Below the pieces are notes generated by a model. It saw only the letters and a list, made by a program, of their open reading frames with translations, did no database searches and was not told the origin of the DNA. Positions 1 through 64,000 of a DNA stretch of 64,000 nucleotides are shown in pieces. The position numbers and the translations under genes are program-made. Within the stretch, counting starts at the first letter, position 1, and every line of letters begins with the position of its first letter. The DNA comes from Thermoproteota archaeon (GTDB taxonomy: Archaea > Korarchaeota > JAOZGF01 > JAOZFZ01): assembly GCA_027492035.1 (NCBI GenBank), contig JAOZFT010000004.1, positions 96,001 to 160,000 of the forward strand, in the 5' to 3' direction.

Positions 1-463
1 TTGAAATTAAGGGTTTGTTGTTTTGAGGCTCCAATGAACAAAAGGGTTTCGGGAAGGCATACTCCAAACCTGTTTCCTGACATTCTCTTTCCAGCTGATT
101 TTTTAAACCCGTAGGAACTTCAGTAAAATCTTCAATAGGTACAATTAATCCTTTTACACCATTTTCCTTTAAATAGTAAGGAAGCTCCAGCAACAGGTCT
201 TTATGTAAACCAGAGGCTATACACAGATCAACCTCCGGAATTTTTTTAGGCATATACTCTTGAGGTTCATCAATAAAACCTGGTAATTCAGAGGGATTAG
301 GCAACTGTAAAGCTGCTAAAATATTACGAGCGTAAGTATACACACCGTATTTGCAAGAGTCACAATATAGGCCGCAGGCCTTGCAAAAACTTGGATCATT
401 CACTAAATTCCTTATTACACGTTCCATAAATTCTCCGCTGTAGATGAAGACTAATTTTAACAT
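1..463 (-). CDS. DUF166-like protein (partial, runs off window start)
   Basis: Manual translation from ATG 463: MLKLVFIYSGEFMERVIRNLVNDPSFCKACGLYCDSCKY...LPGFIDEPQEYMPKKIPEVDLCIASGLHKDLLLELP; resembles DUF166 with a CxxCxxxCxxC insert. Confidence 0.65.
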   Translation of the reverse strand, partial: MLKLVFIYSGEFMERVIRNLVNDPSFCKACGLYCDSCKYGVYTYARNILAALQLPNPSELPGFIDEPQEYMPKKIPEVDLCIASGLHKDLLLELPYYLKENGVKGLIVPIEDFTEVPTGLKNQLERECQETGLEYAFPKPFCSLEPQNNKPLIS

Positions 464-561
464 TTCCTAATCCACTTACCAATAAAGAAATTAAAACTGG
501 CTTTCCCTTTTCTAAAAAAATTAAATGTTTTAAATAAGGCCTTTAAACCGAATACTTTCAT

Positions 562-801
562 TTAATCAATTAATTGCATCACACCCTTTGGACAAGCTTT
601 TATACATTCCATACACCGTGTGCATTTACCGTAATCAATAACTGGTGGCTTAACCTCTTCTATAGCTGATTCAGAGCATGCATTTACACAATAGAAGCAC
701 CCATGGCAATTTCCTATTGCTGCAACATACACTTCCTTGTTGTATTTGTACTTATCTATTTCACTCCTAACTAGTGAACCAAAAAATACTTGTTTTCCCA
801 T
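562..801 (-). CDS. 2x[4Fe-4S] ferredoxin-like protein
   Basis: Two CxxCxxCxxxC motifs (CHGCFYCVNAC, CTRCMECIKACP). Confidence 0.85.
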   Translation of the reverse strand: MGKQVFFGSLVRSEIDKYKYNKEVYVAAIGNCHGCFYCVNACSESAIEEVKPPVIDYGKCTRCMECIKACPKGVMQLID

Positions 802-1038
802 TTAAACTCGTTATAAATAAGTTATAATAACAGTTTATAAAATTTTCTTAGATAAATACGGAAAAATTTTATTAGGTTTTCAAAAGAAGACGAAAAAGAA
901 AATTCAAAAAAGCAGATTTCTTACACTTCTTTTTAGAAAGGGTTCAATTATTACCTTTCTCAGTTTAAATTATTGAAGAATCTACCGAAGAAATTCTCAT
1001 ATCAGAACCCGAGGGACTGAAATGAACTTTCCCTATTT

Positions 1039-1599
1039 TTATGTTTCTTTTCCAACTGTAGAAACAGTAACAAAGTAGTCTTTCCCTACATGAAGAAGAG
1101 GCCTGAAAACTTTAAGGTTGTAAAGTCCTTCATTAGTTAAGTATTTTTCTTGGGCTTCAGCTAGAAGCACGTCAGCTAAGAAAAGGTCATGATCGCCTGC
1201 TTTAATAACTTCTCTAATCTTACATTCAATATAGGCGATACATTCCTTTATTCGGGGTGTTTCCACTTTTTCGCTTTTTTCAATCCTTAACCCTGCCTCC
1301 TTAAATTTGTCAACCTTTTCACCGGAAACACTTCCACAAAACAATGCCTGTTTCATTAAGTTGTATGAAGGAATGTTAACAACAAATTCTCTTGCCTCTT
1401 TGATTATTTTGTAAGAGAATCTAGTGGGTTTTATGCTTAATACTAGAATAGGGGGGTTCAAGCTAACAGGTGTTATCCATGCAACAGTTATAATATTTGT
1501 TTTGTTTGTTTCTTTATTTTTACATGTTATTAGTACTGTTAAACAGGGGTGAAGAAGGTAATTAAACTTATTTAATGGGATCTTAACCACACAATTCAC
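1039..1599 (-). CDS. Flavin reductase-like (flavoredoxin) protein
   Basis: NIITVAWITPVSLNPP, EFVVNIP, GSVSG..VDKF and GDHDLF motifs. Confidence 0.88.
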   Translation of the reverse strand: MNCVVKIPLNKFNYLLHPCLTVLITCKNKETNKTNIITVAWITPVSLNPPILVLSIKPTRFSYKIIKEAREFVVNIPSYNLMKQALFCGSVSGEKVDKFKEAGLRIEKSEKVETPRIKECIAYIECKIREVIKAGDHDLFLADVLLAEAQEKYLTNEGLYNLKVFRPLLHVGKDYFVTVSTVGKET

Positions 1600-1672
1600 C
1601 TCCGAAGTTTTTACTTGACAAGCTAGAAAATTTTGGCATCAGTAATAAGTTTCCTTTAATTTTTTAATTTAT

Positions 1673-2320
1673 TCAGCTTTCTTCAATTAATTTTTTACAT
1701 TTCTTAACAGCCTCAATCGCGTCTTTACCGTAGGAATCTGCACCTATTTCTTTGGCAAGGGTTTCAGATGTTGGTAACCCTCCAATTATGACCTTCACTT
1801 TGTTCCTTAAACCTGTTTTAATTAGTTCAGAAATAACTTCCCCCATTTCTTTAACTGTCACTGAAAGTAGAGCTGACAGTGCAAGTATTTTCGCTTTATT
1901 CTTTTTCACAGCCTCTACAAATTCTTCTTTAGGTACATCTACACCAAGATTTATAACATTGAAACCTGAGGCTTCAAGCATGGTTGCCACAAGGTTTTTA
2001 CCTATGTCATGAATATCCCCCCTTACGGTACCTATAACCACTGTATTTCTCACTACATTACTTCTTTTTTCAATGAGAGGCTTCATTTTTTCCATAGCCT
2101 CTTTAAACATTTCAGATGCTATTAACATGTCTGTTAGAAAGTATTCCCCCCTCTCAAACAGTTCACCGATTCTCTGCATCCCAGGTGTTAAGGCTTCAAA
2201 AATTATTTTTTGCACCATAACCCCCTTTTCTAAAGCTTCTTCAAGAAACTTAAAGAATTCTTTATGGTTCAATTCTATTAATTTCTCCTTTAATCCCTTA
2301 ATTAATTGGTTCTGCCCCAT
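1673..2320 (-). CDS. Corrinoid (B12-binding) methyltransferase cognate protein
   Basis: GDIHDIGKNLV cobalamin motif, cap domain GELFERGEYF, LSALL and IIGG; start placed at ATG 2320. Confidence 0.92.
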   Translation of the reverse strand: MGQNQLIKGLKEKLIELNHKEFFKFLEEALEKGVMVQKIIFEALTPGMQRIGELFERGEYFLTDMLIASEMFKEAMEKMKPLIEKRSNVVRNTVVIGTVRGDIHDIGKNLVATMLEASGFNVINLGVDVPKEEFVEAVKKNKAKILALSALLSVTVKEMGEVISELIKTGLRNKVKVIIGGLPTSETLAKEIGADSYGKDAIEAVKKCKKLIEES

Positions 2321-3351
2321 AACTCCCAAGCCCTTCTCAGCTTCAGTATTTTCTCAAAAACGTTTTCCTCCCTAAAAGTTCTACCAGGGTAAGGCCTGTG
2401 AGTATTTGAAAGAACTAATTTCTTTTTCCCATGCTTCTTTAGGAGTTTTTCAGGTATTGACAAGAAATGTTCAGGTGTTAAATCATCTCTAAAAAGCAAA
2501 TCAACCGGTAAACCCGTCATAAAAACTGTTTCCTTCACTTGCTGCCTGGCTTTCGCAACTAAGTCAACCCATTTTAGAGCATCACTTAAGGTTGATTTAA
2601 CGCTTAAGTCTAAGGGGTGAAGTGCATCGTAGAATTTGCTCAACTTAGTTATGAAGTTCTTTCTTGTAATGTCGCCGTCACTATGTAGAATACTTAGTTT
2701 CCCTTCCCTTTTTATTTCGGCTGTAAATTTTTTATGCCAAGGAAAATAAAGTTTCATAAAAAATTCAGGCCGGTAATTAGGTCCACTGTAACTGCATGCG
2801 TCGTCAGCAACCCTTACAGCATCCACCCACTCAATTTCTAAACCTACCTTAATAAGTTCCAGTATATATTTTGAAACCTTGCTATAAAGTTCACTTGCCT
2901 TCTGCGGATTTAGTTTCGTAAGAGAAGAGAAATCGAAACGATGGAAAGATAATTCAGTCTGGGTTGAGGGTTTAAATTGTTCCGGTGCACACATGTACTC
3001 ACACTGCTCCGTGGGGCCAAGAACCTCAAACACAACAAATTTTTCCTTTGCATAATTTGAAACCTGTTTCTTAAACTTCTCCACAGCTGAAGACACGACA
3101 TAACTTACTTCAGGCCATTCATACTTCTCTATTTCCATTTCATCAGCCCATTCAAAAATGCTTTGATTGTTTCTCCTACAAAATGGGCCTTTCTCTCTAA
3201 GGAAAACGGACCATTGGGGAATCCAAGCATAGCCCAGAACTAAATCACTGAATTCAGCTTCAAATTCTTTATCTAACGTTTCAAGATGCAAAGGCACTCT
3301 GCCAGTTTCTTCACCATTAAAAACTTTAATTACAAGGTCTCTGCTGTCCAT
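2302..3351 (-). CDS. Uroporphyrinogen decarboxylase/methylcobamide methyltransferase (MT2)-like protein
   Basis: MDSRDLVIKVFNGEETGRVP N-terminus, ADD, ILHSDG, HPLD; overlaps the corrinoid gene; likely start ATG 3351 rather than the ORF-track start. Confidence 0.7.
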   Translation of the reverse strand: MDSRDLVIKVFNGEETGRVPLHLETLDKEFEAEFSDLVLGYAWIPQWSVFLREKGPFCRRNNQSIFEWADEMEIEKYEWPEVSYVVSSAVEKFKKQVSNYAKEKFVVFEVLGPTEQCEYMCAPEQFKPSTQTELSFHRFDFSSLTKLNPQKASELYSKVSKYILELIKVGLEIEWVDAVRVADDACSYSGPNYRPEFFMKLYFPWHKKFTAEIKREGKLSILHSDGDITRKNFITKLSKFYDALHPLDLSVKSTLSDALKWVDLVAKARQQVKETVFMTGLPVDLLFRDDLTPEHFLSIPEKLLKKHGKKKLVLSNTHRPYPGRTFREENVFEKILKLRRAWELWGRTN

Positions 3352-3553
3352 TATTGCACCCAGCAATTTTCGGATACAGAAAATCTCTTCTAAAATAAAA
3401 CTTAAACAAAACTCTTTAAAATCCTTTATCAGTACAAAATATTTCCCATTTAAAAATGTAGTATTGGAAATGTGAAACTGAAAGTGTTGACTAAAACAAA
3501 TTAAAGGATATAGAGGAAAATGAAAAAAATTCCTACAGTGGGGGAGTGTCTGT

Positions 3554-4108
3554 ATGATTTGGGAGTATTTGTTAATTGGGTCAGCGTTTGGTGCATTCAT
3601 AGGTTACTTAGCTAACCGCATAGCCGTTTGGATGCTTTTCCATCCAATTAAACCCTTAAAAATAGGGCCCGTAGTAATGCAAGGTATTTTTCCAAAGAAG
3701 AAGAGGGAAATAGCTGAAAGAATTGCTTTAGTTATATCTGAGAAAGTTATGTCAGGGGAGGAAATAATAAAGTTGACAACAGAGGCTGTTGAAAAGGAAC
3801 TAAGTCAAAGAAAGTTGTTTTTTCCTTTTCCGTCATTCACAACCTTTAGAGAAGTAATAAACGCCATAGTTAAGGCCACAGTAACAAATTTTATGAAAAG
3901 CTTCCTCTTCCTTAAAGGGACAGAAGAAAACATTAACATTAAAGAATATATTCTGGAGAAATTTGATGAATTCAGCAATGAAGAATTCGAAAAAGTATTC
4001 AAAGAAGCAGTGGGTAAAGAGTTAAATTATATTTCAATAAATGACGCAATAATAGGGGGAGTTGTAGGGATCATAGAAGTCTCCCTCCTAACTATCCTTC
4101 ACATTTGA
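3554..4108 (+). CDS. DUF445 family membrane protein
   Basis: GAFIGYLANRIAVWMLFHP..QGIFPK and EL.YI...AIIGGVVG signatures. Confidence 0.85.
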   Translation: MIWEYLLIGSAFGAFIGYLANRIAVWMLFHPIKPLKIGPVVMQGIFPKKKREIAERIALVISEKVMSGEEIIKLTTEAVEKELSQRKLFFPFPSFTTFREVINAIVKATVTNFMKSFLFLKGTEENINIKEYILEKFDEFSNEEFEKVFKEAVGKELNYISINDAIIGGVVGIIEVSLLTILHI

Positions 4109-4353
4109 GCCAGACCTCCCAAAACTGAGAACTTCTAAACCTTTCAAAATTTTAACCCCTTACTTAATGTTTTTGGACATGCCCTGAAATAAGTGGGAAA
4201 ATAGAAAAAGGAGAAATAACTTTTTTGAAGCCTAAAAACAAACTGTGAAGCGGGATTACTGCATAGTTGAAATAAGGAACAGGAAAGTTGTAGACGTAAA
4301 GTTTGAGAACTTGTTCCCGAAAAAGAAGAGATGAAAAAGAGGGAATAGGGGTT

Positions 4354-5118
4354 ATGAGGATAGGGGAGTGGTTAAAAATTTACAGAAGAATAGCCGAAGA
4401 CTTCGGTTTTGATATGAAAAAAGACCAAGTAGCAAGTTATATTCTTTCATCCCTCTTAGATTCAGATCACTTGTTCGAACTCACTGCAAAAATTAGAAGG
4501 AAGCCGTGTTTAGTTTTCGGTGCAGGGCCTAGCCTGGCAAAAGATTTCAAAAAAGCATTGAGGCTAGGAGCTACCGAAAAAACAGTTACTGTTTGCGCAG
4601 ATGACGCTGTAACAGTTTTTAAGCAACATAAAACCAAATGTGACGTAATAACTACGGACCTAGATGGGGATTTACAAAATTTAAAGTGGATGTTTCAACA
4701 AGGGTCTTTGTTTGTTGTACATGGTCATGGCGATAACATTAAAAAGCTTAAGGAAATTGTGCCTTTACTGAAGAGCAGAGTTGTGGGTTCAACACAAGTT
4801 TTCGAGACGCCACGCGTCCATAACTTCGGTGGTTTCACAGATGGAGACAGGGCTGTCTTTTTATGTACAAGTTTAGGAGCTTCAAAAGTGGGTTTGTTGG
4901 GGATGGATTTTAGGGGAGAGATAGGGAGTTACTCTATCAAGGATTTAGATAAGGTTAAAGACCCTTCTTGGGAAGACAAAAAAAGGAAAAAGTTGAAATG
5001 GGCTGAAGAATTAATTTCTATTTTGGTTAAAAAAGAAAGGGTGCCAATTTATAACCTATCTAAAACATGTATTAAAGACGTGCCAAATCTAGGGCTTAGA
5101 AAGTTTTTAGGTGAGTAA
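4354..5118 (+). CDS. mptE: 6-hydroxymethylpterin diphosphokinase MptE (DUF115)
   Basis: FGAGPSL, TDLDG, HGHGDN and NFGGFTDGDRA motifs; start placed at ATG 4354. Confidence 0.88.
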   Translation: MRIGEWLKIYRRIAEDFGFDMKKDQVASYILSSLLDSDHLFELTAKIRRKPCLVFGAGPSLAKDFKKALRLGATEKTVTVCADDAVTVFKQHKTKCDVITTDLDGDLQNLKWMFQQGSLFVVHGHGDNIKKLKEIVPLLKSRVVGSTQVFETPRVHNFGGFTDGDRAVFLCTSLGASKVGLLGMDFRGEIGSYSIKDLDKVKDPSWEDKKRKKLKWAEELISILVKKERVPIYNLSKTCIKDVPNLGLRKFLGE

Positions 5119-5146
5119 TGGCTTCAGTTGCGGAGGGGGGAGAAAC

Positions 5147-6295
5147 ATGACCACTTCAAGTTTGAGCAAGACAGAGTTTTTGAATGAAGTTGGTAAATTC
5201 GTTTCTGAGAGGATAGCTCCTTTAAGCAGGGAGATAGATGAGAGAAATGAGTTTCCGAAACTTCTTTATAAAGAAATGGGTGAAAAAGGCATTCTTGGAG
5301 TGACGGTTCCAAAAAAGTATGGGGGAAGAAATTACGGTTTCCCTATTTATTTAAAGGTGGTGGAAAGGGTTGCTAGGGAGTCTTCAGCCGTTGCAGCCTC
5401 AATAGCCACTCATGAAATGTTAACGTATATTTTGTTGAAACACGGAACAGAGAAGCAGAAAGAAAAATATTTAACCAGTTTAGTTAATGGGGAAATGGTT
5501 GGTGGTTTCGCTATGACTGAACCATGGGCAGGAAGCGACGTAAACAGTATATCAACTTCTGCAGAAATAAGGGAAGATACAATAATTATTGATGGTGTGA
5601 AGAAATTTATTTCAAACGGCACATTTGGAGACTTGTTTGGGGTTGTTGTGAAGACTGGTGAGTTGGGGAAGGGAAGGGCTGAACTTTCGTTTGTTTTGGT
5701 AGAGAAAAAGGATCCAGGGTTTAAAATGGAGGAGAAACTTGATTTATCAGGTAATAGGGGGTTAGGAGTAGCTAAACTTGTTTTTAACAACTGTGAAGTG
5801 GAGAGAGGTAAATTAGTTGGTGAAAAGGGGGAAGGTTTTAAGATAATTATGGATGCCTTGCTCCTTGGCAAGCTTTCCTATGCAGCTATAGCATTGGGTT
5901 TAATGGAGGAAGCTGTGAATCTTTGTCTTAGTTACACGAGAGAAAGAAAGCAATTTAATCAGCCTTTGTTTAATTTCCAAGCCGTGAATTTCACCATAGC
6001 TGAAATGGCGACAGAGTTTGAGGCATCTAAGGCTTTACTTGAGAAAGTTGCATCGAAGTGGGGGAGGGATGAAAACTTAAACTTCTATGCTTCAGTGGCT
6101 AAGTTATTCATAACAGGAAAGGCTTGTGAAACAGCGCTGAAAGCTGTTCAGTTACATGGTGGACGGGGTTACTTGAGAGGTGAAAAAGTTGAAAAACTGT
6201 ACCGTGACGCAAAAGGGTTAGAAATAGGTGAAGGAACTTCAGAAATTCAGAAAAGAATAATAGCTAGGGAACTTTCAAAAATGGGGATGGTTTAA
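5147..6295 (+). CDS. Acyl-CoA dehydrogenase
   Basis: FAMTEPWAGSD, QLHGGRGY, YRDAK..EIGEGTSEIQ. Confidence 0.93.
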   Translation: MTTSSLSKTEFLNEVGKFVSERIAPLSREIDERNEFPKLLYKEMGEKGILGVTVPKKYGGRNYGFPIYLKVVERVARESSAVAASIATHEMLTYILLKHGTEKQKEKYLTSLVNGEMVGGFAMTEPWAGSDVNSISTSAEIREDTIIIDGVKKFISNGTFGDLFGVVVKTGELGKGRAELSFVLVEKKDPGFKMEEKLDLSGNRGLGVAKLVFNNCEVERGKLVGEKGEGFKIIMDALLLGKLSYAAIALGLMEEAVNLCLSYTRERKQFNQPLFNFQAVNFTIAEMATEFEASKALLEKVASKWGRDENLNFYASVAKLFITGKACETALKAVQLHGGRGYLRGEKVEKLYRDAKGLEIGEGTSEIQKRIIARELSKMGMV

Positions 6296-6568
6296 ATGAG
6301 TGAGAAAGAAAAAGAGGAAAAAGTTGGGGAGGAATTACCTGTTTCAGAAAAACTGAAAGTAATTAAAAGCGTTACCCTTTACAAAACAAAGAAGTGGTGG
6401 TCTGCAGCAGCATTAATTGATTCCTTTGGAAGAAAACAAGTCGCCCTTTACGTTTGGCTAAACAAGAACGGTAAATGGAAGAGGAACCAGAAATTCGTGG
6501 TTCATAGCAAGAAGGAATGGAACGATGTTCAAAGAACTGTTGAAAAATTAATTTCTGAAATTGAATGA
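6296..6568 (+). CDS. Small Trp/Lys-rich hypothetical protein (possibly PC4-like fold)
   Basis: 90-aa ORF abutting the ACAD stop; beta-rich segment followed by a C-terminal helix. Confidence 0.6.
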   Translation: MSEKEKEEKVGEELPVSEKLKVIKSVTLYKTKKWWSAAALIDSFGRKQVALYVWLNKNGKWKRNQKFVVHSKKEWNDVQRTVEKLISEIE

Positions 6569-6572
6569 CACT

Positions 6573-7643
6573 TTACACATTTTCCAAATTGAAAACTATT
6601 CCTTTTTTAAAAAATTGTTTGGTTTTAAGTAATTTGACAATTTCCTTTAAAATTTTTGTTACTTGGCCGACAAGTGATAACTCAGCTATTTTTAGGGCAG
6701 GGTTGTCTCTTTTTCCTGTAACTGCAAGTACGTGTTCAGGTTCAAACCAGTAAAGGTTTTCAAACGTCCCCATTACGCCCCAAAGAATTAAAAGTTTAGG
6801 TTTCAATTTTCTATCCACGTAGTTGAAAGCTTTTTCTTCAGAAGCGAACATATTCGAAGCTGCAAAGGAAGGTATTACTGAAGCACCTATTAATTCTCCG
6901 AATTCTTTAAGCAGCAGAAAATTCTCTTTCTCCCCAAGTTCAAGCCCGCCGCAGACAATTACTTCCTGTTCAGCGAATTTTCTTTCTTCTATACATTCTT
7001 TACCTACTATTTCCGTTTTTAAAACTCCTAAGTCTTTAATTTCTATCATTGATGATGAACCGTACCTGAATTCATCCTTGAAAGGCTCCGGTAAATTTTC
7101 AACTTTGACAGTAGCAATTTGCGGCTTAGTTTTAGGAGTTATAGCTTCAATTTTCTGTTTAGAATTGAAAATTGATTTAGTTTGTATGAGTAATCTGTTG
7201 ACAGTATCTAAGGACAAATCCTCTACTTCTGTTACAGCGCCGGTTTTTAAAGCCGCTGACAATTGCCCTGCTAAACTTACCCCTAAATCTGTGTGAGCAA
7301 AAAGTAGAACTTCTGGTTTCTTCTCTTTAACTATTTTTTCCAATGCCTTCTTATAAACTTCCAATGTTTCGTTTATTTCCCCCTTTAATTTTATTAAGTA
7401 AACAGTATCTGCTCCATAACTTATTAATTCCTTACTTCCCTGTGTTTCTTGTGAGAAACATATTGCTTCAACTTTTGTTCCGAGCATGTTAGCTAGTTCT
7501 CTTGCTTTACCAAGCACCTTGATTGATTTTTTTGAGAAAGTACCCCTCTCTTGCTCAATAAGAACCCAAATGTTTCGGTAGTCTCCTGATTTAATTTCTT
7601 TCTGCACAATACTTTCCAAATATTTTTCTTCAGCTGGAATCAT
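6573..7643 (-). CDS. etfA: Electron transfer flavoprotein alpha subunit (divergent)
   Basis: YRNIWVLIEQ, LISYGADTVY, KPQIATV; start placed at ATG 7643; C-terminal FAD motifs are degenerate. Confidence 0.82.
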   Translation of the reverse strand: MIPAEEKYLESIVQKEIKSGDYRNIWVLIEQERGTFSKKSIKVLGKARELANMLGTKVEAICFSQETQGSKELISYGADTVYLIKLKGEINETLEVYKKALEKIVKEKKPEVLLFAHTDLGVSLAGQLSAALKTGAVTEVEDLSLDTVNRLLIQTKSIFNSKQKIEAITPKTKPQIATVKVENLPEPFKDEFRYGSSSMIEIKDLGVLKTEIVGKECIEERKFAEQEVIVCGGLELGEKENFLLLKEFGELIGASVIPSFAASNMFASEEKAFNYVDRKLKPKLLILWGVMGTFENLYWFEPEHVLAVTGKRDNPALKIAELSLVGQVTKILKEIVKLLKTKQFFKKGIVFNLENV

Positions 7644-7659
7644 TTCCCAATCATCCCTT

Positions 7660-8427
7660 TCAGTATTTTTCAAGTTGCTTGAGCAGGTAGTGGGCAAGTT
7701 GCTTAGGTTTACCTTCAAGTATCTGTGGCCTTTTTTTTGTTTCAGAGGGCAGAAACTTCTTTTTCACTTTTGTCACTGCTTCCCTCAAAGCCTCTTCTTT
7801 TATGTTTAAATCTTTAACTGTTAAAACCTTAATTTCTTTTTTGTAGGCTTTATGTATTTCCCAAGAGGTTTGGTACCTTTTTGGGAAAGAGTTTTCTTGA
7901 ATTGTTAAAAGAGCCGGGAGATGAGTGGAAACTTGAATTATTTGGTCTTGAAATTTAGCTTTCACAGTTAATTCTCTCTTCTCAATCCTGATTTCTTTAA
8001 CATTAGGTATAAATGGGATATTAAGTAATTCAGCCATTTGCGGACCTGTTAAACCGCTACGGTAATCTTGACTTGTTTTTCCGCACAGAATTAAGTCGAA
8101 ACCTATTTTCTTCATTGCTTCTGATAAGAGGTATGATTGTGAGAGAGAATTCAGTTCACCCAGCGATGGTGCATTCACCATAACTCCTTCATTTATTCCG
8201 AAAGATAATGCTTTACGCAAAACGTTTTCAGCTTCAGGGTTGCCTAAGCATAAAGCTATAACGTGGGCGTTGATTTCCTTTTGTAAGTAAAGTGCAGCAT
8301 CTATTACAAACTTGTCATATGGGTTTATGGTTAAGGGCACATCGTCTAGAAGCAATGTTTCTGTTCTTTTATGCACCTTTACTTTTTCAGGGTTGTAAAT
8401 TGGTTTTATACAAGCTACTACTTTCAT
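7660..8427 (-). CDS. etfB: Electron transfer flavoprotein beta subunit
   Basis: MKVVACIK, INPYD, DLILCGKTSQD..SGLTGPQMAELL, LPALLT. Confidence 0.88.
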   Translation of the reverse strand: MKVVACIKPIYNPEKVKVHKRTETLLLDDVPLTINPYDKFVIDAALYLQKEINAHVIALCLGNPEAENVLRKALSFGINEGVMVNAPSLGELNSLSQSYLLSEAMKKIGFDLILCGKTSQDYRSGLTGPQMAELLNIPFIPNVKEIRIEKRELTVKAKFQDQIIQVSTHLPALLTIQENSFPKRYQTSWEIHKAYKKEIKVLTVKDLNIKEEALREAVTKVKKKFLPSETKKRPQILEGKPKQLAHYLLKQLEKY

Positions 8428-8431
8428 TTTT

Positions 8432-9655
8432 TCAGAGACCTCTCTCAACTATGTCTCGTGCAATAATCCATCTTTGGATTTCGTTGGTTCCTTCATAAAT
8501 TTCTCCTATTATGGAGTCTCTGAAAGCTTTCTCTACAGGTAATCCTTCAGTGTAGCCTAAGGAGCTGTAGAGTTGAAGGGTTCTTTCAATTGCCCGTGAA
8601 GCAGTTTCTGAACTTAACGCTTTAACCATTGCAGAGTACCTTGACACTTTCTCCCTGAAGGCTCGAGACACCTTTTCTTTGTTGGCTATTTTGTGAAAGT
8701 ACTGTTCAACCATTGCCACTGTTTGGTAAACTAAATGCCTCGCTGCTTCGTATTCTATCGCTGAGTTAGCTATGAACCATTGAACCATTTCTTTATCCCC
8801 TATTTTTCTATCTAACTTATCGTTTAGTTTCACGTATTCAATCATTTTCTCTATTGCCCACCTGGTTCCTCCTAAAGTGCCTGCTGACAGGGTGGCTCTT
8901 CCCCCATCAAGAGCAGTTAAAGCTACAATGAAACCGTAACCTACTTTCCCTAAAACGTTTTCTTCAGGTACTCTGCAGTTGTCAAAAACTATTTCATTTG
9001 TAGGAGCTGCTCTAATGCCCATTTTCTTCTCTTTCACACCTACTTTAAACCCTGGGAAATCTTTTTCAACTATGAAAGCAGTTATTCCTCCCCTTGCACC
9101 TAAAGCCTTGTTCGTAGCTGCAAAAACTAAAAAAACATCTGCTATTTCTCCGTTTGAAATAAACATTTTAGTTCCGTTTAAAACGTATTCACCCCCATCC
9201 TTTTCAGCTGTTGTTTGGATATTGGCTGCGTCACTTCCAGCTTCAGGTTCAGTTAACCCGAAGGCACCTATTTTTTCTCCTTTACACATTGAAGGTAAAT
9301 ACTTTTCTCTTTGTTCTTCATTTCCAAAAAGCCAGATTGGAACCAGGCAAATGCCTGTATGGGCACCTATAATTGTTGCGTGAGCATTATCCACTCTCGC
9401 AAGCTCCTCTAACATTATTGAGTAACCTATTTCTCCAAATCCAGCTCCACCATATTTTTCAGGGATAGGTACACCAAAGAAACCTGCCTTCGCCAGCTTT
9501 TTTATGGTGACTGTCGGAACCTTTTCCAATTTATCATACTTACCCACGTAAGGAACAACTTCGTTTTCCAAAAATTCCTTCACAAACTCCCTGAAACACT
9601 CCTGCTCTTTAGTGAATGAAAAATCGAAAGGCAAGAGCAACCCTCCTTTTTCCAA
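8432..9655 (-). CDS. Acyl-CoA dehydrogenase
   Basis: AFGLTEPEAGSDA, LNGTKMFISNG, KMGIRA, EIYEGTNEIQR. Confidence 0.95.
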   Translation of the reverse strand: MEKGGLLLPFDFSFTKEQECFREFVKEFLENEVVPYVGKYDKLEKVPTVTIKKLAKAGFFGVPIPEKYGGAGFGEIGYSIMLEELARVDNAHATIIGAHTGICLVPIWLFGNEEQREKYLPSMCKGEKIGAFGLTEPEAGSDAANIQTTAEKDGGEYVLNGTKMFISNGEIADVFLVFAATNKALGARGGITAFIVEKDFPGFKVGVKEKKMGIRAAPTNEIVFDNCRVPEENVLGKVGYGFIVALTALDGGRATLSAGTLGGTRWAIEKMIEYVKLNDKLDRKIGDKEMVQWFIANSAIEYEAARHLVYQTVAMVEQYFHKIANKEKVSRAFREKVSRYSAMVKALSSETASRAIERTLQLYSSLGYTEGLPVEKAFRDSIIGEIYEGTNEIQRWIIARDIVERGL

Positions 9656-9677
9656 GAATTTTTCTCAGAAAAAACGT

Positions 9678-10466
9678 TTATTTCCCTTTGAATTGAGGCT
9701 GTCTTTTTTCAATGAAGGCTTGCATTCCTTCTCTTAAATCTTCAGACTTAGCCAACTCCTTCATGCACTCAAGTTCCACCTTTAAGGCATCTTCTATTGC
9801 CAGTTTCTCCAATCCCTCATTTATTGCCTTCTTAGCAAGTTTAACAGCTAAGGGTGATGCCTTCATTATTATCATACGAGCAATATCCATGGCCGCTCTT
9901 AATTCCTCACCATCAGGAACCAATTTATTCACTAAACCAATGCGATAAGCCTCCTGTGCACTTACCATTTGACCCGTGAAGATCAGTTCTTTAGCTTTTC
10001 CCTTACCTATTAATCTAGCCATTCTCTGTGTTCCACCCCAGGCTGGAATCAAACCTAAAGTTACTTCAGGTTGGCTAAATCTTGTCCTGTCTGAAGCAAC
10101 CCTTATGTCACAGGCCATGGCCAATTCATTTCCTCCCCCGAGAGTGTAGCCATGTAATGCAGCTATTACGGGTTTAGGTAGTTTTTCAATTTTAGTAAAT
10201 ACTCTATGCCCCTTTTCAACAACTTCTACAGCTTGTTCAGGGGATAACTGGGCTAAATCTTTGACATCAGCACCTGCAGAGAAGGCGTTAGGTCCTGCAC
10301 CGGCAATTACAACAGCTTTAACTTCTTCATCCTGAGCTATTTCGTCAAAAACTTTATCTAATTCGTCAAGCATTTTCCTACTTAAAGCATTCACGGGAGG
10401 AGAGTCTAATGTCACTATACCTATTCCTTCTTCCTTCCTATATTTTATTGTTTCGTATTCCGCCAA
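9678..10466 (-). CDS. Enoyl-CoA hydratase/crotonase
   Basis: FSAGADV, LGGGNELAMACD, PEVTLGLIPAWGGTQR. Confidence 0.95.
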   Translation of the reverse strand: MAEYETIKYRKEEGIGIVTLDSPPVNALSRKMLDELDKVFDEIAQDEEVKAVVIAGAGPNAFSAGADVKDLAQLSPEQAVEVVEKGHRVFTKIEKLPKPVIAALHGYTLGGGNELAMACDIRVASDRTRFSQPEVTLGLIPAWGGTQRMARLIGKGKAKELIFTGQMVSAQEAYRIGLVNKLVPDGEELRAAMDIARMIIMKASPLAVKLAKKAINEGLEKLAIEDALKVELECMKELAKSEDLREGMQAFIEKRQPQFKGK

Positions 10467-10597
10467 TGAAAAACACCTCCTTGAAAAACATTACCAAAAT
10501 ATGGGGGAAGGGTTAGAGATTAAATATTTAACCTTTTCAAAACAGGTTTCTTTTCCTTCACTTTTCATCATGAATTGATTTCAGGGCCTTTATTTTT

Positions 10598-11581
10598 TTA
10601 GGTTTGGGCTGTGTAGTCGTAAAAGCCTCTGCCTGTTTTCTTTCCCCATCTTCCCAGGTGGTAAAGTTGTTTAATTATCTGTACCGGTTTCATTTGGACC
10701 AAGCCGCCCCAAGCTTCTTTCAAGCTTTCTTGTACATGGTAAATCACGTCTATTCCTATCGTGTCAGTTAACTCAAAGGGGCCCATGGGCCAACCTGCCC
10801 CTACTTTCATTGCTAAGTCGATATCCCTGGGGGAAGCTATCCCTTCTTCATACAAAGCGTAGGCTTCGTTTAAGGCTTTTGCTAATATGCGGTTGACTAT
10901 AAATCCTGGTGTTTCTTTCACTTTTATTGGCTGCATTAGATATCTTTCATTTCTTAATGTTCTTAGGAAATCTAGGGTGTCGTCGACTACATCATACCTT
11001 GTTTCTAGGCCGGGTATGACTTCTATTAAGGGAAGAACTGTGGCTGGGTTGAAAAAGTGAATCCCTATTACTTTTTCAGGCCTGGTTGTGGCTGAAGCTA
11101 TTTCCGTTACTGAAAGAGTGGATGTATTAGTCGCTAAGATTGTTTTTTCTGGACATATCAGGTCTATTTCTTTGAAAACCTTCTTTTTTATGTCTATTCT
11201 TTCAACAACAGCTTCAATGACTAGATCCACGTCTTTAAATTCATTGTAGGAGTCTGTTACTTTTATTTTCCCCAGTATTTTTTCTTTCCTTTCTGGGGTG
11301 TAAGTTGGCTTCAACCTTTCTTTTATTTGTTTTTTCTGTTCATCCGTAAGTTTTATCCCGTCTTTTTCCTCTATTCTTTTTATTTCATTATCTGCTTTGT
11401 GGAGATGGTATTCCACTAACTTATCTAGGCTTTTTTTTATCCTTTCCAACCCTTTTAAAGCTAGATCCATGTTTATGTCCTTTAATACAACATCTAAGTT
11501 ATTTATAGCCATTATTTCTGCTATTTGACTTCCCATAACCCCTGCCCCTACAACCCCTACTTTCCTTATGAACAGAACCAT
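10598..11581 (-). CDS. 3-hydroxyacyl-CoA dehydrogenase
   Basis: GAGVMG, IEAVVE, NTSTL, HFFNP, GFIVNR, PMGP; carries a charged helical insertion of roughly 35-40 aa. Confidence 0.95.
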   Translation of the reverse strand: MVLFIRKVGVVGAGVMGSQIAEIMAINNLDVVLKDINMDLALKGLERIKKSLDKLVEYHLHKADNEIKRIEEKDGIKLTDEQKKQIKERLKPTYTPERKEKILGKIKVTDSYNEFKDVDLVIEAVVERIDIKKKVFKEIDLICPEKTILATNTSTLSVTEIASATTRPEKVIGIHFFNPATVLPLIEVIPGLETRYDVVDDTLDFLRTLRNERYLMQPIKVKETPGFIVNRILAKALNEAYALYEEGIASPRDIDLAMKVGAGWPMGPFELTDTIGIDVIYHVQESLKEAWGGLVQMKPVQIIKQLYHLGRWGKKTGRGFYDYTAQT

Positions 11582-11689
11582 CCTTTAAACACCACCATTT
11601 AGTTTTTGTTCAGAAAACTCCATGGAAATAATTGAAGGCAATGAATATTTAAATGAAGAAGTGAAAAAGTTGCTTAAGTAAAAATTTTT

Positions 11690-12376
11690 TCAAGTATCCG
11701 GTAATTTCTTCCTTATTACTAAACCGTGCCAAGTTAAGTCAAGGTTTTGTGTCGAAGAAGATGCAGTAGTTTTTTGTTTTCGCGGAATCAGCGTATCTGA
11801 AGGAATTGGGGTATGAATTAAGAGCTCTTTTTGTTGCCCATATTGAAGGATGGCACGTTCTTTAAAGAAAGAGGGTAATGGATTTTGGTGTAAGTAACGC
11901 TTTGGCTTTAACAATGTATAGTGGCTTTTTGTTAGGAATTGTTGACTCTTCTCCCCCCTCAAAATTTCTATGGCTTCTTTTATGACTTTTTCGACGGGAA
12001 ACCCGAGGCCTAATCCTTCACAAGATGAATCTACATAAACAAAATACTTTTTCGAGTTAAAAGTAAAGATTGCTTCTTCTGGTTTATACTTTTTTAAAGG
12101 AGAGGTTTGGACATAAAAAGGAAATGTTTTACAAGCAACGGGTTTAACTCCTTGAATAGTGCATAAGTTGTTTTTTAAAAAAACACAGGAACCATCAACT
12201 CTTCTTTTTAAGTAAATTTTTCCTTTTCTAACCTCTAAATAGTTTGAATAATATTTCAGAAAGAAGGGAAGTTCTCCTGAATTTATTGGAACCCAGTAAT
12301 GTCTGCAGCATTTGCCGCAGCCTAAACATAACCAATATTTCACGTGTCTCCAAGGAATGAGCCATTTGTTCCACAT
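11690..12376 (-). CDS. YkgJ family Cys-cluster (CxxCxxCC) protein
   Basis: CLGCGKCC...CVFL...CTI...KP..CKTFPF. Confidence 0.85.
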   Translation of the reverse strand: MWNKWLIPWRHVKYWLCLGCGKCCRHYWVPINSGELPFFLKYYSNYLEVRKGKIYLKRRVDGSCVFLKNNLCTIQGVKPVACKTFPFYVQTSPLKKYKPEEAIFTFNSKKYFVYVDSSCEGLGLGFPVEKVIKEAIEILRGEKSQQFLTKSHYTLLKPKRYLHQNPLPSFFKERAILQYGQQKELLIHTPIPSDTLIPRKQKTTASSSTQNLDLTWHGLVIRKKLPDT

Positions 12377-12553
12377 TTTTTATCCCTGAAGACACACTAA
12401 AATCATCTGGAGAGGGAGGTAAGAAACCTTTATATAGTTTTAAAGAAAACTTTCTCTCAAAAATTTTTAAGGAAAACCTACAGTTCCTCTCAATAAAATT
12501 TTCTAATATGTTTTCTTTCTCTTATAAAGGTTTAACTAAAGTAGGGGGAAATA

Positions 12554-13090
12554 TTGAAAAATAAAGAAACAACTTCTTTTATCCATAAAGAGAAGGCACC
12601 TAAGGAATTCTCTTTCGGCATAATAATAGTAAGCGATTCCAGGTTTCAACAAGTTTTAAAGCGGAAGGAGATAATTGATGAAAGTGGCAGAGTGCTTGAA
12701 GAAGCTTTGAAAAAGGATGGGCATAAAAAGGTTTTCGAATTTATTTTACCTGATGATAAAGAGATAATAATGGCTTTTGTTAAATTTATAGCGAAAAAAG
12801 AGAATTTAGACACCTTAATTTTTATAGGAGGAACAGGCATTTCCAATAGAGACGTGACAATCGAGGCTTTGGAGGAAGTTTCTGAAAAGAAAATGAAGGG
12901 ATTTGGTGAAATTTTCAGGTTCCTCAGTTATAAAGAGATAGGCTCAAGCGCCATTTTATCAAGAGCTGAAGCTTATATTTATCATGGAAAAATTATTTAC
13001 TGTTTACCAGGCTCACCTAATGCCGTGAAAGTAGCACTACCATTAATACTTAAAGAAACAGGGCATGTTTTAAGACATTTAAAGGAATAG
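12554..13090 (+). CDS. moaB: Molybdenum cofactor biosynthesis protein MoaB/MogA
   Basis: VSDSR, DESG, GGTGISNRDVT, LSRA, LPGSP. Confidence 0.92.
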   Translation: MKNKETTSFIHKEKAPKEFSFGIIIVSDSRFQQVLKRKEIIDESGRVLEEALKKDGHKKVFEFILPDDKEIIMAFVKFIAKKENLDTLIFIGGTGISNRDVTIEALEEVSEKKMKGFGEIFRFLSYKEIGSSAILSRAEAYIYHGKIIYCLPGSPNAVKVALPLILKETGHVLRHLKE

Positions 13091-13552
13091 GCAGAATCAG
13101 GGGGAGGCGGGAACTTGGAAGTGGATACGAACAAAGTACTGAATAAGAACGAACTCATGAAAATTTTTAAAGTACTGAAGTGAAGAAGCTGGAGAAATCT
13201 GGACAGGAGTAATGAATCTCAGTAAGAAGGGCTGCCCTTTAATGAAGAAATAAATTGGCACCTCTTGAAGGTGCTGAAAGAAATCGAAACTATGGCATGG
13301 AGGTGATAAGTTTCCCGTAAAAATTGAGAAAAACTGGAGGTACATTGAAAAAGATTGAAAATTAAGCCTCTTTCCCCTTCTTCAGATGACCCAGTTGAAG
13401 GGTCTCTACATCTCATTTTATAAAAGGGGTAATTTCTCTTTAAAAATCTTTCTACTTAAGTGAGGGAGTAAAAGTTAAACTTTTTGAAAACTCTGGATTC
13501 TTGTTTCATGTTTTCGAAAAATTGCTTTCAAAGATTAGTGAGGAGTTAGTTT

Positions 13553-14806
13553 TCAGTTACGCCATTTTTCTTCACGGTATTTCTTGATGTATTTTTTAAA
13601 CCAAGTTTTGAGATCTTCTTGTTTTGTTCTTTCGTAAATGTACCCTACAGTTTTGTTATTTATTTTTAGGGGTTCCAGGTTTAATTTGTTTGCATCTAAA
13701 ATGGTGAACCTCCTCCGTTTTCCCGTTTCAGTTTTTTTAGATGGATGGTTACTAATTATTGCTTTTACACCTGTTCTTCTCAAGAAATTAACACCATCTG
13801 TATCTTTGACGAGAGGGTTTTTTACGTAAACCATGGTAAACCCTTTTATTGGTAATCTTTCATTTACAGCATGGATTTTTTCCAACGTTAAATTCTCGAT
13901 TAATGGGACAAAGACTATGGTTTTTTTATTTAGTGCCTCGTTTAGTTTTTGTACAAGTAGTTTAAGTTCTCTTAATGTTTTTTTCAGGGAAATGTTTTCT
14001 TTACTTACTTTCTTGAAGTTTTCAATTAATTTCTTTATTTTCATATCCCTTATAAATAACTCTCTGTCTTTGCTGATTCTCTGGTTCCTTTGCTTTTTGA
14101 ATTCTTCAATTTGGTAGAGATAGGTGTTTATTTTTTCTTTGAGTGCATTCATTTCTGAGACCAGATTTTTGTTTTCTACTCTTAATCTTTCTATTTCGGC
14201 TTCTTTTGCCTTTAACTTAAGTTCAAGATCCTGAAGTGGCAAGTTTTTAGGTTTACCTCCCCTTCTTTGGATAGAAATTTTTCTTGTTTTCCCTTTTTCA
14301 AGCTTCGCAATTGCGTTACAAATGGAGACACCACGTAAAACAGCGGCTTTTAACTCATCACCGTATAGTTTACCCTTTTTTTCTAAGGAGTGGATATCTA
14401 TTCTTTCCAATAAGTTTTTGTAAGCCTTGTATGCTTTTCTAGCAGCTGTATAGGCATCTTTTTCGTGTTGACCCCATTTATTGATTTTTAAACTGTTCAA
14501 GCCTTCAGAAAAAATTTCTAGTTTTTCTTCCTTCGACAAGTCTTTCTTTGGTGCATATATTTGGCTATTCAGAATCCTTGCCACTTTATACACTACTCTA
14601 GACGGGTTTTTCTTGTCGACAGCAATAATTAAAGGATTCCCCATTTTTGAAATTAACTGAACCACTGCTGGGAAACTGGGCTTCCTTAACTGTGTCTTAA
14701 ATATTAATTCACCCTTTAAATTAAGAATAGCTAAACCTGTTGTGTCGCCAGGGTCTACACCTACAATTAAGTATTTACTTACCCTGTTCTTTTTCAGGCA
14801 ATTCAC
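13553..14806 (-). CDS. DUF460 protein (RNase H-like fold plus coiled coil)
   Basis: IVGVDPG.TTGLAILNLKG, HEKDA, long coiled coil. Confidence 0.85.
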   Translation of the reverse strand: MNCLKKNRVSKYLIVGVDPGDTTGLAILNLKGELIFKTQLRKPSFPAVVQLISKMGNPLIIAVDKKNPSRVVYKVARILNSQIYAPKKDLSKEEKLEIFSEGLNSLKINKWGQHEKDAYTAARKAYKAYKNLLERIDIHSLEKKGKLYGDELKAAVLRGVSICNAIAKLEKGKTRKISIQRRGGKPKNLPLQDLELKLKAKEAEIERLRVENKNLVSEMNALKEKINTYLYQIEEFKKQRNQRISKDRELFIRDMKIKKLIENFKKVSKENISLKKTLRELKLLVQKLNEALNKKTIVFVPLIENLTLEKIHAVNERLPIKGFTMVYVKNPLVKDTDGVNFLRRTGVKAIISNHPSKKTETGKRRRFTILDANKLNLEPLKINNKTVGYIYERTKQEDLKTWFKKYIKKYREEKWRN

Positions 14807-14934
14807 CCTCTAACTTATTGCTAAACAAGGTTACAGGTTTTTAAGTATGGAAGAATTATTTAAAACGTCACCCTTTTTTAAAAATAGTTCTTTCCTAAAA
14901 ATTAATGAAAGCAACTCTACTCTGAGGGAAAGAA

Positions 14935-16308
14935 ATGATTAAATTGTTTCCTAAACCAATAGTTTCTTATTTTTTGATTTATTTAATTTTTTCAGGTTTT
15001 GTTGCACCCTTCCAGTCTTATTCCTCGGAGAATTCAAATAGAAAGTTTAGTTTTTCAGGAAATGGAATAAAAATAGAGTTCTACTTGTCTAAAAATGTTT
15101 ACTTCACATCTGAAAACATAGATGTTCTGAATTTCTCTATTAAAAACAATAGAGATGACTCTGTTTTTCTTTCCAGTATAGAGTTTTTTTGGTACTGGCG
15201 CCCTATAAGGTGGAGTATAAAGAAATATTTACGTGGAGGCTCCCAATACTCCATAAAGAAGTTGTCTCTAGAGATACCTGGAAACTTAGAAACAAAAATA
15301 TATCCTTTTAGGGTATATGTTTATTTGGTGAAAGGAAATTCCTCAAGTAGCGAAATTTTCTCTGTCAAAAGCCCAGAATTCTACATAGTTGTGAGAAGGA
15401 GTATTTATTCATGCGAAATTGAACAGTTTAAGTTTCCAAAAGTTGTTGAAAGAGGATCTTCTTCAGATTTCAGCTTTGATTTGAAAAATACCGGTAATAA
15501 AGAAATAGAAGAAGTGAATTTATCAGTCGTGGTCACCAATTCCACTTTATTATCTATTAAGAAAAAAATCCATCTGAAAAGTGAAGATACACTTACCCTC
15601 GAATTTAACTTTACTGTACCTTACACTGTAGCAACAGGTTACCAGAAATATTTTGTTACTTTAGAATTCCATGGTTTTCAAGTAACAAGAGAAGGGGACT
15701 TGTTTATTTCGCCTGGAAAAAGGGAAATAGTAGAGTTAAATATTGAGTTAGCTAAGGAAAATTTCAAAAAAGCATATTTAACATACCAAACCAGTAGAAA
15801 TGATGGATTAATCGATAATCAGTTAGAAGCTTTATATACAGCGTTAAAAATTGAAGAAGAAAATATGATGAAAATGTATAACCAATCAAATTTTGGAGAT
15901 GCAGGTGAAAAAGCAAAGGAAGTGAATAACTTATCTAAACAATTAATTTTGTTAATTTACAAAAAATATTTAAGTGAGGCGGAAAGGAAACTAAATGAGG
16001 CAAGGAAACTGTTCAATGCTGCTGTTTCAGCCGGAGTACACAGGAATACCTTGTTTAAAGCTGAGAAATTAATAAATCAATCAATGGAGGAGATAAGGGG
16101 AGGATATTCTTCATTTAATCAAACAATAAACGAAATCAAGAAACATAGCTTCAAATCTCTTAACTTGTCTCAGGAGGCTGAACTGGAAATAAAGGATGCA
16201 TTTGAAAGAACTAGAAAGATTCAAGCACAAACTTTAGTTTTAATTTTTTCAATAATTTCATTGATTATATTCCTTGTTCTGGTTGTTATAGAGCTTTATT
16301 TAGCTTGA
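14935..16308 (+). CDS. Secreted, C-terminally anchored protein with Ig/CARDB-like domains and a helical stalk
   Basis: Signal peptide, LKNTGN-type beta-sandwich segments, C-terminal TM helix. Confidence 0.7.
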   Translation: MIKLFPKPIVSYFLIYLIFSGFVAPFQSYSSENSNRKFSFSGNGIKIEFYLSKNVYFTSENIDVLNFSIKNNRDDSVFLSSIEFFWYWRPIRWSIKKYLRGGSQYSIKKLSLEIPGNLETKIYPFRVYVYLVKGNSSSSEIFSVKSPEFYIVVRRSIYSCEIEQFKFPKVVERGSSSDFSFDLKNTGNKEIEEVNLSVVVTNSTLLSIKKKIHLKSEDTLTLEFNFTVPYTVATGYQKYFVTLEFHGFQVTREGDLFISPGKREIVELNIELAKENFKKAYLTYQTSRNDGLIDNQLEALYTALKIEEENMMKMYNQSNFGDAGEKAKEVNNLSKQLILLIYKKYLSEAERKLNEARKLFNAAVSAGVHRNTLFKAEKLINQSMEEIRGGYSSFNQTINEIKKHSFKSLNLSQEAELEIKDAFERTRKIQAQTLVLIFSIISLIIFLVLVVIELYLA

Positions 16309-16348
16309 TATTTTAATTTCCGAAATTTTTACAGGAAAAGAACTGTTT

Positions 16349-17242
16349 TCATCTATAACCTATGAGATACTCCTTTACTTCATTTAAATCTTTTTTAACT
16401 CCTAATTTCTTTCTAAAGAAATCCAGAATTGTTTTTATATCTCTTTCTAAAAGGAAATATGAACCATAATCATTTTTTGTAACCCATTGAGCCCAATCTA
16501 TCACAGTTATTTTATCAAGTTCCTCAATTAAGATGTTGTATTGATTAAGATCACCATGCACAATTTGAACAGTTTCCAGCCAAAATTTTATTTCCTCCAT
16601 TATTTGTTCCAATAACTTTTCGGGGTGTAATATTTTCCAGTAGGAGTTAACAAGCATTTCCCCCTTTATTTTTTCTGTTAATAGAACTTGTCTAAACTGG
16701 AAAATAGGCTTCGGGACCTTCGCTTTTCTTGGATAAAGTTTTTTTAAAGCTTTAAATTCTCTTTTAGCTAATTCTTTGGACGTTTCATAGCTCCAGTAAG
16801 GAGAAGAGACATTTCTTAACAAGCGGTACCTCTTTACCTTCTTAAACGCAGGCATTCCCACTTTCAAAACCTTTACTGCAACTTCTTCATCTTTACTTGT
16901 TAAGCCTTCATACACTTTAGATTCTTTTCCAACCCCTAGTTCTTTGCCTATGTAAACCAGTACATTCATTTCTCCGAGTAATCTTAAAGTTAAAACATCG
17001 AAGGCTACAGGTGTAAGCTTAAAGCCTACATAGGGTTTACTGCTTAACCTCACCAGTTTCTTTTTATTGAGATTTTTCATTATTTTCTGTGTAAGAGTTG
17101 AAGAAAAACTTGTTCTTTTAGCAACTTCTTTAAGAGGTATAAGGAGGAAGTGTTGTGAAAGCTTCTCGGCTTCCGAAAGGAAGGTTAGTTCTTTGGATGT
17201 TAAGTTTTTAGCTATGTACCCAATTGTTTTAGCAAAGAACAT
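16349..17242 (-). CDS. rio2: RIO2 serine/threonine kinase
   Basis: N-terminal wHTH, GVGKESKVY, HGDLNQYNI, IDWAQ. Confidence 0.92.
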   Translation of the reverse strand: MFFAKTIGYIAKNLTSKELTFLSEAEKLSQHFLLIPLKEVAKRTSFSSTLTQKIMKNLNKKKLVRLSSKPYVGFKLTPVAFDVLTLRLLGEMNVLVYIGKELGVGKESKVYEGLTSKDEEVAVKVLKVGMPAFKKVKRYRLLRNVSSPYWSYETSKELAKREFKALKKLYPRKAKVPKPIFQFRQVLLTEKIKGEMLVNSYWKILHPEKLLEQIMEEIKFWLETVQIVHGDLNQYNILIEELDKITVIDWAQWVTKNDYGSYFLLERDIKTILDFFRKKLGVKKDLNEVKEYLIGYR

Positions 17243-17255
17243 TTATTTTTCCCTT

Positions 17256-18173
17256 CTAGAAGAAAGTTTCTTCTAACACGTCATAGTTGTCTATTTCTCC
17301 ATCACTATCCATATCTTTTCCTAAAAAGACAGCTGCATAATTTGTGGATGTGTTAACTTGAACTTCCTCCTTTTTGCCAAGAGTTAAATTCTGTAAAGCT
17401 AAAAGGGCTGTTTTTGTGCCGTGAAGACTTAAACCAGCTATTAATAGCAAAGCATATCTCTCGTTGTAGGGGTTTTGAATTTTCTCCAACACCCCCACTG
17501 CTTCGTCGGTGTAGTTCTTGTTTGTTAAAGAGGAAGAAACACGGTGATTAGCTACGTCAAAGAAGACAGGTAATAGGGAATTGATTTTATCCGTTAACAT
17601 GTTCGAGATTGGGCCACCTATTAAAATAAGGCTTCGTTCTATTTCTGAAATTTCCACCCTATAATCCACATCCATGTAAATACTTATTGGACTCAACCTT
17701 GTACTGAATAAACCGAGTAAGTAGGTTACTTGAGCAGCTAAATATGCATCTTTTGCTCTGTGCCCGTATTTCCCGTGAAGATCCGGTGAACCCACAACCA
17801 CATCGACATCTACTTTACCTTGAGTTATGAAATAATTTAGGGGGAACGGGGTTTGTTTATCTTCAACCTGGTTATGTATTAAACCCTGTTCAGGTTGCTC
17901 ACTTAAAAAGAGAATATAGGTTTTGGATGTAGGGGCGAGAAACTTCGTTTCTATTCCCTTCCTATGTATTTTCCTTACAGTTTTCACTAATCCTTCTCTT
18001 TTTAGAATTGAAATGTGGTAATATAATCGTTGCTCGTTTATGTTTAGTTCCTTAGCTAGTTTTTTCGTGTAAAGAGGTTTCTTAGCTAACCTTCTAAGTA
18101 TTTCGACGCGTGTGGGGTGAGCTAATGCTTTTAGTTCATTTATAGTGAGTAATTTAAACTTTTTATTAATCAC
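17256..18173 (-). CDS. ArsR-type HTH regulator fused to an S-layer-like alpha/beta domain
   Basis: KALAHPTRVEILRRL...LYYHISIL; C-domain VVVGSPD, LILIGGPISN, IAGL..GT. Confidence 0.75.
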   Translation of the reverse strand: MINKKFKLLTINELKALAHPTRVEILRRLAKKPLYTKKLAKELNINEQRLYYHISILKREGLVKTVRKIHRKGIETKFLAPTSKTYILFLSEQPEQGLIHNQVEDKQTPFPLNYFITQGKVDVDVVVGSPDLHGKYGHRAKDAYLAAQVTYLLGLFSTRLSPISIYMDVDYRVEISEIERSLILIGGPISNMLTDKINSLLPVFFDVANHRVSSSLTNKNYTDEAVGVLEKIQNPYNERYALLLIAGLSLHGTKTALLALQNLTLGKKEEVQVNTSTNYAAVFLGKDMDSDGEIDNYDVLEETFF

Positions 18174-18486
18174 CTTTTTCCACCTAAAGTTTAAATTTTC
18201 TTATAACGGTATAAATTTTTTTTAGTTCTCTATTTTGAATACAGCTTCTTATTTCAATGAAAAACTCGAAGAAGATCACAGAGAAAAGGAAAGATAAATG
18301 TAGAATAATGAAACTTTATTCAGTGATTGTGCAAATGGATTGTATGATTTCACGTTTCTTATCTGTTTTAACAATCTTTAAATGAAGATTTTTATAAGAG
18401 CAATCAGTCTCTGAAAGTGTTTTACTTAATTTAGGGGGATACATGATCCTTCAACTAGCCATTTTCATTGAGTGGGGGAAACAAAC

Positions 18487-20295
18487 TTGTGCGGCATTGT
18501 GGGTGTCATAAGTAAAGAATTTAATGTTGCTCCTTTAATTGTTTCTATGCTGAAAAAATTGGAGTATAGAGGGTATGATTCCGCCGGTGTAGCTTTGGTT
18601 CAACCGGGAAAAGTAGTTGTAAAAAAGGATAGAGGAGTGATTGATGACATCAGGGAGAGGTATAACTTAACCAAAATGGAAGGTAAGGTAGGTTTAGGCC
18701 ATACAAGATGGGCAACGCATGGGGCTCCTTCACATAAAAATGCTCACCCCCATCAGGATTGCAGGGGTGAAATAGCAGTTGTACATAACGGTATAATTGA
18801 AAATTATGTGGAGTTGAAGAGGGAATTAGTTATTCGAGGACATTTATTCAAATCTGAAACAGATACAGAAGTTATACCGCATTTAATAGAAGAAAAGTTA
18901 GCTGAAGGATTAGATTTGAAGGAAGCAGTTAAGGAAACAGTTAAAAAATTAAAGGGTTCCTTTGCTATTGCTGTTGTTTCAAGCAAGTTTCCCCATAAAA
19001 TAGTTGCAGCTAAGAAAGGTAGTCCACTGGTGGTAGGTGTGTCTGAAGAAGCTTTATTCATAGCTTCTGATATACCAGCCTTTCTTCAACAAACAAACAA
19101 AGTTATTTTCATAAGCGAGGAAGAAATTGTTACTCTTACTGGTAATAAGGTTGAAATTGAAACTTTTAACGGTCAAAAAGTGAAAAGAACTATTCAAACA
19201 ATAAACTGGACATATGAAATGGCTCAAAAATCAGGATATCCACATTTCATGTTAAAAGAAATAGAAGAACAACCCCTAGCTATAAAAGAAACCCTTAGAT
19301 CAACTAATGGTGAACTAATGGAGATAGTTGAGGAAATAGTGAAAAATGAGGGAAACCTCTACTTTGTAGCAAGCGGAACCTCTTACCACGCTACACTTGC
19401 TGGAAAGTATATTTTCGCAAAAGTGGCGGGGATACCCTTTGAAACTATGCAATCATCGGAATTTACTGAAGCAATAGTTCCTACTCTTAGCCCAAAATCA
19501 CTGGTTTTTGCAGTTAGTCAATCGGGAGAAACTGCTGACACAAAAGTTTCACTTAAAAAAGCTAAAGAAAGGGGGGCTAAAACCATTGCTTTAACAAATG
19601 TTTTAGGAAGCTCAATAACTAGGATAGCTGATGAAGTATGTTACACTTACGCAGGCCCTGAGATAGGAGTAGCTGCAACTAAAACATTCACTTCTCAAAT
19701 TACGTTGCTGACTTATCTCGCCCTTAAATCAGCTGAGGTTTTAGGGCTTGAAGTGGAGGAGAAGTTTAGAAAACTGAAAAAGTTACCTCAATACCTTTCT
19801 AAAACTTTAACCACATCCAACCTTGCGCAAAGAATAGCTAAAGAAATAAAAAGCCATGGAGACGTTTACTTTATTGGAAGAGGAGTAGGATATCCAGTAG
19901 CTTTGGAAGGAGCCTTAAAATTGAAGGAAATAAGTTATATTCATGCGGAGGGAACAGGAGCGGGGGAGTATAAGCATGGTCCACTGGCGTTAATTAGTGA
20001 AAACACTCCTGTGGTAGCTGTTGTTACGCCCGGCCCATCGCAAACAAAGATGGTGGGAAACATAGAAGAAGTAAAAGCAAGAGGAGCTAAAGTTATTTCG
20101 ATAGCTCCAGAAGGAAACAAAAAAATAGAGGAAATGTCGAACTTCACCTTTAAAATAAATAGAGAAGTGGATGAATTCCTATCACCAGCACCTTACATAG
20201 TTCCTTTACAATATTTAGCTTATTATACAGCAGTTTTAAGAGGTTTAAACCCAGACAAGCCTAGAAACCTGGCTAAAAGCGTCACTGTAGAGTAA
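18487..20295 (+). CDS. glmS: Glutamine--fructose-6-phosphate aminotransferase
   Basis: (M)CGIVG from TTG 18487, EYRGYDSAG, GHTRWATHG, SQSGETADT, PRNLAKSVTVE. Confidence 0.97.
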   Translation: MCGIVGVISKEFNVAPLIVSMLKKLEYRGYDSAGVALVQPGKVVVKKDRGVIDDIRERYNLTKMEGKVGLGHTRWATHGAPSHKNAHPHQDCRGEIAVVHNGIIENYVELKRELVIRGHLFKSETDTEVIPHLIEEKLAEGLDLKEAVKETVKKLKGSFAIAVVSSKFPHKIVAAKKGSPLVVGVSEEALFIASDIPAFLQQTNKVIFISEEEIVTLTGNKVEIETFNGQKVKRTIQTINWTYEMAQKSGYPHFMLKEIEEQPLAIKETLRSTNGELMEIVEEIVKNEGNLYFVASGTSYHATLAGKYIFAKVAGIPFETMQSSEFTEAIVPTLSPKSLVFAVSQSGETADTKVSLKKAKERGAKTIALTNVLGSSITRIADEVCYTYAGPEIGVAATKTFTSQITLLTYLALKSAEVLGLEVEEKFRKLKKLPQYLSKTLTTSNLAQRIAKEIKSHGDVYFIGRGVGYPVALEGALKLKEISYIHAEGTGAGEYKHGPLALISENTPVVAVVTPGPSQTKMVGNIEEVKARGAKVISIAPEGNKKIEEMSNFTFKINREVDEFLSPAPYIVPLQYLAYYTAVLRGLNPDKPRNLAKSVTVE

Positions 20296-20299
20296 GGAG

Positions 20300-21412
20300 T
20301 TGTTTAGGATGACAGATTTATGTTTCATATCTAACAGTTTTCCTCCGGATAAAGTTGGCAGCAAAGAATATTACGCGTTTCACGTATACAACCGCGTAAA
20401 ACCAATTTGGGATGTAAAAGTAATAACTAAACATTGGTTATTAAAAATTCAAGATGAAAACGTTATCCAACTGGATTTCTGGAAAGTAAGAAAGATAGGA
20501 ACTTACCTCTGGGCTCATAAAGTAGCTAAGGTTTTGAAGGAACAAAACCCAAAACATGTTCATGCCTTCGATTTTAGATCAATTTATTCAGCTTATTTGA
20601 GCGGCTTAAATTTTTCAGGGACATTACACCATGAAGACATAAATTACATATCTAAACACTTTCTTCTCAAAAGAGTTTTTAGGAAATACTTTGAGAAAAG
20701 CGACAAGGTTTTCGTAACCAACTATAAATCGTTAAATCTTCTGAAGAATTCCTTTAAGGATATAACCGATAAACTTGAACTTCTACCTTTAGGAGTTGAT
20801 GCAAATAAGTTTTCTCCCTTTCAAAAGACCAACACTATAAAGAAAAGGCTAAGTCTAGGCGAGAATGTTATTTTGCACGTCAGTGGTGAACTAACCCAAA
20901 ACCAAGAATTAAAAAATTTAATTGAAGCATACCGTAAATTAAAGAAAGAAATAAATGTCTCTTTGCTGATAATAGGGAAACCCTCTGAGAGTTTCAAAGA
21001 TAAGTACAACCAACTTGTTAGAAACAGTCCCGACGTGACTTTCCTGGAATTTGTCCCTCACACAGAAATAAACAAGTATTACGCTTTAGCTGATGTTTTT
21101 GTTACCTTACCTTTAAAATATGACGGTGTGGGTTTGTCCATTCTGGAGGCAATGGCTTCAGCCACTCCTGTAATTTGTCCTCCTTCAGAAATCTATAAAG
21201 AAATGGGGGAGGAAAATATATTAACAGTCCCTAATGTAAAGGATGTTAAGGCACTAACAAAAATTCTAAAGGCTGTTCTAACAGATAAGAAATTCTCTAA
21301 AACATTAGGCTACAAGTCAAGGAAGTATGTGATGGAGAATTATACGATCGAAACAATGATTTCTAAGTTGTCAAAGTATTTTGAAGAGAAAATAAAAAAA
21401 GTGAAATCTTGA
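20300..21412 (+). CDS. Glycosyltransferase family 4
   Basis: GVDANKF, DVFV.., DGVGLSILEAMAS. Confidence 0.85.
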   Translation: MFRMTDLCFISNSFPPDKVGSKEYYAFHVYNRVKPIWDVKVITKHWLLKIQDENVIQLDFWKVRKIGTYLWAHKVAKVLKEQNPKHVHAFDFRSIYSAYLSGLNFSGTLHHEDINYISKHFLLKRVFRKYFEKSDKVFVTNYKSLNLLKNSFKDITDKLELLPLGVDANKFSPFQKTNTIKKRLSLGENVILHVSGELTQNQELKNLIEAYRKLKKEINVSLLIIGKPSESFKDKYNQLVRNSPDVTFLEFVPHTEINKYYALADVFVTLPLKYDGVGLSILEAMASATPVICPPSEIYKEMGEENILTVPNVKDVKALTKILKAVLTDKKFSKTLGYKSRKYVMENYTIETMISKLSKYFEEKIKKVKS

Positions 21413-21478
21413 AAGGCTACACCATATTTCATAACAAGGCTTTTCCGAAGCTAGAAATGCTCTAAGGAATTTAAAAAG

Positions 21479-23074
21479 TTAGGGTAAATATTTGACCATA
21501 TAAGCCCCCAAGTGTTCGTACCCTAGCCTTTTATAGTATAATTTTGTACCTAAAGCGCTTGTTACCAGAATTTTCTCTTTACGGTGCTTTTCACTTATTT
21601 CTTCAGCTAAAGATAAAAGCTTCTTTCCTACACCCTTATGCTGGTAAGCATTTTTTTTCTTGGCACCTACAGGAATCATCTCGCCATAAACATGCAGCTC
21701 ACGAACTAACGCTGACTTACCCCTTATCTCCCACCTGAAAACCTTTGAAGAAGGAAATCTGAGCCTAAGAAAACCTACCAATGCGTCCTCTAACTTAGCC
21801 GTTAAAAAGAATTCACGCCCCCCCGAGGCTTCATAACTAGTTATTTCATAACTTATTTCACAGGAACCTTCCTTTTTCTTCTTCAAACGACCTATTTCAT
21901 TACATCTTATGCATTTGCATCTTAACCCCTTTTCATCCATGTATTCCTTAATAAGTTGTCTTAAATTGCTTTTCTTAACACCAGCTGCTATTTCCGGTGC
22001 TGGGATGTCACGTTGAACCCGCATTATCCGCACCCAAGGCGGAACTAAGGATTTTATTGCAGCAATTACTTCAATTGCAGTTTCTAAACTGTAAGGGATG
22101 TACACCCCCTCTTTCCAAAGGGTATAAAGCTTAGTTCCAGGAATAACCAAGGTGGGGTAGATCTTTAACATGTCAGGTTTAAATTTCTCATCCATGAATA
22201 TTTCCTTCGCCATTGAAACATCCATCTTAGGAGTTGAACCAGGTAAACCAGGCATGATATGGTAACATACTTTTAAACCGGAGTCTTTCAGTTGTTGAGT
22301 GGCTTCATAAACATCCTTTACTCCATGTTCCCTATTTATCAAGGAGTATATTTCATCATAAATGGTTTGTACACCTAATTCAACCCTGGTAACACCTAAT
22401 TCCAGCATTAAGTTTATATGTTCCTTTTTTGAATAATCAGGCCTTGTCTCCACAGTTAAACCAACATTTCTTATTTCACTTGACTCAGCAAGCCTTTTTG
22501 TTTCCTCTAGCGTCCTTCCTATTTTATTATTTAAAGCGTCTAAACATTTTTTCACAAACCCCCTTTGATAATTTCTTGACATTGCAGGGAAAGTGCCTCC
22601 CATAATAATTAGTTCAACTTTGCTTACGGTATGTCCTATGGAGGATAATTGCTTTATACGCTGTTTAACTTGCATGTAAGGATTGAATTCGTTTTGAATT
22701 GCCCGCATAGCTGCTGGTTCTTTGCCTGTATAGCTCTGAGGAACGTCGCCAAAAATCGAACTAGGTCCTCCAGGGCAATAAATACATGGTTTATCTTTGG
22801 GACAGGGGAAGGGATGAGTCATAACTGCTATAACATTCACGCCTGAAAGACTTCTGACATTTTTTATCCTCAACAAGTTTTTAAATTGAAACAGCCCCCT
22901 CTTTTCCATGTAGGAGATAATCTCTGAATTTTTGGGGACCCTTCTCAAGTTTAGCCTTTTAGCTACCTTAATCTTTAATTTATTAAGTTGAACAGGGTCC
23001 ACAGTTCCTGAATTGGGAATTTCTTTCAACAATTCTTCAGAGAAAACATTTGTGGACCAGAGGGTGTTTTCCAA
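21479..23074 (-). CDS. elp3: Elp3 tRNA U34 acetyltransferase (radical SAM plus KAT)
   Basis: CPKDKPCIYCPGG, QSYTG.EPA, ETRPD, RELHVYG, QHKG.G. Confidence 0.96.
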   Translation of the reverse strand: MENTLWSTNVFSEELLKEIPNSGTVDPVQLNKLKIKVAKRLNLRRVPKNSEIISYMEKRGLFQFKNLLRIKNVRSLSGVNVIAVMTHPFPCPKDKPCIYCPGGPSSIFGDVPQSYTGKEPAAMRAIQNEFNPYMQVKQRIKQLSSIGHTVSKVELIIMGGTFPAMSRNYQRGFVKKCLDALNNKIGRTLEETKRLAESSEIRNVGLTVETRPDYSKKEHINLMLELGVTRVELGVQTIYDEIYSLINREHGVKDVYEATQQLKDSGLKVCYHIMPGLPGSTPKMDVSMAKEIFMDEKFKPDMLKIYPTLVIPGTKLYTLWKEGVYIPYSLETAIEVIAAIKSLVPPWVRIMRVQRDIPAPEIAAGVKKSNLRQLIKEYMDEKGLRCKCIRCNEIGRLKKKKEGSCEISYEITSYEASGGREFFLTAKLEDALVGFLRLRFPSSKVFRWEIRGKSALVRELHVYGEMIPVGAKKKNAYQHKGVGKKLLSLAEEISEKHRKEKILVTSALGTKLYYKRLGYEHLGAYMVKYLP

Positions 23075-23378
23075 TTCTATATACCCCTAAATTTAATTAG
23101 TTTGGGAAAGGATAGTTTATTAGGGGGAGAGAGAAACTTTAATAATATTCTTTTAAATTCTCCTTAGCCTTTCATGGGAGTAGAGGAAAAAAGGCAGGTT
23201 TACTTACGTTACTTTTTTAAGGTATACCTTTATATTTTTAAACATTGAAGGAATTTTATGGAAGGGAAACGTGAGCATGGGATTTCTTTATTGCTTCTCT
23301 CCTTTTTTTTAAAAAAAAAGGGAGAGTGAATGAAAAAGAGTAAAGGGTGAGAAGACTTTCTGCAGGTTAAAATTTTGA

Positions 23379-23386
23379 GGAGGTGA
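23379..23386 (+). promoter_or_regulatory. Shine-Dalgarno site of rps30e
   Basis: GGAGGTGA ends 7 nt upstream of ATG 23394. Confidence 0.85.
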
Positions 23387-23393
23387 TACTTTT

Positions 23394-23575
23394 ATGCCAA
23401 GAGGCAGCCACAGGTTTTAACCGGCTAGGGCAGCTTGGCAAAGGCAGGAAAGGTTAGAAAAGCTACTCCTAAGGTTGAAGGGAAAAAGAGACGCAGTCCC
23501 CCAGCTAGGGTAAGAAATAAAAGAAATTACATTAAGAGGGTGTTATTGAAAAGAAAAATTGGTCAACCTAAGTAG
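23394..23575 (+). CDS. rps30e: 30S ribosomal protein S30e (eS30), split by a 17-nt intron; join(23394..23411,23429..23575)
   Basis: Spliced product of 54 aa: MPRGSH|GSLAKAGKVRKATPKVEGKKRRSPPARVRNKRNYIKRVLLKRKIGQPK, with the eS30 HGSL..AGKVR..TPK signature; lies directly upstream of nop5-fibrillarin. Confidence 0.92.
23412..23428 (+). other. Predicted bulge-helix-bulge (BHB) mRNA intron
   Basis: Intron AGGTTTTAACCGGCTAG; central helix AGCC/GGCT, 3-nt bulges ACA and AGG, inner helix GGT/ACC, outer helix GC/GC plus TGCCAAG/CTTGGCA. Confidence 0.85.
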
Positions 23576-23609
23576 GGAAGATCCAATTAAAAGACTAAGT
23601 AGGTAAAAA

Positions 23610-24788
23610 TTGAAAATGAAAGCTTACCTAACTGTTTCACCATTGGGAGTGTTAGCAGTAAATGAAAAAAAGGAAATAATTCTAGTTAAGAAATTAAAGG
23701 GGGATATAAACCAAGTAACGGACAAATTTATCTCTTTTTTAGAAAAAAGGACACTTACAGAACTCAATAACGCCTTAGAAGAATTACTAGATATGGGATA
23801 CCGAGAAATAAACATTGAAGAGAGGGAACCTGTAAAGGTAAAGGAAGAAATTAAGGGAGTCATAAAATATAGTATACCAAATAAAGCTGGTTTATTGTTT
23901 AGAAGATATTTCACGGCTTTATCAGTTGAAAAATTTGGTTTCAGAAACAAAAAGGAAGCAAGAAGACGCATTCGTGAAGTAAGTATAAGGGTTACGGTTT
24001 ATGGAATAAAGAAGGATAGATCCAGAAAGGATTTATCGATCATTCAAGCCATACATGTATTAGATGACTTGGAAAAAATGCTTAACTCCCTCTTTTTGAG
24101 GATAAAGGAATGGTACTCACTATACTTTCCTGAACTGTTTGATATATTAGAGTCTCAAGAATTAATAATCAAACTAATTTCCAAATTTAAGAAACCAGAA
24201 AAGATTAACCCACAAACCCTTAAGGAAGAATTTAATTTGCCATCAGAGATTATAAATAAAATAGCGAGTTCCATTAATGAAACTGTTGGGGCGAAGTTGC
24301 AAGAGAGAGACAGTGAGGTTATAGAGGAATTGATTCAGGAGTGGCTTTCTTTAAAAAAGTGCTATGATGCAGTGAGGGGCTACATAGAAGAGGAAATGCC
24401 GAAAGTAGCACCAAACACTTCTTCACTTACAGGGGCATTAATAGCTGCCCGGCTTATTTCGTCAGCAGGAGGGCTGGAATCACTTGCTAAATTACCCTCA
24501 AGCACTATCCAGTTATTAGGAGCTGAAAAAGCTTTATTCAGGTTTATAAGAGGAAAAGGTACACCCCCAAAACATGGAGTTATTTACCAATACCCTTTAA
24601 TAAGGAAGTCAAACAAGAAAGTAAGAGGGAAGCTAGCTCGTAAACTTGCTAACAAGATAGCCATTGCAGCTAGAATTGACATGTTTTCAGGGGGCAGAGG
24701 TGAAGGCAAGCTTCAAGAAAAATTTGTGAGAGAAATCAAAAATATTGTTAAGGAAGAAAGGAATGAAAGTAATAAACAGCAAATTTGA
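23610..24788 (+). CDS. nop5: C/D box RNP protein Nop5
   Basis: IKEWYSLYFPEL, APN, LPSSTIQLLGAEKALF, PKHG. Confidence 0.95.
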   Translation: MKMKAYLTVSPLGVLAVNEKKEIILVKKLKGDINQVTDKFISFLEKRTLTELNNALEELLDMGYREINIEEREPVKVKEEIKGVIKYSIPNKAGLLFRRYFTALSVEKFGFRNKKEARRRIREVSIRVTVYGIKKDRSRKDLSIIQAIHVLDDLEKMLNSLFLRIKEWYSLYFPELFDILESQELIIKLISKFKKPEKINPQTLKEEFNLPSEIINKIASSINETVGAKLQERDSEVIEELIQEWLSLKKCYDAVRGYIEEEMPKVAPNTSSLTGALIAARLISSAGGLESLAKLPSSTIQLLGAEKALFRFIRGKGTPPKHGVIYQYPLIRKSNKKVRGKLARKLANKIAIAARIDMFSGGRGEGKLQEKFVREIKNIVKEERNESNKQQI

Positions 24789-25443
24789 GGGAATTTACTG
24801 GTTAAAAAAAGGTAAGAGAAAGTTCTTAGTAACAAAAAATTTAGTGCCTGGATTTAGAAGCTGTAATGAAGAAATAGTTTATGTAAATGGTCGAGAGTAT
24901 AGAGTATGGGACCCTTACAGGTCAAAAGCTTCTGCAGCGATACATAAAAAGGTAAAAGAGTTTCCTGTGAAGGAGGGGGACCTAATACTCTACCTTGGAG
25001 TAGCTTCTGGTACCACAGCGTCTTATTTAAGTGACATTATTGGTGAAGAGGGAGTCATCTATGGAGTTGATTTCTCAGCTTCAGCTTTATTACCATTAAT
25101 CCAAATTGCAAGGAAAAGGGAAAATATTGTTCCTTTACTCGCAGATGCAAGAACTCCTTCACGGTATATTAACTTCGTCGAAGAAGTTGATGTGGTGTAC
25201 TGCGACGTTGCGCAACCTAACCCTACTAGTATTGTGTCGACTAATTCAAATCTTTTTTTGAAAGAGTCAGGTTATGTACTGCTTGCTATAAAAGCCAGCA
25301 GCATCGATATTTCAAAAAAACCTAAAGAAGTGTACCTAGAAGAAGAGAAGAAGCTGAAAGAGACGGGTTTTGAAATAATTGACTCAGTGAATTTAGTGCC
25401 TTACCATAAGAAACATGCTTTCCTTCTCTTGAAAAGGAAGTAA
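24763..25443 (+). CDS. flpA: Fibrillarin rRNA/tRNA 2'-O-methyltransferase
   Basis: EYRVWDPYRSK, LYLGVASGTT, DVAQP. Confidence 0.95.
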   Translation: MKVINSKFEGIYWLKKGKRKFLVTKNLVPGFRSCNEEIVYVNGREYRVWDPYRSKASAAIHKKVKEFPVKEGDLILYLGVASGTTASYLSDIIGEEGVIYGVDFSASALLPLIQIARKRENIVPLLADARTPSRYINFVEEVDVVYCDVAQPNPTSIVSTNSNLFLKESGYVLLAIKASSIDISKKPKEVYLEEEKKLKETGFEIIDSVNLVPYHKKHAFLLLKRK

Positions 25444-25460
25444 ATTTAGAGAAAAGAGAC

Positions 25461-26597
25461 ATGAAGCTTAAACTTTATAAGGAGGGAAAAGTTTTCTTCT
25501 TTGCTTCCCAAGGAGAACTTAATTCCTCCGCACCTGTTTTCTATAACCCGAAAATGAAACAGAATAGAGATTTCACAATATTAGTGGGAGCATGGCTTAG
25601 GAAAGAAAAGAAAAAAGGAATAAATTATTTAGAGCCATTATCAGCTTCTGGAGTTAGAGGGTTAAGGTTTGCAAAAGAAATTGAGGCCTCTAAAGTAATT
25701 ATTTCAGACAAGAAAAAGACAGCTTACCAAGTAATGCAGACGAACATCAAAATAAATGAGTTGGAAAGTAAAGTAACTCCTTTCAATTTGAAGGCAATTA
25801 CCTTAATGGAAATACTTAAAGAAATGATGTTCTGGTTTGATTTAGTTGACATAGACCCTTTTGGTTCACCAATCTACTTTGTTGAAGCTGCCTCAGCTAT
25901 TCTTAAAAGGAGAGGAGTACTAGCGGTTACAGCTACGGATTTAGCCACTTTACAAGGTGTTAAACCTGAAACATGTTTTAGAAGATACGGAGTAATGCCT
26001 TATAGAACAGATTATTCTAAAGAACTTGGTCTGAGAGTATTAATAAGTTCAGTAATTTTACGAGTCTCTCCCTCTGAAATATTTCTGGAACCTATTCTGT
26101 CCTTTGCAGGTAAGCATTACTACAGAATTTTCTTTCAAGAGGTGAAAGGTTTCAATTATAAGAGATGGGGTTACAATCTCTACTGCAAAAGTTGCTTATG
26201 GAGAGGAACAACCTCAATTGAAGAGAGTCACTACCATAAATGCCCCAATTGTGGAGGGAATATAAAGGTTATAGGGCCATTATGGTTAGGCCCTCTGGTA
26301 TCGTGCAACTTAATTGAAAAATTAAAAGAAATGCTTAGAAATTTTCGATATATAGAAGATAGAGAGAACCAAAAGTTGCTTAGTTTGTTAAGTCAAGAAT
26401 GTTCAGCCCCTCCTTTCTATTTCGATCTTCATTCTTTTTCGTCTAGAATAAGAGTCTCTCCACCAAACATCGAAGAAACAATGCTTAGGGTTAAAGAGCT
26501 AGGTTACTCAGCCTACAGAACCCATTTCTCCTCCACTGCAATAAAATCAAACATTGGCGCAAAGGACTTGACTGAATTGTTACGAAGGAGGAATTAA
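25461..26597 (+). CDS. trm1: tRNA (guanine26-N2)-dimethyltransferase
   Basis: VFYNPKM..NRD, SASGVRGLR, DIDPFGSP, TATD, Zn ribbon, RTHF. Confidence 0.93.
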   Translation: MKLKLYKEGKVFFFASQGELNSSAPVFYNPKMKQNRDFTILVGAWLRKEKKKGINYLEPLSASGVRGLRFAKEIEASKVIISDKKKTAYQVMQTNIKINELESKVTPFNLKAITLMEILKEMMFWFDLVDIDPFGSPIYFVEAASAILKRRGVLAVTATDLATLQGVKPETCFRRYGVMPYRTDYSKELGLRVLISSVILRVSPSEIFLEPILSFAGKHYYRIFFQEVKGFNYKRWGYNLYCKSCLWRGTTSIEESHYHKCPNCGGNIKVIGPLWLGPLVSCNLIEKLKEMLRNFRYIEDRENQKLLSLLSQECSAPPFYFDLHSFSSRIRVSPPNIEETMLRVKELGYSAYRTHFSSTAIKSNIGAKDLTELLRRRN

Positions 26598-26599
26598 TT

Positions 26600-26971
26600 T
26601 CAGAGGCTGTTCAGCCATTTAAGTAATTTGCTGCAGTTATAGCTTCTACGGCGATCAGAGATATTACACTCATGAATGAGTTCACAAGTGAAGCAAGGGG
26701 CACTCTTTATTAAAGAGTAATCATGAAGCACTTTTTCAGGAAAGAAAGGATGATACTTATTCCCTTCGCCGTTAACCAAAAACCCCTTCTTGAGAAGGAA
26801 GTTAATAGCTTCATTAATTTTTTCTCGGGAAATCTGAAGCTTTTTTTCTAAGTCTTTTACTGTTGCCCCTTTTCCGTTGTTGGTTTTACTTATTGCATGG
26901 TAAACATCTAAGTATGTCTCTATATCGATTTGACCCTTTTCCCCCTCCATTTCCTCCATTTCAAACCACAC
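26600..26971 (-). CDS. TFE-beta/RPC34-like protein (wHTH plus Cys cluster)
   Basis: wHTH followed by PCFTC...C...C..L..WL; located beside gar1-srp19-rps8e. Confidence 0.72.
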   Translation of the reverse strand: MWFEMEEMEGEKGQIDIETYLDVYHAISKTNNGKGATVKDLEKKLQISREKINEAINFLLKKGFLVNGEGNKYHPFFPEKVLHDYSLIKSAPCFTCELIHECNISDRRRSYNCSKLLKWLNSL

Positions 26972-27065
26972 TCACCTTTGAAAAAATTTTCCCAAGAAAA
27001 AATTCAGCCAACAAACACCAATAAAAATTGTATTTGCTACAATATAAAAATATTAGGTTTAAAAA

Positions 27066-27269
27066 CTATGAATTTGATGATTGAACCAAAACGTACGGTT
27101 GAGAAACAGGGCCCAGTACATCTACCACTTTGCCTTTTAGGGTTTTCTCCCCCTTAACTGTTACTTTACTGAAGAGCTTGGGTACTTGGGAATGTTTTTT
27201 TAACTTGATAAGAAATTTACTTGGTTCAATTTCTGTCACAATTTCACCTTCAATAATTATGCTTTTCAT
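27066..27269 (-). CDS. gar1: H/ACA RNP protein Gar1
   Basis: GKVVDVLGPVSQPYVLV. Confidence 0.85.
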   Translation of the reverse strand: MKSIIIEGEIVTEIEPSKFLIKLKKHSQVPKLFSKVTVKGEKTLKGKVVDVLGPVSQPYVLVQSSNS

Positions 27270-27283
27270 TGCAAAAAACTTCC

Positions 27284-27571
27284 TCAGCCCTGCTTTACTA
27301 GTTTTTCCCCTATCAACTTAAGGATGTAGGTCTTACTCTGAACTTTTTTGACTTTTAATCTTCCTTTCTCGGTGAACCAAGTTCTTGGGTGTCTTTTATT
27401 TTCTTCCAAGATAGGGTTTAGGTTTAACCTTTGAGCTATTTGGAAGAGTTTTTGGGGGTCAGGGTTTCTAACTGACAATTTTTTCGGCACTTTTCTCCCT
27501 TTTTTCCTCGATTTCTTAGTATCAAAGTATAGGGGGTAAATGATGATGTATTTTCCCTTCTCCTCCTTCAT
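27284..27571 (-). CDS. srp19: Signal recognition particle 19 kDa protein
   Basis: IIYPLYFD..SR..GRKVP, HPR.W...GR. Confidence 0.93.
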   Translation of the reverse strand: MKEEKGKYIIIYPLYFDTKKSRKKGRKVPKKLSVRNPDPQKLFQIAQRLNLNPILEENKRHPRTWFTEKGRLKVKKVQSKTYILKLIGEKLVKQG

Positions 27572-27960
27572 TCTTCTTCAACTTTGACCGCGTTTATAAC
27601 TCCGTTTTGGCCTGGTCGGCTTGTCACTCTTACCAAGCCCAAAGGAGTTGAGAGAATGGCTCCTTTAGTGATTACTTTCCTTCTTGTATAGATTTTGTTT
27701 GCAGGGTTTTCGATTAAGTCTTGTATCTTTGTTTTCTGTGTTTTCTTTGTTTTTGGGTCATAGACGTTCACTACCTCGTCTCTTAAAAGTTTAAATTTCA
27801 CTTGCCCCCTTTTCCCCTTTACTTTTTTAAGTTTTCTTTCCCCTATTTTAGTTTGGGTTGGATAAGACCCTATTAAGGCTTTCTTTTTCGTTTTTCTATG
27901 CCTTATAAACTTCTTCCCAGTTTTCGTCCTTCCTTTCACTTCACCATGATACACAGACAT
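27568..27960 (-). CDS. rps8e: 30S ribosomal protein S8e
   Basis: NPAN..Y.RR.VITKGA, VTSRPGQNGVINA. Confidence 0.96.
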   Translation of the reverse strand: MSVYHGEVKGRTKTGKKFIRHRKTKKKALIGSYPTQTKIGERKLKKVKGKRGQVKFKLLRDEVVNVYDPKTKKTQKTKIQDLIENPANKIYTRRKVITKGAILSTPLGLVRVTSRPGQNGVINAVKVEEE

Positions 27961-28057
27961 GCAAAAGACACCTTTTGTTTAAGAAATATTTTTTGATAAA
28001 GTCTTTTTAAAAGAGATACTTCCCAATTTAAAAAAATGGTAGTGTTTACTCGAGAAA

Positions 28058-29347
28058 CTATGAATAGGTTTTTAAACAATGAACTGAAATTCTTAATGAA
28101 GCAGCAAATAAAGCAAGCTCGAAAAGGCTGAAACCCATCTCGAATTTTGAAACAAGTTCACTTATTAGAATTAGGTAGGATGCTAGACAATGCTCTGCTT
28201 TTCTTAACCTGTAATTGAGTCCTAAAATAAATCCTAAAAGTAAGGGTAAGGAAATTAATTCAGCTAAACCACCATCCATCACGAAAGGAGCGAAAAAGGA
28301 TGCGGTTAACCCTTTATTTTTATGGCCAATGAAATGGCCTATTACTAAATTTGGGTGGTAGTAAGCTGTCCATACACGTAATCTGAGCCCTTCATAGCCG
28401 AAAGGCAAGCTCTTCTTCACTATTTTATTGTATAGACCTATATTTACTCCCAACCTGTAAAGTAATAGGTTAAAAGGGTTAGCTTCATTTCTCAAATTTC
28501 CGTATTGGGAAGAAGCCTTAAAAAAACCAAGCAAAGCCACTAAAGAAAACAGGATAGAAACAAAAAGAAATACTGAAAGTAGAGTTTTCCAGGAGAGGGA
28601 TTTTTTAGCCGTTAAAACTATAAAGAAACCTATTAAGAGGAAAGAGATTAGATCTACTCTGTAACCGTAACTTCCATAAATTAGGGCTGATAAGGCAATA
28701 AACAACACTTTGTTGAATGTTTTCTTTATTTTTTGGAGAGCTGCGGCATAAGTGAACACCCCATAGGCTCTACCTACTGTTGATAAGGGATAGTAAGTTG
28801 GTAAACCTTGAGAAGGAAATAAAAGTGGAAACTTTAACTGAGAAAGCAAAGGAAGGAGGAACATTATGGAGAAAATTGAGTAAAGAGAAAACGTAATCTT
28901 AGGAGAAAAATAAAGGAGATATTTAGATTCTTTATACCCTTTTATGTATTTCCTGAAGTAAAACGGCACCTTAAAAGATGATTCAAAACTGAACCAAATT
29001 GCAGCAGATATTAAGAAACTCTGGAAATCAAATAGTTTTTTAAAAAGGATTTCTGAAATCATGAAGCCTGAGATTACGAAGAAGATAAAGGATAAGAACC
29101 AAGACCTCTTTACCAGAACGAATTCTTTATTGAGCTTAATGTGCAAAGCCAAAAATAAACCGGAATAAATACTAGCCATGCCTAAAACAAAAGTAAAAAA
29201 TGTTTCTAAGGAGGGTTTATTGAAGTTGCTTAACCAATTGGAGGTTGGAGTCCAAAAAAAGGCTAATTCCGCCAAAGAAAGGTATAAAAGGAAGATAAGA
29301 AATGTGAGCAGGTATGGATTAATTAATGTTTCAGTTTTAAATTTCAA
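28058..29347 (-). CDS. Wzy-like oligosaccharide repeat-unit polymerase family membrane protein
   Basis: About 10-12 TM segments, GYR motif, LTASFFAPFVMDGG. Confidence 0.65.
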   Translation of the reverse strand: MKFKTETLINPYLLTFLIFLLYLSLAELAFFWTPTSNWLSNFNKPSLETFFTFVLGMASIYSGLFLALHIKLNKEFVLVKRSWFLSFIFFVISGFMISEILFKKLFDFQSFLISAAIWFSFESSFKVPFYFRKYIKGYKESKYLLYFSPKITFSLYSIFSIMFLLPLLSQLKFPLLFPSQGLPTYYPLSTVGRAYGVFTYAAALQKIKKTFNKVLFIALSALIYGSYGYRVDLISFLLIGFFIVLTAKKSLSWKTLLSVFLFVSILFSLVALLGFFKASSQYGNLRNEANPFNLLLYRLGVNIGLYNKIVKKSLPFGYEGLRLRVWTAYYHPNLVIGHFIGHKNKGLTASFFAPFVMDGGLAELISLPLLLGFILGLNYRLRKAEHCLASYLILISELVSKFEMGFSLFELALFAASLRISVHCLKTYS

Positions 29348-29348
29348 C

Positions 29349-30656
29349 CTAAACCCTCCTTTTCAATGAGCATAGGAATAGAGTAATAGAGATGAAGAGG
29401 TAGATGTAAACATTAAAATCTAATATTCCAGTTTCAATTCCTGGAACAAAGTAAGACATGAAAACAGAATAAGAAAAAATCGGAATAACTTTTCCTTCAT
29501 TTACTTTACTATGAATTAAACTTATAACTAGACCCATCAAAAGAAACTCAAGCAAAATTCCAGATAGGCCAAAATCAGCTAAGAATTGGCCGTAAATTGT
29601 GCAAGTTGAGGTGACACCTGCTTCAGCACCTATTAGGTTAGTTATTATGGACCTTGGTCCTATTCTTGGACCTGGCAAAAATTTAATAACACTTGTTATT
29701 GCTGAATATTGGACAGCACCCCTTGTGTACCCGTTAAAACCCACCCTTTTCAAAATCAGTTCTAAATTGTAGGTTGTAATTGTGGACCTGGAGAAAATAA
29801 GGGTGAGAAGCAGCAAGGGATTAGCCACCCCCCACCTTACTGAACTTACTGCAACATATACCGTTCCACCCATTAAGGCGGGAAGGAGGATATCGATAAA
29901 CCTAAGGGTGCCAGTCAGGTAGAGCACAAATATACCTCCTATTGCTTCCGCTAAAACGCCTGTCCTGAAACCTAAAAATGAAACCAAGATAAGGTTAACC
30001 AGGAAAAAGAAACCCAGTGAAACCCTAATTTTAGAGTTACTGTTTACAGAATATTTATTGCCATAAAAACACAAAATAAAAAGGGAGGAGGGAATAATTG
30101 TCCATGCTAGATAGGTAAAACGTACGTACTTGTAAAGATACCCCCTAAGCCCTGGCTGAAATAAAGGAATGCCACCTACTGCCCATAACAAGTAAAGTAA
30201 CGAAGAGAGAGAGAATAGGTAGAGGAGAATAAAGGAGCTAAGCAAAAATTTTCCAACTTCCCTCACCTTCATTTTTTGAAAAATTCTCCCTCCTATTTTA
30301 GTCCCCAGTAAAAAAGCAACTATTCCTGAAAAAATAACTGTTAACGCTTCTTTAGTGAGTTTAACACTTGATAAGGAGAAAAAGAGAAATATAAGGAAAG
30401 GGAGAAAAAGTGGGCTGAAAAGCAACCTTAAAAATTTACTATTTCTTTCTAAAATTGAAAAAGAAGAAGTTAACTTGACCCATTTTATGTCAACCCAACT
30501 AAACAGTTTAATCAAGCTGTCCAGAAAGGAGAGAATAAGGCAGCAAATAAGTGAGTGAAGCAAAAGGTTTTTAAGTGATAGAAAAAAATTAGTTGCAACC
30601 TTTAACAAAAAGCTTCTTTTGATGTCACTTTTCAATTTTTCGAGGAAGGAAGCCAC
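29349..30656 (-). CDS. Wzy-like oligosaccharide repeat-unit polymerase family membrane protein
   Basis: GGIPLF, LGFRT, GPR, TCTIYGQFLADFG, GIETGILD; multi-TM. Confidence 0.75.
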   Translation of the reverse strand: MASFLEKLKSDIKRSFLLKVATNFFLSLKNLLLHSLICCLILSFLDSLIKLFSWVDIKWVKLTSSFSILERNSKFLRLLFSPLFLPFLIFLFFSLSSVKLTKEALTVIFSGIVAFLLGTKIGGRIFQKMKVREVGKFLLSSFILLYLFSLSSLLYLLWAVGGIPLFQPGLRGYLYKYVRFTYLAWTIIPSSLFILCFYGNKYSVNSNSKIRVSLGFFFLVNLILVSFLGFRTGVLAEAIGGIFVLYLTGTLRFIDILLPALMGGTVYVAVSSVRWGVANPLLLLTLIFSRSTITTYNLELILKRVGFNGYTRGAVQYSAITSVIKFLPGPRIGPRSIITNLIGAEAGVTSTCTIYGQFLADFGLSGILLEFLLMGLVISLIHSKVNEGKVIPIFSYSVFMSYFVPGIETGILDFNVYIYLFISITLFLCSLKRRV

Positions 30657-30713
30657 TTCATTTCTCCTTTCCCTTTTATAAGAAAGCTTGAAGTTAAACT
30701 TATATTTTAAAGT

Positions 30714-31568
30714 TCAAGGTAGACTTGGAACAATTTTTATTTGATCTGTAAAAACTTTGCCCCTCACATTTTTAAGGTTTTCATGAATGACCTTATACCC
30801 ACGAACAGGGGACATTGCTTTTTCTGTACCGATGTAAATAAGCAATCTATTTGTGAGAACTTCCTTGTAACTTATATTAAGTTTGTCTAGTGAACGTTGC
30901 AGGAAATAAATTTCATTTTCCCTCCAATCTTTAAAATAAGCAGAGATTAATCCTTCACTGAAAACAAAATAAACTTCTCCTGTTAATGGAGCTTCCTCAA
31001 ACTCTGAAACAAGAGATTGATAGATGTAAGGGTTAGGTTTTAAATTAGGGACTGTCAATATAAGGACTCCTGTTATTTTGTAGGTTGAAACTCCGTATTT
31101 GCCAGCTATTTCTCTTGAAATAAAACTGAGAGTATTAACAAGCCCATCAATTGTATTGTTTTCCAAAAGATGCGTTCTAACTTTTATAACGGATTTGGAA
31201 GCTCCTTTAACTTCTAAGTTCTCAGCCGCTACGTCTTCTAAATAGGAAGCTGGACCTCCTACGGTTATAGTTTGGTTACGGTAAATTAGGTATATGGAAC
31301 CCGGGGCTGTTTTAGCTACTACACCTTCCCCATCAAAAAAGGAGCCATTACCTGTCCACTTACCCTTTACATGAAGAATTACCATGAATCCCTGGGACAT
31401 TATGTCATTTATTTCATCAACTGTAGTGTATATTGCAGTTCCTGGGTAATTATGAGGAGAAACCAAGTAGGAAACTTGGCCAAAAATAAACCATAACACA
31501 ATTAAGAGCAGAACAGAAATGATTGTTAAGTCAACCAGGTTTAGCTTTGAAAAAAAATATTTATTCAT
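30714..31568 (-). CDS. Membrane-anchored hypothetical protein
   Basis: Single N-terminal TM, then a soluble domain; co-oriented with the Wzy-like genes. Confidence 0.6.
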   Translation of the reverse strand: MNKYFFSKLNLVDLTIISVLLLIVLWFIFGQVSYLVSPHNYPGTAIYTTVDEINDIMSQGFMVILHVKGKWTGNGSFFDGEGVVAKTAPGSIYLIYRNQTITVGGPASYLEDVAAENLEVKGASKSVIKVRTHLLENNTIDGLVNTLSFISREIAGKYGVSTYKITGVLILTVPNLKPNPYIYQSLVSEFEEAPLTGEVYFVFSEGLISAYFKDWRENEIYFLQRSLDKLNISYKEVLTNRLLIYIGTEKAMSPVRGYKVIHENLKNVRGKVFTDQIKIVPSLP

Positions 31569-31600
31569 AAGAATCTGAAACTCAAAAAAATTAGGAGAGG

Positions 31601-33235
31601 CTACTCAGTTTCTTCCCCTCCCTCCTTACCTTCTTTGCCACCTGTTTTCTCTTCAACTCCTTTAGCAGCTAGAATATCATCTATTCGAAGAATCATTGTC
31701 GCTGCTTCAACTGCTGACTTGATCTCATGTTTCTTAACTCTCCAAGGCTCTATTACACCATTTTGGACCATGTCAACTACTTCACCCGAAAAGACGTCGA
31801 CGCCTGCATTTTTTACACCTTCCTTATGCTGCGAAGTCAGTTTACTCATTATTTCTATCGGGTCAAGACCTGCGTTTTCAGCAAGTGAGCGAGGTATTAT
31901 TTCCAGTGCATCTGCAAATGATTTAATAGCTAATTGCTCTTTACCACTAACAGATTCAGCGTATTTCTTAACCTCCTTTATTATTTCTGCTTCTACTGCA
32001 CCTCCACCTGGTAGGATTAAGCCATCTTCAATAGAGTCTTTGACAACAAACAAAGCATCATGTAGAGCTCTTTCTGCCTCATCAACCACATGTTCAGCTC
32101 CCCCTCTTATCAAAATAGTCATTGCCTTAGGGTTTTTGCAGCCTTCAATGAACACCATTTTGTCGTCCCCTATTTTTCTTTGTGCAACTAAGCCGGCATA
32201 ACCCACGTCTCTTTCTGTTAAATTATCTACGTTCGTTACTATTCGAGCACTGGTTGCCTTGGCTAGCCGGTCCATGTCTTTAGAACTTACTCTCCTAACC
32301 GCTAAAATTTCTGCTTTGGCAAGGAAATGCTGAGCCATATCATCTATTCCTTTCTGACAGAAAACCACGTTAGCACCTACTTTTTTGATTTTTTCAACCA
32401 TTTCTCTTAACATTTTAGTTTCTTCATCCATGAACTGCTTCATTTGAAGGGGGTCTCTTATGTCTATTTCTGCGTCAAATTCTGTCTTCTCTATTTCAAG
32501 AGGACTTTTTATAAGAGCTATTTTTGCCTCTTTAACTGTTTTAGGCATTCCTGCATGTACCACTTCTTTATCTAGCACCACCCCTTTTACGAGAAGTGAT
32601 TCTTTCAAACTTTTACCTTGTTTTTTCACTAATTTTATCTGGTCTAAGTCAACGAAATATTTTCCATCCCTTTCTTCTGCAACTGTTTGCGCGACTTTGA
32701 CCACAATATCTGCAAGGTATTCTCTTTCGGTGGCTGTGCTTTTCCCGTGCATTGCAGTCATTGCAATTTTCTTCAGGGTTTCTGTATCTTCTTTTTTAAC
32801 ATGCAGCGACATATTGCGCAAAATTTCTAATGCTTTACTAGAGGCCTTCCTGAACCCATTTATTATTACTACAGGGTGTATGTTTTTGTTCAGTAATTCT
32901 TCAGCTTTGCTTAATAGTTCTCCTGCAAGAATAACTACTGAAGTTGTTCCATCCCCAGCTTCATTATCCTGTGTTTTCGACAGTTCAACCATTATTTTTG
33001 CAGCTGGATGCTCTACATCTATTTCATCCAAGATTGTTGCGCCGTCGTTAGTAACTACTACATCCCCCAATGAATCAACGAGCATTTTATCCATTCCTTT
33101 CGGTCCTAAGGTTGTTTTTATTGCTTCGCTTATCACTTTGGCAGCTAATATATTTGCTCTTCGTGCATCTCTACCCCTAATTCTTTGAGTACCTTCTTTC
33201 AAAATGATAACAGGTGTACCTGATAGAGTAGACAA
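31601..33235 (-). CDS. ths: Thermosome (group II chaperonin) subunit
   Basis: [31 protein letters not shown]. Confidence 0.97.
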
Positions 33236-33588
33236 CTCTTACACCTCCTTTAAAGATTTTATATTGCTAAGGGCTTTGACCACAATAACGCTAAGGGAAA
33301 ATTGCTCCTTCAAAAAATAAAAGAAGAGACATAAAGTAAGGGGATGAGAATTTTATATTTAAATATATGTACGCTCCTTTTTATATTGTTGCCCTGTACA
33401 TTTAAAAAATTTTGTCTTAACTGCAGTGTTAAACCTAGTTAGAATTTTTAAAAAAGTAATAGTGTTTTCCCTTCTTTAGAAAACAAAGTATTGATAATCG
33501 GTTATATCTGTAATCTTTTTTCAATGAATAAAGCAGCTTTGGGGTTTATTTAGGTTAAAATTTTTGCGGGATGAGGGGTGATTCTGTT

Positions 33589-33735
33589 ATGGAGTTTATA
33601 TGTCCCTGGTGCCATGAAAAGATAAGAGTTTCACCTACTACCATCAAGCATTGCCCAAAATGTAAAATGCCAATTCAAGTAAAAACAAGGATTCAAGGGG
33701 ATAAAATACTTTTCATTATTAAGAAAAAGATATGA
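33589..33735 (+). CDS. Small Zn-ribbon protein (48 aa, not in ORF track)
   Basis: MEFICPWCHEKIRVSPTTIKHCPKCKMPIQV...; GGGGTGA SD upstream. Confidence 0.7.
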   Translation: MEFICPWCHEKIRVSPTTIKHCPKCKMPIQVKTRIQGDKILFIIKKKI

Positions 33736-33838
33736 ATTTAAATACTTCCCAGATTTTCCTATACAAATTGCCTTTGTTCCTTTTGTTTCTTTGATAAATA
33801 AACCTTGAGGGGATTTCTTAAGAGAGAGATGTTAAGGA

Positions 33839-33988
33839 ATGTGCTGTGACAAATGCCCTAATTTTTTAGTTTGCGAAAAAAGCAGCAGTAGTTATCAGTC
33901 GTGCTGTAACATATGTCCCTATTTTGATCCTACACGGAATCCACCCTGCAAGTTAGCTAAAGAAGTAAACTCTATTCTTAAGCTCTAA
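33839..33988 (+). CDS. Cys-rich microprotein (49 aa, not in ORF track)
   Basis: MCCDKCPNFLVCEKSSSSYQSCCNICPYFDPTRNPPCKLAKEVNSILKL; duplicated CCxxCPxF motif. Confidence 0.6.
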   Translation: MCCDKCPNFLVCEKSSSSYQSCCNICPYFDPTRNPPCKLAKEVNSILKL

Positions 33989-34131
33989 CTTTTTAGAGGG
34001 AAAAATTTAAGTAATTCATTGTGTCCTTCCCTTCTTTACATTCATTACCATGTAAAGTTTTATATATAGGCTGCTATTCAGAAGTGAAGTGAGAAGCTTT
34101 CTCTTTTATTATATAGAGAGGAGAAGAAGGG

Positions 34132-34698
34132 ATGAGTTTAACTGAAGTAAGATTTCATGGGAGAGGAGGTCAAGGTGCTTGGACAGCAAGTCAGTTACTT
34201 GCTTTAGCTGCCCTGAAGGAAGGAAAATATGTTCAAAGTTTTCCAGAGTTCGGTCCTGAAAGAATGGGTGCACCTATTACAGCCTTTACGAGAATTTCAG
34301 ATGAGAAAATGACTATTCATTGTAACGTTTACAATCCAGATGCAGTGTTGGTGCTAGATTCCACATTGATGTCCACAGTGAATGTGTTGAAAGGAGTAAA
34401 GAGAGGAGGCGTCTTAATTATTAACACAAAGGATGACCCTGAGAAAGTCAAAGCTGAACTTAAAAATGTTGAAGGTGTAATGATTGCTACCGTACCGGCT
34501 TCTGAATTAGCTCTCAACATATTAGGAAGAGATATAACCAATACTGCAATTCTTGGTTCTCTGATAAAAGTTAAACCTGTAACCTCCCTTTCTTCAGTGA
34601 TTGAAGTAACAAAACAAAGATTCCCCGGAGAGTTAGGAGAAAATAACGTTGAAGTTATTAAAAAGGCTTACGAAAAAACCTTTATGGGTGAAAAGTAA
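34132..34698 (+). CDS. porC: Pyruvate/2-oxoacid:ferredoxin oxidoreductase gamma subunit
   Basis: EVRFHGRGGQG, FGPERMGAP. Confidence 0.93.
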   Translation: MSLTEVRFHGRGGQGAWTASQLLALAALKEGKYVQSFPEFGPERMGAPITAFTRISDEKMTIHCNVYNPDAVLVLDSTLMSTVNVLKGVKRGGVLIINTKDDPEKVKAELKNVEGVMIATVPASELALNILGRDITNTAILGSLIKVKPVTSLSSVIEVTKQRFPGELGENNVEVIKKAYEKTFMGEK

Positions 34699-34965
34699 AT
34701 GAAGAAAGGATGGAGAGAAATACCAATAGCAGGGATGCCTTGGGTGCCAGCTACAGAATATAAAACAGGTTCTTGGAGGTCCTTTAAACCTGTAATAGAT
34801 CACGGAAAATGTGTGAAGTGCTTAATTTGCTGGGTCTATTGCCCAGAGGGATCTGTAAAATGGGATGGGAATAAGGTTTCAATAGACTATGAGTATTGTA
34901 AAGGATGTGGAATATGTGCAGAAGAGTGCCCAGTTAAAGCTATTGAAATGTTAAAGGAGGAGTGA
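34699..34965 (+). CDS. porD: POR delta (ferredoxin) subunit
   Basis: KTGSWR, CVKCLICWVYCP, CKGCGICAEECP. Confidence 0.93.
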   Translation: MKKGWREIPIAGMPWVPATEYKTGSWRSFKPVIDHGKCVKCLICWVYCPEGSVKWDGNKVSIDYEYCKGCGICAEECPVKAIEMLKEE

Positions 34966-34969
34966 GGGA

Positions 34970-36193
34970 ATGATTTCGCAACAAGTTTTAGGTATGAATG
35001 GTGATGAAGCAGTAGCCTATGCTGTTAAACAATGTAATGTAGATGTGGTTGCAGCTTATCCAATAACGCCTCAAACAATAATTGTTGAAAAGTTTTCTGA
35101 ATACGTAGCCAACAGAGAAGTTCATACAGAGTTTGTACCTGTTGAAAGCGAGCACAGTGCATTGTCAGCTTGTGTAGGCGCCTCTGCAACGGGTGCAAGG
35201 GTTTTCACTTCAACAGCTGCAAACGGCTTAGCCTTAATGCATGAAATAGTATACATAGCTGCAAGTTTAAGGCTTCCAATTGTCATGGCCGTAGTGAATA
35301 GAGCTTTAAGCGGGCCAATAAATATCCACTGCGACCACAGCGACAGCATGGCTGAAAGAGATTCATCTTGGATACAGATTTACACAGAAGATGCACAAGA
35401 GGCTTATGATTCAGTAATCCAAGCATTTAAAATAGCTGAAAACCATGAAGTGCTTCTTCCAGTTATGGTTACCTTGGACGGCTTCTTTATAAGCCACACT
35501 CTTCAAAACGTGTCAGTTCTTCCTGATAAAGAGGTCTTAAGTTTCATAGGCGAGAGAAGGGTAGTACCTGAGATTGATGTCGGAGGAAAGAAATTCAAAC
35601 TAAAACTTGACCCAGTGCAACCTCTAACCTTCGGCCCCCTTGACCTATATGACTATTACTTTGAACATAAAAGACAGCAGGTTGAAGCTATGAAGAAAGC
35701 ACCTAAAGTAATCGAAAAGGTGAGTAGGGAATATGCATCCTTAAGTGGCAGAAGTTATGGAAACGGGTTAGTTGAGCCTTATAAATTAGAAGATGCAGAG
35801 GTAGCAGTAGTTTGTTTAGGTTCAACAAGTGGCACAGCCAAATATGTAGTTGATGATTTAAGAAAGAGGGGGTTAAATGTAGGATGTTTGAGGGTAAGAA
35901 CCTTCAGACCTTTCCCAGCTGCAGATATAAAAAGGAATTTAACAGGCAAAGAAGTTGTAGGGGTGCTTGACAGGAGCATATCTTTTGGCGGGTTGGGAGG
36001 ACCTGTATTCACTGAAATAGAAGCTTTATTCTCTGACGAAACAGAAAAACCGAAAATTATAAACTATGTTTATGGTTTAGGGGGCCGTGACATGTCGCCA
36101 CAACTGATAGAAAAAGTTTTTATGGAGCTGAATGAGTTGAAGGGTAAACCCTTACCTAAGGATACTTTAAGGTTTTCTGGGTTGAGGGAATGA
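34970..36193 (+). CDS. porA: POR alpha subunit
   Basis: AAYPITPQT, VESEHSA, NRALSGPINIHCDHSD, GLGGRD. Confidence 0.95.
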   Translation: MISQQVLGMNGDEAVAYAVKQCNVDVVAAYPITPQTIIVEKFSEYVANREVHTEFVPVESEHSALSACVGASATGARVFTSTAANGLALMHEIVYIAASLRLPIVMAVVNRALSGPINIHCDHSDSMAERDSSWIQIYTEDAQEAYDSVIQAFKIAENHEVLLPVMVTLDGFFISHTLQNVSVLPDKEVLSFIGERRVVPEIDVGGKKFKLKLDPVQPLTFGPLDLYDYYFEHKRQQVEAMKKAPKVIEKVSREYASLSGRSYGNGLVEPYKLEDAEVAVVCLGSTSGTAKYVVDDLRKRGLNVGCLRVRTFRPFPAADIKRNLTGKEVVGVLDRSISFGGLGGPVFTEIEALFSDETEKPKIINYVYGLGGRDMSPQLIEKVFMELNELKGKPLPKDTLRFSGLRE

Positions 36194-36196
36194 AAA

Positions 36197-37144
36197 ATGA
36201 ACCTAAAAAAAGTTGCACTTAGAGAAAGCTGGATTTCACCTGGGCATAGATTATGTGCAGGTTGTATGGCACCAGTTATAATTAGGCAGGCACTTTATGC
36301 ACTTGACAAAAAACCTATCGTTACTAACGCAACAGGTTGTTTAGAAGTTGCAACCACTATTTTCCCTTACACAGCTTGGAGAGTACCTTGGATCCATAAT
36401 GCATTTGAAAATGCAGCTGCAACAGCAAGTGGAATAGAAGCAGCCCTTACAGCTTTCAAAAGGAAAGGAGAGTTAAAAGAGGATATACCTGTGATAGCCA
36501 TAGGCGGCGACGGTGGAACTTACGATATAGGGCTTCAAGCATTGAGCGGTGCAATAGAGAGAGGCCATGATTTTCTTTATTTACTATATGACAACGAAGC
36601 CTACATGAACACAGGCATTCAAAGGTCAGGAGGAACCCCCTTTACTGCTTGGACCACTACAACTCCAGTAGGCACTAAAATAAAGGGGAAAGTTCAATGG
36701 AAGAAACCAATAGCAAAAATAGTGGCTGCACATAGACAAATAAAGTATGTAGCTACTGCTTCACCTGCTTATTGGCTTGATTTAATGCAAAAAGTTAAGA
36801 AGGGAGTAGATGTGAAAGGCCCTGCTTTCATCCATGCAATTTCCACATGTCCACGTGGATGGAGGACGGACACAAAGTATAGTGTCAAAATTGCCAGATT
36901 AGCAGTACAAACCTGCTACTTCCCATTGTGGGAATACGAAAATGGGAAATATAAACTATCCACACCAAGTAAAGCAATAGCTTCTAACCCAGAAAAGAAA
37001 CTTAAAGTTGAAGAATTTTTGAAAATGCAGGGGCGGTTTAGACACTTGTTCAAGCCAAGAAAGGACGTTGAAACCCTGAACTATATTCAGGAGGAGATAG
37101 ATAAAGAATGGGAGAAACTGCTTAGGTTAACAGGTGAAGCATAG
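36197..37144 (+). CDS. porB: POR beta subunit (TPP-binding)
   Basis: GHRLCAGC, GGDGGTYDIG, DNEAYMNTGIQRS, CPRGW. Confidence 0.95.
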   Translation: MNLKKVALRESWISPGHRLCAGCMAPVIIRQALYALDKKPIVTNATGCLEVATTIFPYTAWRVPWIHNAFENAAATASGIEAALTAFKRKGELKEDIPVIAIGGDGGTYDIGLQALSGAIERGHDFLYLLYDNEAYMNTGIQRSGGTPFTAWTTTTPVGTKIKGKVQWKKPIAKIVAAHRQIKYVATASPAYWLDLMQKVKKGVDVKGPAFIHAISTCPRGWRTDTKYSVKIARLAVQTCYFPLWEYENGKYKLSTPSKAIASNPEKKLKVEEFLKMQGRFRHLFKPRKDVETLNYIQEEIDKEWEKLLRLTGEA

Positions 37145-37193
37145 TCAGTAAAGGAGGGAAGAAAAAAATGAAAAAGCAGCACAAGGTGAACCG

Positions 37194-38264
37194 ATGCAAA
37201 ACAACCAAAGACAAGTAAACGAAGAAGTTTTTCTTTCCACTTCCAGATCCCTCCCTTTCCTTTTATTAGGGTTTGTTATTTTAGGAATTTACGTTTACTT
37301 CTTTGTGGATTTTAAGAAATTAATTGAAGTGATTACTCGAATCAGTAAAGTTTATCTCTTATTAGCTTTTTTAGCTGGAACACTCGGTCTTATTTGCTAC
37401 GCTACAGCGTGGCACTATTTAACTAAGGCAGTTGGCCTCAAAATAAATTGGAAATTCACCTACCCTTTAACTCTATCAAGTGTTTTTTTTAACGTAATGA
37501 TTCCTTCAGCTGCATTAAGCGGCGAGGTTTATAGAACTTATGTGATTTCAAAAAGCCCTTTACCCTTAGAGGAGGGAATTGCTTCAATTGCTCTACATCG
37601 TGTAATCGCCATCTTACCTTTTATAGCTGGTTTAACAATCGGAACATTTGTAAGTTGGTTTTTCTCCCCTGTTTCAACCCAAATGTTTTTACTCTTAATC
37701 TTCTTAACAATTTTTTCAGCTGCAGTCTTCACCTTGTTTCTTTTATTCATGTTTAAGGCAGAAAAAGCATTAAAAATAATAAAATTTGTTGAAAAAATAG
37801 TAAAAGTAAAAAGAGTCAGAGACAAACTTGAAAAAATAGAGGAAGACTTCCTTGAAAAAATTGAAAAATTCAAAAACAGCCTAAAGAAAGCTGGAAAGGA
37901 AAAGAGAGAATTACTTCTTTCCATAACATATGCCTTCCTTTACTGGTTCCTAGACATAAATGTAATCACTATTCTTTTCTATGGCTTCAATGTAAACGTT
38001 CCATTCTTTGCTGTACTTTTCGTTTACACAGTAACCATACTCCTTCAGAGTGCACCCTTAATGGTTCCTGGAATGATTGGTTTTGCAGACCTTATAAGAA
38101 CAGAATTTTTCAACCTTTTAGGGATACCTGGGGTGACAAGAGAAGTAGCTCTTTCAGTAAGTTTGCTTACAGACGCTATAGTTGTTTTTTACTACTCTTT
38201 AATAGGTTTTTTCGCTTTACTTATTCTTAATTTTCAAGCAAAAAACATAAACCTGGAAAGCTAA
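37194..38264 (+). CDS. UPF0104/LPG-synthase TM (flippase-like) membrane protein
   Basis: FFN..IPS....GE.YR, PG..G; multi-TM. Confidence 0.8.
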   Translation: MQNNQRQVNEEVFLSTSRSLPFLLLGFVILGIYVYFFVDFKKLIEVITRISKVYLLLAFLAGTLGLICYATAWHYLTKAVGLKINWKFTYPLTLSSVFFNVMIPSAALSGEVYRTYVISKSPLPLEEGIASIALHRVIAILPFIAGLTIGTFVSWFFSPVSTQMFLLLIFLTIFSAAVFTLFLLFMFKAEKALKIIKFVEKIVKVKRVRDKLEKIEEDFLEKIEKFKNSLKKAGKEKRELLLSITYAFLYWFLDINVITILFYGFNVNVPFFAVLFVYTVTILLQSAPLMVPGMIGFADLIRTEFFNLLGIPGVTREVALSVSLLTDAIVVFYYSLIGFFALLILNFQAKNINLES

Positions 38265-38301
38265 CTTAAAGGAGCCTAAGAAATTTAAGAGGAAATGAAA
38301 A

Positions 38302-38880
38302 TTGTTTAGAAAAGTTTTTATTACAGGTACTCCGCGAACAGGAAAAACCACTTTAGTTTCCGAAATTATAAAGTGGGCAAATGAAAAAGGGGTAACCGTC
38401 GGAGGAATAATAACACCAGAAATAAAAAAAGGAAATACTCGAATCGGTTTTAAAGTTATTGATGTACTAACTAAAAAAGAAGGAATATTCGCCTATACCA
38501 GAATAAAGAAAGGGCTGAAGTTCGGCAAATATAAAGTTGACATTGAGACCTTTGAGGAAATAAGTCTACCAGCAATTCAAGAATCACTTAAAAAAGCTGA
38601 AATTATTGTTATAGATGAGATAGGCAAAATGGAGCTGTTAAGCGAAAAATTCCACAATATGTTAAGTAAGTTATTGACTGAACGAATGAACATAGCAGGA
38701 GAGAGAATATTAATAGCTACTGTTCATAGAACCCTTAAAAATGAATTTAGTGGGTTAGGAGACATGATCTGGTTAACTAAAGAAAACAGAAAAACAGTGT
38801 ACCTTAAAATCTTAGATATTTTAAAGAAAATAACCAAGAAAAAAGGTGGAGACCCTTTACAAAGCTTAAACAGTAAGTGA
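38302..38880 (+). CDS. Nucleoside triphosphatase (THEP1/NTPase_1)
   Basis: ITGTPRTGKTT, R.GF, GKY.V, IDEIGKME. Confidence 0.9.
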   Translation: MFRKVFITGTPRTGKTTLVSEIIKWANEKGVTVGGIITPEIKKGNTRIGFKVIDVLTKKEGIFAYTRIKKGLKFGKYKVDIETFEEISLPAIQESLKKAEIIVIDEIGKMELLSEKFHNMLSKLLTERMNIAGERILIATVHRTLKNEFSGLGDMIWLTKENRKTVYLKILDILKKITKKKGGDPLQSLNSK

Positions 38881-38886
38881 GGGGGA

Positions 38887-39489
38887 ATGAACGGGAAACA
38901 ATTGAAATTAGAATTTTTCGAAAGGATATCCTCGGAATTAACTGGAATGGAAAAAGAACGTGAAAAAATTTTGCAGAAAATAAGACAGTGGCTAATTGAA
39001 ACACGGAAAGTTTTCAATTTAATAAATGAAGAAAAAACTGAAGAAGCTAATTTAATTTTGCACAAAATATATGAGGAAGTTCGAAAATTTAAAGAAGAAG
39101 TTAAGAATTTTTCAGAATATAAAATTTATTTTCATCCATTGTACAGGGAACTTGCCGAAGCCTTCTGTTTTTTGGGGATAATTAAGTCTGGAGAAGTTAT
39201 CAATCCTTATTTACTTGATTTTCCCATAATTTCTTTCTTACATGGTTTAACTGAGTCTATAGGTGAATTAAAAAGATTTACATTAAATCAAGTCATAAAA
39301 GGGGAAATTAACAAGGCTAAAAAAACCTTTAATTACATGGAGTCTATTTTTAATGCAATTTCTTTATTAACTGAGTTTCCAGATTCGTTAACCCTGAACC
39401 TAAGAAGGAAAATAGATGTAGCCAGGAGAAACGTTGAAGAAACTAGAAACATTATTGCGTATACAACTCTGCACCAAATGAGGGAATAA
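38887..39489 (+). CDS. Translin family protein
   Basis: EREKIL, ELAEA, GL.E.IGELKR, LRRKIDVAR. Confidence 0.8.
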   Translation: MNGKQLKLEFFERISSELTGMEKEREKILQKIRQWLIETRKVFNLINEEKTEEANLILHKIYEEVRKFKEEVKNFSEYKIYFHPLYRELAEAFCFLGIIKSGEVINPYLLDFPIISFLHGLTESIGELKRFTLNQVIKGEINKAKKTFNYMESIFNAISLLTEFPDSLTLNLRRKIDVARRNVEETRNIIAYTTLHQMRE

Positions 39490-39490
39490 A

Positions 39491-40198
39491 ATGAGAAATG
39501 AACAGTTGAATTCTCTTTCAAAAATTCTCCTCTTCTACCTTTCAAAAATAAAAGGGGAATCATTTACATCCTTAAAACTTGAACCCTTCTTTGCCTTAAC
39601 GAAAAAAAAGAAGGAAGAAATTAGAACCACCCTTAACTTACTAAAAATATTGGGGTATATAGTTGAGAATTCAGAAGAAGGCCCGCAGCTTAGGGTGTCA
39701 TTAACAGAAAAAGGCTTCAGGTTAGCTTCAACATTAGATAAAAGGGATATCCTACACTTTATTCAACCCTACATTAAAGAGAGAATAGAAATAAAAGGTA
39801 AAGTTTTCACAGGGAAAGGGGAAGGAAGATACTACATGAGATTGCCACAATATGTTCAGCAATTCAGAGAAAAATTAGGATTCACTCCTTACCCAGGCAC
39901 GCTAAACATAAAGATTTCATCGATTAATTTCTTACATTCAGTGATCCTAGATATTTTACCAGGTATTGTGATTGAAGGATTTGAAGTAGATGGAAAAGTT
40001 TATGGCTCCGTTAAATGCTTCCCAGCAGAAATGGATAAAGAGGTGCTTGGTGCAGTGATAAAGATTGAGAGAACAGATTATTCCTCAGAAGTAATAGAGA
40101 TAATATCTCCTCACTATTTAAGGAAGAAATTAAACCTTGTTGACGGTTCAGTTTTGGAAGTAAGGGTTAAAACCAAACCGAGAAGCCGTAATATTTAA
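39491..40198 (+). CDS. ribK: CTP-dependent riboflavin kinase with N-terminal wHTH
   Basis: GKGEGRYYM, LGFTPYPGTLNI, EIISP.YLR. Confidence 0.92.
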   Translation: MRNEQLNSLSKILLFYLSKIKGESFTSLKLEPFFALTKKKKEEIRTTLNLLKILGYIVENSEEGPQLRVSLTEKGFRLASTLDKRDILHFIQPYIKERIEIKGKVFTGKGEGRYYMRLPQYVQQFREKLGFTPYPGTLNIKISSINFLHSVILDILPGIVIEGFEVDGKVYGSVKCFPAEMDKEVLGAVIKIERTDYSSEVIEIISPHYLRKKLNLVDGSVLEVRVKTKPRSRNI

Positions 40199-40212
40199 AT
40201 TTACATACAATT

Positions 40213-40671
40213 TTAAGGTTTGCAAAAAATCTGTTTAATTCTCTCCACTATTTTCTTTGTTCTACAAAGAGGAAAATCTTCAAAAGATCTGTTTAATCTT
40301 TTAACTTCTACCTTTAAACCCCTTGCCTCTAAAGCTGCCTTCAACTCATTTTGGTTGTAGGGTTGATCAGGACCAAGTATTAATATGTCAGGCTTAATTT
40401 CTTCTATTATTTTCAGTTTATCCTCACCCTTTTTACCTAATAAAACTTTTTCCACCCCCTTAATTTGTTTGATCATAAACCTCCTTTGGTCCTCAGGGAT
40501 AATTGGATCCCTCCCCCTAAGGGTTCTTACAGTTTCATCCCTTGAAACAACAACCCAAACATCACCGAATCTTTTAGCATAACTTATCAAGGCTACATGG
40601 CCTGGGTGGAGGATCTCAAATGTTCCGGCCACCACCACCTTTCTCCTCTCCTTATTACTCATATAAAACAC
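40213..40671 (-). CDS. ribL: FAD synthase (cytidylyltransferase-like)
   Basis: GTFEILHPGH, KPDI..LGPDQ. Confidence 0.85.
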   Translation of the reverse strand: MFYMSNKERRKVVVAGTFEILHPGHVALISYAKRFGDVWVVVSRDETVRTLRGRDPIIPEDQRRFMIKQIKGVEKVLLGKKGEDKLKIIEEIKPDILILGPDQPYNQNELKAALEARGLKVEVKRLNRSFEDFPLCRTKKIVERIKQIFCKP

Positions 40672-40728
40672 CTTTAAAAAGGGGAAAATGAATTTTATAG
40701 CTTTAAATAAATTTAGAGGGGGAGAGGA

Positions 40729-41502
40729 ATGCTGATTTTAATTGGGTTAGGATTACACAACGAAGAGGGAATGACATTGAGAGGAATCCACCTAGCTAGG
40801 GAAGCTGATGAAGTGTACCTCGAACAATATACTAACAAGATGTTTATAAATAAAAGTAATTTAGACTCACTACTCCATAAGGAAGTGAAAATTGTAGAAA
40901 GAAGAAACCTGGAAGAGGAGTCTGAATGGATAATAGAAAAAAGTAGGAACAAAAAAATTGCTTTACTTATTCCAGGCAATGTTTTTATTGCCACAACCCA
41001 CATAGCTTTGCAAACAGAAGCTTTACAAAAAGGGATAGAAGTGAAAGTTGAACCTGGTACATCTATTTATTGTGCAGCAATAGCTTTAACTGGTTTACAG
41101 ATATATAAATTCGGCCCTGCAGCCACTATTCCACTAGAAGGAAAATCTGAAAGAATTTACACTGTGTTAGAACAAAACAAAGAAAGGGGGCTCCACACTT
41201 TCTTCTTCCTTGACATAAAATATGAAAAAAACAGGTTCTTGACAATACCTGAAGCCCTTAAAAAGCTTTTAGACTTAGAAATGGAAAAAAGAAGGAAAGT
41301 TGTGTTAAAGAATGATTTAGTCATAGGTCTTGCCCACGTAGGAGGGGAGGATTCATTAATAGAAGTGGGAAGTATTGAAGAAGTTATGAAGAAAAATTTC
41401 GGGCCCCCTCCCCAGTGTCTAATTTACCCAGGAAAACTTCACTTTATGGAGAAAGAGTTTTTAGAACTTATCAGAGAGAGGAAAGTGAAAAAAGTCCAAT
41501 AA
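40729..41502 (+). CDS. dph5: Diphthine synthase
   Basis: LIGLGL, ATTH, GLQIYKFG, GLHT..FLD, LHFME.E. Confidence 0.93.
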   Translation: MLILIGLGLHNEEGMTLRGIHLAREADEVYLEQYTNKMFINKSNLDSLLHKEVKIVERRNLEEESEWIIEKSRNKKIALLIPGNVFIATTHIALQTEALQKGIEVKVEPGTSIYCAAIALTGLQIYKFGPAATIPLEGKSERIYTVLEQNKERGLHTFFFLDIKYEKNRFLTIPEALKKLLDLEMEKRRKVVLKNDLVIGLAHVGGEDSLIEVGSIEEVMKKNFGPPPQCLIYPGKLHFMEKEFLELIRERKVKKVQ

Positions 41503-42105
41503 AATAGATGGCTCGATAGTATACAATTAAATAATTAAGTGAATCCCATTGCTACTTGCTTGCAAGCCCTTTAGGTTAGAATAAAAATACTTCTTGGATT
41601 TAAGCAGAATTATTGTGGAGGAGTTTGACAAAACATTTCTATTTAAGTAATCCTATTAATGTTATGTGTTTGCATTTACTCAAGCTTAAATAAGGTTTTA
41701 AGTGTCCCTTTAACCTTTAACTATGTAAAGTAAAGGTTTCTGGAAACGACTCTAGTGAGCATTGTGGAATCATCTTTGATGAGAGAAGTAAGTTTAGGGA
41801 CAAAAGTAAACAACAGCACTCTATCCTCCAGTTAGGGATGTGGAGGATGACACCCGCGATGATGCCCCGGCTACAGTTATGAAAAATTATAAAAGTAGCG
41901 GAGAGAGAACCAGAACGGCTTCGTTTCTTAACCTACATAGTTGATAAAGCAGTACTTGGAGAAATGGTTAGACTGGGCCAGGTACTCCTACCATGATCCC
42001 TTTTTCTATGCAACCTTTTTCACGACTTCACTAACATATGGTTTAGATATAACCCTTAGTTAGTTCCGGGATTGAACTAAAGAGTTTTGGCTCTCTTTAA
42101 CAGAA

Positions 42106-42585
42106 ATGGTCCTTAAAGGTCTGAGTTTAAAGATACAGGAAAAAGAATTTTATGCCCTTATGGGACCCAACGGTGCTGGAAAAACAACTTTAGTCGCTAT
42201 CATAGCCTCTGTGATTTTACCTACCGAGGGTAAGGTAGAAATTTATGGGAAGGAACCTCAGTTTATAAGGAAATTTATTGGTTATGTACCTCAAGAAAAT
42301 TTTTCTTCCCCAACGCTTAGTGGTAGAGAGAATTTGATGTACTTTGCTAGACTTGTGGGTATTCAAAGGATAAGGCTAAGGAACTTGTGAACGAAATACT
42401 GGAAAAAAAATTGGTTTGTCTAAGGATGCTGATAAGAGAGTTTCTACATATTCGGAGGTATGAGAAAAAGGTTGGAAGTTGCAACAGCCTTCTTTCCTAA
42501 TATCAAATTTTGATTTTAAGTGAACCAACTACAGGCCTGGACCCCTCGGCAAGAAGAGAATTTTTGGGCTTAATTCAAGATATTC
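42106..42585 (+). pseudogene. ABC transporter ATP-binding subunit, frameshifted and truncated
   Basis: Walker A GPNGAGKTT; after frameshifts reads ..DADKRVSTYS.GMRKRLEVA..EPTTGLDPSARREFLGLIQDI. Confidence 0.85.
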
Positions 42586-43220
42586 CCTAAATAAATTTGT
42601 AGTCTGCTCAGGGATGAATGCAAAATATTGATTCCTAGTTTTACTTAAACTCCTTCTAACAACGAGTATCGTCGGTACCTTCTCAAACTCGATGCTGTCA
42701 GCCTTTATCTCAGCTTTAAGAAAATCTCTAAGCTTCAACACATCAGTTCCATCATAGCTTCCTAAGCTCTGAAGCCTTAAACCGAAAAAGCCATCAACGC
42801 TATAGTAATCCTAGCTCTGGGTATAGCCATCCTAATAATCTTATCCAACTCAGCTTTACCTGGAACCCTTTCGTCAGCTATAGTTTGGTGTCTCGTATTA
42901 CTTTAGCAATATTAACCTTAAGCTTGACATCCAATCCGTTAAAAGAAAGCCAGGAACATAGGGCTTTCTTAAACCTAGCTACATATGAACCAGCCTTACC
43001 TTCCGATTCAAGCTCTCTAACGAAATCCATAAACCTATCTCTAAAGAACTTAGTCCCAGCTACCTTAAGCAAAGCCTCAGGATCAGTTTTATTCGATTCA
43101 CAGTAAAGCCCTAGGTCCTAAGGCAAACTGTAGCTGTAATGATGGATTTAGCTGCTAGGTTACCAAACCCACGCTTAACATCCTCATCCTCAAGGAGGTA
43201 AGAATACTTATTCGGCAACT
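42575..43220 (-). pseudogene. Site-specific integrase relic next to the tRNA-Lys 3' end
   Basis: Fragments in shifting frames: KYSYLLEDEDVKR..., FRDRFMDFVRELESEGKAGSYVARFKK, RVPGKAELDKIIRMA..RAR, GLRLQSLG.YDG, LSKTRNQYF; catalytic C-terminus absent. Confidence 0.75.
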
Positions 43221-43284
43221 CTTGTTGAGTTGAGTTAAAGGTTGAAACCGTGTTTAAAATTTAAGGGTTCACTTGAAAAGTTAG

Positions 43285-43409
43285 TGGGCCCGGCGGGATT
43301 TGAACCCGCGACCCTCGGGTTGCTCCTCCAAAGGGGAGTACTTCTTTGGGATTAAGAGCCCGGTGCTTTAGGCAAATGAGAGGTTTCTACCTTGCTGAGC
43401 TACGGGCCC
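43285..43409 (-). tRNA. tRNA-Lys(CTT) with two introns (19 nt at 22/23: 43368-43386; 32 nt at 37/38: 43321-43352)
   Basis: GGGCCCG acceptor stem, GCTC/GAGC D-stem after splicing, CT-CTT-AA loop, GGTTCAAATCC T-arm; both introns have BHB-type helices (AGGT/GCCT, CTCT/GGAG). Confidence 0.92.
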
Positions 43410-43462
43410 AGAGATTAAATGTTAAAGGGGTGATTATTAAACCTTTTTAAGGGATTTTTTAT

Positions 43463-43903
43463 TTAAATGTTGCATTCTTTTTGAGTGGAAACTTCAACTG
43501 TAACTATAACTTTTCCTCCTTTCTTGATTTCGTTAATTAGTGCCCTGTTGAAGTCTATAGCTGCTTTATCAGCTAGAATTGCCAGTGTTCTTGAACAAAT
43601 GAATTTGCTTTTCCTTACAACCATATCTTCGTGATGGTTTAGAGGGAGATCGGGGTGTCCATGAGCTTTAATTATTTCTGTTTTGTTTCCAGCTTTCACT
43701 TTTATCTCTATTAACGCATTCTCCTTTCTAATTAAGTCCTTAACTTTTTCATTGAAATGTTTTAAGGCTTTGTTACAGTTAACAGCTATTATGCAGTTCC
43801 CTTTTTCTGTTAGGTAAGGTGCGCAAGTTAGTTCAAATGTTGTTTTATGAGTAGCTGTGACTAGGGGGTGTCCCTTACAAATTATTGTAACTTTTTCTTT
43901 CAT
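43463..43903 (-). CDS. DUF371 family protein
   Basis: GHP.V.ATH.TT.E.T...LT..G.CI, VVRKS.F...RT; start placed at ATG 43903. Confidence 0.85.
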   Translation of the reverse strand: MKEKVTIICKGHPLVTATHKTTFELTCAPYLTEKGNCIIAVNCNKALKHFNEKVKDLIRKENALIEIKVKAGNKTEIIKAHGHPDLPLNHHEDMVVRKSKFICSRTLAILADKAAIDFNRALINEIKKGGKVIVTVEVSTQKECNI

Positions 43904-44130
43904 CTCTTTACTCCATTCCCTTCTTTTTGAAGAAAGTTTTGTATGCCGATTTTGAAAGGAAGCAATTGTTTCATGAGTCGACAGCTTATTCCTAAAAAAT
44001 TTTGTATTTCCTATTTTTATCTCTTTCTTTCCCCTTTTCTGTTTTGGATTTCCTAAACAATTTTTTAACAAAGGGTCACCTATCTAAAATATAGATGAAG
44101 GAGATTGTAAGGAAGAGTTAGGGGAAGGAT

Positions 44131-44808
44131 GTGGCTGATTTAGTAGTTGAGAAAGAGAAACTTATCAAGTATTACGTTAGGACAGGAATCTTAAAATCAA
44201 GTAAAGTAATTGAAGCTTTCAGGAAAATACCTAGGGAAGAATTTGTTCTTCCAGAGTATTTTGATGCAGCTTACCAGGATACCCCCTTACCTATAGGATT
44301 CGGGCAAACAATCAGTGCGCCCCATATGGTTTGCATGTACGCTGAAATACTGTCATTAAAGCCGGGATTGAAGGTTTTGGAGGTGGGGGCTGGATCTGGA
44401 TATAACGCAGCCATTTTTGCAGAGCTAGTGGCAAGTTTAGATGTTCCTAAGTCGGAATGGGGGCATGTGTATACATTAGAAATAATTCCGGAACTTTGTG
44501 AATTTGCAAGAAGTAACTTAGCTAAAACAGGTTTCATTGACAGGGTGACTGTGATCTGCCAAGATGGAAGTTTAGGTTTGGCGGAGTACGCACCCTTTGA
44601 TCGAATATCAGTGGCTGCAGCAGCCCCTGACATTCCTACACCTTTAATTGACCAGTTAAGGGAGGGAGGGTTAATATTGATACCTGTCGGGTCATCCTTC
44701 TATCAAAAACTTGTTTTGGGGCATAAGGTTGGGGGGAAATTAATTAGAGAAGAAGTAGCGTCTGTTGCTTTTGTAGCTTTAAGGGGAAGGTATGGTTGGA
44801 AAGAGTGA
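44131..44808 (+). CDS. pcm: Protein-L-isoaspartate O-methyltransferase
   Basis: GQTISAPHM, VLEVGAGSGY, APFDRI.V.AA. Confidence 0.95.
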   Translation: MADLVVEKEKLIKYYVRTGILKSSKVIEAFRKIPREEFVLPEYFDAAYQDTPLPIGFGQTISAPHMVCMYAEILSLKPGLKVLEVGAGSGYNAAIFAELVASLDVPKSEWGHVYTLEIIPELCEFARSNLAKTGFIDRVTVICQDGSLGLAEYAPFDRISVAAAAPDIPTPLIDQLREGGLILIPVGSSFYQKLVLGHKVGGKLIREEVASVAFVALRGRYGWKE

Positions 44809-45033
44809 ATTCACTTCCAGCTTTTTATAGAGGTTCCCTGCCCCAGTCAGAATTGACCTTCTTCCGTTGGGAGTGAAGGTTTCAGTGAGTGAAACCTTTT
44901 CCCTGAAACTCATGTAGAGGAGGTTACAAAAACATGATTTTTCAGCAGGTATAACTTAAGCCTGTCCTTCAGCCCTACACAAGTTCATAGGCAAGCGGAG
45001 AAAATGTATAAAAGGAGCTTCTTCATGACAGAG

Positions 45034-46062
45034 CTAAAACCATTTCTCTAAACCGGTAACTGCGAAGTACTTATTGTAAGATTCAACTAGCCTGTTTAAG
45101 GCTTTCTGGACACGTGAAAGTGAAAAGTCGTGTTTTCTACAGAGGAACTCAATTATTTCTTCAGTTTGAGGCTTCTCCCAACTTATTTTGTAGTTGTCTG
45201 TGACTAATGGTTTTTGGAAAACTTCCATTATTTCCTGTAAGTTCTCAGGAGGCTTCTCCCCCTTCTCCTCATAAATTTTGTTTAAGTCCCCACCGTATTT
45301 TTTAAGTAATTTAACTGCTGTCTTTGCACCACAACCTTTAAGCCCCTTATTAAAGTCTGTCCCGACCAATATCCCACATAGGATTAGTTCATTTAATGTT
45401 AAACTGTTTTTATCAATTAATTCATCTAGAAAAATTATTTCAGGCTGAATTTGAATATATTGTTTTTTCCCCGGCAGTTTACGTCTGCCACTTATCGTTA
45501 AATTTCTTACAAGTCGGGGTGCACCGAAGAGTAAGGCGTCATAATCCTGTGAAGCTACAGCCCAGCAATCGCCTTTCTTTGCCATGTATGCTGCTTGTGC
45601 TTCGCCTTCTTGTGGTGATTTTATATAAGGGATGCCCATGTACCCCAAAAGGGTACATGCACCTTCTACTAACTCGTCTGTGAGTCTTGATGATGCTTGA
45701 GCATATTTACGGGCCAGTTCTAGGTCGCCTATTTCTAACGCCCTTTTCCACAATGTTTCAGCTGATTCTCGACTTTCTTTCCTTCTTTCAAGCTCTTTCT
45801 TCTTAAGTTTAGGTGGAACGCCGTCGAAGACATAGATTGGTTTTATTCCGTTCTCATACAGGTTGATTGTCCTATAGAATAAACCAGAAAGGTGGCTAGT
45901 TACTTTTCCTGTGTGATCCTTTAAGGGGGTTCCGTCAGGTTGCCTTATAATGGCTAGAAATTGGTAAAGAGTATTTGCTGAATCTATACATATTTTTTTG
46001 CCGTTTAAATCCCCAAAAGATATAGGTTTAGGATGTGTTATTCCCCTTAATTTAACCCCCAT
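45034..46062 (-). CDS. fen: Flap endonuclease 1
   Basis: MGV start, YQFLAIIRQPDG, EGEAQAA, SQDYD, GTDFN, C-terminal LEKWF PIP-like box. Confidence 0.96.
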   Translation of the reverse strand: MGVKLRGITHPKPISFGDLNGKKICIDSANTLYQFLAIIRQPDGTPLKDHTGKVTSHLSGLFYRTINLYENGIKPIYVFDGVPPKLKKKELERRKESRESAETLWKRALEIGDLELARKYAQASSRLTDELVEGACTLLGYMGIPYIKSPQEGEAQAAYMAKKGDCWAVASQDYDALLFGAPRLVRNLTISGRRKLPGKKQYIQIQPEIIFLDELIDKNSLTLNELILCGILVGTDFNKGLKGCGAKTAVKLLKKYGGDLNKIYEEKGEKPPENLQEIMEVFQKPLVTDNYKISWEKPQTEEIIEFLCRKHDFSLSRVQKALNRLVESYNKYFAVTGLEKWF

Positions 46063-46099
46063 TTCTTTAGTTTTCACCCTCCTAATAAAAATAAGCTTA

Positions 46100-46321
46100 C
46101 TAAATCAGTTCAACTTTACGTTGTTTTTTATTTATCTGAACAAAAGTTATTTTTCGTTTCGTTTCTAGTTCTAAAAGAGTTTTTAAGACAGTGTGCTCCG
46201 AAACGTCAGGGTAATATTGCCTTACATAGTTTAGAAGTTTATCTAAAAGAACTACCCTGTTTTTTTCTAAAAACTCAAGTATAACATTTCTTAGAGGAAT
46301 CGGTCTCCAAATCATTTCCAA
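46100..46321 (-). CDS. Small winged-helix protein
   Basis: 73 aa, helical wHTH-like pattern, lies between cdc48 and fen. Confidence 0.6.
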   Translation of the reverse strand: MEMIWRPIPLRNVILEFLEKNRVVLLDKLLNYVRQYYPDVSEHTVLKTLLELETKRKITFVQINKKQRKVELI

Positions 46322-46325
46322 ATCA

Positions 46326-48527
46326 TCACATAGTCTCTAAGGAAAACTTTTTTAATGAAGGCTTCCTAAAGTTTTTTTCAAAACTTTTGTACCAACTCGT
46401 CAATTCAGGGGATATGGAAGGAGAAACAAGAAGTAGTGCCTCCTCAAAATCTTGCATCCTAACCTTTACAGGTTGCATTTTGTTTTTCCTTAAAGCTATA
46501 AAGCCTGCCTCACGGCAAATAGATTTTATATCGGCACCTGAGTAACCTTGTGTTTTTTCAGCAAGTTTTTCTAAGTCAACATCATTTTTAAGTTTCATCT
46601 TTCTAGTGTAAATTTTGAATATTTCCACTCTTGAGTAGAAGTCAGGCTCGCCTACATATATTAATTTCTCCAGTCTACCTGGCCTAAATAAAGCAGGATC
46701 CACTAAATCTGGCCTGTTAGTGGCTGCTATGACTGTTACGTTTTTTAGTTCCTTAACTCCATCTATCTCAGTTAAAAGTTGACTTACTGCTCTTTCCATA
46801 GCATTATTTAATGAACCACTTCTCTTAGGGGCTATAGCATCTACCTCATCGAAGAAAACAATTGAAGGGGCAGCTAACTTTGCTTTACGGAAAATTTCAC
46901 GTACTGCCCTTTCAGTTTCACCCATCCACATGCTTATTATTTCTGGGCCGTTTATAGCTATGAAATTTGCCTCTGTTTCATTAGCTACAGCCTTAGCAAG
47001 TAAAGTTTTACCGCAACCAGGAGGACCATAAAGTAAAACACCACTAGGAGGCTCAATACCCATTTCTTCAATGACTTCTCGGTGTTTTAATGGCCATTCT
47101 ACAGCTTCTCTTAAGCTTGACTTAGCTTCATGTAATCCGCCGATGTCGCCCCATTTCACATCCGCTTTTTCGAGGATTATTTCCCTTAATGCACTTGGTT
47201 GAACTCTTTTTAAAGCTTTTTGGAAGTCGCAAGCCTTTATTTTTATCTCATCAAAGATTTCAGGTGAGAATTTCCCTTTTTCCGAATCTATTGTTGGTAT
47301 ATATCGTCTTAAGGCTATTATCGCAGCTTCTTTCGCAAGAGCAGATAAGTCAGCCCCTACAAATCCATGGGTTACTTCAGCTATTTCTTCAAGGTTCACA
47401 TCTTCGGCTAAGGGCATGTTTCGAGTATGTATTTTCAATATTTCCAGTCTTTCCTTTTTATCGGGAACTTTTATCTCTATTTCCCTATCTAATCTCCCAG
47501 GTCTTCTTAAGGCAGGTTCCAGTGCATTGGGTCGGTTAGTAGCTGCTATAACTATTACCTTCCCTCTTGTTGAAAGCCCGTCCATTAACGCTAAAAGTTG
47601 GGCCACTACCCTTCTCTCAACTTCACCTGTAACCTCTTCCCTTTTAGGGGCTATAGCATCTATTTCATCAATGAAAATGATTGAAGGAGACTTATTTTTT
47701 GCTTCATTAAATATTTTTCTAAGCCTGCGTTCTGATTCACCATAGAATTTGTTCATTATTTCTGGGCCGTTTATAGCTATGAAATTTGCCTCTGTTTCAT
47801 TAGCTACAGCCTTAGCAAGTAAAGTTTTACCGCAACCAGGAGGACCATAAAGTAAAACACCACTAGGAGGCTCAATACCAAGTTTTTGGAAAAGCTCCGG
47901 GTATTTTAAGGGAAGTTCAACCATTTCCCGGATTCTTTGGATTTCTTCTTTTAAACCACCAATGTCTTCGTAGGTCACATAGGGAATATTGCCGGTGGTT
48001 GAAACTGATTTTTCCCGAAGCACGATTGCAGTATTTGCTTCAACTACTACAATGCCTTTCGGCTTAGTATTTACTACCTTTAGGTTTAGGCTGTGATGAT
48101 AAAAGTTTACAGGTTTTAGGTCTCCTACAACTAAGGGAACTCCTATTAACTTCTTTTTAATATATTTAGTTATGTTTCCTGGTAATTTAGATTGGACAGG
48201 TGCTAAAATTATTTTTTCAGCTTTGCCAGGGTAAGCTTTCTCGACATATACCCTCTCTCCCAAACTGACATCTGCATTCCTCCTTGTTATGCCATCCATT
48301 CTAATTAAGCCTAGGTTTTCATCCTCCGGGTAGGCTCTCCAAACAATTGCTGCAGTGGTTTTTTTGCCTGTAATTTTCACTATGTCTCCAATGTTTAGGT
48401 TAAGTAAACGTCTGGTTGCAGAGTCTAACCTAACAGCTTCCTTACCTACGTCTTCTATCTTGGCATTAGCTACTTTCACAACAACTTTCACTGTTTTCAA
48501 AGGAATCCCTTTCAAAAAAATTAACAA
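46326..48527 (-). CDS. cdc48: CDC48/VCP AAA+ ATPase
   Basis: N-domain and two AAA modules with GPPGCGKT, Walker B and RPGR. Confidence 0.97.
46936..47879. repeat. Perfect 125-bp direct repeat (46936-47060 and 47755-47879) within cdc48
   Basis: Identical base for base by manual comparison, ATTATTTCTGGGCCG...GGCTCAATACC. Confidence 0.93.
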
Positions 48528-48692
48528 GTTTGGGCAATATTTTCTTTAACTTTAAAATGAACAAGTCTTTTAAATGTTTTTCTGAAAAGGAGATATGAAA
48601 AGAAAGGAATTTTTACCTAGAATGAACTTTAAAGAGGTGAATAAACTGGGTTATTATTTAATCTTTCCACTTTTTTAAGGTGTTTGTTCAAT

Positions 48693-48959
48693 TTAAAGGG
48701 CTCTTGATACATTCTCTATATAAACTGAACTCACGTGGTCTATGGCAACAAGCCTTTCTTCGATTTTGTTCATTAGTTCATGTTTTTCTTCAACCAAAAG
48801 AATTAATTCAATTGTGTTGAGGCCAAAAGCTAATGGTTTAAACTGGATCTTGTTTATTACTCCTAGTTTAGAGGCCACTCCTTTAACTTCCTCCTTTAAT
48901 TTACCCATGTCAACTTCTGCAGAATCTGGTGTAACCCTTACTTTCACCAAAACAGACAT
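48693..48959 (-). CDS. ef1b: Elongation factor 1-beta
   Basis: V.P.S.EVD, PLAFGL; adjacent to the Zn-finger gene. Confidence 0.9.
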   Translation of the reverse strand: MSVLVKVRVTPDSAEVDMGKLKEEVKGVASKLGVINKIQFKPLAFGLNTIELILLVEEKHELMNKIEERLVAIDHVSSVYIENVSRAL

Positions 48960-48968
48960 TTTTTCACC

Positions 48969-49145
48969 TCAAGGACCTTCAAATCCACAGTTCGGACATT
49001 TATATTCATTGCCAAATTTTCTGCATACCTCACAACGGAAAATTTCAACTTTTTCACAATTGGGACATTTAAAGGAAACAGCACCTGTCCCTGCCACAAT
49101 TTTTTTCCCGCAACTGGTGCATACATGGAATAATTTGCTTTCCAT
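48969..49145 (-). CDS. DUF1610/HVO_2753-like Zn-finger protein (58 aa, not in ORF track)
   Basis: MESKLFHVCTSCGKKI...FKCPNCE...RCEVCRKFGNEYKCPNCGFEGP. Confidence 0.9.
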   Translation of the reverse strand: MESKLFHVCTSCGKKIVAGTGAVSFKCPNCEKVEIFRCEVCRKFGNEYKCPNCGFEGP

Positions 49146-49150
49146 TTTTT

Positions 49151-50278
49151 TTAACCCCTGAGCAGTTTCCTCACTTCCTCTGAGACAGTAATTAGGTAAG
49201 TTTTACCAAGTCTCTCCTTCTTTAAAATGTTTCTCATAACAAGTTCAGAAATTACCCTACTTGTTGTGGGCTTTGTTAACCCTACAATTGAGGCCAGGTC
49301 ATCCTGCGTTATTTTTCCCTTTCTCATAACTGCTTTAAAAATTTCTCTTTCATCGTATGTTAAAAATGTATTTAAAAAGTTTTTGATCGGCTGAATTTTC
49401 TTTTGTTTCAGAAAGGAAGTAAGAAATACAAAGGCTATAAGTGCACCTATGGAAAGGCCTAAAAACAGTCTGTAATCTATAAATTCAGAAATTACTGTTA
49501 ATAAAGGTTCGAAGTTGGTTTTGTTTTCCGGAGAGACATAGGAACTGTTCATTGAAACAAGATACGTTTTTTTACCCAATTCTTCAACTTCCTTAAGTAC
49601 TTTATTGGATAAGTTTGTGTCAAGAATGTATATTTCCTTTACTTCAGTGAGATAGTTAAGAATTACTCTTACAGTGCTCTCAGGTAGTTCATCTTTTTTT
49701 ATGTAAAGGACAGGAGTCCCTTTCTCCATTGAAATAGATAATGCAGCAAAAGCAGCAGTTGGGTTATAACCATCAACCAAAACTACAGCTTTGGTTTTTT
49801 CTTTACTCCACAGCCTAGCTGCAACTTCAGCTGAAGTTTCAATCCTTGTTGTGCCCCAAATTCTTTCCACAGAAAACCCCATCTTTTTTAGCTCTAACTC
49901 GGTAGATTTAGGTATAGCTAACTCCTCTCCAAGAATTAAAATGTTCTTTCTTCCTATTAAACATAAACCTGAAAGTAAAGCTTTAGTTATTTCATCTATC
50001 CCCCCTTTTTTAGCCACCATCAAAACAGGAATATTTACTTCATTAGCATAAGATTCTGCAATAACCCAGTCAGCAGGAATGTCACCCCTGACAAGGATTG
50101 CTGAGTAACTACTTTCTTGGGCAAACATATTTAGGGTTGAAAAAAGGATAGGAATAAGAAGTAATGTAAGAAGGAAAGTTGTTTTTGGTATTTCCTTTTG
50201 GAACTTGTTAAGCACCCTAAGAACCTCCTCTCTTCTTAAAACTTTTTGGAAGACATAGGTGAAAAGGGAGAAATACAT
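49151..50278 (-). CDS. Cell-wall-binding repeat 2 (CWB2) protein with TM and C-terminal wHTH
   Basis: ILILGEELAI, VERIWGTTRIETS, TM helix, ITQDDLA..VGLTKPTTSR HTH. Confidence 0.75.
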   Translation of the reverse strand: MYFSLFTYVFQKVLRREEVLRVLNKFQKEIPKTTFLLTLLLIPILFSTLNMFAQESSYSAILVRGDIPADWVIAESYANEVNIPVLMVAKKGGIDEITKALLSGLCLIGRKNILILGEELAIPKSTELELKKMGFSVERIWGTTRIETSAEVAARLWSKEKTKAVVLVDGYNPTAAFAALSISMEKGTPVLYIKKDELPESTVRVILNYLTEVKEIYILDTNLSNKVLKEVEELGKKTYLVSMNSSYVSPENKTNFEPLLTVISEFIDYRLFLGLSIGALIAFVFLTSFLKQKKIQPIKNFLNTFLTYDEREIFKAVMRKGKITQDDLASIVGLTKPTTSRVISELVMRNILKKERLGKTYLITVSEEVRKLLRG

Positions 50279-50367
50279 AGAATAAAAGATTTTAAAAAGA
50301 CAGTTTTAAAAGTATACCTTTTAAAGCCTTTCTTTTTCGTTTCAGAAATTTCTGGTTAGAAAATAAT

Positions 50368-50454
50368 GGGCCCGTGGCCTAACATGGATAAGGCGTCGGC
50401 CTGCGGTTTTTAGAAGAAAGCCGGAGGATGCGGGTTCAAATCCCGCCGGGCCCG
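50368..50454 (+). tRNA. tRNA-Arg(GCG) with 12-nt intron at 37/38 (50407-50418)
   Basis: GGGCCCG...TCGGC CT GCG G[TTTTTAGAAGAA]A GCCGG...GGTTCAAATCC...CGGGCCCG. Confidence 0.9.
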
Positions 50455-50670
50455 TTTTTTACATACCTTGAACTAAGTTAAAGATGGATCTTGAAAAGTA
50501 AAGCGTGAAAAAAGGGAAAAATGAACCTTGCAAGTTACAGCTTTTAAAAAGATGAAAGTGCCAATTCTTTGAGGAGAATATTTCTAGAATTTTATTTTTA
50601 ATAACCTTTTAGAGCCTAAAATAGAAGAGAAATATGCGGTATTCGTAAAAAAGATGGTTGGTGATTTAGT

Positions 50671-51780
50671 CTGAAAGTACTTTTTCTAGGTAGTTATTTC
50701 CCTAAACCAGCAGGTGCAGAGGTTTACTGCTTTGAGTTAAATAGGGAATTTTTAAGCATGGGAATCAAAACAGAAGTAATAACTTACAGCTACGCTAAAG
50801 GTGTGTATGGCGAGAAAGTAACTAGGTTGAAAACTTTAAATTACCCTTTCCTGCGCGGTTTCTCATTTATCATGTCCAGTTTTTCACATTTATTAAGAAG
50901 AAAAGATTTAGAGGTGAGAGATGCCGTTGTTAATGCACATTTTGCTCTTACATCTGGTTTTTCAGCATCCCTAGCTAGGTTTTTTAGGGATTTCCCTCTA
51001 TTGACAACATGTCACGGCTCTGATATTTATTTAGCGAGGAACGACATTAAATACCGGCGAGTTATGTCATTAGCTTTTCAGAGAACGGATAAAGTGATTA
51101 CAGTAAGTAATTTCTTGAGGAAAGAAATAACAAAAATGAAATTAACTAAGAAGAAACCTTTAGTGATCCATGGAGGGGTTAATAGGGAAAGGTTCAATGA
51201 AAAGATTTCTAGGAAGGAATCTAAACATAGACTTAAGCTTAATTTAAATAGGGAATACTTGCTTTTTATAGGAGGCTCGAGAGAAATAAAGGGGCTGAAG
51301 TTTTTGTTAGAAGCCTTTAACAGAATTATTTACAAGTATCCGAAAATTGATCTTTTAATAGTGGGGAGGATAAGGAAAGACAAATTAGTAAAGAGTCACA
51401 AAGAGAGAATTAAGGTTTTAGGAGTGCAACCCTATGAAAACATGCCCTATGTTTTTCGAAGTTCAAAAGCATATATCTCTGCTTCTTTATTTGAAGGTTT
51501 CGGGTTATCTGTGTTAGAGGCTTTAGCTTCTGGAGTACCTGTAGTTTCAACAAAGGTTGGAGGAGTTATGGAAGTTACTGGAAGCAAAACTGCTCTACTT
51601 ATTCCCCCCAGAGATTCTGCGGCGATATACGACGCCTGTGACGAAATAATTTCAAATAAAGATTTAAGAAAAGAATTAATTGAGAAGGGTGTGGAGAGAT
51701 CTAAACAGTTCCCTTGGAGCAAAACAGCAAACGAAACTTTGAAGACAATGGAGGAAATATTGAGGGATGGAAGAAGTTAA
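50671..51780 (+). CDS. Glycosyltransferase family 4 (probable CTG start)
   Basis: TCHGSDI, EGFGLSVLEALASG; ORF extends upstream to KVLFLGSYFPKPAGAE. Confidence 0.85.
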   Translation: MKVLFLGSYFPKPAGAEVYCFELNREFLSMGIKTEVITYSYAKGVYGEKVTRLKTLNYPFLRGFSFIMSSFSHLLRRKDLEVRDAVVNAHFALTSGFSASLARFFRDFPLLTTCHGSDIYLARNDIKYRRVMSLAFQRTDKVITVSNFLRKEITKMKLTKKKPLVIHGGVNRERFNEKISRKESKHRLKLNLNREYLLFIGGSREIKGLKFLLEAFNRIIYKYPKIDLLIVGRIRKDKLVKSHKERIKVLGVQPYENMPYVFRSSKAYISASLFEGFGLSVLEALASGVPVVSTKVGGVMEVTGSKTALLIPPRDSAAIYDACDEIISNKDLRKELIEKGVERSKQFPWSKTANETLKTMEEILRDGRS

Positions 51781-52138
51781 ACAGGTAATAGTGTTAAGAA
51801 CAGACTTAGAAATTAGTGCCGGAAAATTAATTGTCCAAGCTTGCCATGCTTCATGCTCTTCTTTACTAAAAGCCGAAAAAACTGAGATAATTGACAAATG
51901 GGTAAGGGAAGGAAGTAAAAAAGTTATTTTGCAGGTGAAAAGCGAAGAAGAACTTAAAAAACTTTACTTTAAAGCCTTAAGATTAGGCTTACCATGTTAT
52001 TTAGTACAAGATGCAGGACTAACTGAGTTGAAGCCTGGAACCATCACGGCTCTTGGAATAGGTCCAGAGTCTTCATCATTGATAGATAAGGTTACTGGCT
52101 CCATTCCCTTGCTTAAGGGGGAAATAGCCTTTGTTTAA
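51767..52138 (+). CDS. pth2: Peptidyl-tRNA hydrolase 2
   Basis: KQVIV.RTDL..S.GK...Q..HA, DAGLTE, GIGP. Confidence 0.95.
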   Translation: MEEVKQVIVLRTDLEISAGKLIVQACHASCSSLLKAEKTEIIDKWVREGSKKVILQVKSEEELKKLYFKALRLGLPCYLVQDAGLTELKPGTITALGIGPESSSLIDKVTGSIPLLKGEIAFV

Positions 52139-53336
52139 CGAATTACTAGGAAAGATAGGTATAAGATTTCGTAATTTTAGTATGAGTAAATTTAACGGTT
52201 CAATAAGGACATTGCCTGAAGACTTTGTTGTAGTAGAGGTAATGGAGAACATTGATTCATTAAGTAATACCAGCAAGTTTTTCTTACACTGCCTGCTCAA
52301 GAAAGAGGGAATTGATACATTTTCAGCCTTCCAAGCAATGTCGAGAAGGTTAAGAGTGAGAATTAGTGAGGTGGGGTTCTCTGGAACAAAGGACAAGAAA
52401 GCAATTACTTTTCAGAGAGTAAGTTTACCCAGCAGAGTCAACATCACCGCCTCTTTAACCTTATTACAAGGAAAAATCAAACTGTATCCCCTAGGTTTTT
52501 ATAAAATTAGGCTTTACCTAGGGATGCATAAGGGAAATTACTTTAAAATAAGAATCAGAGGTTTATCTGGCGTTTCTTACTGGGAAAAAACATTAAAAGA
52601 AATTGAGGGTAAGGGTGATGAGATCTACTTCCCAAATTTTTTCGGTAGCCAAAGATTTGGAGAAAGAGCACCTTTTAACCACGAGATAGGGAGATTAATT
52701 GTTAAAAAGAAATTCAAGGAAGCTGCCTTGCTTATAGCATCAAAATCACCATTTAAGGAACACTCTAATAATTTTGAAGCTACATATGAAGAGAAAGTGA
52801 AAAAGTATTTAGAAAACAACCCCACTAATTACTTGAATGCCTTAAAAAGGGTTCCTTTGTTCATATTAAAATTTTTTGTGGCTGCTTACCAATCATATCT
52901 CTTTAATTTGCTTCTTTCAAAGAGAATTGAAATGAGCTACCCCTACAACAGGCCATTAATAGGCGACTTGGTTTTCTCGAAAAAAAAGAACTCATTTCTT
53001 TTTTATTCACCCGCTCAAACAGTAAATGAAACTGAAAAAGGTAATTATGACGTTTATTTGCCTTTACCTGGTTATATGTTGAAATTTCGCAGCGGGAAAA
53101 GTTGGAAACTATTAAAAGAAATTTTTCAAGAAGAGGAAATTTCCCCAGAAGATTTCTTTGTAAAACAGATCCCTCAAATCAGTGCAGCAGGAGGATTTAG
53201 GCCATCAAGTTCTGGTGCAAAAAATTTCCATTACAAGCTAGACAAAGAGCAGAGAAGGGTCATTTTGAATTTTTTCTTACCTAAAGGGAGTTACGCAACA
53301 GTGTTTCTTAAATTCTTCATGACAGGCAATTTTTAG
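52131..53336 (+). CDS. truD: tRNA pseudouridine(13) synthase TruD
   Basis: PEDFVV.E, GTKDK.A.T.Q, NFFG.QRFG, AYQSYLFN, LPKGSYAT. Confidence 0.93.
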   Translation: MFNELLGKIGIRFRNFSMSKFNGSIRTLPEDFVVVEVMENIDSLSNTSKFFLHCLLKKEGIDTFSAFQAMSRRLRVRISEVGFSGTKDKKAITFQRVSLPSRVNITASLTLLQGKIKLYPLGFYKIRLYLGMHKGNYFKIRIRGLSGVSYWEKTLKEIEGKGDEIYFPNFFGSQRFGERAPFNHEIGRLIVKKKFKEAALLIASKSPFKEHSNNFEATYEEKVKKYLENNPTNYLNALKRVPLFILKFFVAAYQSYLFNLLLSKRIEMSYPYNRPLIGDLVFSKKKNSFLFYSPAQTVNETEKGNYDVYLPLPGYMLKFRSGKSWKLLKEIFQEEEISPEDFFVKQIPQISAAGGFRPSSSGAKNFHYKLDKEQRRVILNFFLPKGSYATVFLKFFMTGNF

Positions 53337-53349
53337 CTGTTAACAGGGG

Positions 53350-53898
53350 TCAGGGGGATAATTCAACATAGCTTACTCCAGTAATTTCTTTTATTAAGTC
53401 TTCATAAACTTCTTTCTCTTTTTTTATTTTGTTAAAATCTCTTTTGTCAATCTTAATTGTTAGAACTACAAAGTCGCCCGGGTAATATACGGTGTTAAAG
53501 TTTATGATGGGTATGGGTAAAAGTTCCCTAATCATTTCATTTTCATCTTTCGAGTACTCTAAAACTCTTATTTTGCGATTCAATGTTTTTTCCAGTTTCT
53601 TAATAAGTTTAAAACCCCCATGTGAGAAGAAATCCCCCAAGCTTCCCTTACCAAAAATTAAAACAAGTAAACCGTTTTTTTCAATCGATTTTTCGAAAGA
53701 AAGGTTATTGATCCCTGTTTCTTTCCCAAAAAAGTTTAAGATTTCTTTGCAGACTATTAAATCTGTGGTGGAGTATTTACCGCTTTCTATTTTCTGTTCA
53801 CAGACACCGCAAAGCACGCCTGTTTTTATACATGTCTTGCAAAAGGGAAGCTTAATTTGTTTCAAAACAGGAACCTCCTTAACCCTCCTTCTTTCCAC
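53350..53898 (-). CDS. NusA-like KH domain protein with N-terminal Cys motif
   Basis: PFCKTC.KTG.LC..C, IG-like KH loop, KKLEK.LNRKIRVLE. Confidence 0.75.
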   Translation of the reverse strand: MERRRVKEVPVLKQIKLPFCKTCIKTGVLCGVCEQKIESGKYSTTDLIVCKEILNFFGKETGINNLSFEKSIEKNGLLVLIFGKGSLGDFFSHGGFKLIKKLEKTLNRKIRVLEYSKDENEMIRELLPIPIINFNTVYYPGDFVVLTIKIDKRDFNKIKKEKEVYEDLIKEITGVSYVELSP

Positions 53899-54169
53899 CA
53901 GCCCTTTTTCTTTTCCTTCCTTTATTTTTTACCTGTACTTCTTCATTACCTTCTTTATTTCCCAAACCTTCTTTTGTTAGAAGGCTGAAAAATCTGTAGC
54001 CCCCATGCATTGTTTCTTTTACTACTTCCTTCTCTTTAAGAGCTTCTAAGGCTTTAATTATCTGCTCAGGTTCTCCCGGCACTCTTTGAATTATTTTTCT
54101 TAAATGAATAACCTTCTTTTTCTTAATTAAGGAAACAAGTATTTGCTCAAGATCCTCTTGATTAGACAT
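53879..54169 (-). CDS. Small winged-helix hypothetical protein
   Basis: AGGTG SD, wHTH-like pattern. Confidence 0.55.
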   Translation of the reverse strand: MSNQEDLEQILVSLIKKKKVIHLRKIIQRVPGEPEQIIKALEALKEKEVVKETMHGGYRFFSLLTKEGLGNKEGNEEVQVKNKGRKRKRAGGKKEG

Positions 54170-54330
54170 TGCGACACCTGTTCAGAAGGTTGTGAGTATT
54201 AAAAATGTGGAGCAAATATATAAAGGTTTTCACACAGGTGATTGGTAAAGTGAAGAAACGAAAAATTTTTATTGGCATGGAAATAGAACACAAAAGAACT
54301 ATATTTAAAGTAAAAAGGGGTTGAAAGAGT

Positions 54331-54495
54331 ATGAGTCGAGTTGAAAGTGAAGATTTATCGGTAGCTTATAGTCATTTATTAAACTATAAAATTTGCAGGA
54401 AATGTGGAAGCAGAAATCCCCCAAGAGCAACTAAGTGTAGGAGATGTAAAAGCAAAAATTTAAGGATGAAAAAGAGATATGTTAAGAAGAAGTAA
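54331..54495 (+). CDS. rpl40e: 50S ribosomal protein L40e (not in ORF track)
   Basis: KICRKCGSRNPPRATKCRRCKSKNLRMKK. Confidence 0.95.
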   Translation: MSRVESEDLSVAYSHLLNYKICRKCGSRNPPRATKCRRCKSKNLRMKKRYVKKK

Positions 54496-54501
54496 ATTAA
54501 A

Positions 54502-54592
54502 TGGGCCGGGTGGGATTCGAACCCACGACCTCCGCCTTTTTCCAAGGAACAAAACGTGAAGGCGACGTCATAACCATCTAGACCACCGGCCC
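54502..54592 (-). tRNA. tRNA-Val(CAC) with 17-nt intron at 37/38 (54538-54554)
   Basis: GGGCCGG...TCGCC TT CAC G[TTTTGTTCCTTGGAAAA]A GGCGG...GGTTCGAATCC...CCGGCCCA. Confidence 0.9.
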
Positions 54593-54724
54593 ATTAAGGT
54601 GGTTCTGAATTTTTGTAAAGAAAAGTTAAGTTACAATTTAAAAGCTTTTTTAGTTGGAATATAAATATAGTATTTTTTTACCTTTAATTTTGGGTTAAGA
54701 ACTTGTTCGGGGCTGATTAATAAA

Positions 54725-55021
54725 ATGGAGATATATGCACATAAACTGAAAGATAAACCTATACTTAGTGATCTAGGCTATGAAATAGGATATATTAGGG
54801 ATTTAATATTGGATGAAAGAACTGGCAAGGTTTTATTTTATCTCTGCATTCCTCCTGACGTTGAATTGGCAGAGATGCCGGAAACTGTAAGGAATTTGCC
54901 TAAAGACAAAGAGGGAAGAATTTTAGTACCAGCCCACTCCGTAAAAAGTATAGGCACAGTTGTTGTAGCTCAGGATAGGCTGTTAAAGCTTTTCATCATG
55001 AAACAAAGCAGAAAAATTTAA
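54725..55021 (+). CDS. PRC-barrel domain protein
   Basis: L..K.I....G..IG.I.DL.LDE.TG.V, VP...VK.IG..VV. Confidence 0.82.
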   Translation: MEIYAHKLKDKPILSDLGYEIGYIRDLILDERTGKVLFYLCIPPDVELAEMPETVRNLPKDKEGRILVPAHSVKSIGTVVVAQDRLLKLFIMKQSRKI

Positions 55022-55072
55022 TTAAATTTAGTATTTATAATATTTTCTTTATATACAGAGGAAACAGTAAAG

Positions 55073-55840
55073 ATGAATAGAAAACTTGAAGCTCAGTATT
55101 GTGAGGAAGAGGGAGCAATAATTAAATATTTAGCGAAGATTCCTAGATCAAAAAATTCTTTTGTAGTGATGGGAGTGCCAAGTTTATTTGATCTTGGAGC
55201 CAACACTGTCCGCTTCTTAGTTGACACCTTTGAAGCTGAAGAAGTAGCTGAGATATATTTTCACGGTTTTGCTAGTTTTGTCTCGGTTATGCCAGACGGC
55301 ACTGTTTTCATTCCCCACATGAACCTTTACCACAAGGAAATGAATGGAAACAAGCATCTCTTCTTCTTGTTTGGGAGTGGAGTGCTAGAAAACCAGGATT
55401 TCTATGATTTCTCAAAAGTTATTTTAAAACTTTTAAAAGAAATAAAACCGAAATTAACAATTGTACTAGGAGGCGTAAAAGGTTTAACCACAAAAATGGA
55501 AATTTCAGGAGCTGCTTCAGATAAAGGATCTTTCCGTTTGCTTACCCAAAAAAATGTGAAACCAATGAAGGGAAGATTTGCAGGGGTGGAGGGACATATT
55601 TTAACTTTGTCAGGTGAAGAAAAGATAAACTCCATTGTTTTATCCTTAAATTACCAGCCTGATAGAGAAATAGAAGCAATGAAAAAATTAATCTCAACTT
55701 TAACTGAATTCATCGGAGTAGAAATTAATTTAAGGAAGTTAGATGAGTTAGGTAGAAAAGCTAAGGATATGAGTGAGAAATTTTCTGAAATAATAAACCA
55801 GGTTTACCTCAAAAAGGAAAGGGGGATGGAGGTAATTTAA
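55073..55840 (+). CDS. PAC2/ATP-grasp-like proteasome assembly chaperone family protein
   Basis: G.P....G, IVLGG, G..G.I, PD; C-terminal helix. Confidence 0.7.
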   Translation: MNRKLEAQYCEEEGAIIKYLAKIPRSKNSFVVMGVPSLFDLGANTVRFLVDTFEAEEVAEIYFHGFASFVSVMPDGTVFIPHMNLYHKEMNGNKHLFFLFGSGVLENQDFYDFSKVILKLLKEIKPKLTIVLGGVKGLTTKMEISGAASDKGSFRLLTQKNVKPMKGRFAGVEGHILTLSGEEKINSIVLSLNYQPDREIEAMKKLISTLTEFIGVEINLRKLDELGRKAKDMSEKFSEIINQVYLKKERGMEVI

Positions 55841-56253
55841 GACTGATTTCCTTTCACAATTTTTTCATATATTGCTCTCACTCTATCAGCTACAGGCCCT
55901 GAGCCTTCAACTCCGTTTTTTGTGACTTTTATCCTTTTCATCACTAGGATAACTCCTGCTTCTTCATACAATTCAACCATGTTTGGGAACTGCTTTTCCA
56001 TTTCTTCAGCAATTTTTTTGAGGTCAATAGCTCCTTCCTCCCTTAAGATTTCTAGAATGTTGCCGCCAGAAATAAATATTCTGTGATATTTCCGGTCCTT
56101 TGTTTTAACATTAGCTAAGCATATACTGAAAGTGTCGGAGTCATATCCTAGGAGAGTACCAGTATATTCTCCATCTTTAGTTTTAACCGTTACAACTGAA
56201 TCTAATAGTTTAATTAATTCAGAATTGAACCTTCTTTCCGGAATACTACTCAT
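55837..56253 (-). CDS. Extended Lsm protein (SmAP3-type)
   Basis: Sm fold (YTGTLLGYD, I.G.NI..I) plus C-domain FPNMV...GVEGSG..A.RV. Confidence 0.85.
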   Translation of the reverse strand: MSSIPERRFNSELIKLLDSVVTVKTKDGEYTGTLLGYDSDTFSICLANVKTKDRKYHRIFISGGNILEILREEGAIDLKKIAEEMEKQFPNMVELYEEAGVILVMKRIKVTKNGVEGSGPVADRVRAIYEKIVKGNQS

Positions 56254-56275
56254 TCAGAATCAATCCTCTCTTTAT

Positions 56276-57238
56276 TTATTCAGCATCTCTAACACCTTCC
56301 TCAGTGATTTTAAAAAGTGTTTCTGAGGAGGGGAGGATGGGGCTGTCAACTATCTTTGCAGCCCTTAAATTTTCTTTTCTTTTAGTTAAGAAGACCCTGG
56401 TGGTTACGGTATGTGCAACAATATTTCCGCCGGCAGGTATTAAGGGATTACCGTAAAAAACGTCGGGTCTAGCGATTACTTGGTTTGTTACAACTACTGC
56501 ACAATCATAGATATCGCTTAATCTTAAAAGGTCATGAAGGTGCTTATTAAGTTTCTGTTGCCTTTTCACTAGGCTTTCTCTTCCAGGGAATTCACTCCTG
56601 AAATGGGAAACTATTGAGTCAATAATGACTAGTTTTATGTTTGAAGAGGTTATGACTTCATCCAGATTTTTAACTAAGAAAAGCTGGTGATCTGTGCTGT
56701 AGGCCCTGCCATATATTATATTGGACAAGGTCTTCTCTGGGTCTAAGTTTAGACTGAGAGCCATTTGTTCGATTCTTTCGGGTCTAAAAGTGCCTTCTGT
56801 GTCAATATACACTGCTCCAGCGTTTAAGCCACCCTTGTCTTGCGGTAGTTGAACAGTGACTGAAAGTTGATGACAAATCTGAGTTTTGCCTGTAGCATAT
56901 TCTCCAAAGAATTCGGTAATGCCCCTAGTTTCTATACCCCCTCCTAAAATGTTGTCTAAGTTACTGGAACCAGTGGTTATCTTATAAATTACCCTTCTTT
57001 TATCTAGAAGCTCTTTTGCAGTCATAAATTGTATTTTCAAAAGAGATTGTGCAGCTTTTATTATTTTTCTCGCTGTTGATTCACCTATTTCCACAGATGC
57101 AGCTAGTTCAGCTGCTGTGGCAACAGCTATTGATTCAATAGTGGAAAAACCACTTTCCCTAAGTTTATTAGCGATAGCAGGGCCAACTCCCTTTATTTTT
57201 TCGATTTCAGAACTTATATTCTCCTCTTCTTCCTCCAA
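56276..57238 (-). CDS. radA: DNA repair and recombination protein RadA
   Basis: HhH GVGP, GEYATGKTQ, IDTEGTFRPERI, HFRSEFPGRE.L..RQQKL, TNQV; start placed at TTG 57238. Confidence 0.95.
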   Translation of the reverse strand: MEEEEENISSEIEKIKGVGPAIANKLRESGFSTIESIAVATAAELAASVEIGESTARKIIKAAQSLLKIQFMTAKELLDKRRVIYKITTGSSNLDNILGGGIETRGITEFFGEYATGKTQICHQLSVTVQLPQDKGGLNAGAVYIDTEGTFRPERIEQMALSLNLDPEKTLSNIIYGRAYSTDHQLFLVKNLDEVITSSNIKLVIIDSIVSHFRSEFPGRESLVKRQQKLNKHLHDLLRLSDIYDCAVVVTNQVIARPDVFYGNPLIPAGGNIVAHTVTTRVFLTKRKENLRAAKIVDSPILPSSETLFKITEEGVRDAE

Positions 57239-57239
57239 T

Positions 57240-58394
57240 TTAACCAAGCACCTCAATTCTTCTTCTATTTATTTGTTCAACTATGTCAGGGTTTATTCTG
57301 TACATTCTTCCCTTTCTATGGATAATATCCATATCCGCCAGTTCCTCTATTCGGAAAAATTCTTTCTCTAGAGGGATACCCATAACTACTGCTGCTTGTT
57401 CCAATGTGAATTGTTCATTTTGGAAAGTGTTAAAGAGGAGTCTAAGTTCCCTTTTAAGCGTGTAGGGCAAGTCCCCCAATTCTTCTATAGGCTCTTCCAG
57501 GTAAAGGAATGCGTTAAAAATTTCTTCAGTGACTTTTACTATCCTCTTCCTCAAAGCTATTTCTATACATAAATTAAGAACCCTCATCAGTTCTAAAGGT
57601 ATCCCTTTCGAGAAATTGTTTGCCCTCTCTATTATTTCCTCATTAAAAGGGAACAATGCATCCCCTGTAGGGTGGATACGAAGTCTAGCTAACCTTTTCT
57701 GCGTAAAGGCCAGTGCTTCATCAACGTTGAATGGATTTACCTCCATAAATGTGTGAATTCTGGAAGTAAAGGCTGAATAATCTCTCTCAAGCAGCTCATA
57801 TGCTTGGGGGGTAACTGCTAAAACAAATAAAACTCCTTCAGGCATGCTGCTCACTAAATGCCTTAACATTTCTATTAAATAAAACCTCCACTCAGCTGAA
57901 GAGAAATATATGTTTTGCAAGTCATCTATGAGGATGGCAGCTGGGAAATTCGTTTTAAAAGAATTGATTACTATTTCAGCTGCGTCTGTAGGGGATAAGC
58001 TACCGTCACTTAGCCCTTCAACCTTTGCATAAATTGGAAACCCTAATTTCCTCTTTAGTCTGGAAACAAAACTTTTTTCAGCGTTTATAGATTCAATTAA
58101 TACTTTCCTTATTAAGTTACTTACTACACCAGGTTCCGCTTTATTAAATGAACAAAAGGCCTCCCTTACAGTGAAGAAGTTCCTAATTCTCATTAACCTG
58201 GTGGTTTTCCCGAATCCTTTCTCCCCAATTAAAAGGATTAAACCTGACCCTTCCATAGCGGCAGATTCGTTTACTATTTCATCTAAGACATAATCCCCTC
58301 TAGTCTTGACAAAAACCGATTCTACATCAGGAAACCAAAGTTCACTTATTTCTTCAAATGGGTTCCCTTTTAAATTAAGATCAGCTAGTGACAT
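57240..58394 (-). CDS. AAA+/P-loop ATPase (ExeA/Cdc6-like) with C-terminal wHTH
   Basis: L..NPF N-terminus, GEKGFGKT, ILIDD, SR finger, G.P lid. Confidence 0.72.
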   Translation of the reverse strand: MSLADLNLKGNPFEEISELWFPDVESVFVKTRGDYVLDEIVNESAAMEGSGLILLIGEKGFGKTTRLMRIRNFFTVREAFCSFNKAEPGVVSNLIRKVLIESINAEKSFVSRLKRKLGFPIYAKVEGLSDGSLSPTDAAEIVINSFKTNFPAAILIDDLQNIYFSSAEWRFYLIEMLRHLVSSMPEGVLFVLAVTPQAYELLERDYSAFTSRIHTFMEVNPFNVDEALAFTQKRLARLRIHPTGDALFPFNEEIIERANNFSKGIPLELMRVLNLCIEIALRKRIVKVTEEIFNAFLYLEEPIEELGDLPYTLKRELRLLFNTFQNEQFTLEQAAVVMGIPLEKEFFRIEELADMDIIHRKGRMYRINPDIVEQINRRRIEVLG

Positions 58395-58665
58395 AGTTTT
58401 TTGAACCTCGAATCTCTTTTTAATATTTAGAGTGAGGGTTTACAGGTTTGAAAACATCTTCTTAAACCCTTTAAGATTTAAAAAGGAGTTCCAATTTTTT
58501 AAAAGGAGGGAAGGAGTAAATTACTCTTTACTTAAGTTTAAGATTTTTAAAAATTAAAGTCTTTCCTTTAACTTGAAAAACGAACAAAGAAAGGAAAAGT
58601 TAAAGAAAAGAATCTTTAAAAATAAAATTCTCATTTCCAAGTGAAACTTCAGGTGAAAATTTATA

Positions 58666-58872
58666 ATGAAACCGAATTTTAGAAAGAGAAGCAATGCAGT
58701 TGTAATATCAGTTTCCATGCCTTTAAAATATGTGAAAGCCATAGACGCTTTAGTAAACGAAAAAATTTATTATTCAAGAAGTGATTTAGTGAGGGATGCT
58801 TTAAGGAATTTCTTTATTTCTAAATTTCCTGATTTGCTTGGGAAACAGGAAAAAACTTTTCCAGAAGAGTAA
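58666..58872 (+). CDS. Ribbon-helix-helix (CopG/Arc) regulator
   Basis: ISVSMP....AID.LV....Y.SRSDLVRDALR. Confidence 0.85.
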   Translation: MKPNFRKRSNAVVISVSMPLKYVKAIDALVNEKIYYSRSDLVRDALRNFFISKFPDLLGKQEKTFPEE

Positions 58873-58974
58873 ATAACGGCGACCCTTAATGCAAATATTT
58901 AAATTAAAAGGAGGCTGCACTTTTAGGATACTGAAAGAAAAAATTACGAAAATACATTATATGCAGGTGCTTAT

Positions 58975-61176
58975 ATGCCAAGGATAGAGATTGAATCCCT
59001 AAGAGAACTTATGCAGCAAAAGGAGAGAATAAGGAACATAGGAATAATTGCCCACATTGATCATGGAAAAACCACTATGTCAGATAGTTTATTAGCTGCT
59101 GCAGGTATTCTCTCACCCAGAATAGCTGGAGTAGCTAGAAAATTAGACTACTTAGAAGTTGAGCAAAAAAGAGGAATAACAATAAAGAGTGCTAACATCT
59201 CCCTCTTGCATGAAGTGAATGGGAAAAAATATGTCATAAACTTAGTGGATACACCGGGACACGTTGATTTTACTGGACATGTAACCAGAGCACTTAGAGT
59301 TATTGACGGAGCTATTTGTGTTGTTGATGCCGTAGAGGAAGTGATGGTTCAAACTGAAACTGTTACGCGGCAAGCATTAGAGATGCGAGTTAAACCTACC
59401 CTCTTCATAAACAAGGTTGATAGGTTAATTACGGAGCTTAAACTTAAACCCCAAGAAATCCAGAAGAAGATAGAAAGGATAATAAAGAGCTATAATAATT
59501 TAATAGATATTTATGCGGAACCTGAATATAAGGAAAAGTGGAAAATTAATTTTATGGAAGGCAATGTTTCATTCGGTTCAGCACTTGATAAGTGGGGCTT
59601 AACTTTTGATATAACCCAGAATAAGGGGATAAAGTTTTCAGATATAATAAAGGCTTACGAAGAAGAGAAAGTAGGTGAACTTCAAGAGAAGTTACCTCTT
59701 CATGAAGCAATACTTGACATGGTAATAAAACATTTACCGAATCCGGCTGAAGCCCAAAAGTACAGAATCGAAAGCCTTTGGAAGGGGGATTTAAATAGTG
59801 AACTTGGACAAGCTATGCTTAATTGCGACGAGGATGGACCTTTGGCAATAGCTGTCAATAAAATTAACATAGACCCACATGCAGGTGTAATAGCTACAGG
59901 CAGAGTGTTGTCAGGCACTGTTAGAGGGGGGGATGAAGTGTTTCTGTTAATGGCCAGAAGTAAACATAGAATTCAACAAGTTTCACTTTACATGGGTGCA
60001 GATCGTGAAATAGTGGACGCCATACCAGCCGGAAACATAGTTGCATTGCTAGGCTTGCCAACAGCACGGGCTGGAGAAACTATAGTGACACCGCAGTACT
60101 CAGATTACCCTCCATTTGAAAAAATAAAATATGTAACAGAGCCTGTTGTTACTGTAGCTATCGAACCTAAAAGACCTGCAGATTTACCTAAACTTATAGA
60201 TCACATAAGAAAAGTGTCAATTGAGGACCCTAACTTGGTTTACACAATTAATGAAGAAACAGGCGAAACCTTGATTTCAGGAATGGGAGAGCTTCACATG
60301 GAAATTGTTATAAATAATATAAGGGAATCTGGAATCGAGATAGTGACGTCGCCACCCGTGGTTGTGTACCGCGAGACAGTGAAAGGAAAATCTTATCAAC
60401 CAGTACTTGCGAAATCACCAAATAAACACAACAGATTTTGGCTAGTTGCAGAGCCATTAAATCAAGAAACAATTAAGCTGCTTGAGACAGGAGAAGTAAC
60501 TGATGAAATGGCTTGGAGAAAAAGAGCTAAAATTTTGAGAGAGAAGGCTAATTGGTCAGCTGAGGATGCACGTAACATTTGGGTGATTGACGAGTACTTA
60601 AACATTTTTGTAAACAAAACTTCAGGAGTTCAGTACCTTGAAGAGGTGAAAGAAATGATAATAAGTGCTTTCAGATGGGCTACGAAGGAGGGCCCTTTAT
60701 GTAGGGAACCTTTGAGAGGGGTGAAAGTGAACTTAGTTGACATTCAAATTCATGAAGATCCTGTACATAGGGGACCTGCTCAAGTAATGCCTGCCATTAG
60801 AAGATCAGTTTACGGTGCAGTTTTATCTGCTCAGCCATGTTTACTAGAACCTATTTACAAAATACAAGTTACAGTTCCTCCGGACATGGTTGGTAAAATC
60901 ATAGGGGTTCTTACCACGAAGAGAGGGAGAGTTGAGAAAATAGAGGAAAGAGGGCATCTTTCGGTCATTCACGGCTTTATCCCAGTAGCTGAAACCATAG
61001 GCTTCGCTAGTGTAATGAGGCAAGCATCAAGCGGCAAGGCTTTTTGGCAAAATACATTCTCACATTGGGAGTTGCTTCCCGAAAAATTAACAAGGGATTT
61101 GATAATTAAGATAAGGAAAAGGAAAGGACTGAAACCAGAGGTTCCACGCGCTGAGGAATATATGGATAAACTTTAA
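58975..61176 (+). CDS. fusA: Elongation factor 2
   Basis: AHIDHGKTT, RGITI, DTPGH, NKVD, intact diphthamide loop HEDPVHRG. Confidence 0.97.
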   Translation: MPRIEIESLRELMQQKERIRNIGIIAHIDHGKTTMSDSLLAAAGILSPRIAGVARKLDYLEVEQKRGITIKSANISLLHEVNGKKYVINLVDTPGHVDFTGHVTRALRVIDGAICVVDAVEEVMVQTETVTRQALEMRVKPTLFINKVDRLITELKLKPQEIQKKIERIIKSYNNLIDIYAEPEYKEKWKINFMEGNVSFGSALDKWGLTFDITQNKGIKFSDIIKAYEEEKVGELQEKLPLHEAILDMVIKHLPNPAEAQKYRIESLWKGDLNSELGQAMLNCDEDGPLAIAVNKINIDPHAGVIATGRVLSGTVRGGDEVFLLMARSKHRIQQVSLYMGADREIVDAIPAGNIVALLGLPTARAGETIVTPQYSDYPPFEKIKYVTEPVVTVAIEPKRPADLPKLIDHIRKVSIEDPNLVYTINEETGETLISGMGELHMEIVINNIRESGIEIVTSPPVVVYRETVKGKSYQPVLAKSPNKHNRFWLVAEPLNQETIKLLETGEVTDEMAWRKRAKILREKANWSAEDARNIWVIDEYLNIFVNKTSGVQYLEEVKEMIISAFRWATKEGPLCREPLRGVKVNLVDIQIHEDPVHRGPAQVMPAIRRSVYGAVLSAQPCLLEPIYKIQVTVPPDMVGKIIGVLTTKRGRVEKIEERGHLSVIHGFIPVAETIGFASVMRQASSGKAFWQNTFSHWELLPEKLTRDLIIKIRKRKGLKPEVPRAEEYMDKL

Positions 61177-61190
61177 ATGAAAGGATACCT

Positions 61191-61889
61191 ATGAAACCTC
61201 AAGCTGAAAAAATAATAAGGGAAGTACTAGATTCAGGAAGAAAGAACTTAACTGAACATGAGTCAAAGGAACTGCTTAGAGCATACAACATCCCAGTTTC
61301 AGTAACGAAAGTAGCTAAAACAGCATCAGAAGCAGTAAAAATAGCTGAAGAGATAGGTTATCCAGTGGTGTTGAAGGTACTATCTCCAAAAATCATCCAT
61401 AAATCAGATATTCAAGGCGTACAGGTCAATCTCCGAAACAAAGGAGAGGTGCTCCAAGCTTTTAAGAGAATAATGGAAAATGCAAAACTGAAAGTTGCAG
61501 AAAAAGAAATCTGGGGAGTGACGGTTCAAAAGTATTACCTTAAAGGAAGAGAGGCAATAGTTGGGGTAATAAATGACCCACAATTTGGGCCAACTTTAAT
61601 GTTTGGGCTAGGGGGTATTTTCGTCGAAATCTATCGCGACGTTTCCTTCAGAGTTTTACCTGTAACTTCAGAGGATATAGAAGAAATGATAAAGGAAGTT
61701 AAGGGATACAAAATTTTAGAGGGGTACAGAGGAGAAAAACCTATTGATTTTTCTTTATTAAAAGACCTTCTGTTTAAAGTTTCAGAAATGGCGCTCAATA
61801 TTCCTTTAATAAAAGAAATGGATTTAAACCCTGTTGCACTTTATGAAAATTTAGTTGTAGTATTGGATGCACGCGTAGTTTTGAAATAA
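61191..61889 (+). CDS. ADP-forming acyl-CoA synthetase beta subunit (ATP-grasp)
   Basis: GYPVVLK..S..I.HKSD, DPQFGP..MFG.GG, EMDLNP, DAR. Confidence 0.9.
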   Translation: MKPQAEKIIREVLDSGRKNLTEHESKELLRAYNIPVSVTKVAKTASEAVKIAEEIGYPVVLKVLSPKIIHKSDIQGVQVNLRNKGEVLQAFKRIMENAKLKVAEKEIWGVTVQKYYLKGREAIVGVINDPQFGPTLMFGLGGIFVEIYRDVSFRVLPVTSEDIEEMIKEVKGYKILEGYRGEKPIDFSLLKDLLFKVSEMALNIPLIKEMDLNPVALYENLVVVLDARVVLK

Positions 61890-61910
61890 AAGAAAAGGGG
61901 GGGATAAGAA

Positions 61911-62120
61911 ATACCTATAAAAGCATCAACCCTATATGATAAAGAAGTATATACTTTAAATGCAGCATTTGTGGGTGTTGTAGATCACTTGATTTTTGAC
62001 ACAGTCCAAGGTCGTATTTCCTCTCTGGAGGTAATAACTAAAGATAAGAGAAGAGCGAAAATACCTTTCCATCTGGTTTCGAAAGTAAAAGATATTATTC
62101 TTCTCAAGTCAGCCCTATAG
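61911..62120 (+). CDS. PRC-barrel domain protein (probable ATA start, not in ORF track)
   Basis: (M)PIKASTLYDKEVYTLNAAFVGVVDHLIFDTVQGRISSL...IPFHLVSKVKDIILLK; G-rich SD upstream. Confidence 0.75.
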   Translation: MPIKASTLYDKEVYTLNAAFVGVVDHLIFDTVQGRISSLEVITKDKRRAKIPFHLVSKVKDIILLKSAL

Positions 62121-62146
62121 CAGTTAAGCAGTACACGGGGACCAGG

Positions 62147-63016
62147 ATGCTAGAGGAATATTATAAACAGTTGGATATTTTACAAGACAAACTTTTGGGA
62201 CAAAAAGAAGAAAGAGAAAAGCATCTTAAAGAATTGAAAGAAATAAGAAAGAAAGAAAAGGAATTGAAAGAAAAATATAAAGAAATGCTTAAGAAAGCTT
62301 TGGAAATGAAGGAAAAAAGGGATGCCTATAACGAACTCGTAAAAAAGGCTAAAGAGAAAAGAGAGAAAGTAAAGGAAAAGTTAAAGGAAATATTAAAAAA
62401 AGCCAGAGAACATAAAGAGCAGTATAGGGATTGTATAAAAAATATCAAAACCCCGGGGAGAGTATTGAGGTCAAAAATAGATAAGATAGAATGGTTAATC
62501 CAAACAAATCCCTTGACTCAAGAACAAGAAAAGAAATTAATTGACCAGCTTAGTAAACTGCAACAAACTTATAAAATGAGACTTGAAGCAAATGCATTGA
62601 AACAAAAAGCATTTGAATACTATGCGGAAGTTGGAAAATTGAAACTGGAGGATAACAAGTTCCATCGAGAGGTGCTGGAAAAAGCAGAATTAGCTCAGAA
62701 GTGCCATGAAACAATGAAAAAATATTTTAAAAAGGTCGACGAAATAAAGGAGGAAATTGATAAAGTAAAAAAGGAAATGCAACCATATATAGAAAAAGTT
62801 AATTACTATCAACAAGAAATGGACAAGATTAGGAACAAAATCCGTGAAATAAGGGAGAAAATACAGGAGGAGAAAAGAAAAATAAAAGAAAAAGAGCAAA
62901 AAACAGTGGAGGACATGAGAAAAAAGAAGTTAAAGGAAGCACTTGAAAAATTAAACAATAAAGAAAAGATATCAATGGAAGAGTTTTTTCTATTGGTTAA
63001 AGAAGGATATTTATGA
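62147..63016 (+). CDS. Archaeal coiled-coil protein (COG1340-like)
   Basis: Lys/Glu heptads, IEW..QT..L..E.EK, K.S.EEF. Confidence 0.8.
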   Translation: MLEEYYKQLDILQDKLLGQKEEREKHLKELKEIRKKEKELKEKYKEMLKKALEMKEKRDAYNELVKKAKEKREKVKEKLKEILKKAREHKEQYRDCIKNIKTPGRVLRSKIDKIEWLIQTNPLTQEQEKKLIDQLSKLQQTYKMRLEANALKQKAFEYYAEVGKLKLEDNKFHREVLEKAELAQKCHETMKKYFKKVDEIKEEIDKVKKEMQPYIEKVNYYQQEMDKIRNKIREIREKIQEEKRKIKEKEQKTVEDMRKKKLKEALEKLNNKEKISMEEFFLLVKEGYL

Positions 63017-64000
63017 AAACGAAAACCTTAATTATTTGTATAGATAGAGATAATGACGTAGGCAAAAAAACAGGTAAGTCAGGGCCAATAATTGGAAGAG
63101 ATGCAAATATAAAGGTAGCTACAGATCTTTTGTTGCAGGATCCAGCTGAATCTGATGCTAATGCCATATTTGCTGCAGTGAAAGTGTATGACAACTTAAA
63201 AAAGGAAGGTGAAGATGTAGAAGTAGCTACAATTACCGGACATGAAAAGAAGGGGTTGGTAGCCGATAAAATTATTAATGAACAATTAAATAAAGTTTTA
63301 TTGGGTTACAATGCAGAAAGAGCTATTGTAGTGACAGATGGAGCTGATGATGAGTTTATTTTACCAATCGTTCAATCCAAGATACCTATATACTCTATGC
63401 AGAGAGTAATTGTTCAACAAAGTCAAGAAATAGAAACTACAGTTATTATATTAATGAATTATATAAAAAGATATGCTAGGATTGTTTTAGGCATTCCAGG
63501 GATTTTTTTCATTGCTGCAGCTATTCTTTATCTCTTGAATCAATTGCAATATCTCTCATCAATGTTCCTGCTTTTAGTTGGTAGTACATTAGCTATTAAA
63601 GGTTTTAAGCTAGATACTGCAGTAAAGAAAATGTTAACCGGAAGAATCGAGTTCTTCACAATGGTTTCAGGGTTAATAATAATTTTTTCAGTTCTTTTCG
63701 CGATTTACCAATCTATATTTACAAAAACAAACCTGTCACTTTCCACCCTCTTAATTGAAACCTCATCCACTTATTTATGGTTAATTATTTTAGGTTTTGT
63801 TGTTTGGTTCTCCGGTGGAGTTGTAGAGGCTTTAATAAAGGGGTCGAAAGTTGTCTGGGATAGAGTAACTCTTATAGTTACAACTGTAACATTGTACCCG
63901 GTATTATTGAATTCCCTACCTATACTCTTATTTGGTTACTCGCCAGAGAGACTTTTAAATTTACTAATTTATGTCATGCTCGGGATGGTGGTAGTATCAA
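63013..64000 (+). CDS. DUF373 family membrane protein (partial)
   Basis: LIICIDRDNDVG.K, DP.ESDAN, VTDGADDE, then TM helices. Confidence 0.88.
   Translation, partial: MKTKTLIICIDRDNDVGKKTGKSGPIIGRDANIKVATDLLLQDPAESDANAIFAAVKVYDNLKKEGEDVEVATITGHEKKGLVADKIINEQLNKVLLGYNAERAIVVTDGADDEFILPIVQSKIPIYSMQRVIVQQSQEIETTVIILMNYIKRYARIVLGIPGIFFIAAAILYLLNQLQYLSSMFLLLVGSTLAIKGFKLDTAVKKMLTGRIEFFTMVSGLIIIFSVLFAIYQSIFTKTNLSLSTLLIETSSTYLWLIILGFVVWFSGGVVEALIKGSKVVWDRVTLIVTTVTLYPVLLNSLPILLFGYSPERLLNLLIYVMLGMVVVS

What the first reader, a model, noticed from the sequence alone, without database searches (positions are those of the whole stretch)
23394..23575. BHB intron in the mRNA of ribosomal protein eS30: predicted archaeal pre-mRNA splicing outside cbf5
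Seen: after a strong SD (GGAGGTGA), ATG 23394 reads MPRGSH-RF-stop, while the rest of eS30 (GSLAKAGKVRKATPK...) is in another frame. The RNA can fold as outer stem TGCCAAG(23395-401)/CTTGGCA(23434-440), a tandem A.G mismatch, GC/GC, then central 4-bp helix AGCC(23406-09)/GGCT(23423-26), bulges ACA(23410-12) and AGG(23427-29), and inner hairpin GGT-TTTA-ACC. Established: the archaeal tRNA splicing endonuclease (EndA) cuts after the second nucleotide of each 3-nt bulge. Applying that rule removes exactly 23412-23428 (17 nt), joins CAC|GGC and restores the conserved HGSL motif and a 54-aa protein. To my knowledge the well-documented archaeal mRNA intron of this kind is in crenarchaeal cbf5. Inference: this organism splices a ribosomal-protein mRNA using EndA plus an RNA ligase.
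Basis: partly seen in the sequence, partly recalled or inferred. Interest (0 to 1): 0.95.

Follow-up and report, generated by a model that had tools for sequence, protein, structure and literature searches.

The report
Archaeal intron inside ribosomal protein mRNA
A 17-base insert that breaks the gene for ribosomal protein eS30 in an uncultivated archaeon folds into exactly the RNA shape that the tRNA-splicing enzyme cuts, so this message is very probably spliced like a tRNA, something documented so far for only two archaeal genes.

Summary
ATG 23394 sits 7 nt after GGAGGTGA and reads six codons, then runs into TAA. The rest of eS30 (Pfam PF04758) lies in another frame from 23429. The minimum-energy fold of the region is a canonical hBHBh' motif. 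Cutting after the second nucleotide of each 3-nt bulge removes 23412-23428 (17 nt). That gives a 54-aa eS30 whose first 16 residues equal the uninterrupted orthologue of the nearest relative that has the gene. All 30 relatives examined lack the insert.

- The exon-exon outer helix (7/7 pairs) exists only in this genome (0-3/7 elsewhere) and is made by synonymous codons.
- The genome encodes EndA and RtcB, and has only one eS30 locus.
- A genome-wide strict scan (39 hits) also recovered a 23-nt intron in cbf5 at the classical crenarchaeal site, and a new 36-nt intron in the Alba gene.

No RNA data could be obtained, so splicing is inferred, not seen. No second intron-bearing eS30 was found.

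Verdict: a real BHB pre-mRNA intron (about 0.85), a new member of a known kind. The lineage carries at least three such mRNA introns.

The parts
23379..23386 (+). Shine-Dalgarno-like GGAGGTGA, 7 nt upstream of the ATG
   Evidence: Read. The Alba gene of the same genome has GGAGGTG before its start.
23394..23411 (+). Exon 1 coding part: six codons (M-P-R-G-S-H)
   Evidence: The same six residues start the uninterrupted eS30 of G002.
23412..23428 (+). Predicted 17-nt BHB intron. It runs from the third nt of the 5' bulge to the second nt of the 3' bulge.
   Evidence: Fold; excision; cut rule from passages of PMC2738675. Absent from 30 of 30 relatives' loci. No other copy in the genome.
23429..23575 (+). 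Exon 2: 48 codons of eS30 plus stop TAG 23573-75
   Evidence: PF04758 match. TAG at 23426-28 closes this frame immediately upstream.
23395..23401 (+). Outer helix, 5' strand (TGCCAAG). It includes the U and G of the start codon.
   Evidence: Pairs with 23434-23440 in the MFE fold. 7/7 pairs here against 0-3/7 in 30 intron-less orthologues.
23434..23440 (+). Outer helix, 3' strand (CTTGGCA). It contains TTG 23435.
23404..23405 (+). GC of the outer helix next to the central helix. It pairs with GC 23430-23431. A 2x2 AG/AG internal loop (23402-03 / 23432-33) separates it from the 7-bp stem.
23406..23409 (+). Central 4-bp helix, exon strand (AGCC)
   Evidence: Pairs with GGCT 23423-26.
23410..23412 (+). 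5' bulge ACA. Predicted cut between 23411 and 23412.
   Evidence: Unpaired in the MFE fold; cut rule.
23413..23422 (+). Inner hairpin GGT-TTTA-ACC (h')
23423..23426 (+). Central helix, intron strand (GGCT)
23427..23429 (+). 3' bulge AGG. Predicted cut between 23428 and 23429.
   Evidence: cut rule.
23610..24788 (+). Nop5/Nop56 gene immediately downstream (context; same order eS30-nop5 in G002)
   Evidence: Pfam Nop, E 5.7e-62. Synteny in G002.
24745..25443 (+). Fibrillarin gene (context)
   Evidence: Pfam Fibrillarin, E 2e-83.

Best explanation
The rps30e gene of this archaeon carries a 17-nt bulge-helix-bulge intron between codons 6 and 7.

Proposed mechanism:
- The pre-mRNA folds into a canonical hBHBh' motif. 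The outer helix is built from exon 1 (nt 2-8 of the ORF) and exon 2. The central 4-bp helix pairs exon 1 with the 3' part of the intron.
- The tRNA-splicing endonuclease EndA cuts between the 2nd and 3rd nucleotide of each 3-nt bulge.
- The RtcB ligase joins the exons. The 17-mer is released, probably as a circle.
- Only the spliced mRNA encodes the 54-aa eS30. The unspliced RNA encodes an 8-residue peptide.

Shown here: the motif, the exact restoration of the conserved protein, the absence of the insert in orthologues, the enzymes, and two further BHB-interrupted mRNAs in the same genome.

Inferred: cleavage, ligation and translation of the spliced form.
For: 1. Geometry. The MFE and centroid folds reproduce the strict motif in 47-, 56- and 101-nt contexts.

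2. Exactness.
- Excision at the rule-given sites yields a 54-aa ORF.
- Its first 16 residues equal those of the uninterrupted G002 orthologue.
- Its start matches the M/L-PRG[ST]HG[AS]L N-terminus of 30 of 30 relatives' loci.
- A shift of one base either way destroys the His-Gly junction.

3. Exon adaptation.
- The exon-exon helix has 7/7 pairs here but 0-3/7 in the 30 intron-less genes. This includes G002, which has the same peptide through other synonymous codons.
- The probability that codon choice alone gives all 9 exon-exon pairs is 0.0021.

4. Background. There are 39 strict hits genome-wide, about 2e-7 per specified site and length.

5. Machinery. EndA is one 378-aa ORF with two endonuclease repeats. 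RtcB scores 578 bits.

6. Same-genome precedents found by the same scan.
- cbf5 has a 23-nt hBHBh' intron between the 1st and 2nd base of the catalytic Asp codon. This is the site described for crenarchaeal cbf5.
- Alba has a 36-nt intron that restores ...IGR|KPTMNY.... Exon 2 of Alba begins at Pfam position 12/66 and at PDB Alba residue 12.

7. Ranking. With a Shine-Dalgarno-plus-start filter, eS30 and Alba rank 1 and 2 of 369 candidates.

8. Cut rule on tRNAs. The same topology and cut rule reproduce ARAGORN's anticodon-loop intron in 8 of 24 intron-bearing tRNA calls of this genome.

9. Copy number. There is only one eS30 locus in the 93%-complete genome.

10. Frameshifting is excluded. Frame 0 stops at 23418-20, before the exon-2 frame opens after TAG 23426-28.
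Against: - Splicing was not observed. Everything is sequence inference from one metagenome-type assembly.
- No second intron-bearing eS30 was found. There is therefore no covariation within the intron. The same-family genome G001 is uninformative, because its contig ends inside nop5.
- Folding z-scores are modest (-1.0 to -2.5).
- Loose BHB-like motifs are abundant.
- The tRNA control agreed in only 8 of 24 cases, although ARAGORN's intron calls here are visibly noisy.
- The exon-2 Pfam score sits at the cut-off (27.0 against 27).
- The genome is 93% complete, so an intact second copy in the missing part cannot be excluded.
- The outer stem survives in the spliced mRNA, so it need not have evolved for splicing alone.
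Confidence: 0.85

Rival explanations
1. The gene is a decaying or N-terminally truncated eS30. A 17-nt insertion broke it, and translation, if any, starts at TTG 23435 and gives a 46-aa protein without the conserved start.
For: The TTG ORF exists and still matches PF04758. Only one genome shows the insert.
Against: - The insert would have to form a strict BHB with rule-exact borders by chance, about 2e-7.
- The Shine-Dalgarno sequence serves ATG 23394, not the TTG.
- The TTG lies inside the 7-bp outer stem.
- Exon 1 is still identical to the relative's first six residues.
- This is the only eS30 locus.
- All 30 relatives keep the N-terminal motif.
Confidence: 0.05
2. EndA cuts the BHB but the halves are not productively ligated. 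The motif would then serve mRNA decay or down-regulation rather than splicing.
For: In yeast, TSEN cleavage of mRNAs leads to decay, not splicing (passage of PMC10485636). The motif alone does not prove ligation.
Against: There would then be no source of full-length eS30 in this genome. The rule-given junction restores the conserved protein exactly. RtcB is present.
Confidence: 0.05
3. Assembly or sequencing artefact: the 17 nt are not in the real chromosome.
For: The source is a 42-contig assembly. A probable assembly frameshift was seen in a relative's nop5.
Against: - Artefacts are not expected to create a strict BHB with matching exon codon adaptation.
- The 24-nt stretch that holds the intron has no other copy in the genome within 4 mismatches, so it is not a misplaced repeat.
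- Two other genes on the same 666-kb contig show the same kind of insert.
Confidence: 0.03
4. Translational recoding: ribosomal frameshifting, or bypassing of the 17 nt as in T4 gene 60 (recalled).
For: Archaeal cbf5 introns were once mistaken for frameshifts (passage of PMC2738675).
Against: Frame 0 ends at TAA 23418-20. The exon-2 frame is closed by TAG 23426-28, so no single shift connects them. The codons flanking the gap (CAC and TAG/GGC) do not offer the matching take-off and landing pair that bypassing needs (the bypass requirements are recalled).
Confidence: 0.01

Closest known systems
Crenarchaeal cbf5 pre-mRNA intron (Watanabe 2002, Yoshinari 2006, Yokobori 2009; passages of PMC2738675 read)
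   Same: [quoted passage not shown] The size range is similar (about 16 nt upward). The same genome carries a cbf5 intron at the same Asp-codon site.
   Different: The host gene differs (ribosomal protein eS30). The intron is 18 nt into the ORF, so exon 1 codes for only six residues. The motif is strict hBHBh' rather than the relaxed form often described for cbf5. The EndA here is a single two-repeat chain, not separate alpha and beta subunits. No cDNA evidence exists.
BHB intron in the 5' UTR of Haloferax volcanii HVO_1309 (Schwarz et al. 2020, PMC7714728, passages read)
   Same: An EndA substrate inside an mRNA. It is a short intron (46 nt) near the 5' end.
   Different: That intron lies in the untranslated leader and does not interrupt the reading frame. 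It was shown by circRNA-seq and in vitro cleavage. Here the intron is in the coding sequence and must be removed to make the protein.
Archaeal tRNA and rRNA BHB introns
   Same: The same motif, cut rule and enzymes. This genome's tRNAs are intron-rich, including a T-loop intron.
   Different: The substrate is a translated message. The exon strands of the helices must therefore also satisfy codon constraints, and they do so through synonymous codons.
IRE1/RtcB splicing of HAC1/XBP1 mRNA in eukaryotes (mentioned in PMC13149111; details recalled)
   Same: Spliceosome-independent, protein-enzyme splicing of a short intron from an mRNA. It changes the reading frame, and in metazoa ligation is by RtcB.
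   Different: The endonuclease differs (IRE1, not EndA), the stem-loop recognition differs, and that system is stress-regulated. No regulation is shown here.

Membership tests
Archaeal BHB (EndA-dependent) intron | Two 3-nt bulges on opposite strands separated by a 4-bp helix | tested here: met
   MFE and centroid folds: bulges 23410-12 and 23427-29; helix 23406-09 / 23423-26.
Archaeal BHB (EndA-dependent) intron | Flanking helices h and h' (strict hBHBh') | tested here: met
   Outer helix of 2 bp, a 2x2 internal loop and 7 bp; inner helix of 3 bp with a 4-nt loop.
Archaeal BHB (EndA-dependent) intron | Cuts between the 2nd and 3rd bulge residues give a functional joined product | tested here: met
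   Rule. The excision gives a 54-aa eS30 whose N-terminus equals the G002 orthologue over 16 residues.
Archaeal BHB (EndA-dependent) intron | Splicing endonuclease and RNA ligase encoded by the organism | tested here: met
   EndA with two PF01974 hits in one 378-aa ORF. RtcB at 578 bits.
Archaeal BHB (EndA-dependent) intron | Intron absent from orthologues (presence/absence polymorphism at a precise site) | tested here: met
   30 of 30 relatives' loci are uninterrupted.
Archaeal BHB (EndA-dependent) intron | Spliced RNA or excised intron observed, or in vitro cleavage | not testable with these tools
   No read data could be laid; see Tried and rejected.
Archaeal BHB (EndA-dependent) intron | Compensatory changes across several intron-bearing homologues | tested here: inconclusive
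   No second intron-bearing eS30 was found. The only indirect support is the exon codon adaptation against intron-less genes.
cbf5-type crenarchaeal pre-mRNA intron | Located in cbf5 between the 1st and 2nd base of the catalytic Asp codon | tested here: not met
   The finding is in rps30e. The genome's own cbf5 does meet this feature.
Ribosomal protein eS30 (PF04758) | Profile match above the curated cut-off | tested here: met
   27.0 bits against cut-off 27 for the TTG ORF. 34 bits over profile positions 4-49 in the six-frame search. The joined product was not scored, because joined sequence may not be submitted.
Programmed frameshift / translational bypass | Overlapping open frames, or matched take-off and landing codons | tested here: not met
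   TAA 23418-20 and TAG 23426-28 leave no overlap. The flanking codons differ.

The most novel reading that the evidence does not exclude
This little-sampled archaeal class (3 species genomes held) would maintain a small set of EndA-spliced mRNAs for abundant RNA-binding or ribosome-biogenesis proteins: eS30, Cbf5, Alba, and perhaps more with relaxed motifs that my strict scan misses.

In rps30e the BHB outer stem holds the start codon. Translation of the message would then be gated by the same enzyme that matures tRNAs and rRNAs. That would couple ribosomal-protein supply to RNA-processing capacity. It would also show that BHB introns can be gained de novo in coding sequence.
Probability: 0.18. 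Interest if true: 0.85.

Novelty: new member of a known kind. Interest (0 to 1): 0.72.

Why it matters
The papers I could read describe EndA-dependent splicing of archaeal mRNAs for only two genes. These are cbf5 and the HVO_1309 leader. The basis is passages of PMC7714728 (2020) and PMC10485636 (2023). The 2023 review says that more probably remain to be discovered.

My six full-text searches found no report of a BHB intron in a ribosomal-protein or Alba mRNA.

If confirmed, this locus and the Alba intron in the same genome would matter in several ways:
- They would double the list of interrupted archaeal protein genes.
- They would show that such introns occur in core translation and chromatin genes.
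- They would give a clean case of recent intron gain. The nearest orthologue has the same peptide, no intron and no helix.
- They would warn annotators that short, apparently truncated or missing genes in intron-rich archaea may be spliced. The 46-aa ORF is not even in the protein collection I queried.

Tried and rejected
**RNA and read evidence.** The look-up of sequencing runs on window 20000-28000: none was listed. Read laying therefore could not be used.

**Search for other intron-bearing eS30 genes.**
- I scanned a degenerate pattern (exon-1 codons, a gap of 13-43 nt, then the KAGKV codons).
- Genome contigs gave 1 hit, a chance match in a cyanobacterial MAG.
- Metagenome contigs gave 4 hits, none of them eS30.
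- The pattern only sees introns between His6 and Lys11 of genes that start MPRG[ST]H.
- The search for homologous proteins with exon 2 gave 3 hits, all intact 53-aa eS30 and no truncated twin.
- The 4 of 41 sampled genomes without an eS30 match are explained by contig ends (G001; G025) or low completeness (G033 72%, G039 63%).

**Genome-wide BHB scans.**
- The loose scan gave 238,767 hits.
- With ORF-fusion filters it still gave 8,959 candidates and 2,313 candidates. These were far too noisy, dominated by boundaries between adjacent genes, and were abandoned.
- The strict scan requires the local MFE fold to reproduce the motif. It gave 39 hits out of 25,357 pre-filtered candidates. It missed the tRNA introns, so it is specific but insensitive. 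"Three mRNA introns" is therefore a lower bound.
- An energy-based variant gave 16 of 2,045 candidates and added only a T-loop tRNA intron.
- False positives recognised by eye: a VapB/VapC-like gene boundary (C19:33682-33704), an intact SAM synthetase (C9:641330-641366), and several non-coding frames.

**tRNA control.** ARAGORN -i calls are unreliable here (implausible Phe-AAA, Pyl and SeC calls). Agreement was only 8 of 24.

**Rfam.** A scan of 22800-24000 at E<=1 gave three weak chance hits, none near its gathering score.

**Taxon.**
- An AmoA family test on five relatives rang nowhere, including the controls, so it says nothing.
- The protein atlas placed EndA only among archaeal two-repeat endonucleases.
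- The phylum was not identified and I did not pursue it.

**Cluster look-up.** The listing of cluster members did not find the 46-aa ORF. The Alba exon-2 ORF is recorded on 6 contigs.

**Supplements.** Supplementary files of the papers were not opened. Those of PMC2738675 and PMC7714728 may list further predicted mRNA introns that I did not see.

Full report
**What is there.**
- The window is G000:C9:96001-160000 of a 1.87-Mb, 42-contig, 36.6% G+C archaeal assembly.
- At 23379-23386 lies GGAGGTGA. Seven bases later ATG 23394 opens a frame that reads six sense codons (M-P-R-G-S-H), then R-F and TAA 23418-20.
- From 23429 another frame, closed just upstream by TAG 23426-28, runs to TAG 23573-75.
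- Its TTG-started version (23435-23575, 46 aa) matches Pfam Ribosomal_S30 (E 5.4e-6, 27.0 bits at a 27-bit cut-off; 34 bits in the six-frame search).
- Downstream follow nop5 and fibrillarin. Upstream on the other strand lies an Elp3-like gene.

**The fold.**
- ViennaRNA's minimum-energy and centroid structures of 23390-23445 are exactly the proposed hBHBh'.
- From the outside in: a 7-bp outer stem, a 2x2 AG/AG internal loop, two G-C pairs, the 4-bp central helix AGCC/GGCT, 3-nt bulges ACA and AGG on opposite strands, and an inner 3-bp hairpin (-20.3 kcal/mol).
- The motif survives in a 47-nt core and in a 101-nt context.
- The energies are not striking (z -2.2, -2.5 and -1.0). The argument rests on geometry, not stability.

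**The cut rule and the product.**
- Passages of Yokobori et al. 2009 (PMC2738675) state two things for cbf5 introns. The cleavage sites lie between the second and third residues of the bulges. [quoted passage not shown]
- Applying the rule here removes 23412-23428, which is 17 nt. In a script this gives a 54-codon ORF.
- I fetched eS30 loci from 30 relatives. All 30 have an uninterrupted gene that starts M/L-P-R-G-[ST]-H-G-[AS]-L.
- G002 is of the same order and is the closest genome with the gene. It shares all of the first 16 residues with the predicted spliced product, and it has the same eS30-nop5 gene order.
- Moving the excision by one base in either direction changes the His-Gly junction (read). 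The structural rule and the protein alignment therefore pick the same 17 bases independently.

**More than chance?**
- Loose BHB-like motifs are very common: 238,767 in the genome.
- I then required a 4-bp central helix with at most one G-U, an inner helix of at least 3 bp, an outer helix of at least 5 bp, an intron of at most 67 nt, and a local MFE fold that reproduces the motif.
- This left 39 hits of 25,357 pre-filtered candidates, over about 2.0e8 position-by-length combinations on both strands. That is about 2e-7 for one specified site and length, even if all 39 count as background.
- The exon strands give separate evidence. Positions 2-8 and 24-30 of the mature ORF pair 7/7 here, but only 0-3/7 in the 30 intron-less orthologues. 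G002 encodes the same peptide with other synonymous codons.
- With this genome's codon usage, the chance that codon choice alone yields all nine exon-exon pairs is 0.0021.

**Machinery and precedents in the same genome.**
- EndA is a single 378-aa ORF with two endonuclease repeats. The C-terminal half is most like crenarchaeal catalytic alpha subunits in the PDB. The N-terminal half is most like the structural beta subunits.
- RtcB is intact.
The same bulge topology and cut rule reproduce its anticodon-loop intron in 8 of those 24 calls. The other calls are visibly noisy.
- The strict scan recovered two other interrupted protein genes.
- cbf5 is split.
  - Its MFE fold is an hBHBh' with bulges AGA and AAA.
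  - The rule removes 23 nt (C9:310022-310044) inside the Asp codon and restores GTL-D|P-NVTG.
  - G001 and G002 have 15-nt inserts with in-frame stops at the same site.
  - Nine further genomes of the 41-genome sample (G009, G010, G012, G013, G019, G022, G027, G035, G036) show stops or short frames in cbf5.
- The Alba gene has a 36-nt insert (C9 minus strand, 232011-232046) with an in-frame TGA, flanked by a strict motif.
  - The rule joins ...IGR|KPTMNY....
  - Exon 2 alone starts at Pfam Alba position 12 of 66 and at residue 12 of solved Alba structures.
  - G001's Alba is also interrupted, by about 60 nt. There I could find only a relaxed motif, and my border is tentative, 7 nt away from the G000 site.
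- With a filter for a Shine-Dalgarno-preceded start in exon 1, eS30 and Alba rank first and second of 369 candidates.

**Rivals.**
- Frameshifting is excluded by the two stops, which leave no overlap of frames. Bypassing lacks matching flanking codons.
- A truncated protein from TTG 23435 would lack the N-terminus kept by all 30 relatives. The TTG has no good Shine-Dalgarno sequence and lies inside the outer stem.
- A pseudogene or an assembly artefact would have to create the strict motif, the exact borders and the exon codon adaptation by accident. This is also the only eS30 locus, and the 24-nt stretch holding the intron has no other copy in the genome within 4 mismatches.
- Cleavage without ligation would leave the cell without full-length eS30.
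- The real weaknesses are these:
  - There is no RNA evidence.
  - There is only one intron-bearing genome.
  - The sister genus G001 is unassembled at this spot.
  - The genome is 93% complete.

**Comparison with what is known.**
- Schwarz et al. 2020 (passages) found a BHB intron in the HVO_1309 5' UTR. They wrote that the only other additional BHB intron reported in archaea was the one in cbf5 mRNA.
- The 2023 JBC review (passages) counts these as the two archaeal genes known to be spliced by the endonuclease, and expects more.
- Yokobori et al. 2009 (passages) say that introns in other protein-coding genes had been predicted but not confirmed.
- My searches and a look into a 2026 preprint on Asgard tRNA introns found no ribosomal-protein or Alba case.
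- The library lacks most subscription journals, and supplements were closed. "Not in print" therefore holds only for these searches.
- The mechanism is the known one. The host genes, the six-codon first exon and the strict motif are new. I file it as a new member of a known kind.

**How it most likely works.**
- Shown: the motif, the borders, the enzymes, and absence of the insert from orthologues.
- Inferred: EndA cuts after 23411 and 23428, RtcB joins the exons and circularises the 17-mer, and ribosomes translate the spliced mRNA from ATG 23394.
- The U and G of the start codon lie in the outer stem. This might delay initiation on the unspliced RNA. However, the stem persists after splicing, and Alba's motif does not cover its start codon. 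I hold this only as a possibility.

**Verdict.** Interest is 0.72: a clean, testable addition, and with Alba a doubling, of the very short list of spliced archaeal messages. It works by a known mechanism and has no experimental proof yet.

Noticed in passing
G000 C9:232011-232046, minus strand (outside the window; locus L044:1512-1547): The Alba (Sso10b-family) gene is interrupted by a 36-nt strict hBHBh' intron that carries an in-frame TGA. The cut rule joins ...IGR|KPTMNY.... Exon 2 alone starts at Pfam Alba position 12/66. G001's Alba is also interrupted, by about 60 nt with a relaxed motif. My searches found no report of an Alba mRNA intron.
   Followed up: partly
G000 C9:310022-310044 (locus L038:1494-1516); G001 L046; G002 L047: cbf5 carries a BHB intron (23 nt here, 15 nt in G001 and G002) between the 1st and 2nd base of the catalytic Asp codon, the classical crenarchaeal site. 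In the 41-genome sample, cbf5 also shows stops or short frames in G009, G010, G012, G013, G019, G022, G027, G035 and G036.
   Followed up: partly
G000 C9:442896-444032 (L035:649-1785): EndA is one 378-aa chain. Its N-terminal half resembles crenarchaeal/nanoarchaeal structural beta subunits, and its C-terminal half resembles crenarchaeal catalytic alpha subunits. It looks like a beta-alpha fusion with an alpha'2-like layout.
   Followed up: partly
G000 C9:221893-221920, minus strand: A 28-nt BHB insert sits inside what looks like a tRNA T-arm (GCGGGTTCAA...TCCCGC), that is, a non-canonical T-loop tRNA intron.
   Followed up: no
G000, all contigs: ARAGORN places 35 of its 36 tRNA calls on the first 450 kb of contig C9. 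It places one on C40 and none on the other 40 contigs, which total about 1.2 Mb. This could be clustering, missed split or multi-intron tRNAs, or binning. It is unexplained.
   Followed up: no
window 54501-54593, minus strand: ARAGORN calls this tRNA-Arg(CCT) by default but Phe(AAA) with a 17-nt intron when introns are allowed. The best BHB I find there is a 20-nt insert at position 46. It is probably a tRNA with a non-canonical intron that is mis-typed by the tool.
   Followed up: no
G002 locus L034:1300-2700: nop5 of G002 changes frame at a run of Lys codons, reported as 2 TGA inside the match. It looks like a homopolymer assembly error rather than an intron.
   Followed up: no
G001 C199 (locus L033): The contig ends inside nop5, just where eS30 would be expected upstream. 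The sister genus therefore cannot be scored for the intron.
   Followed up: partly
window 23435-23575 and L044:1265-1504: The 46-aa eS30 ORF is not in the 15-billion-protein collection, so it was apparently never called as a gene. The Alba exon-2 ORF is in the collection, recorded on 6 contigs.
   Followed up: no
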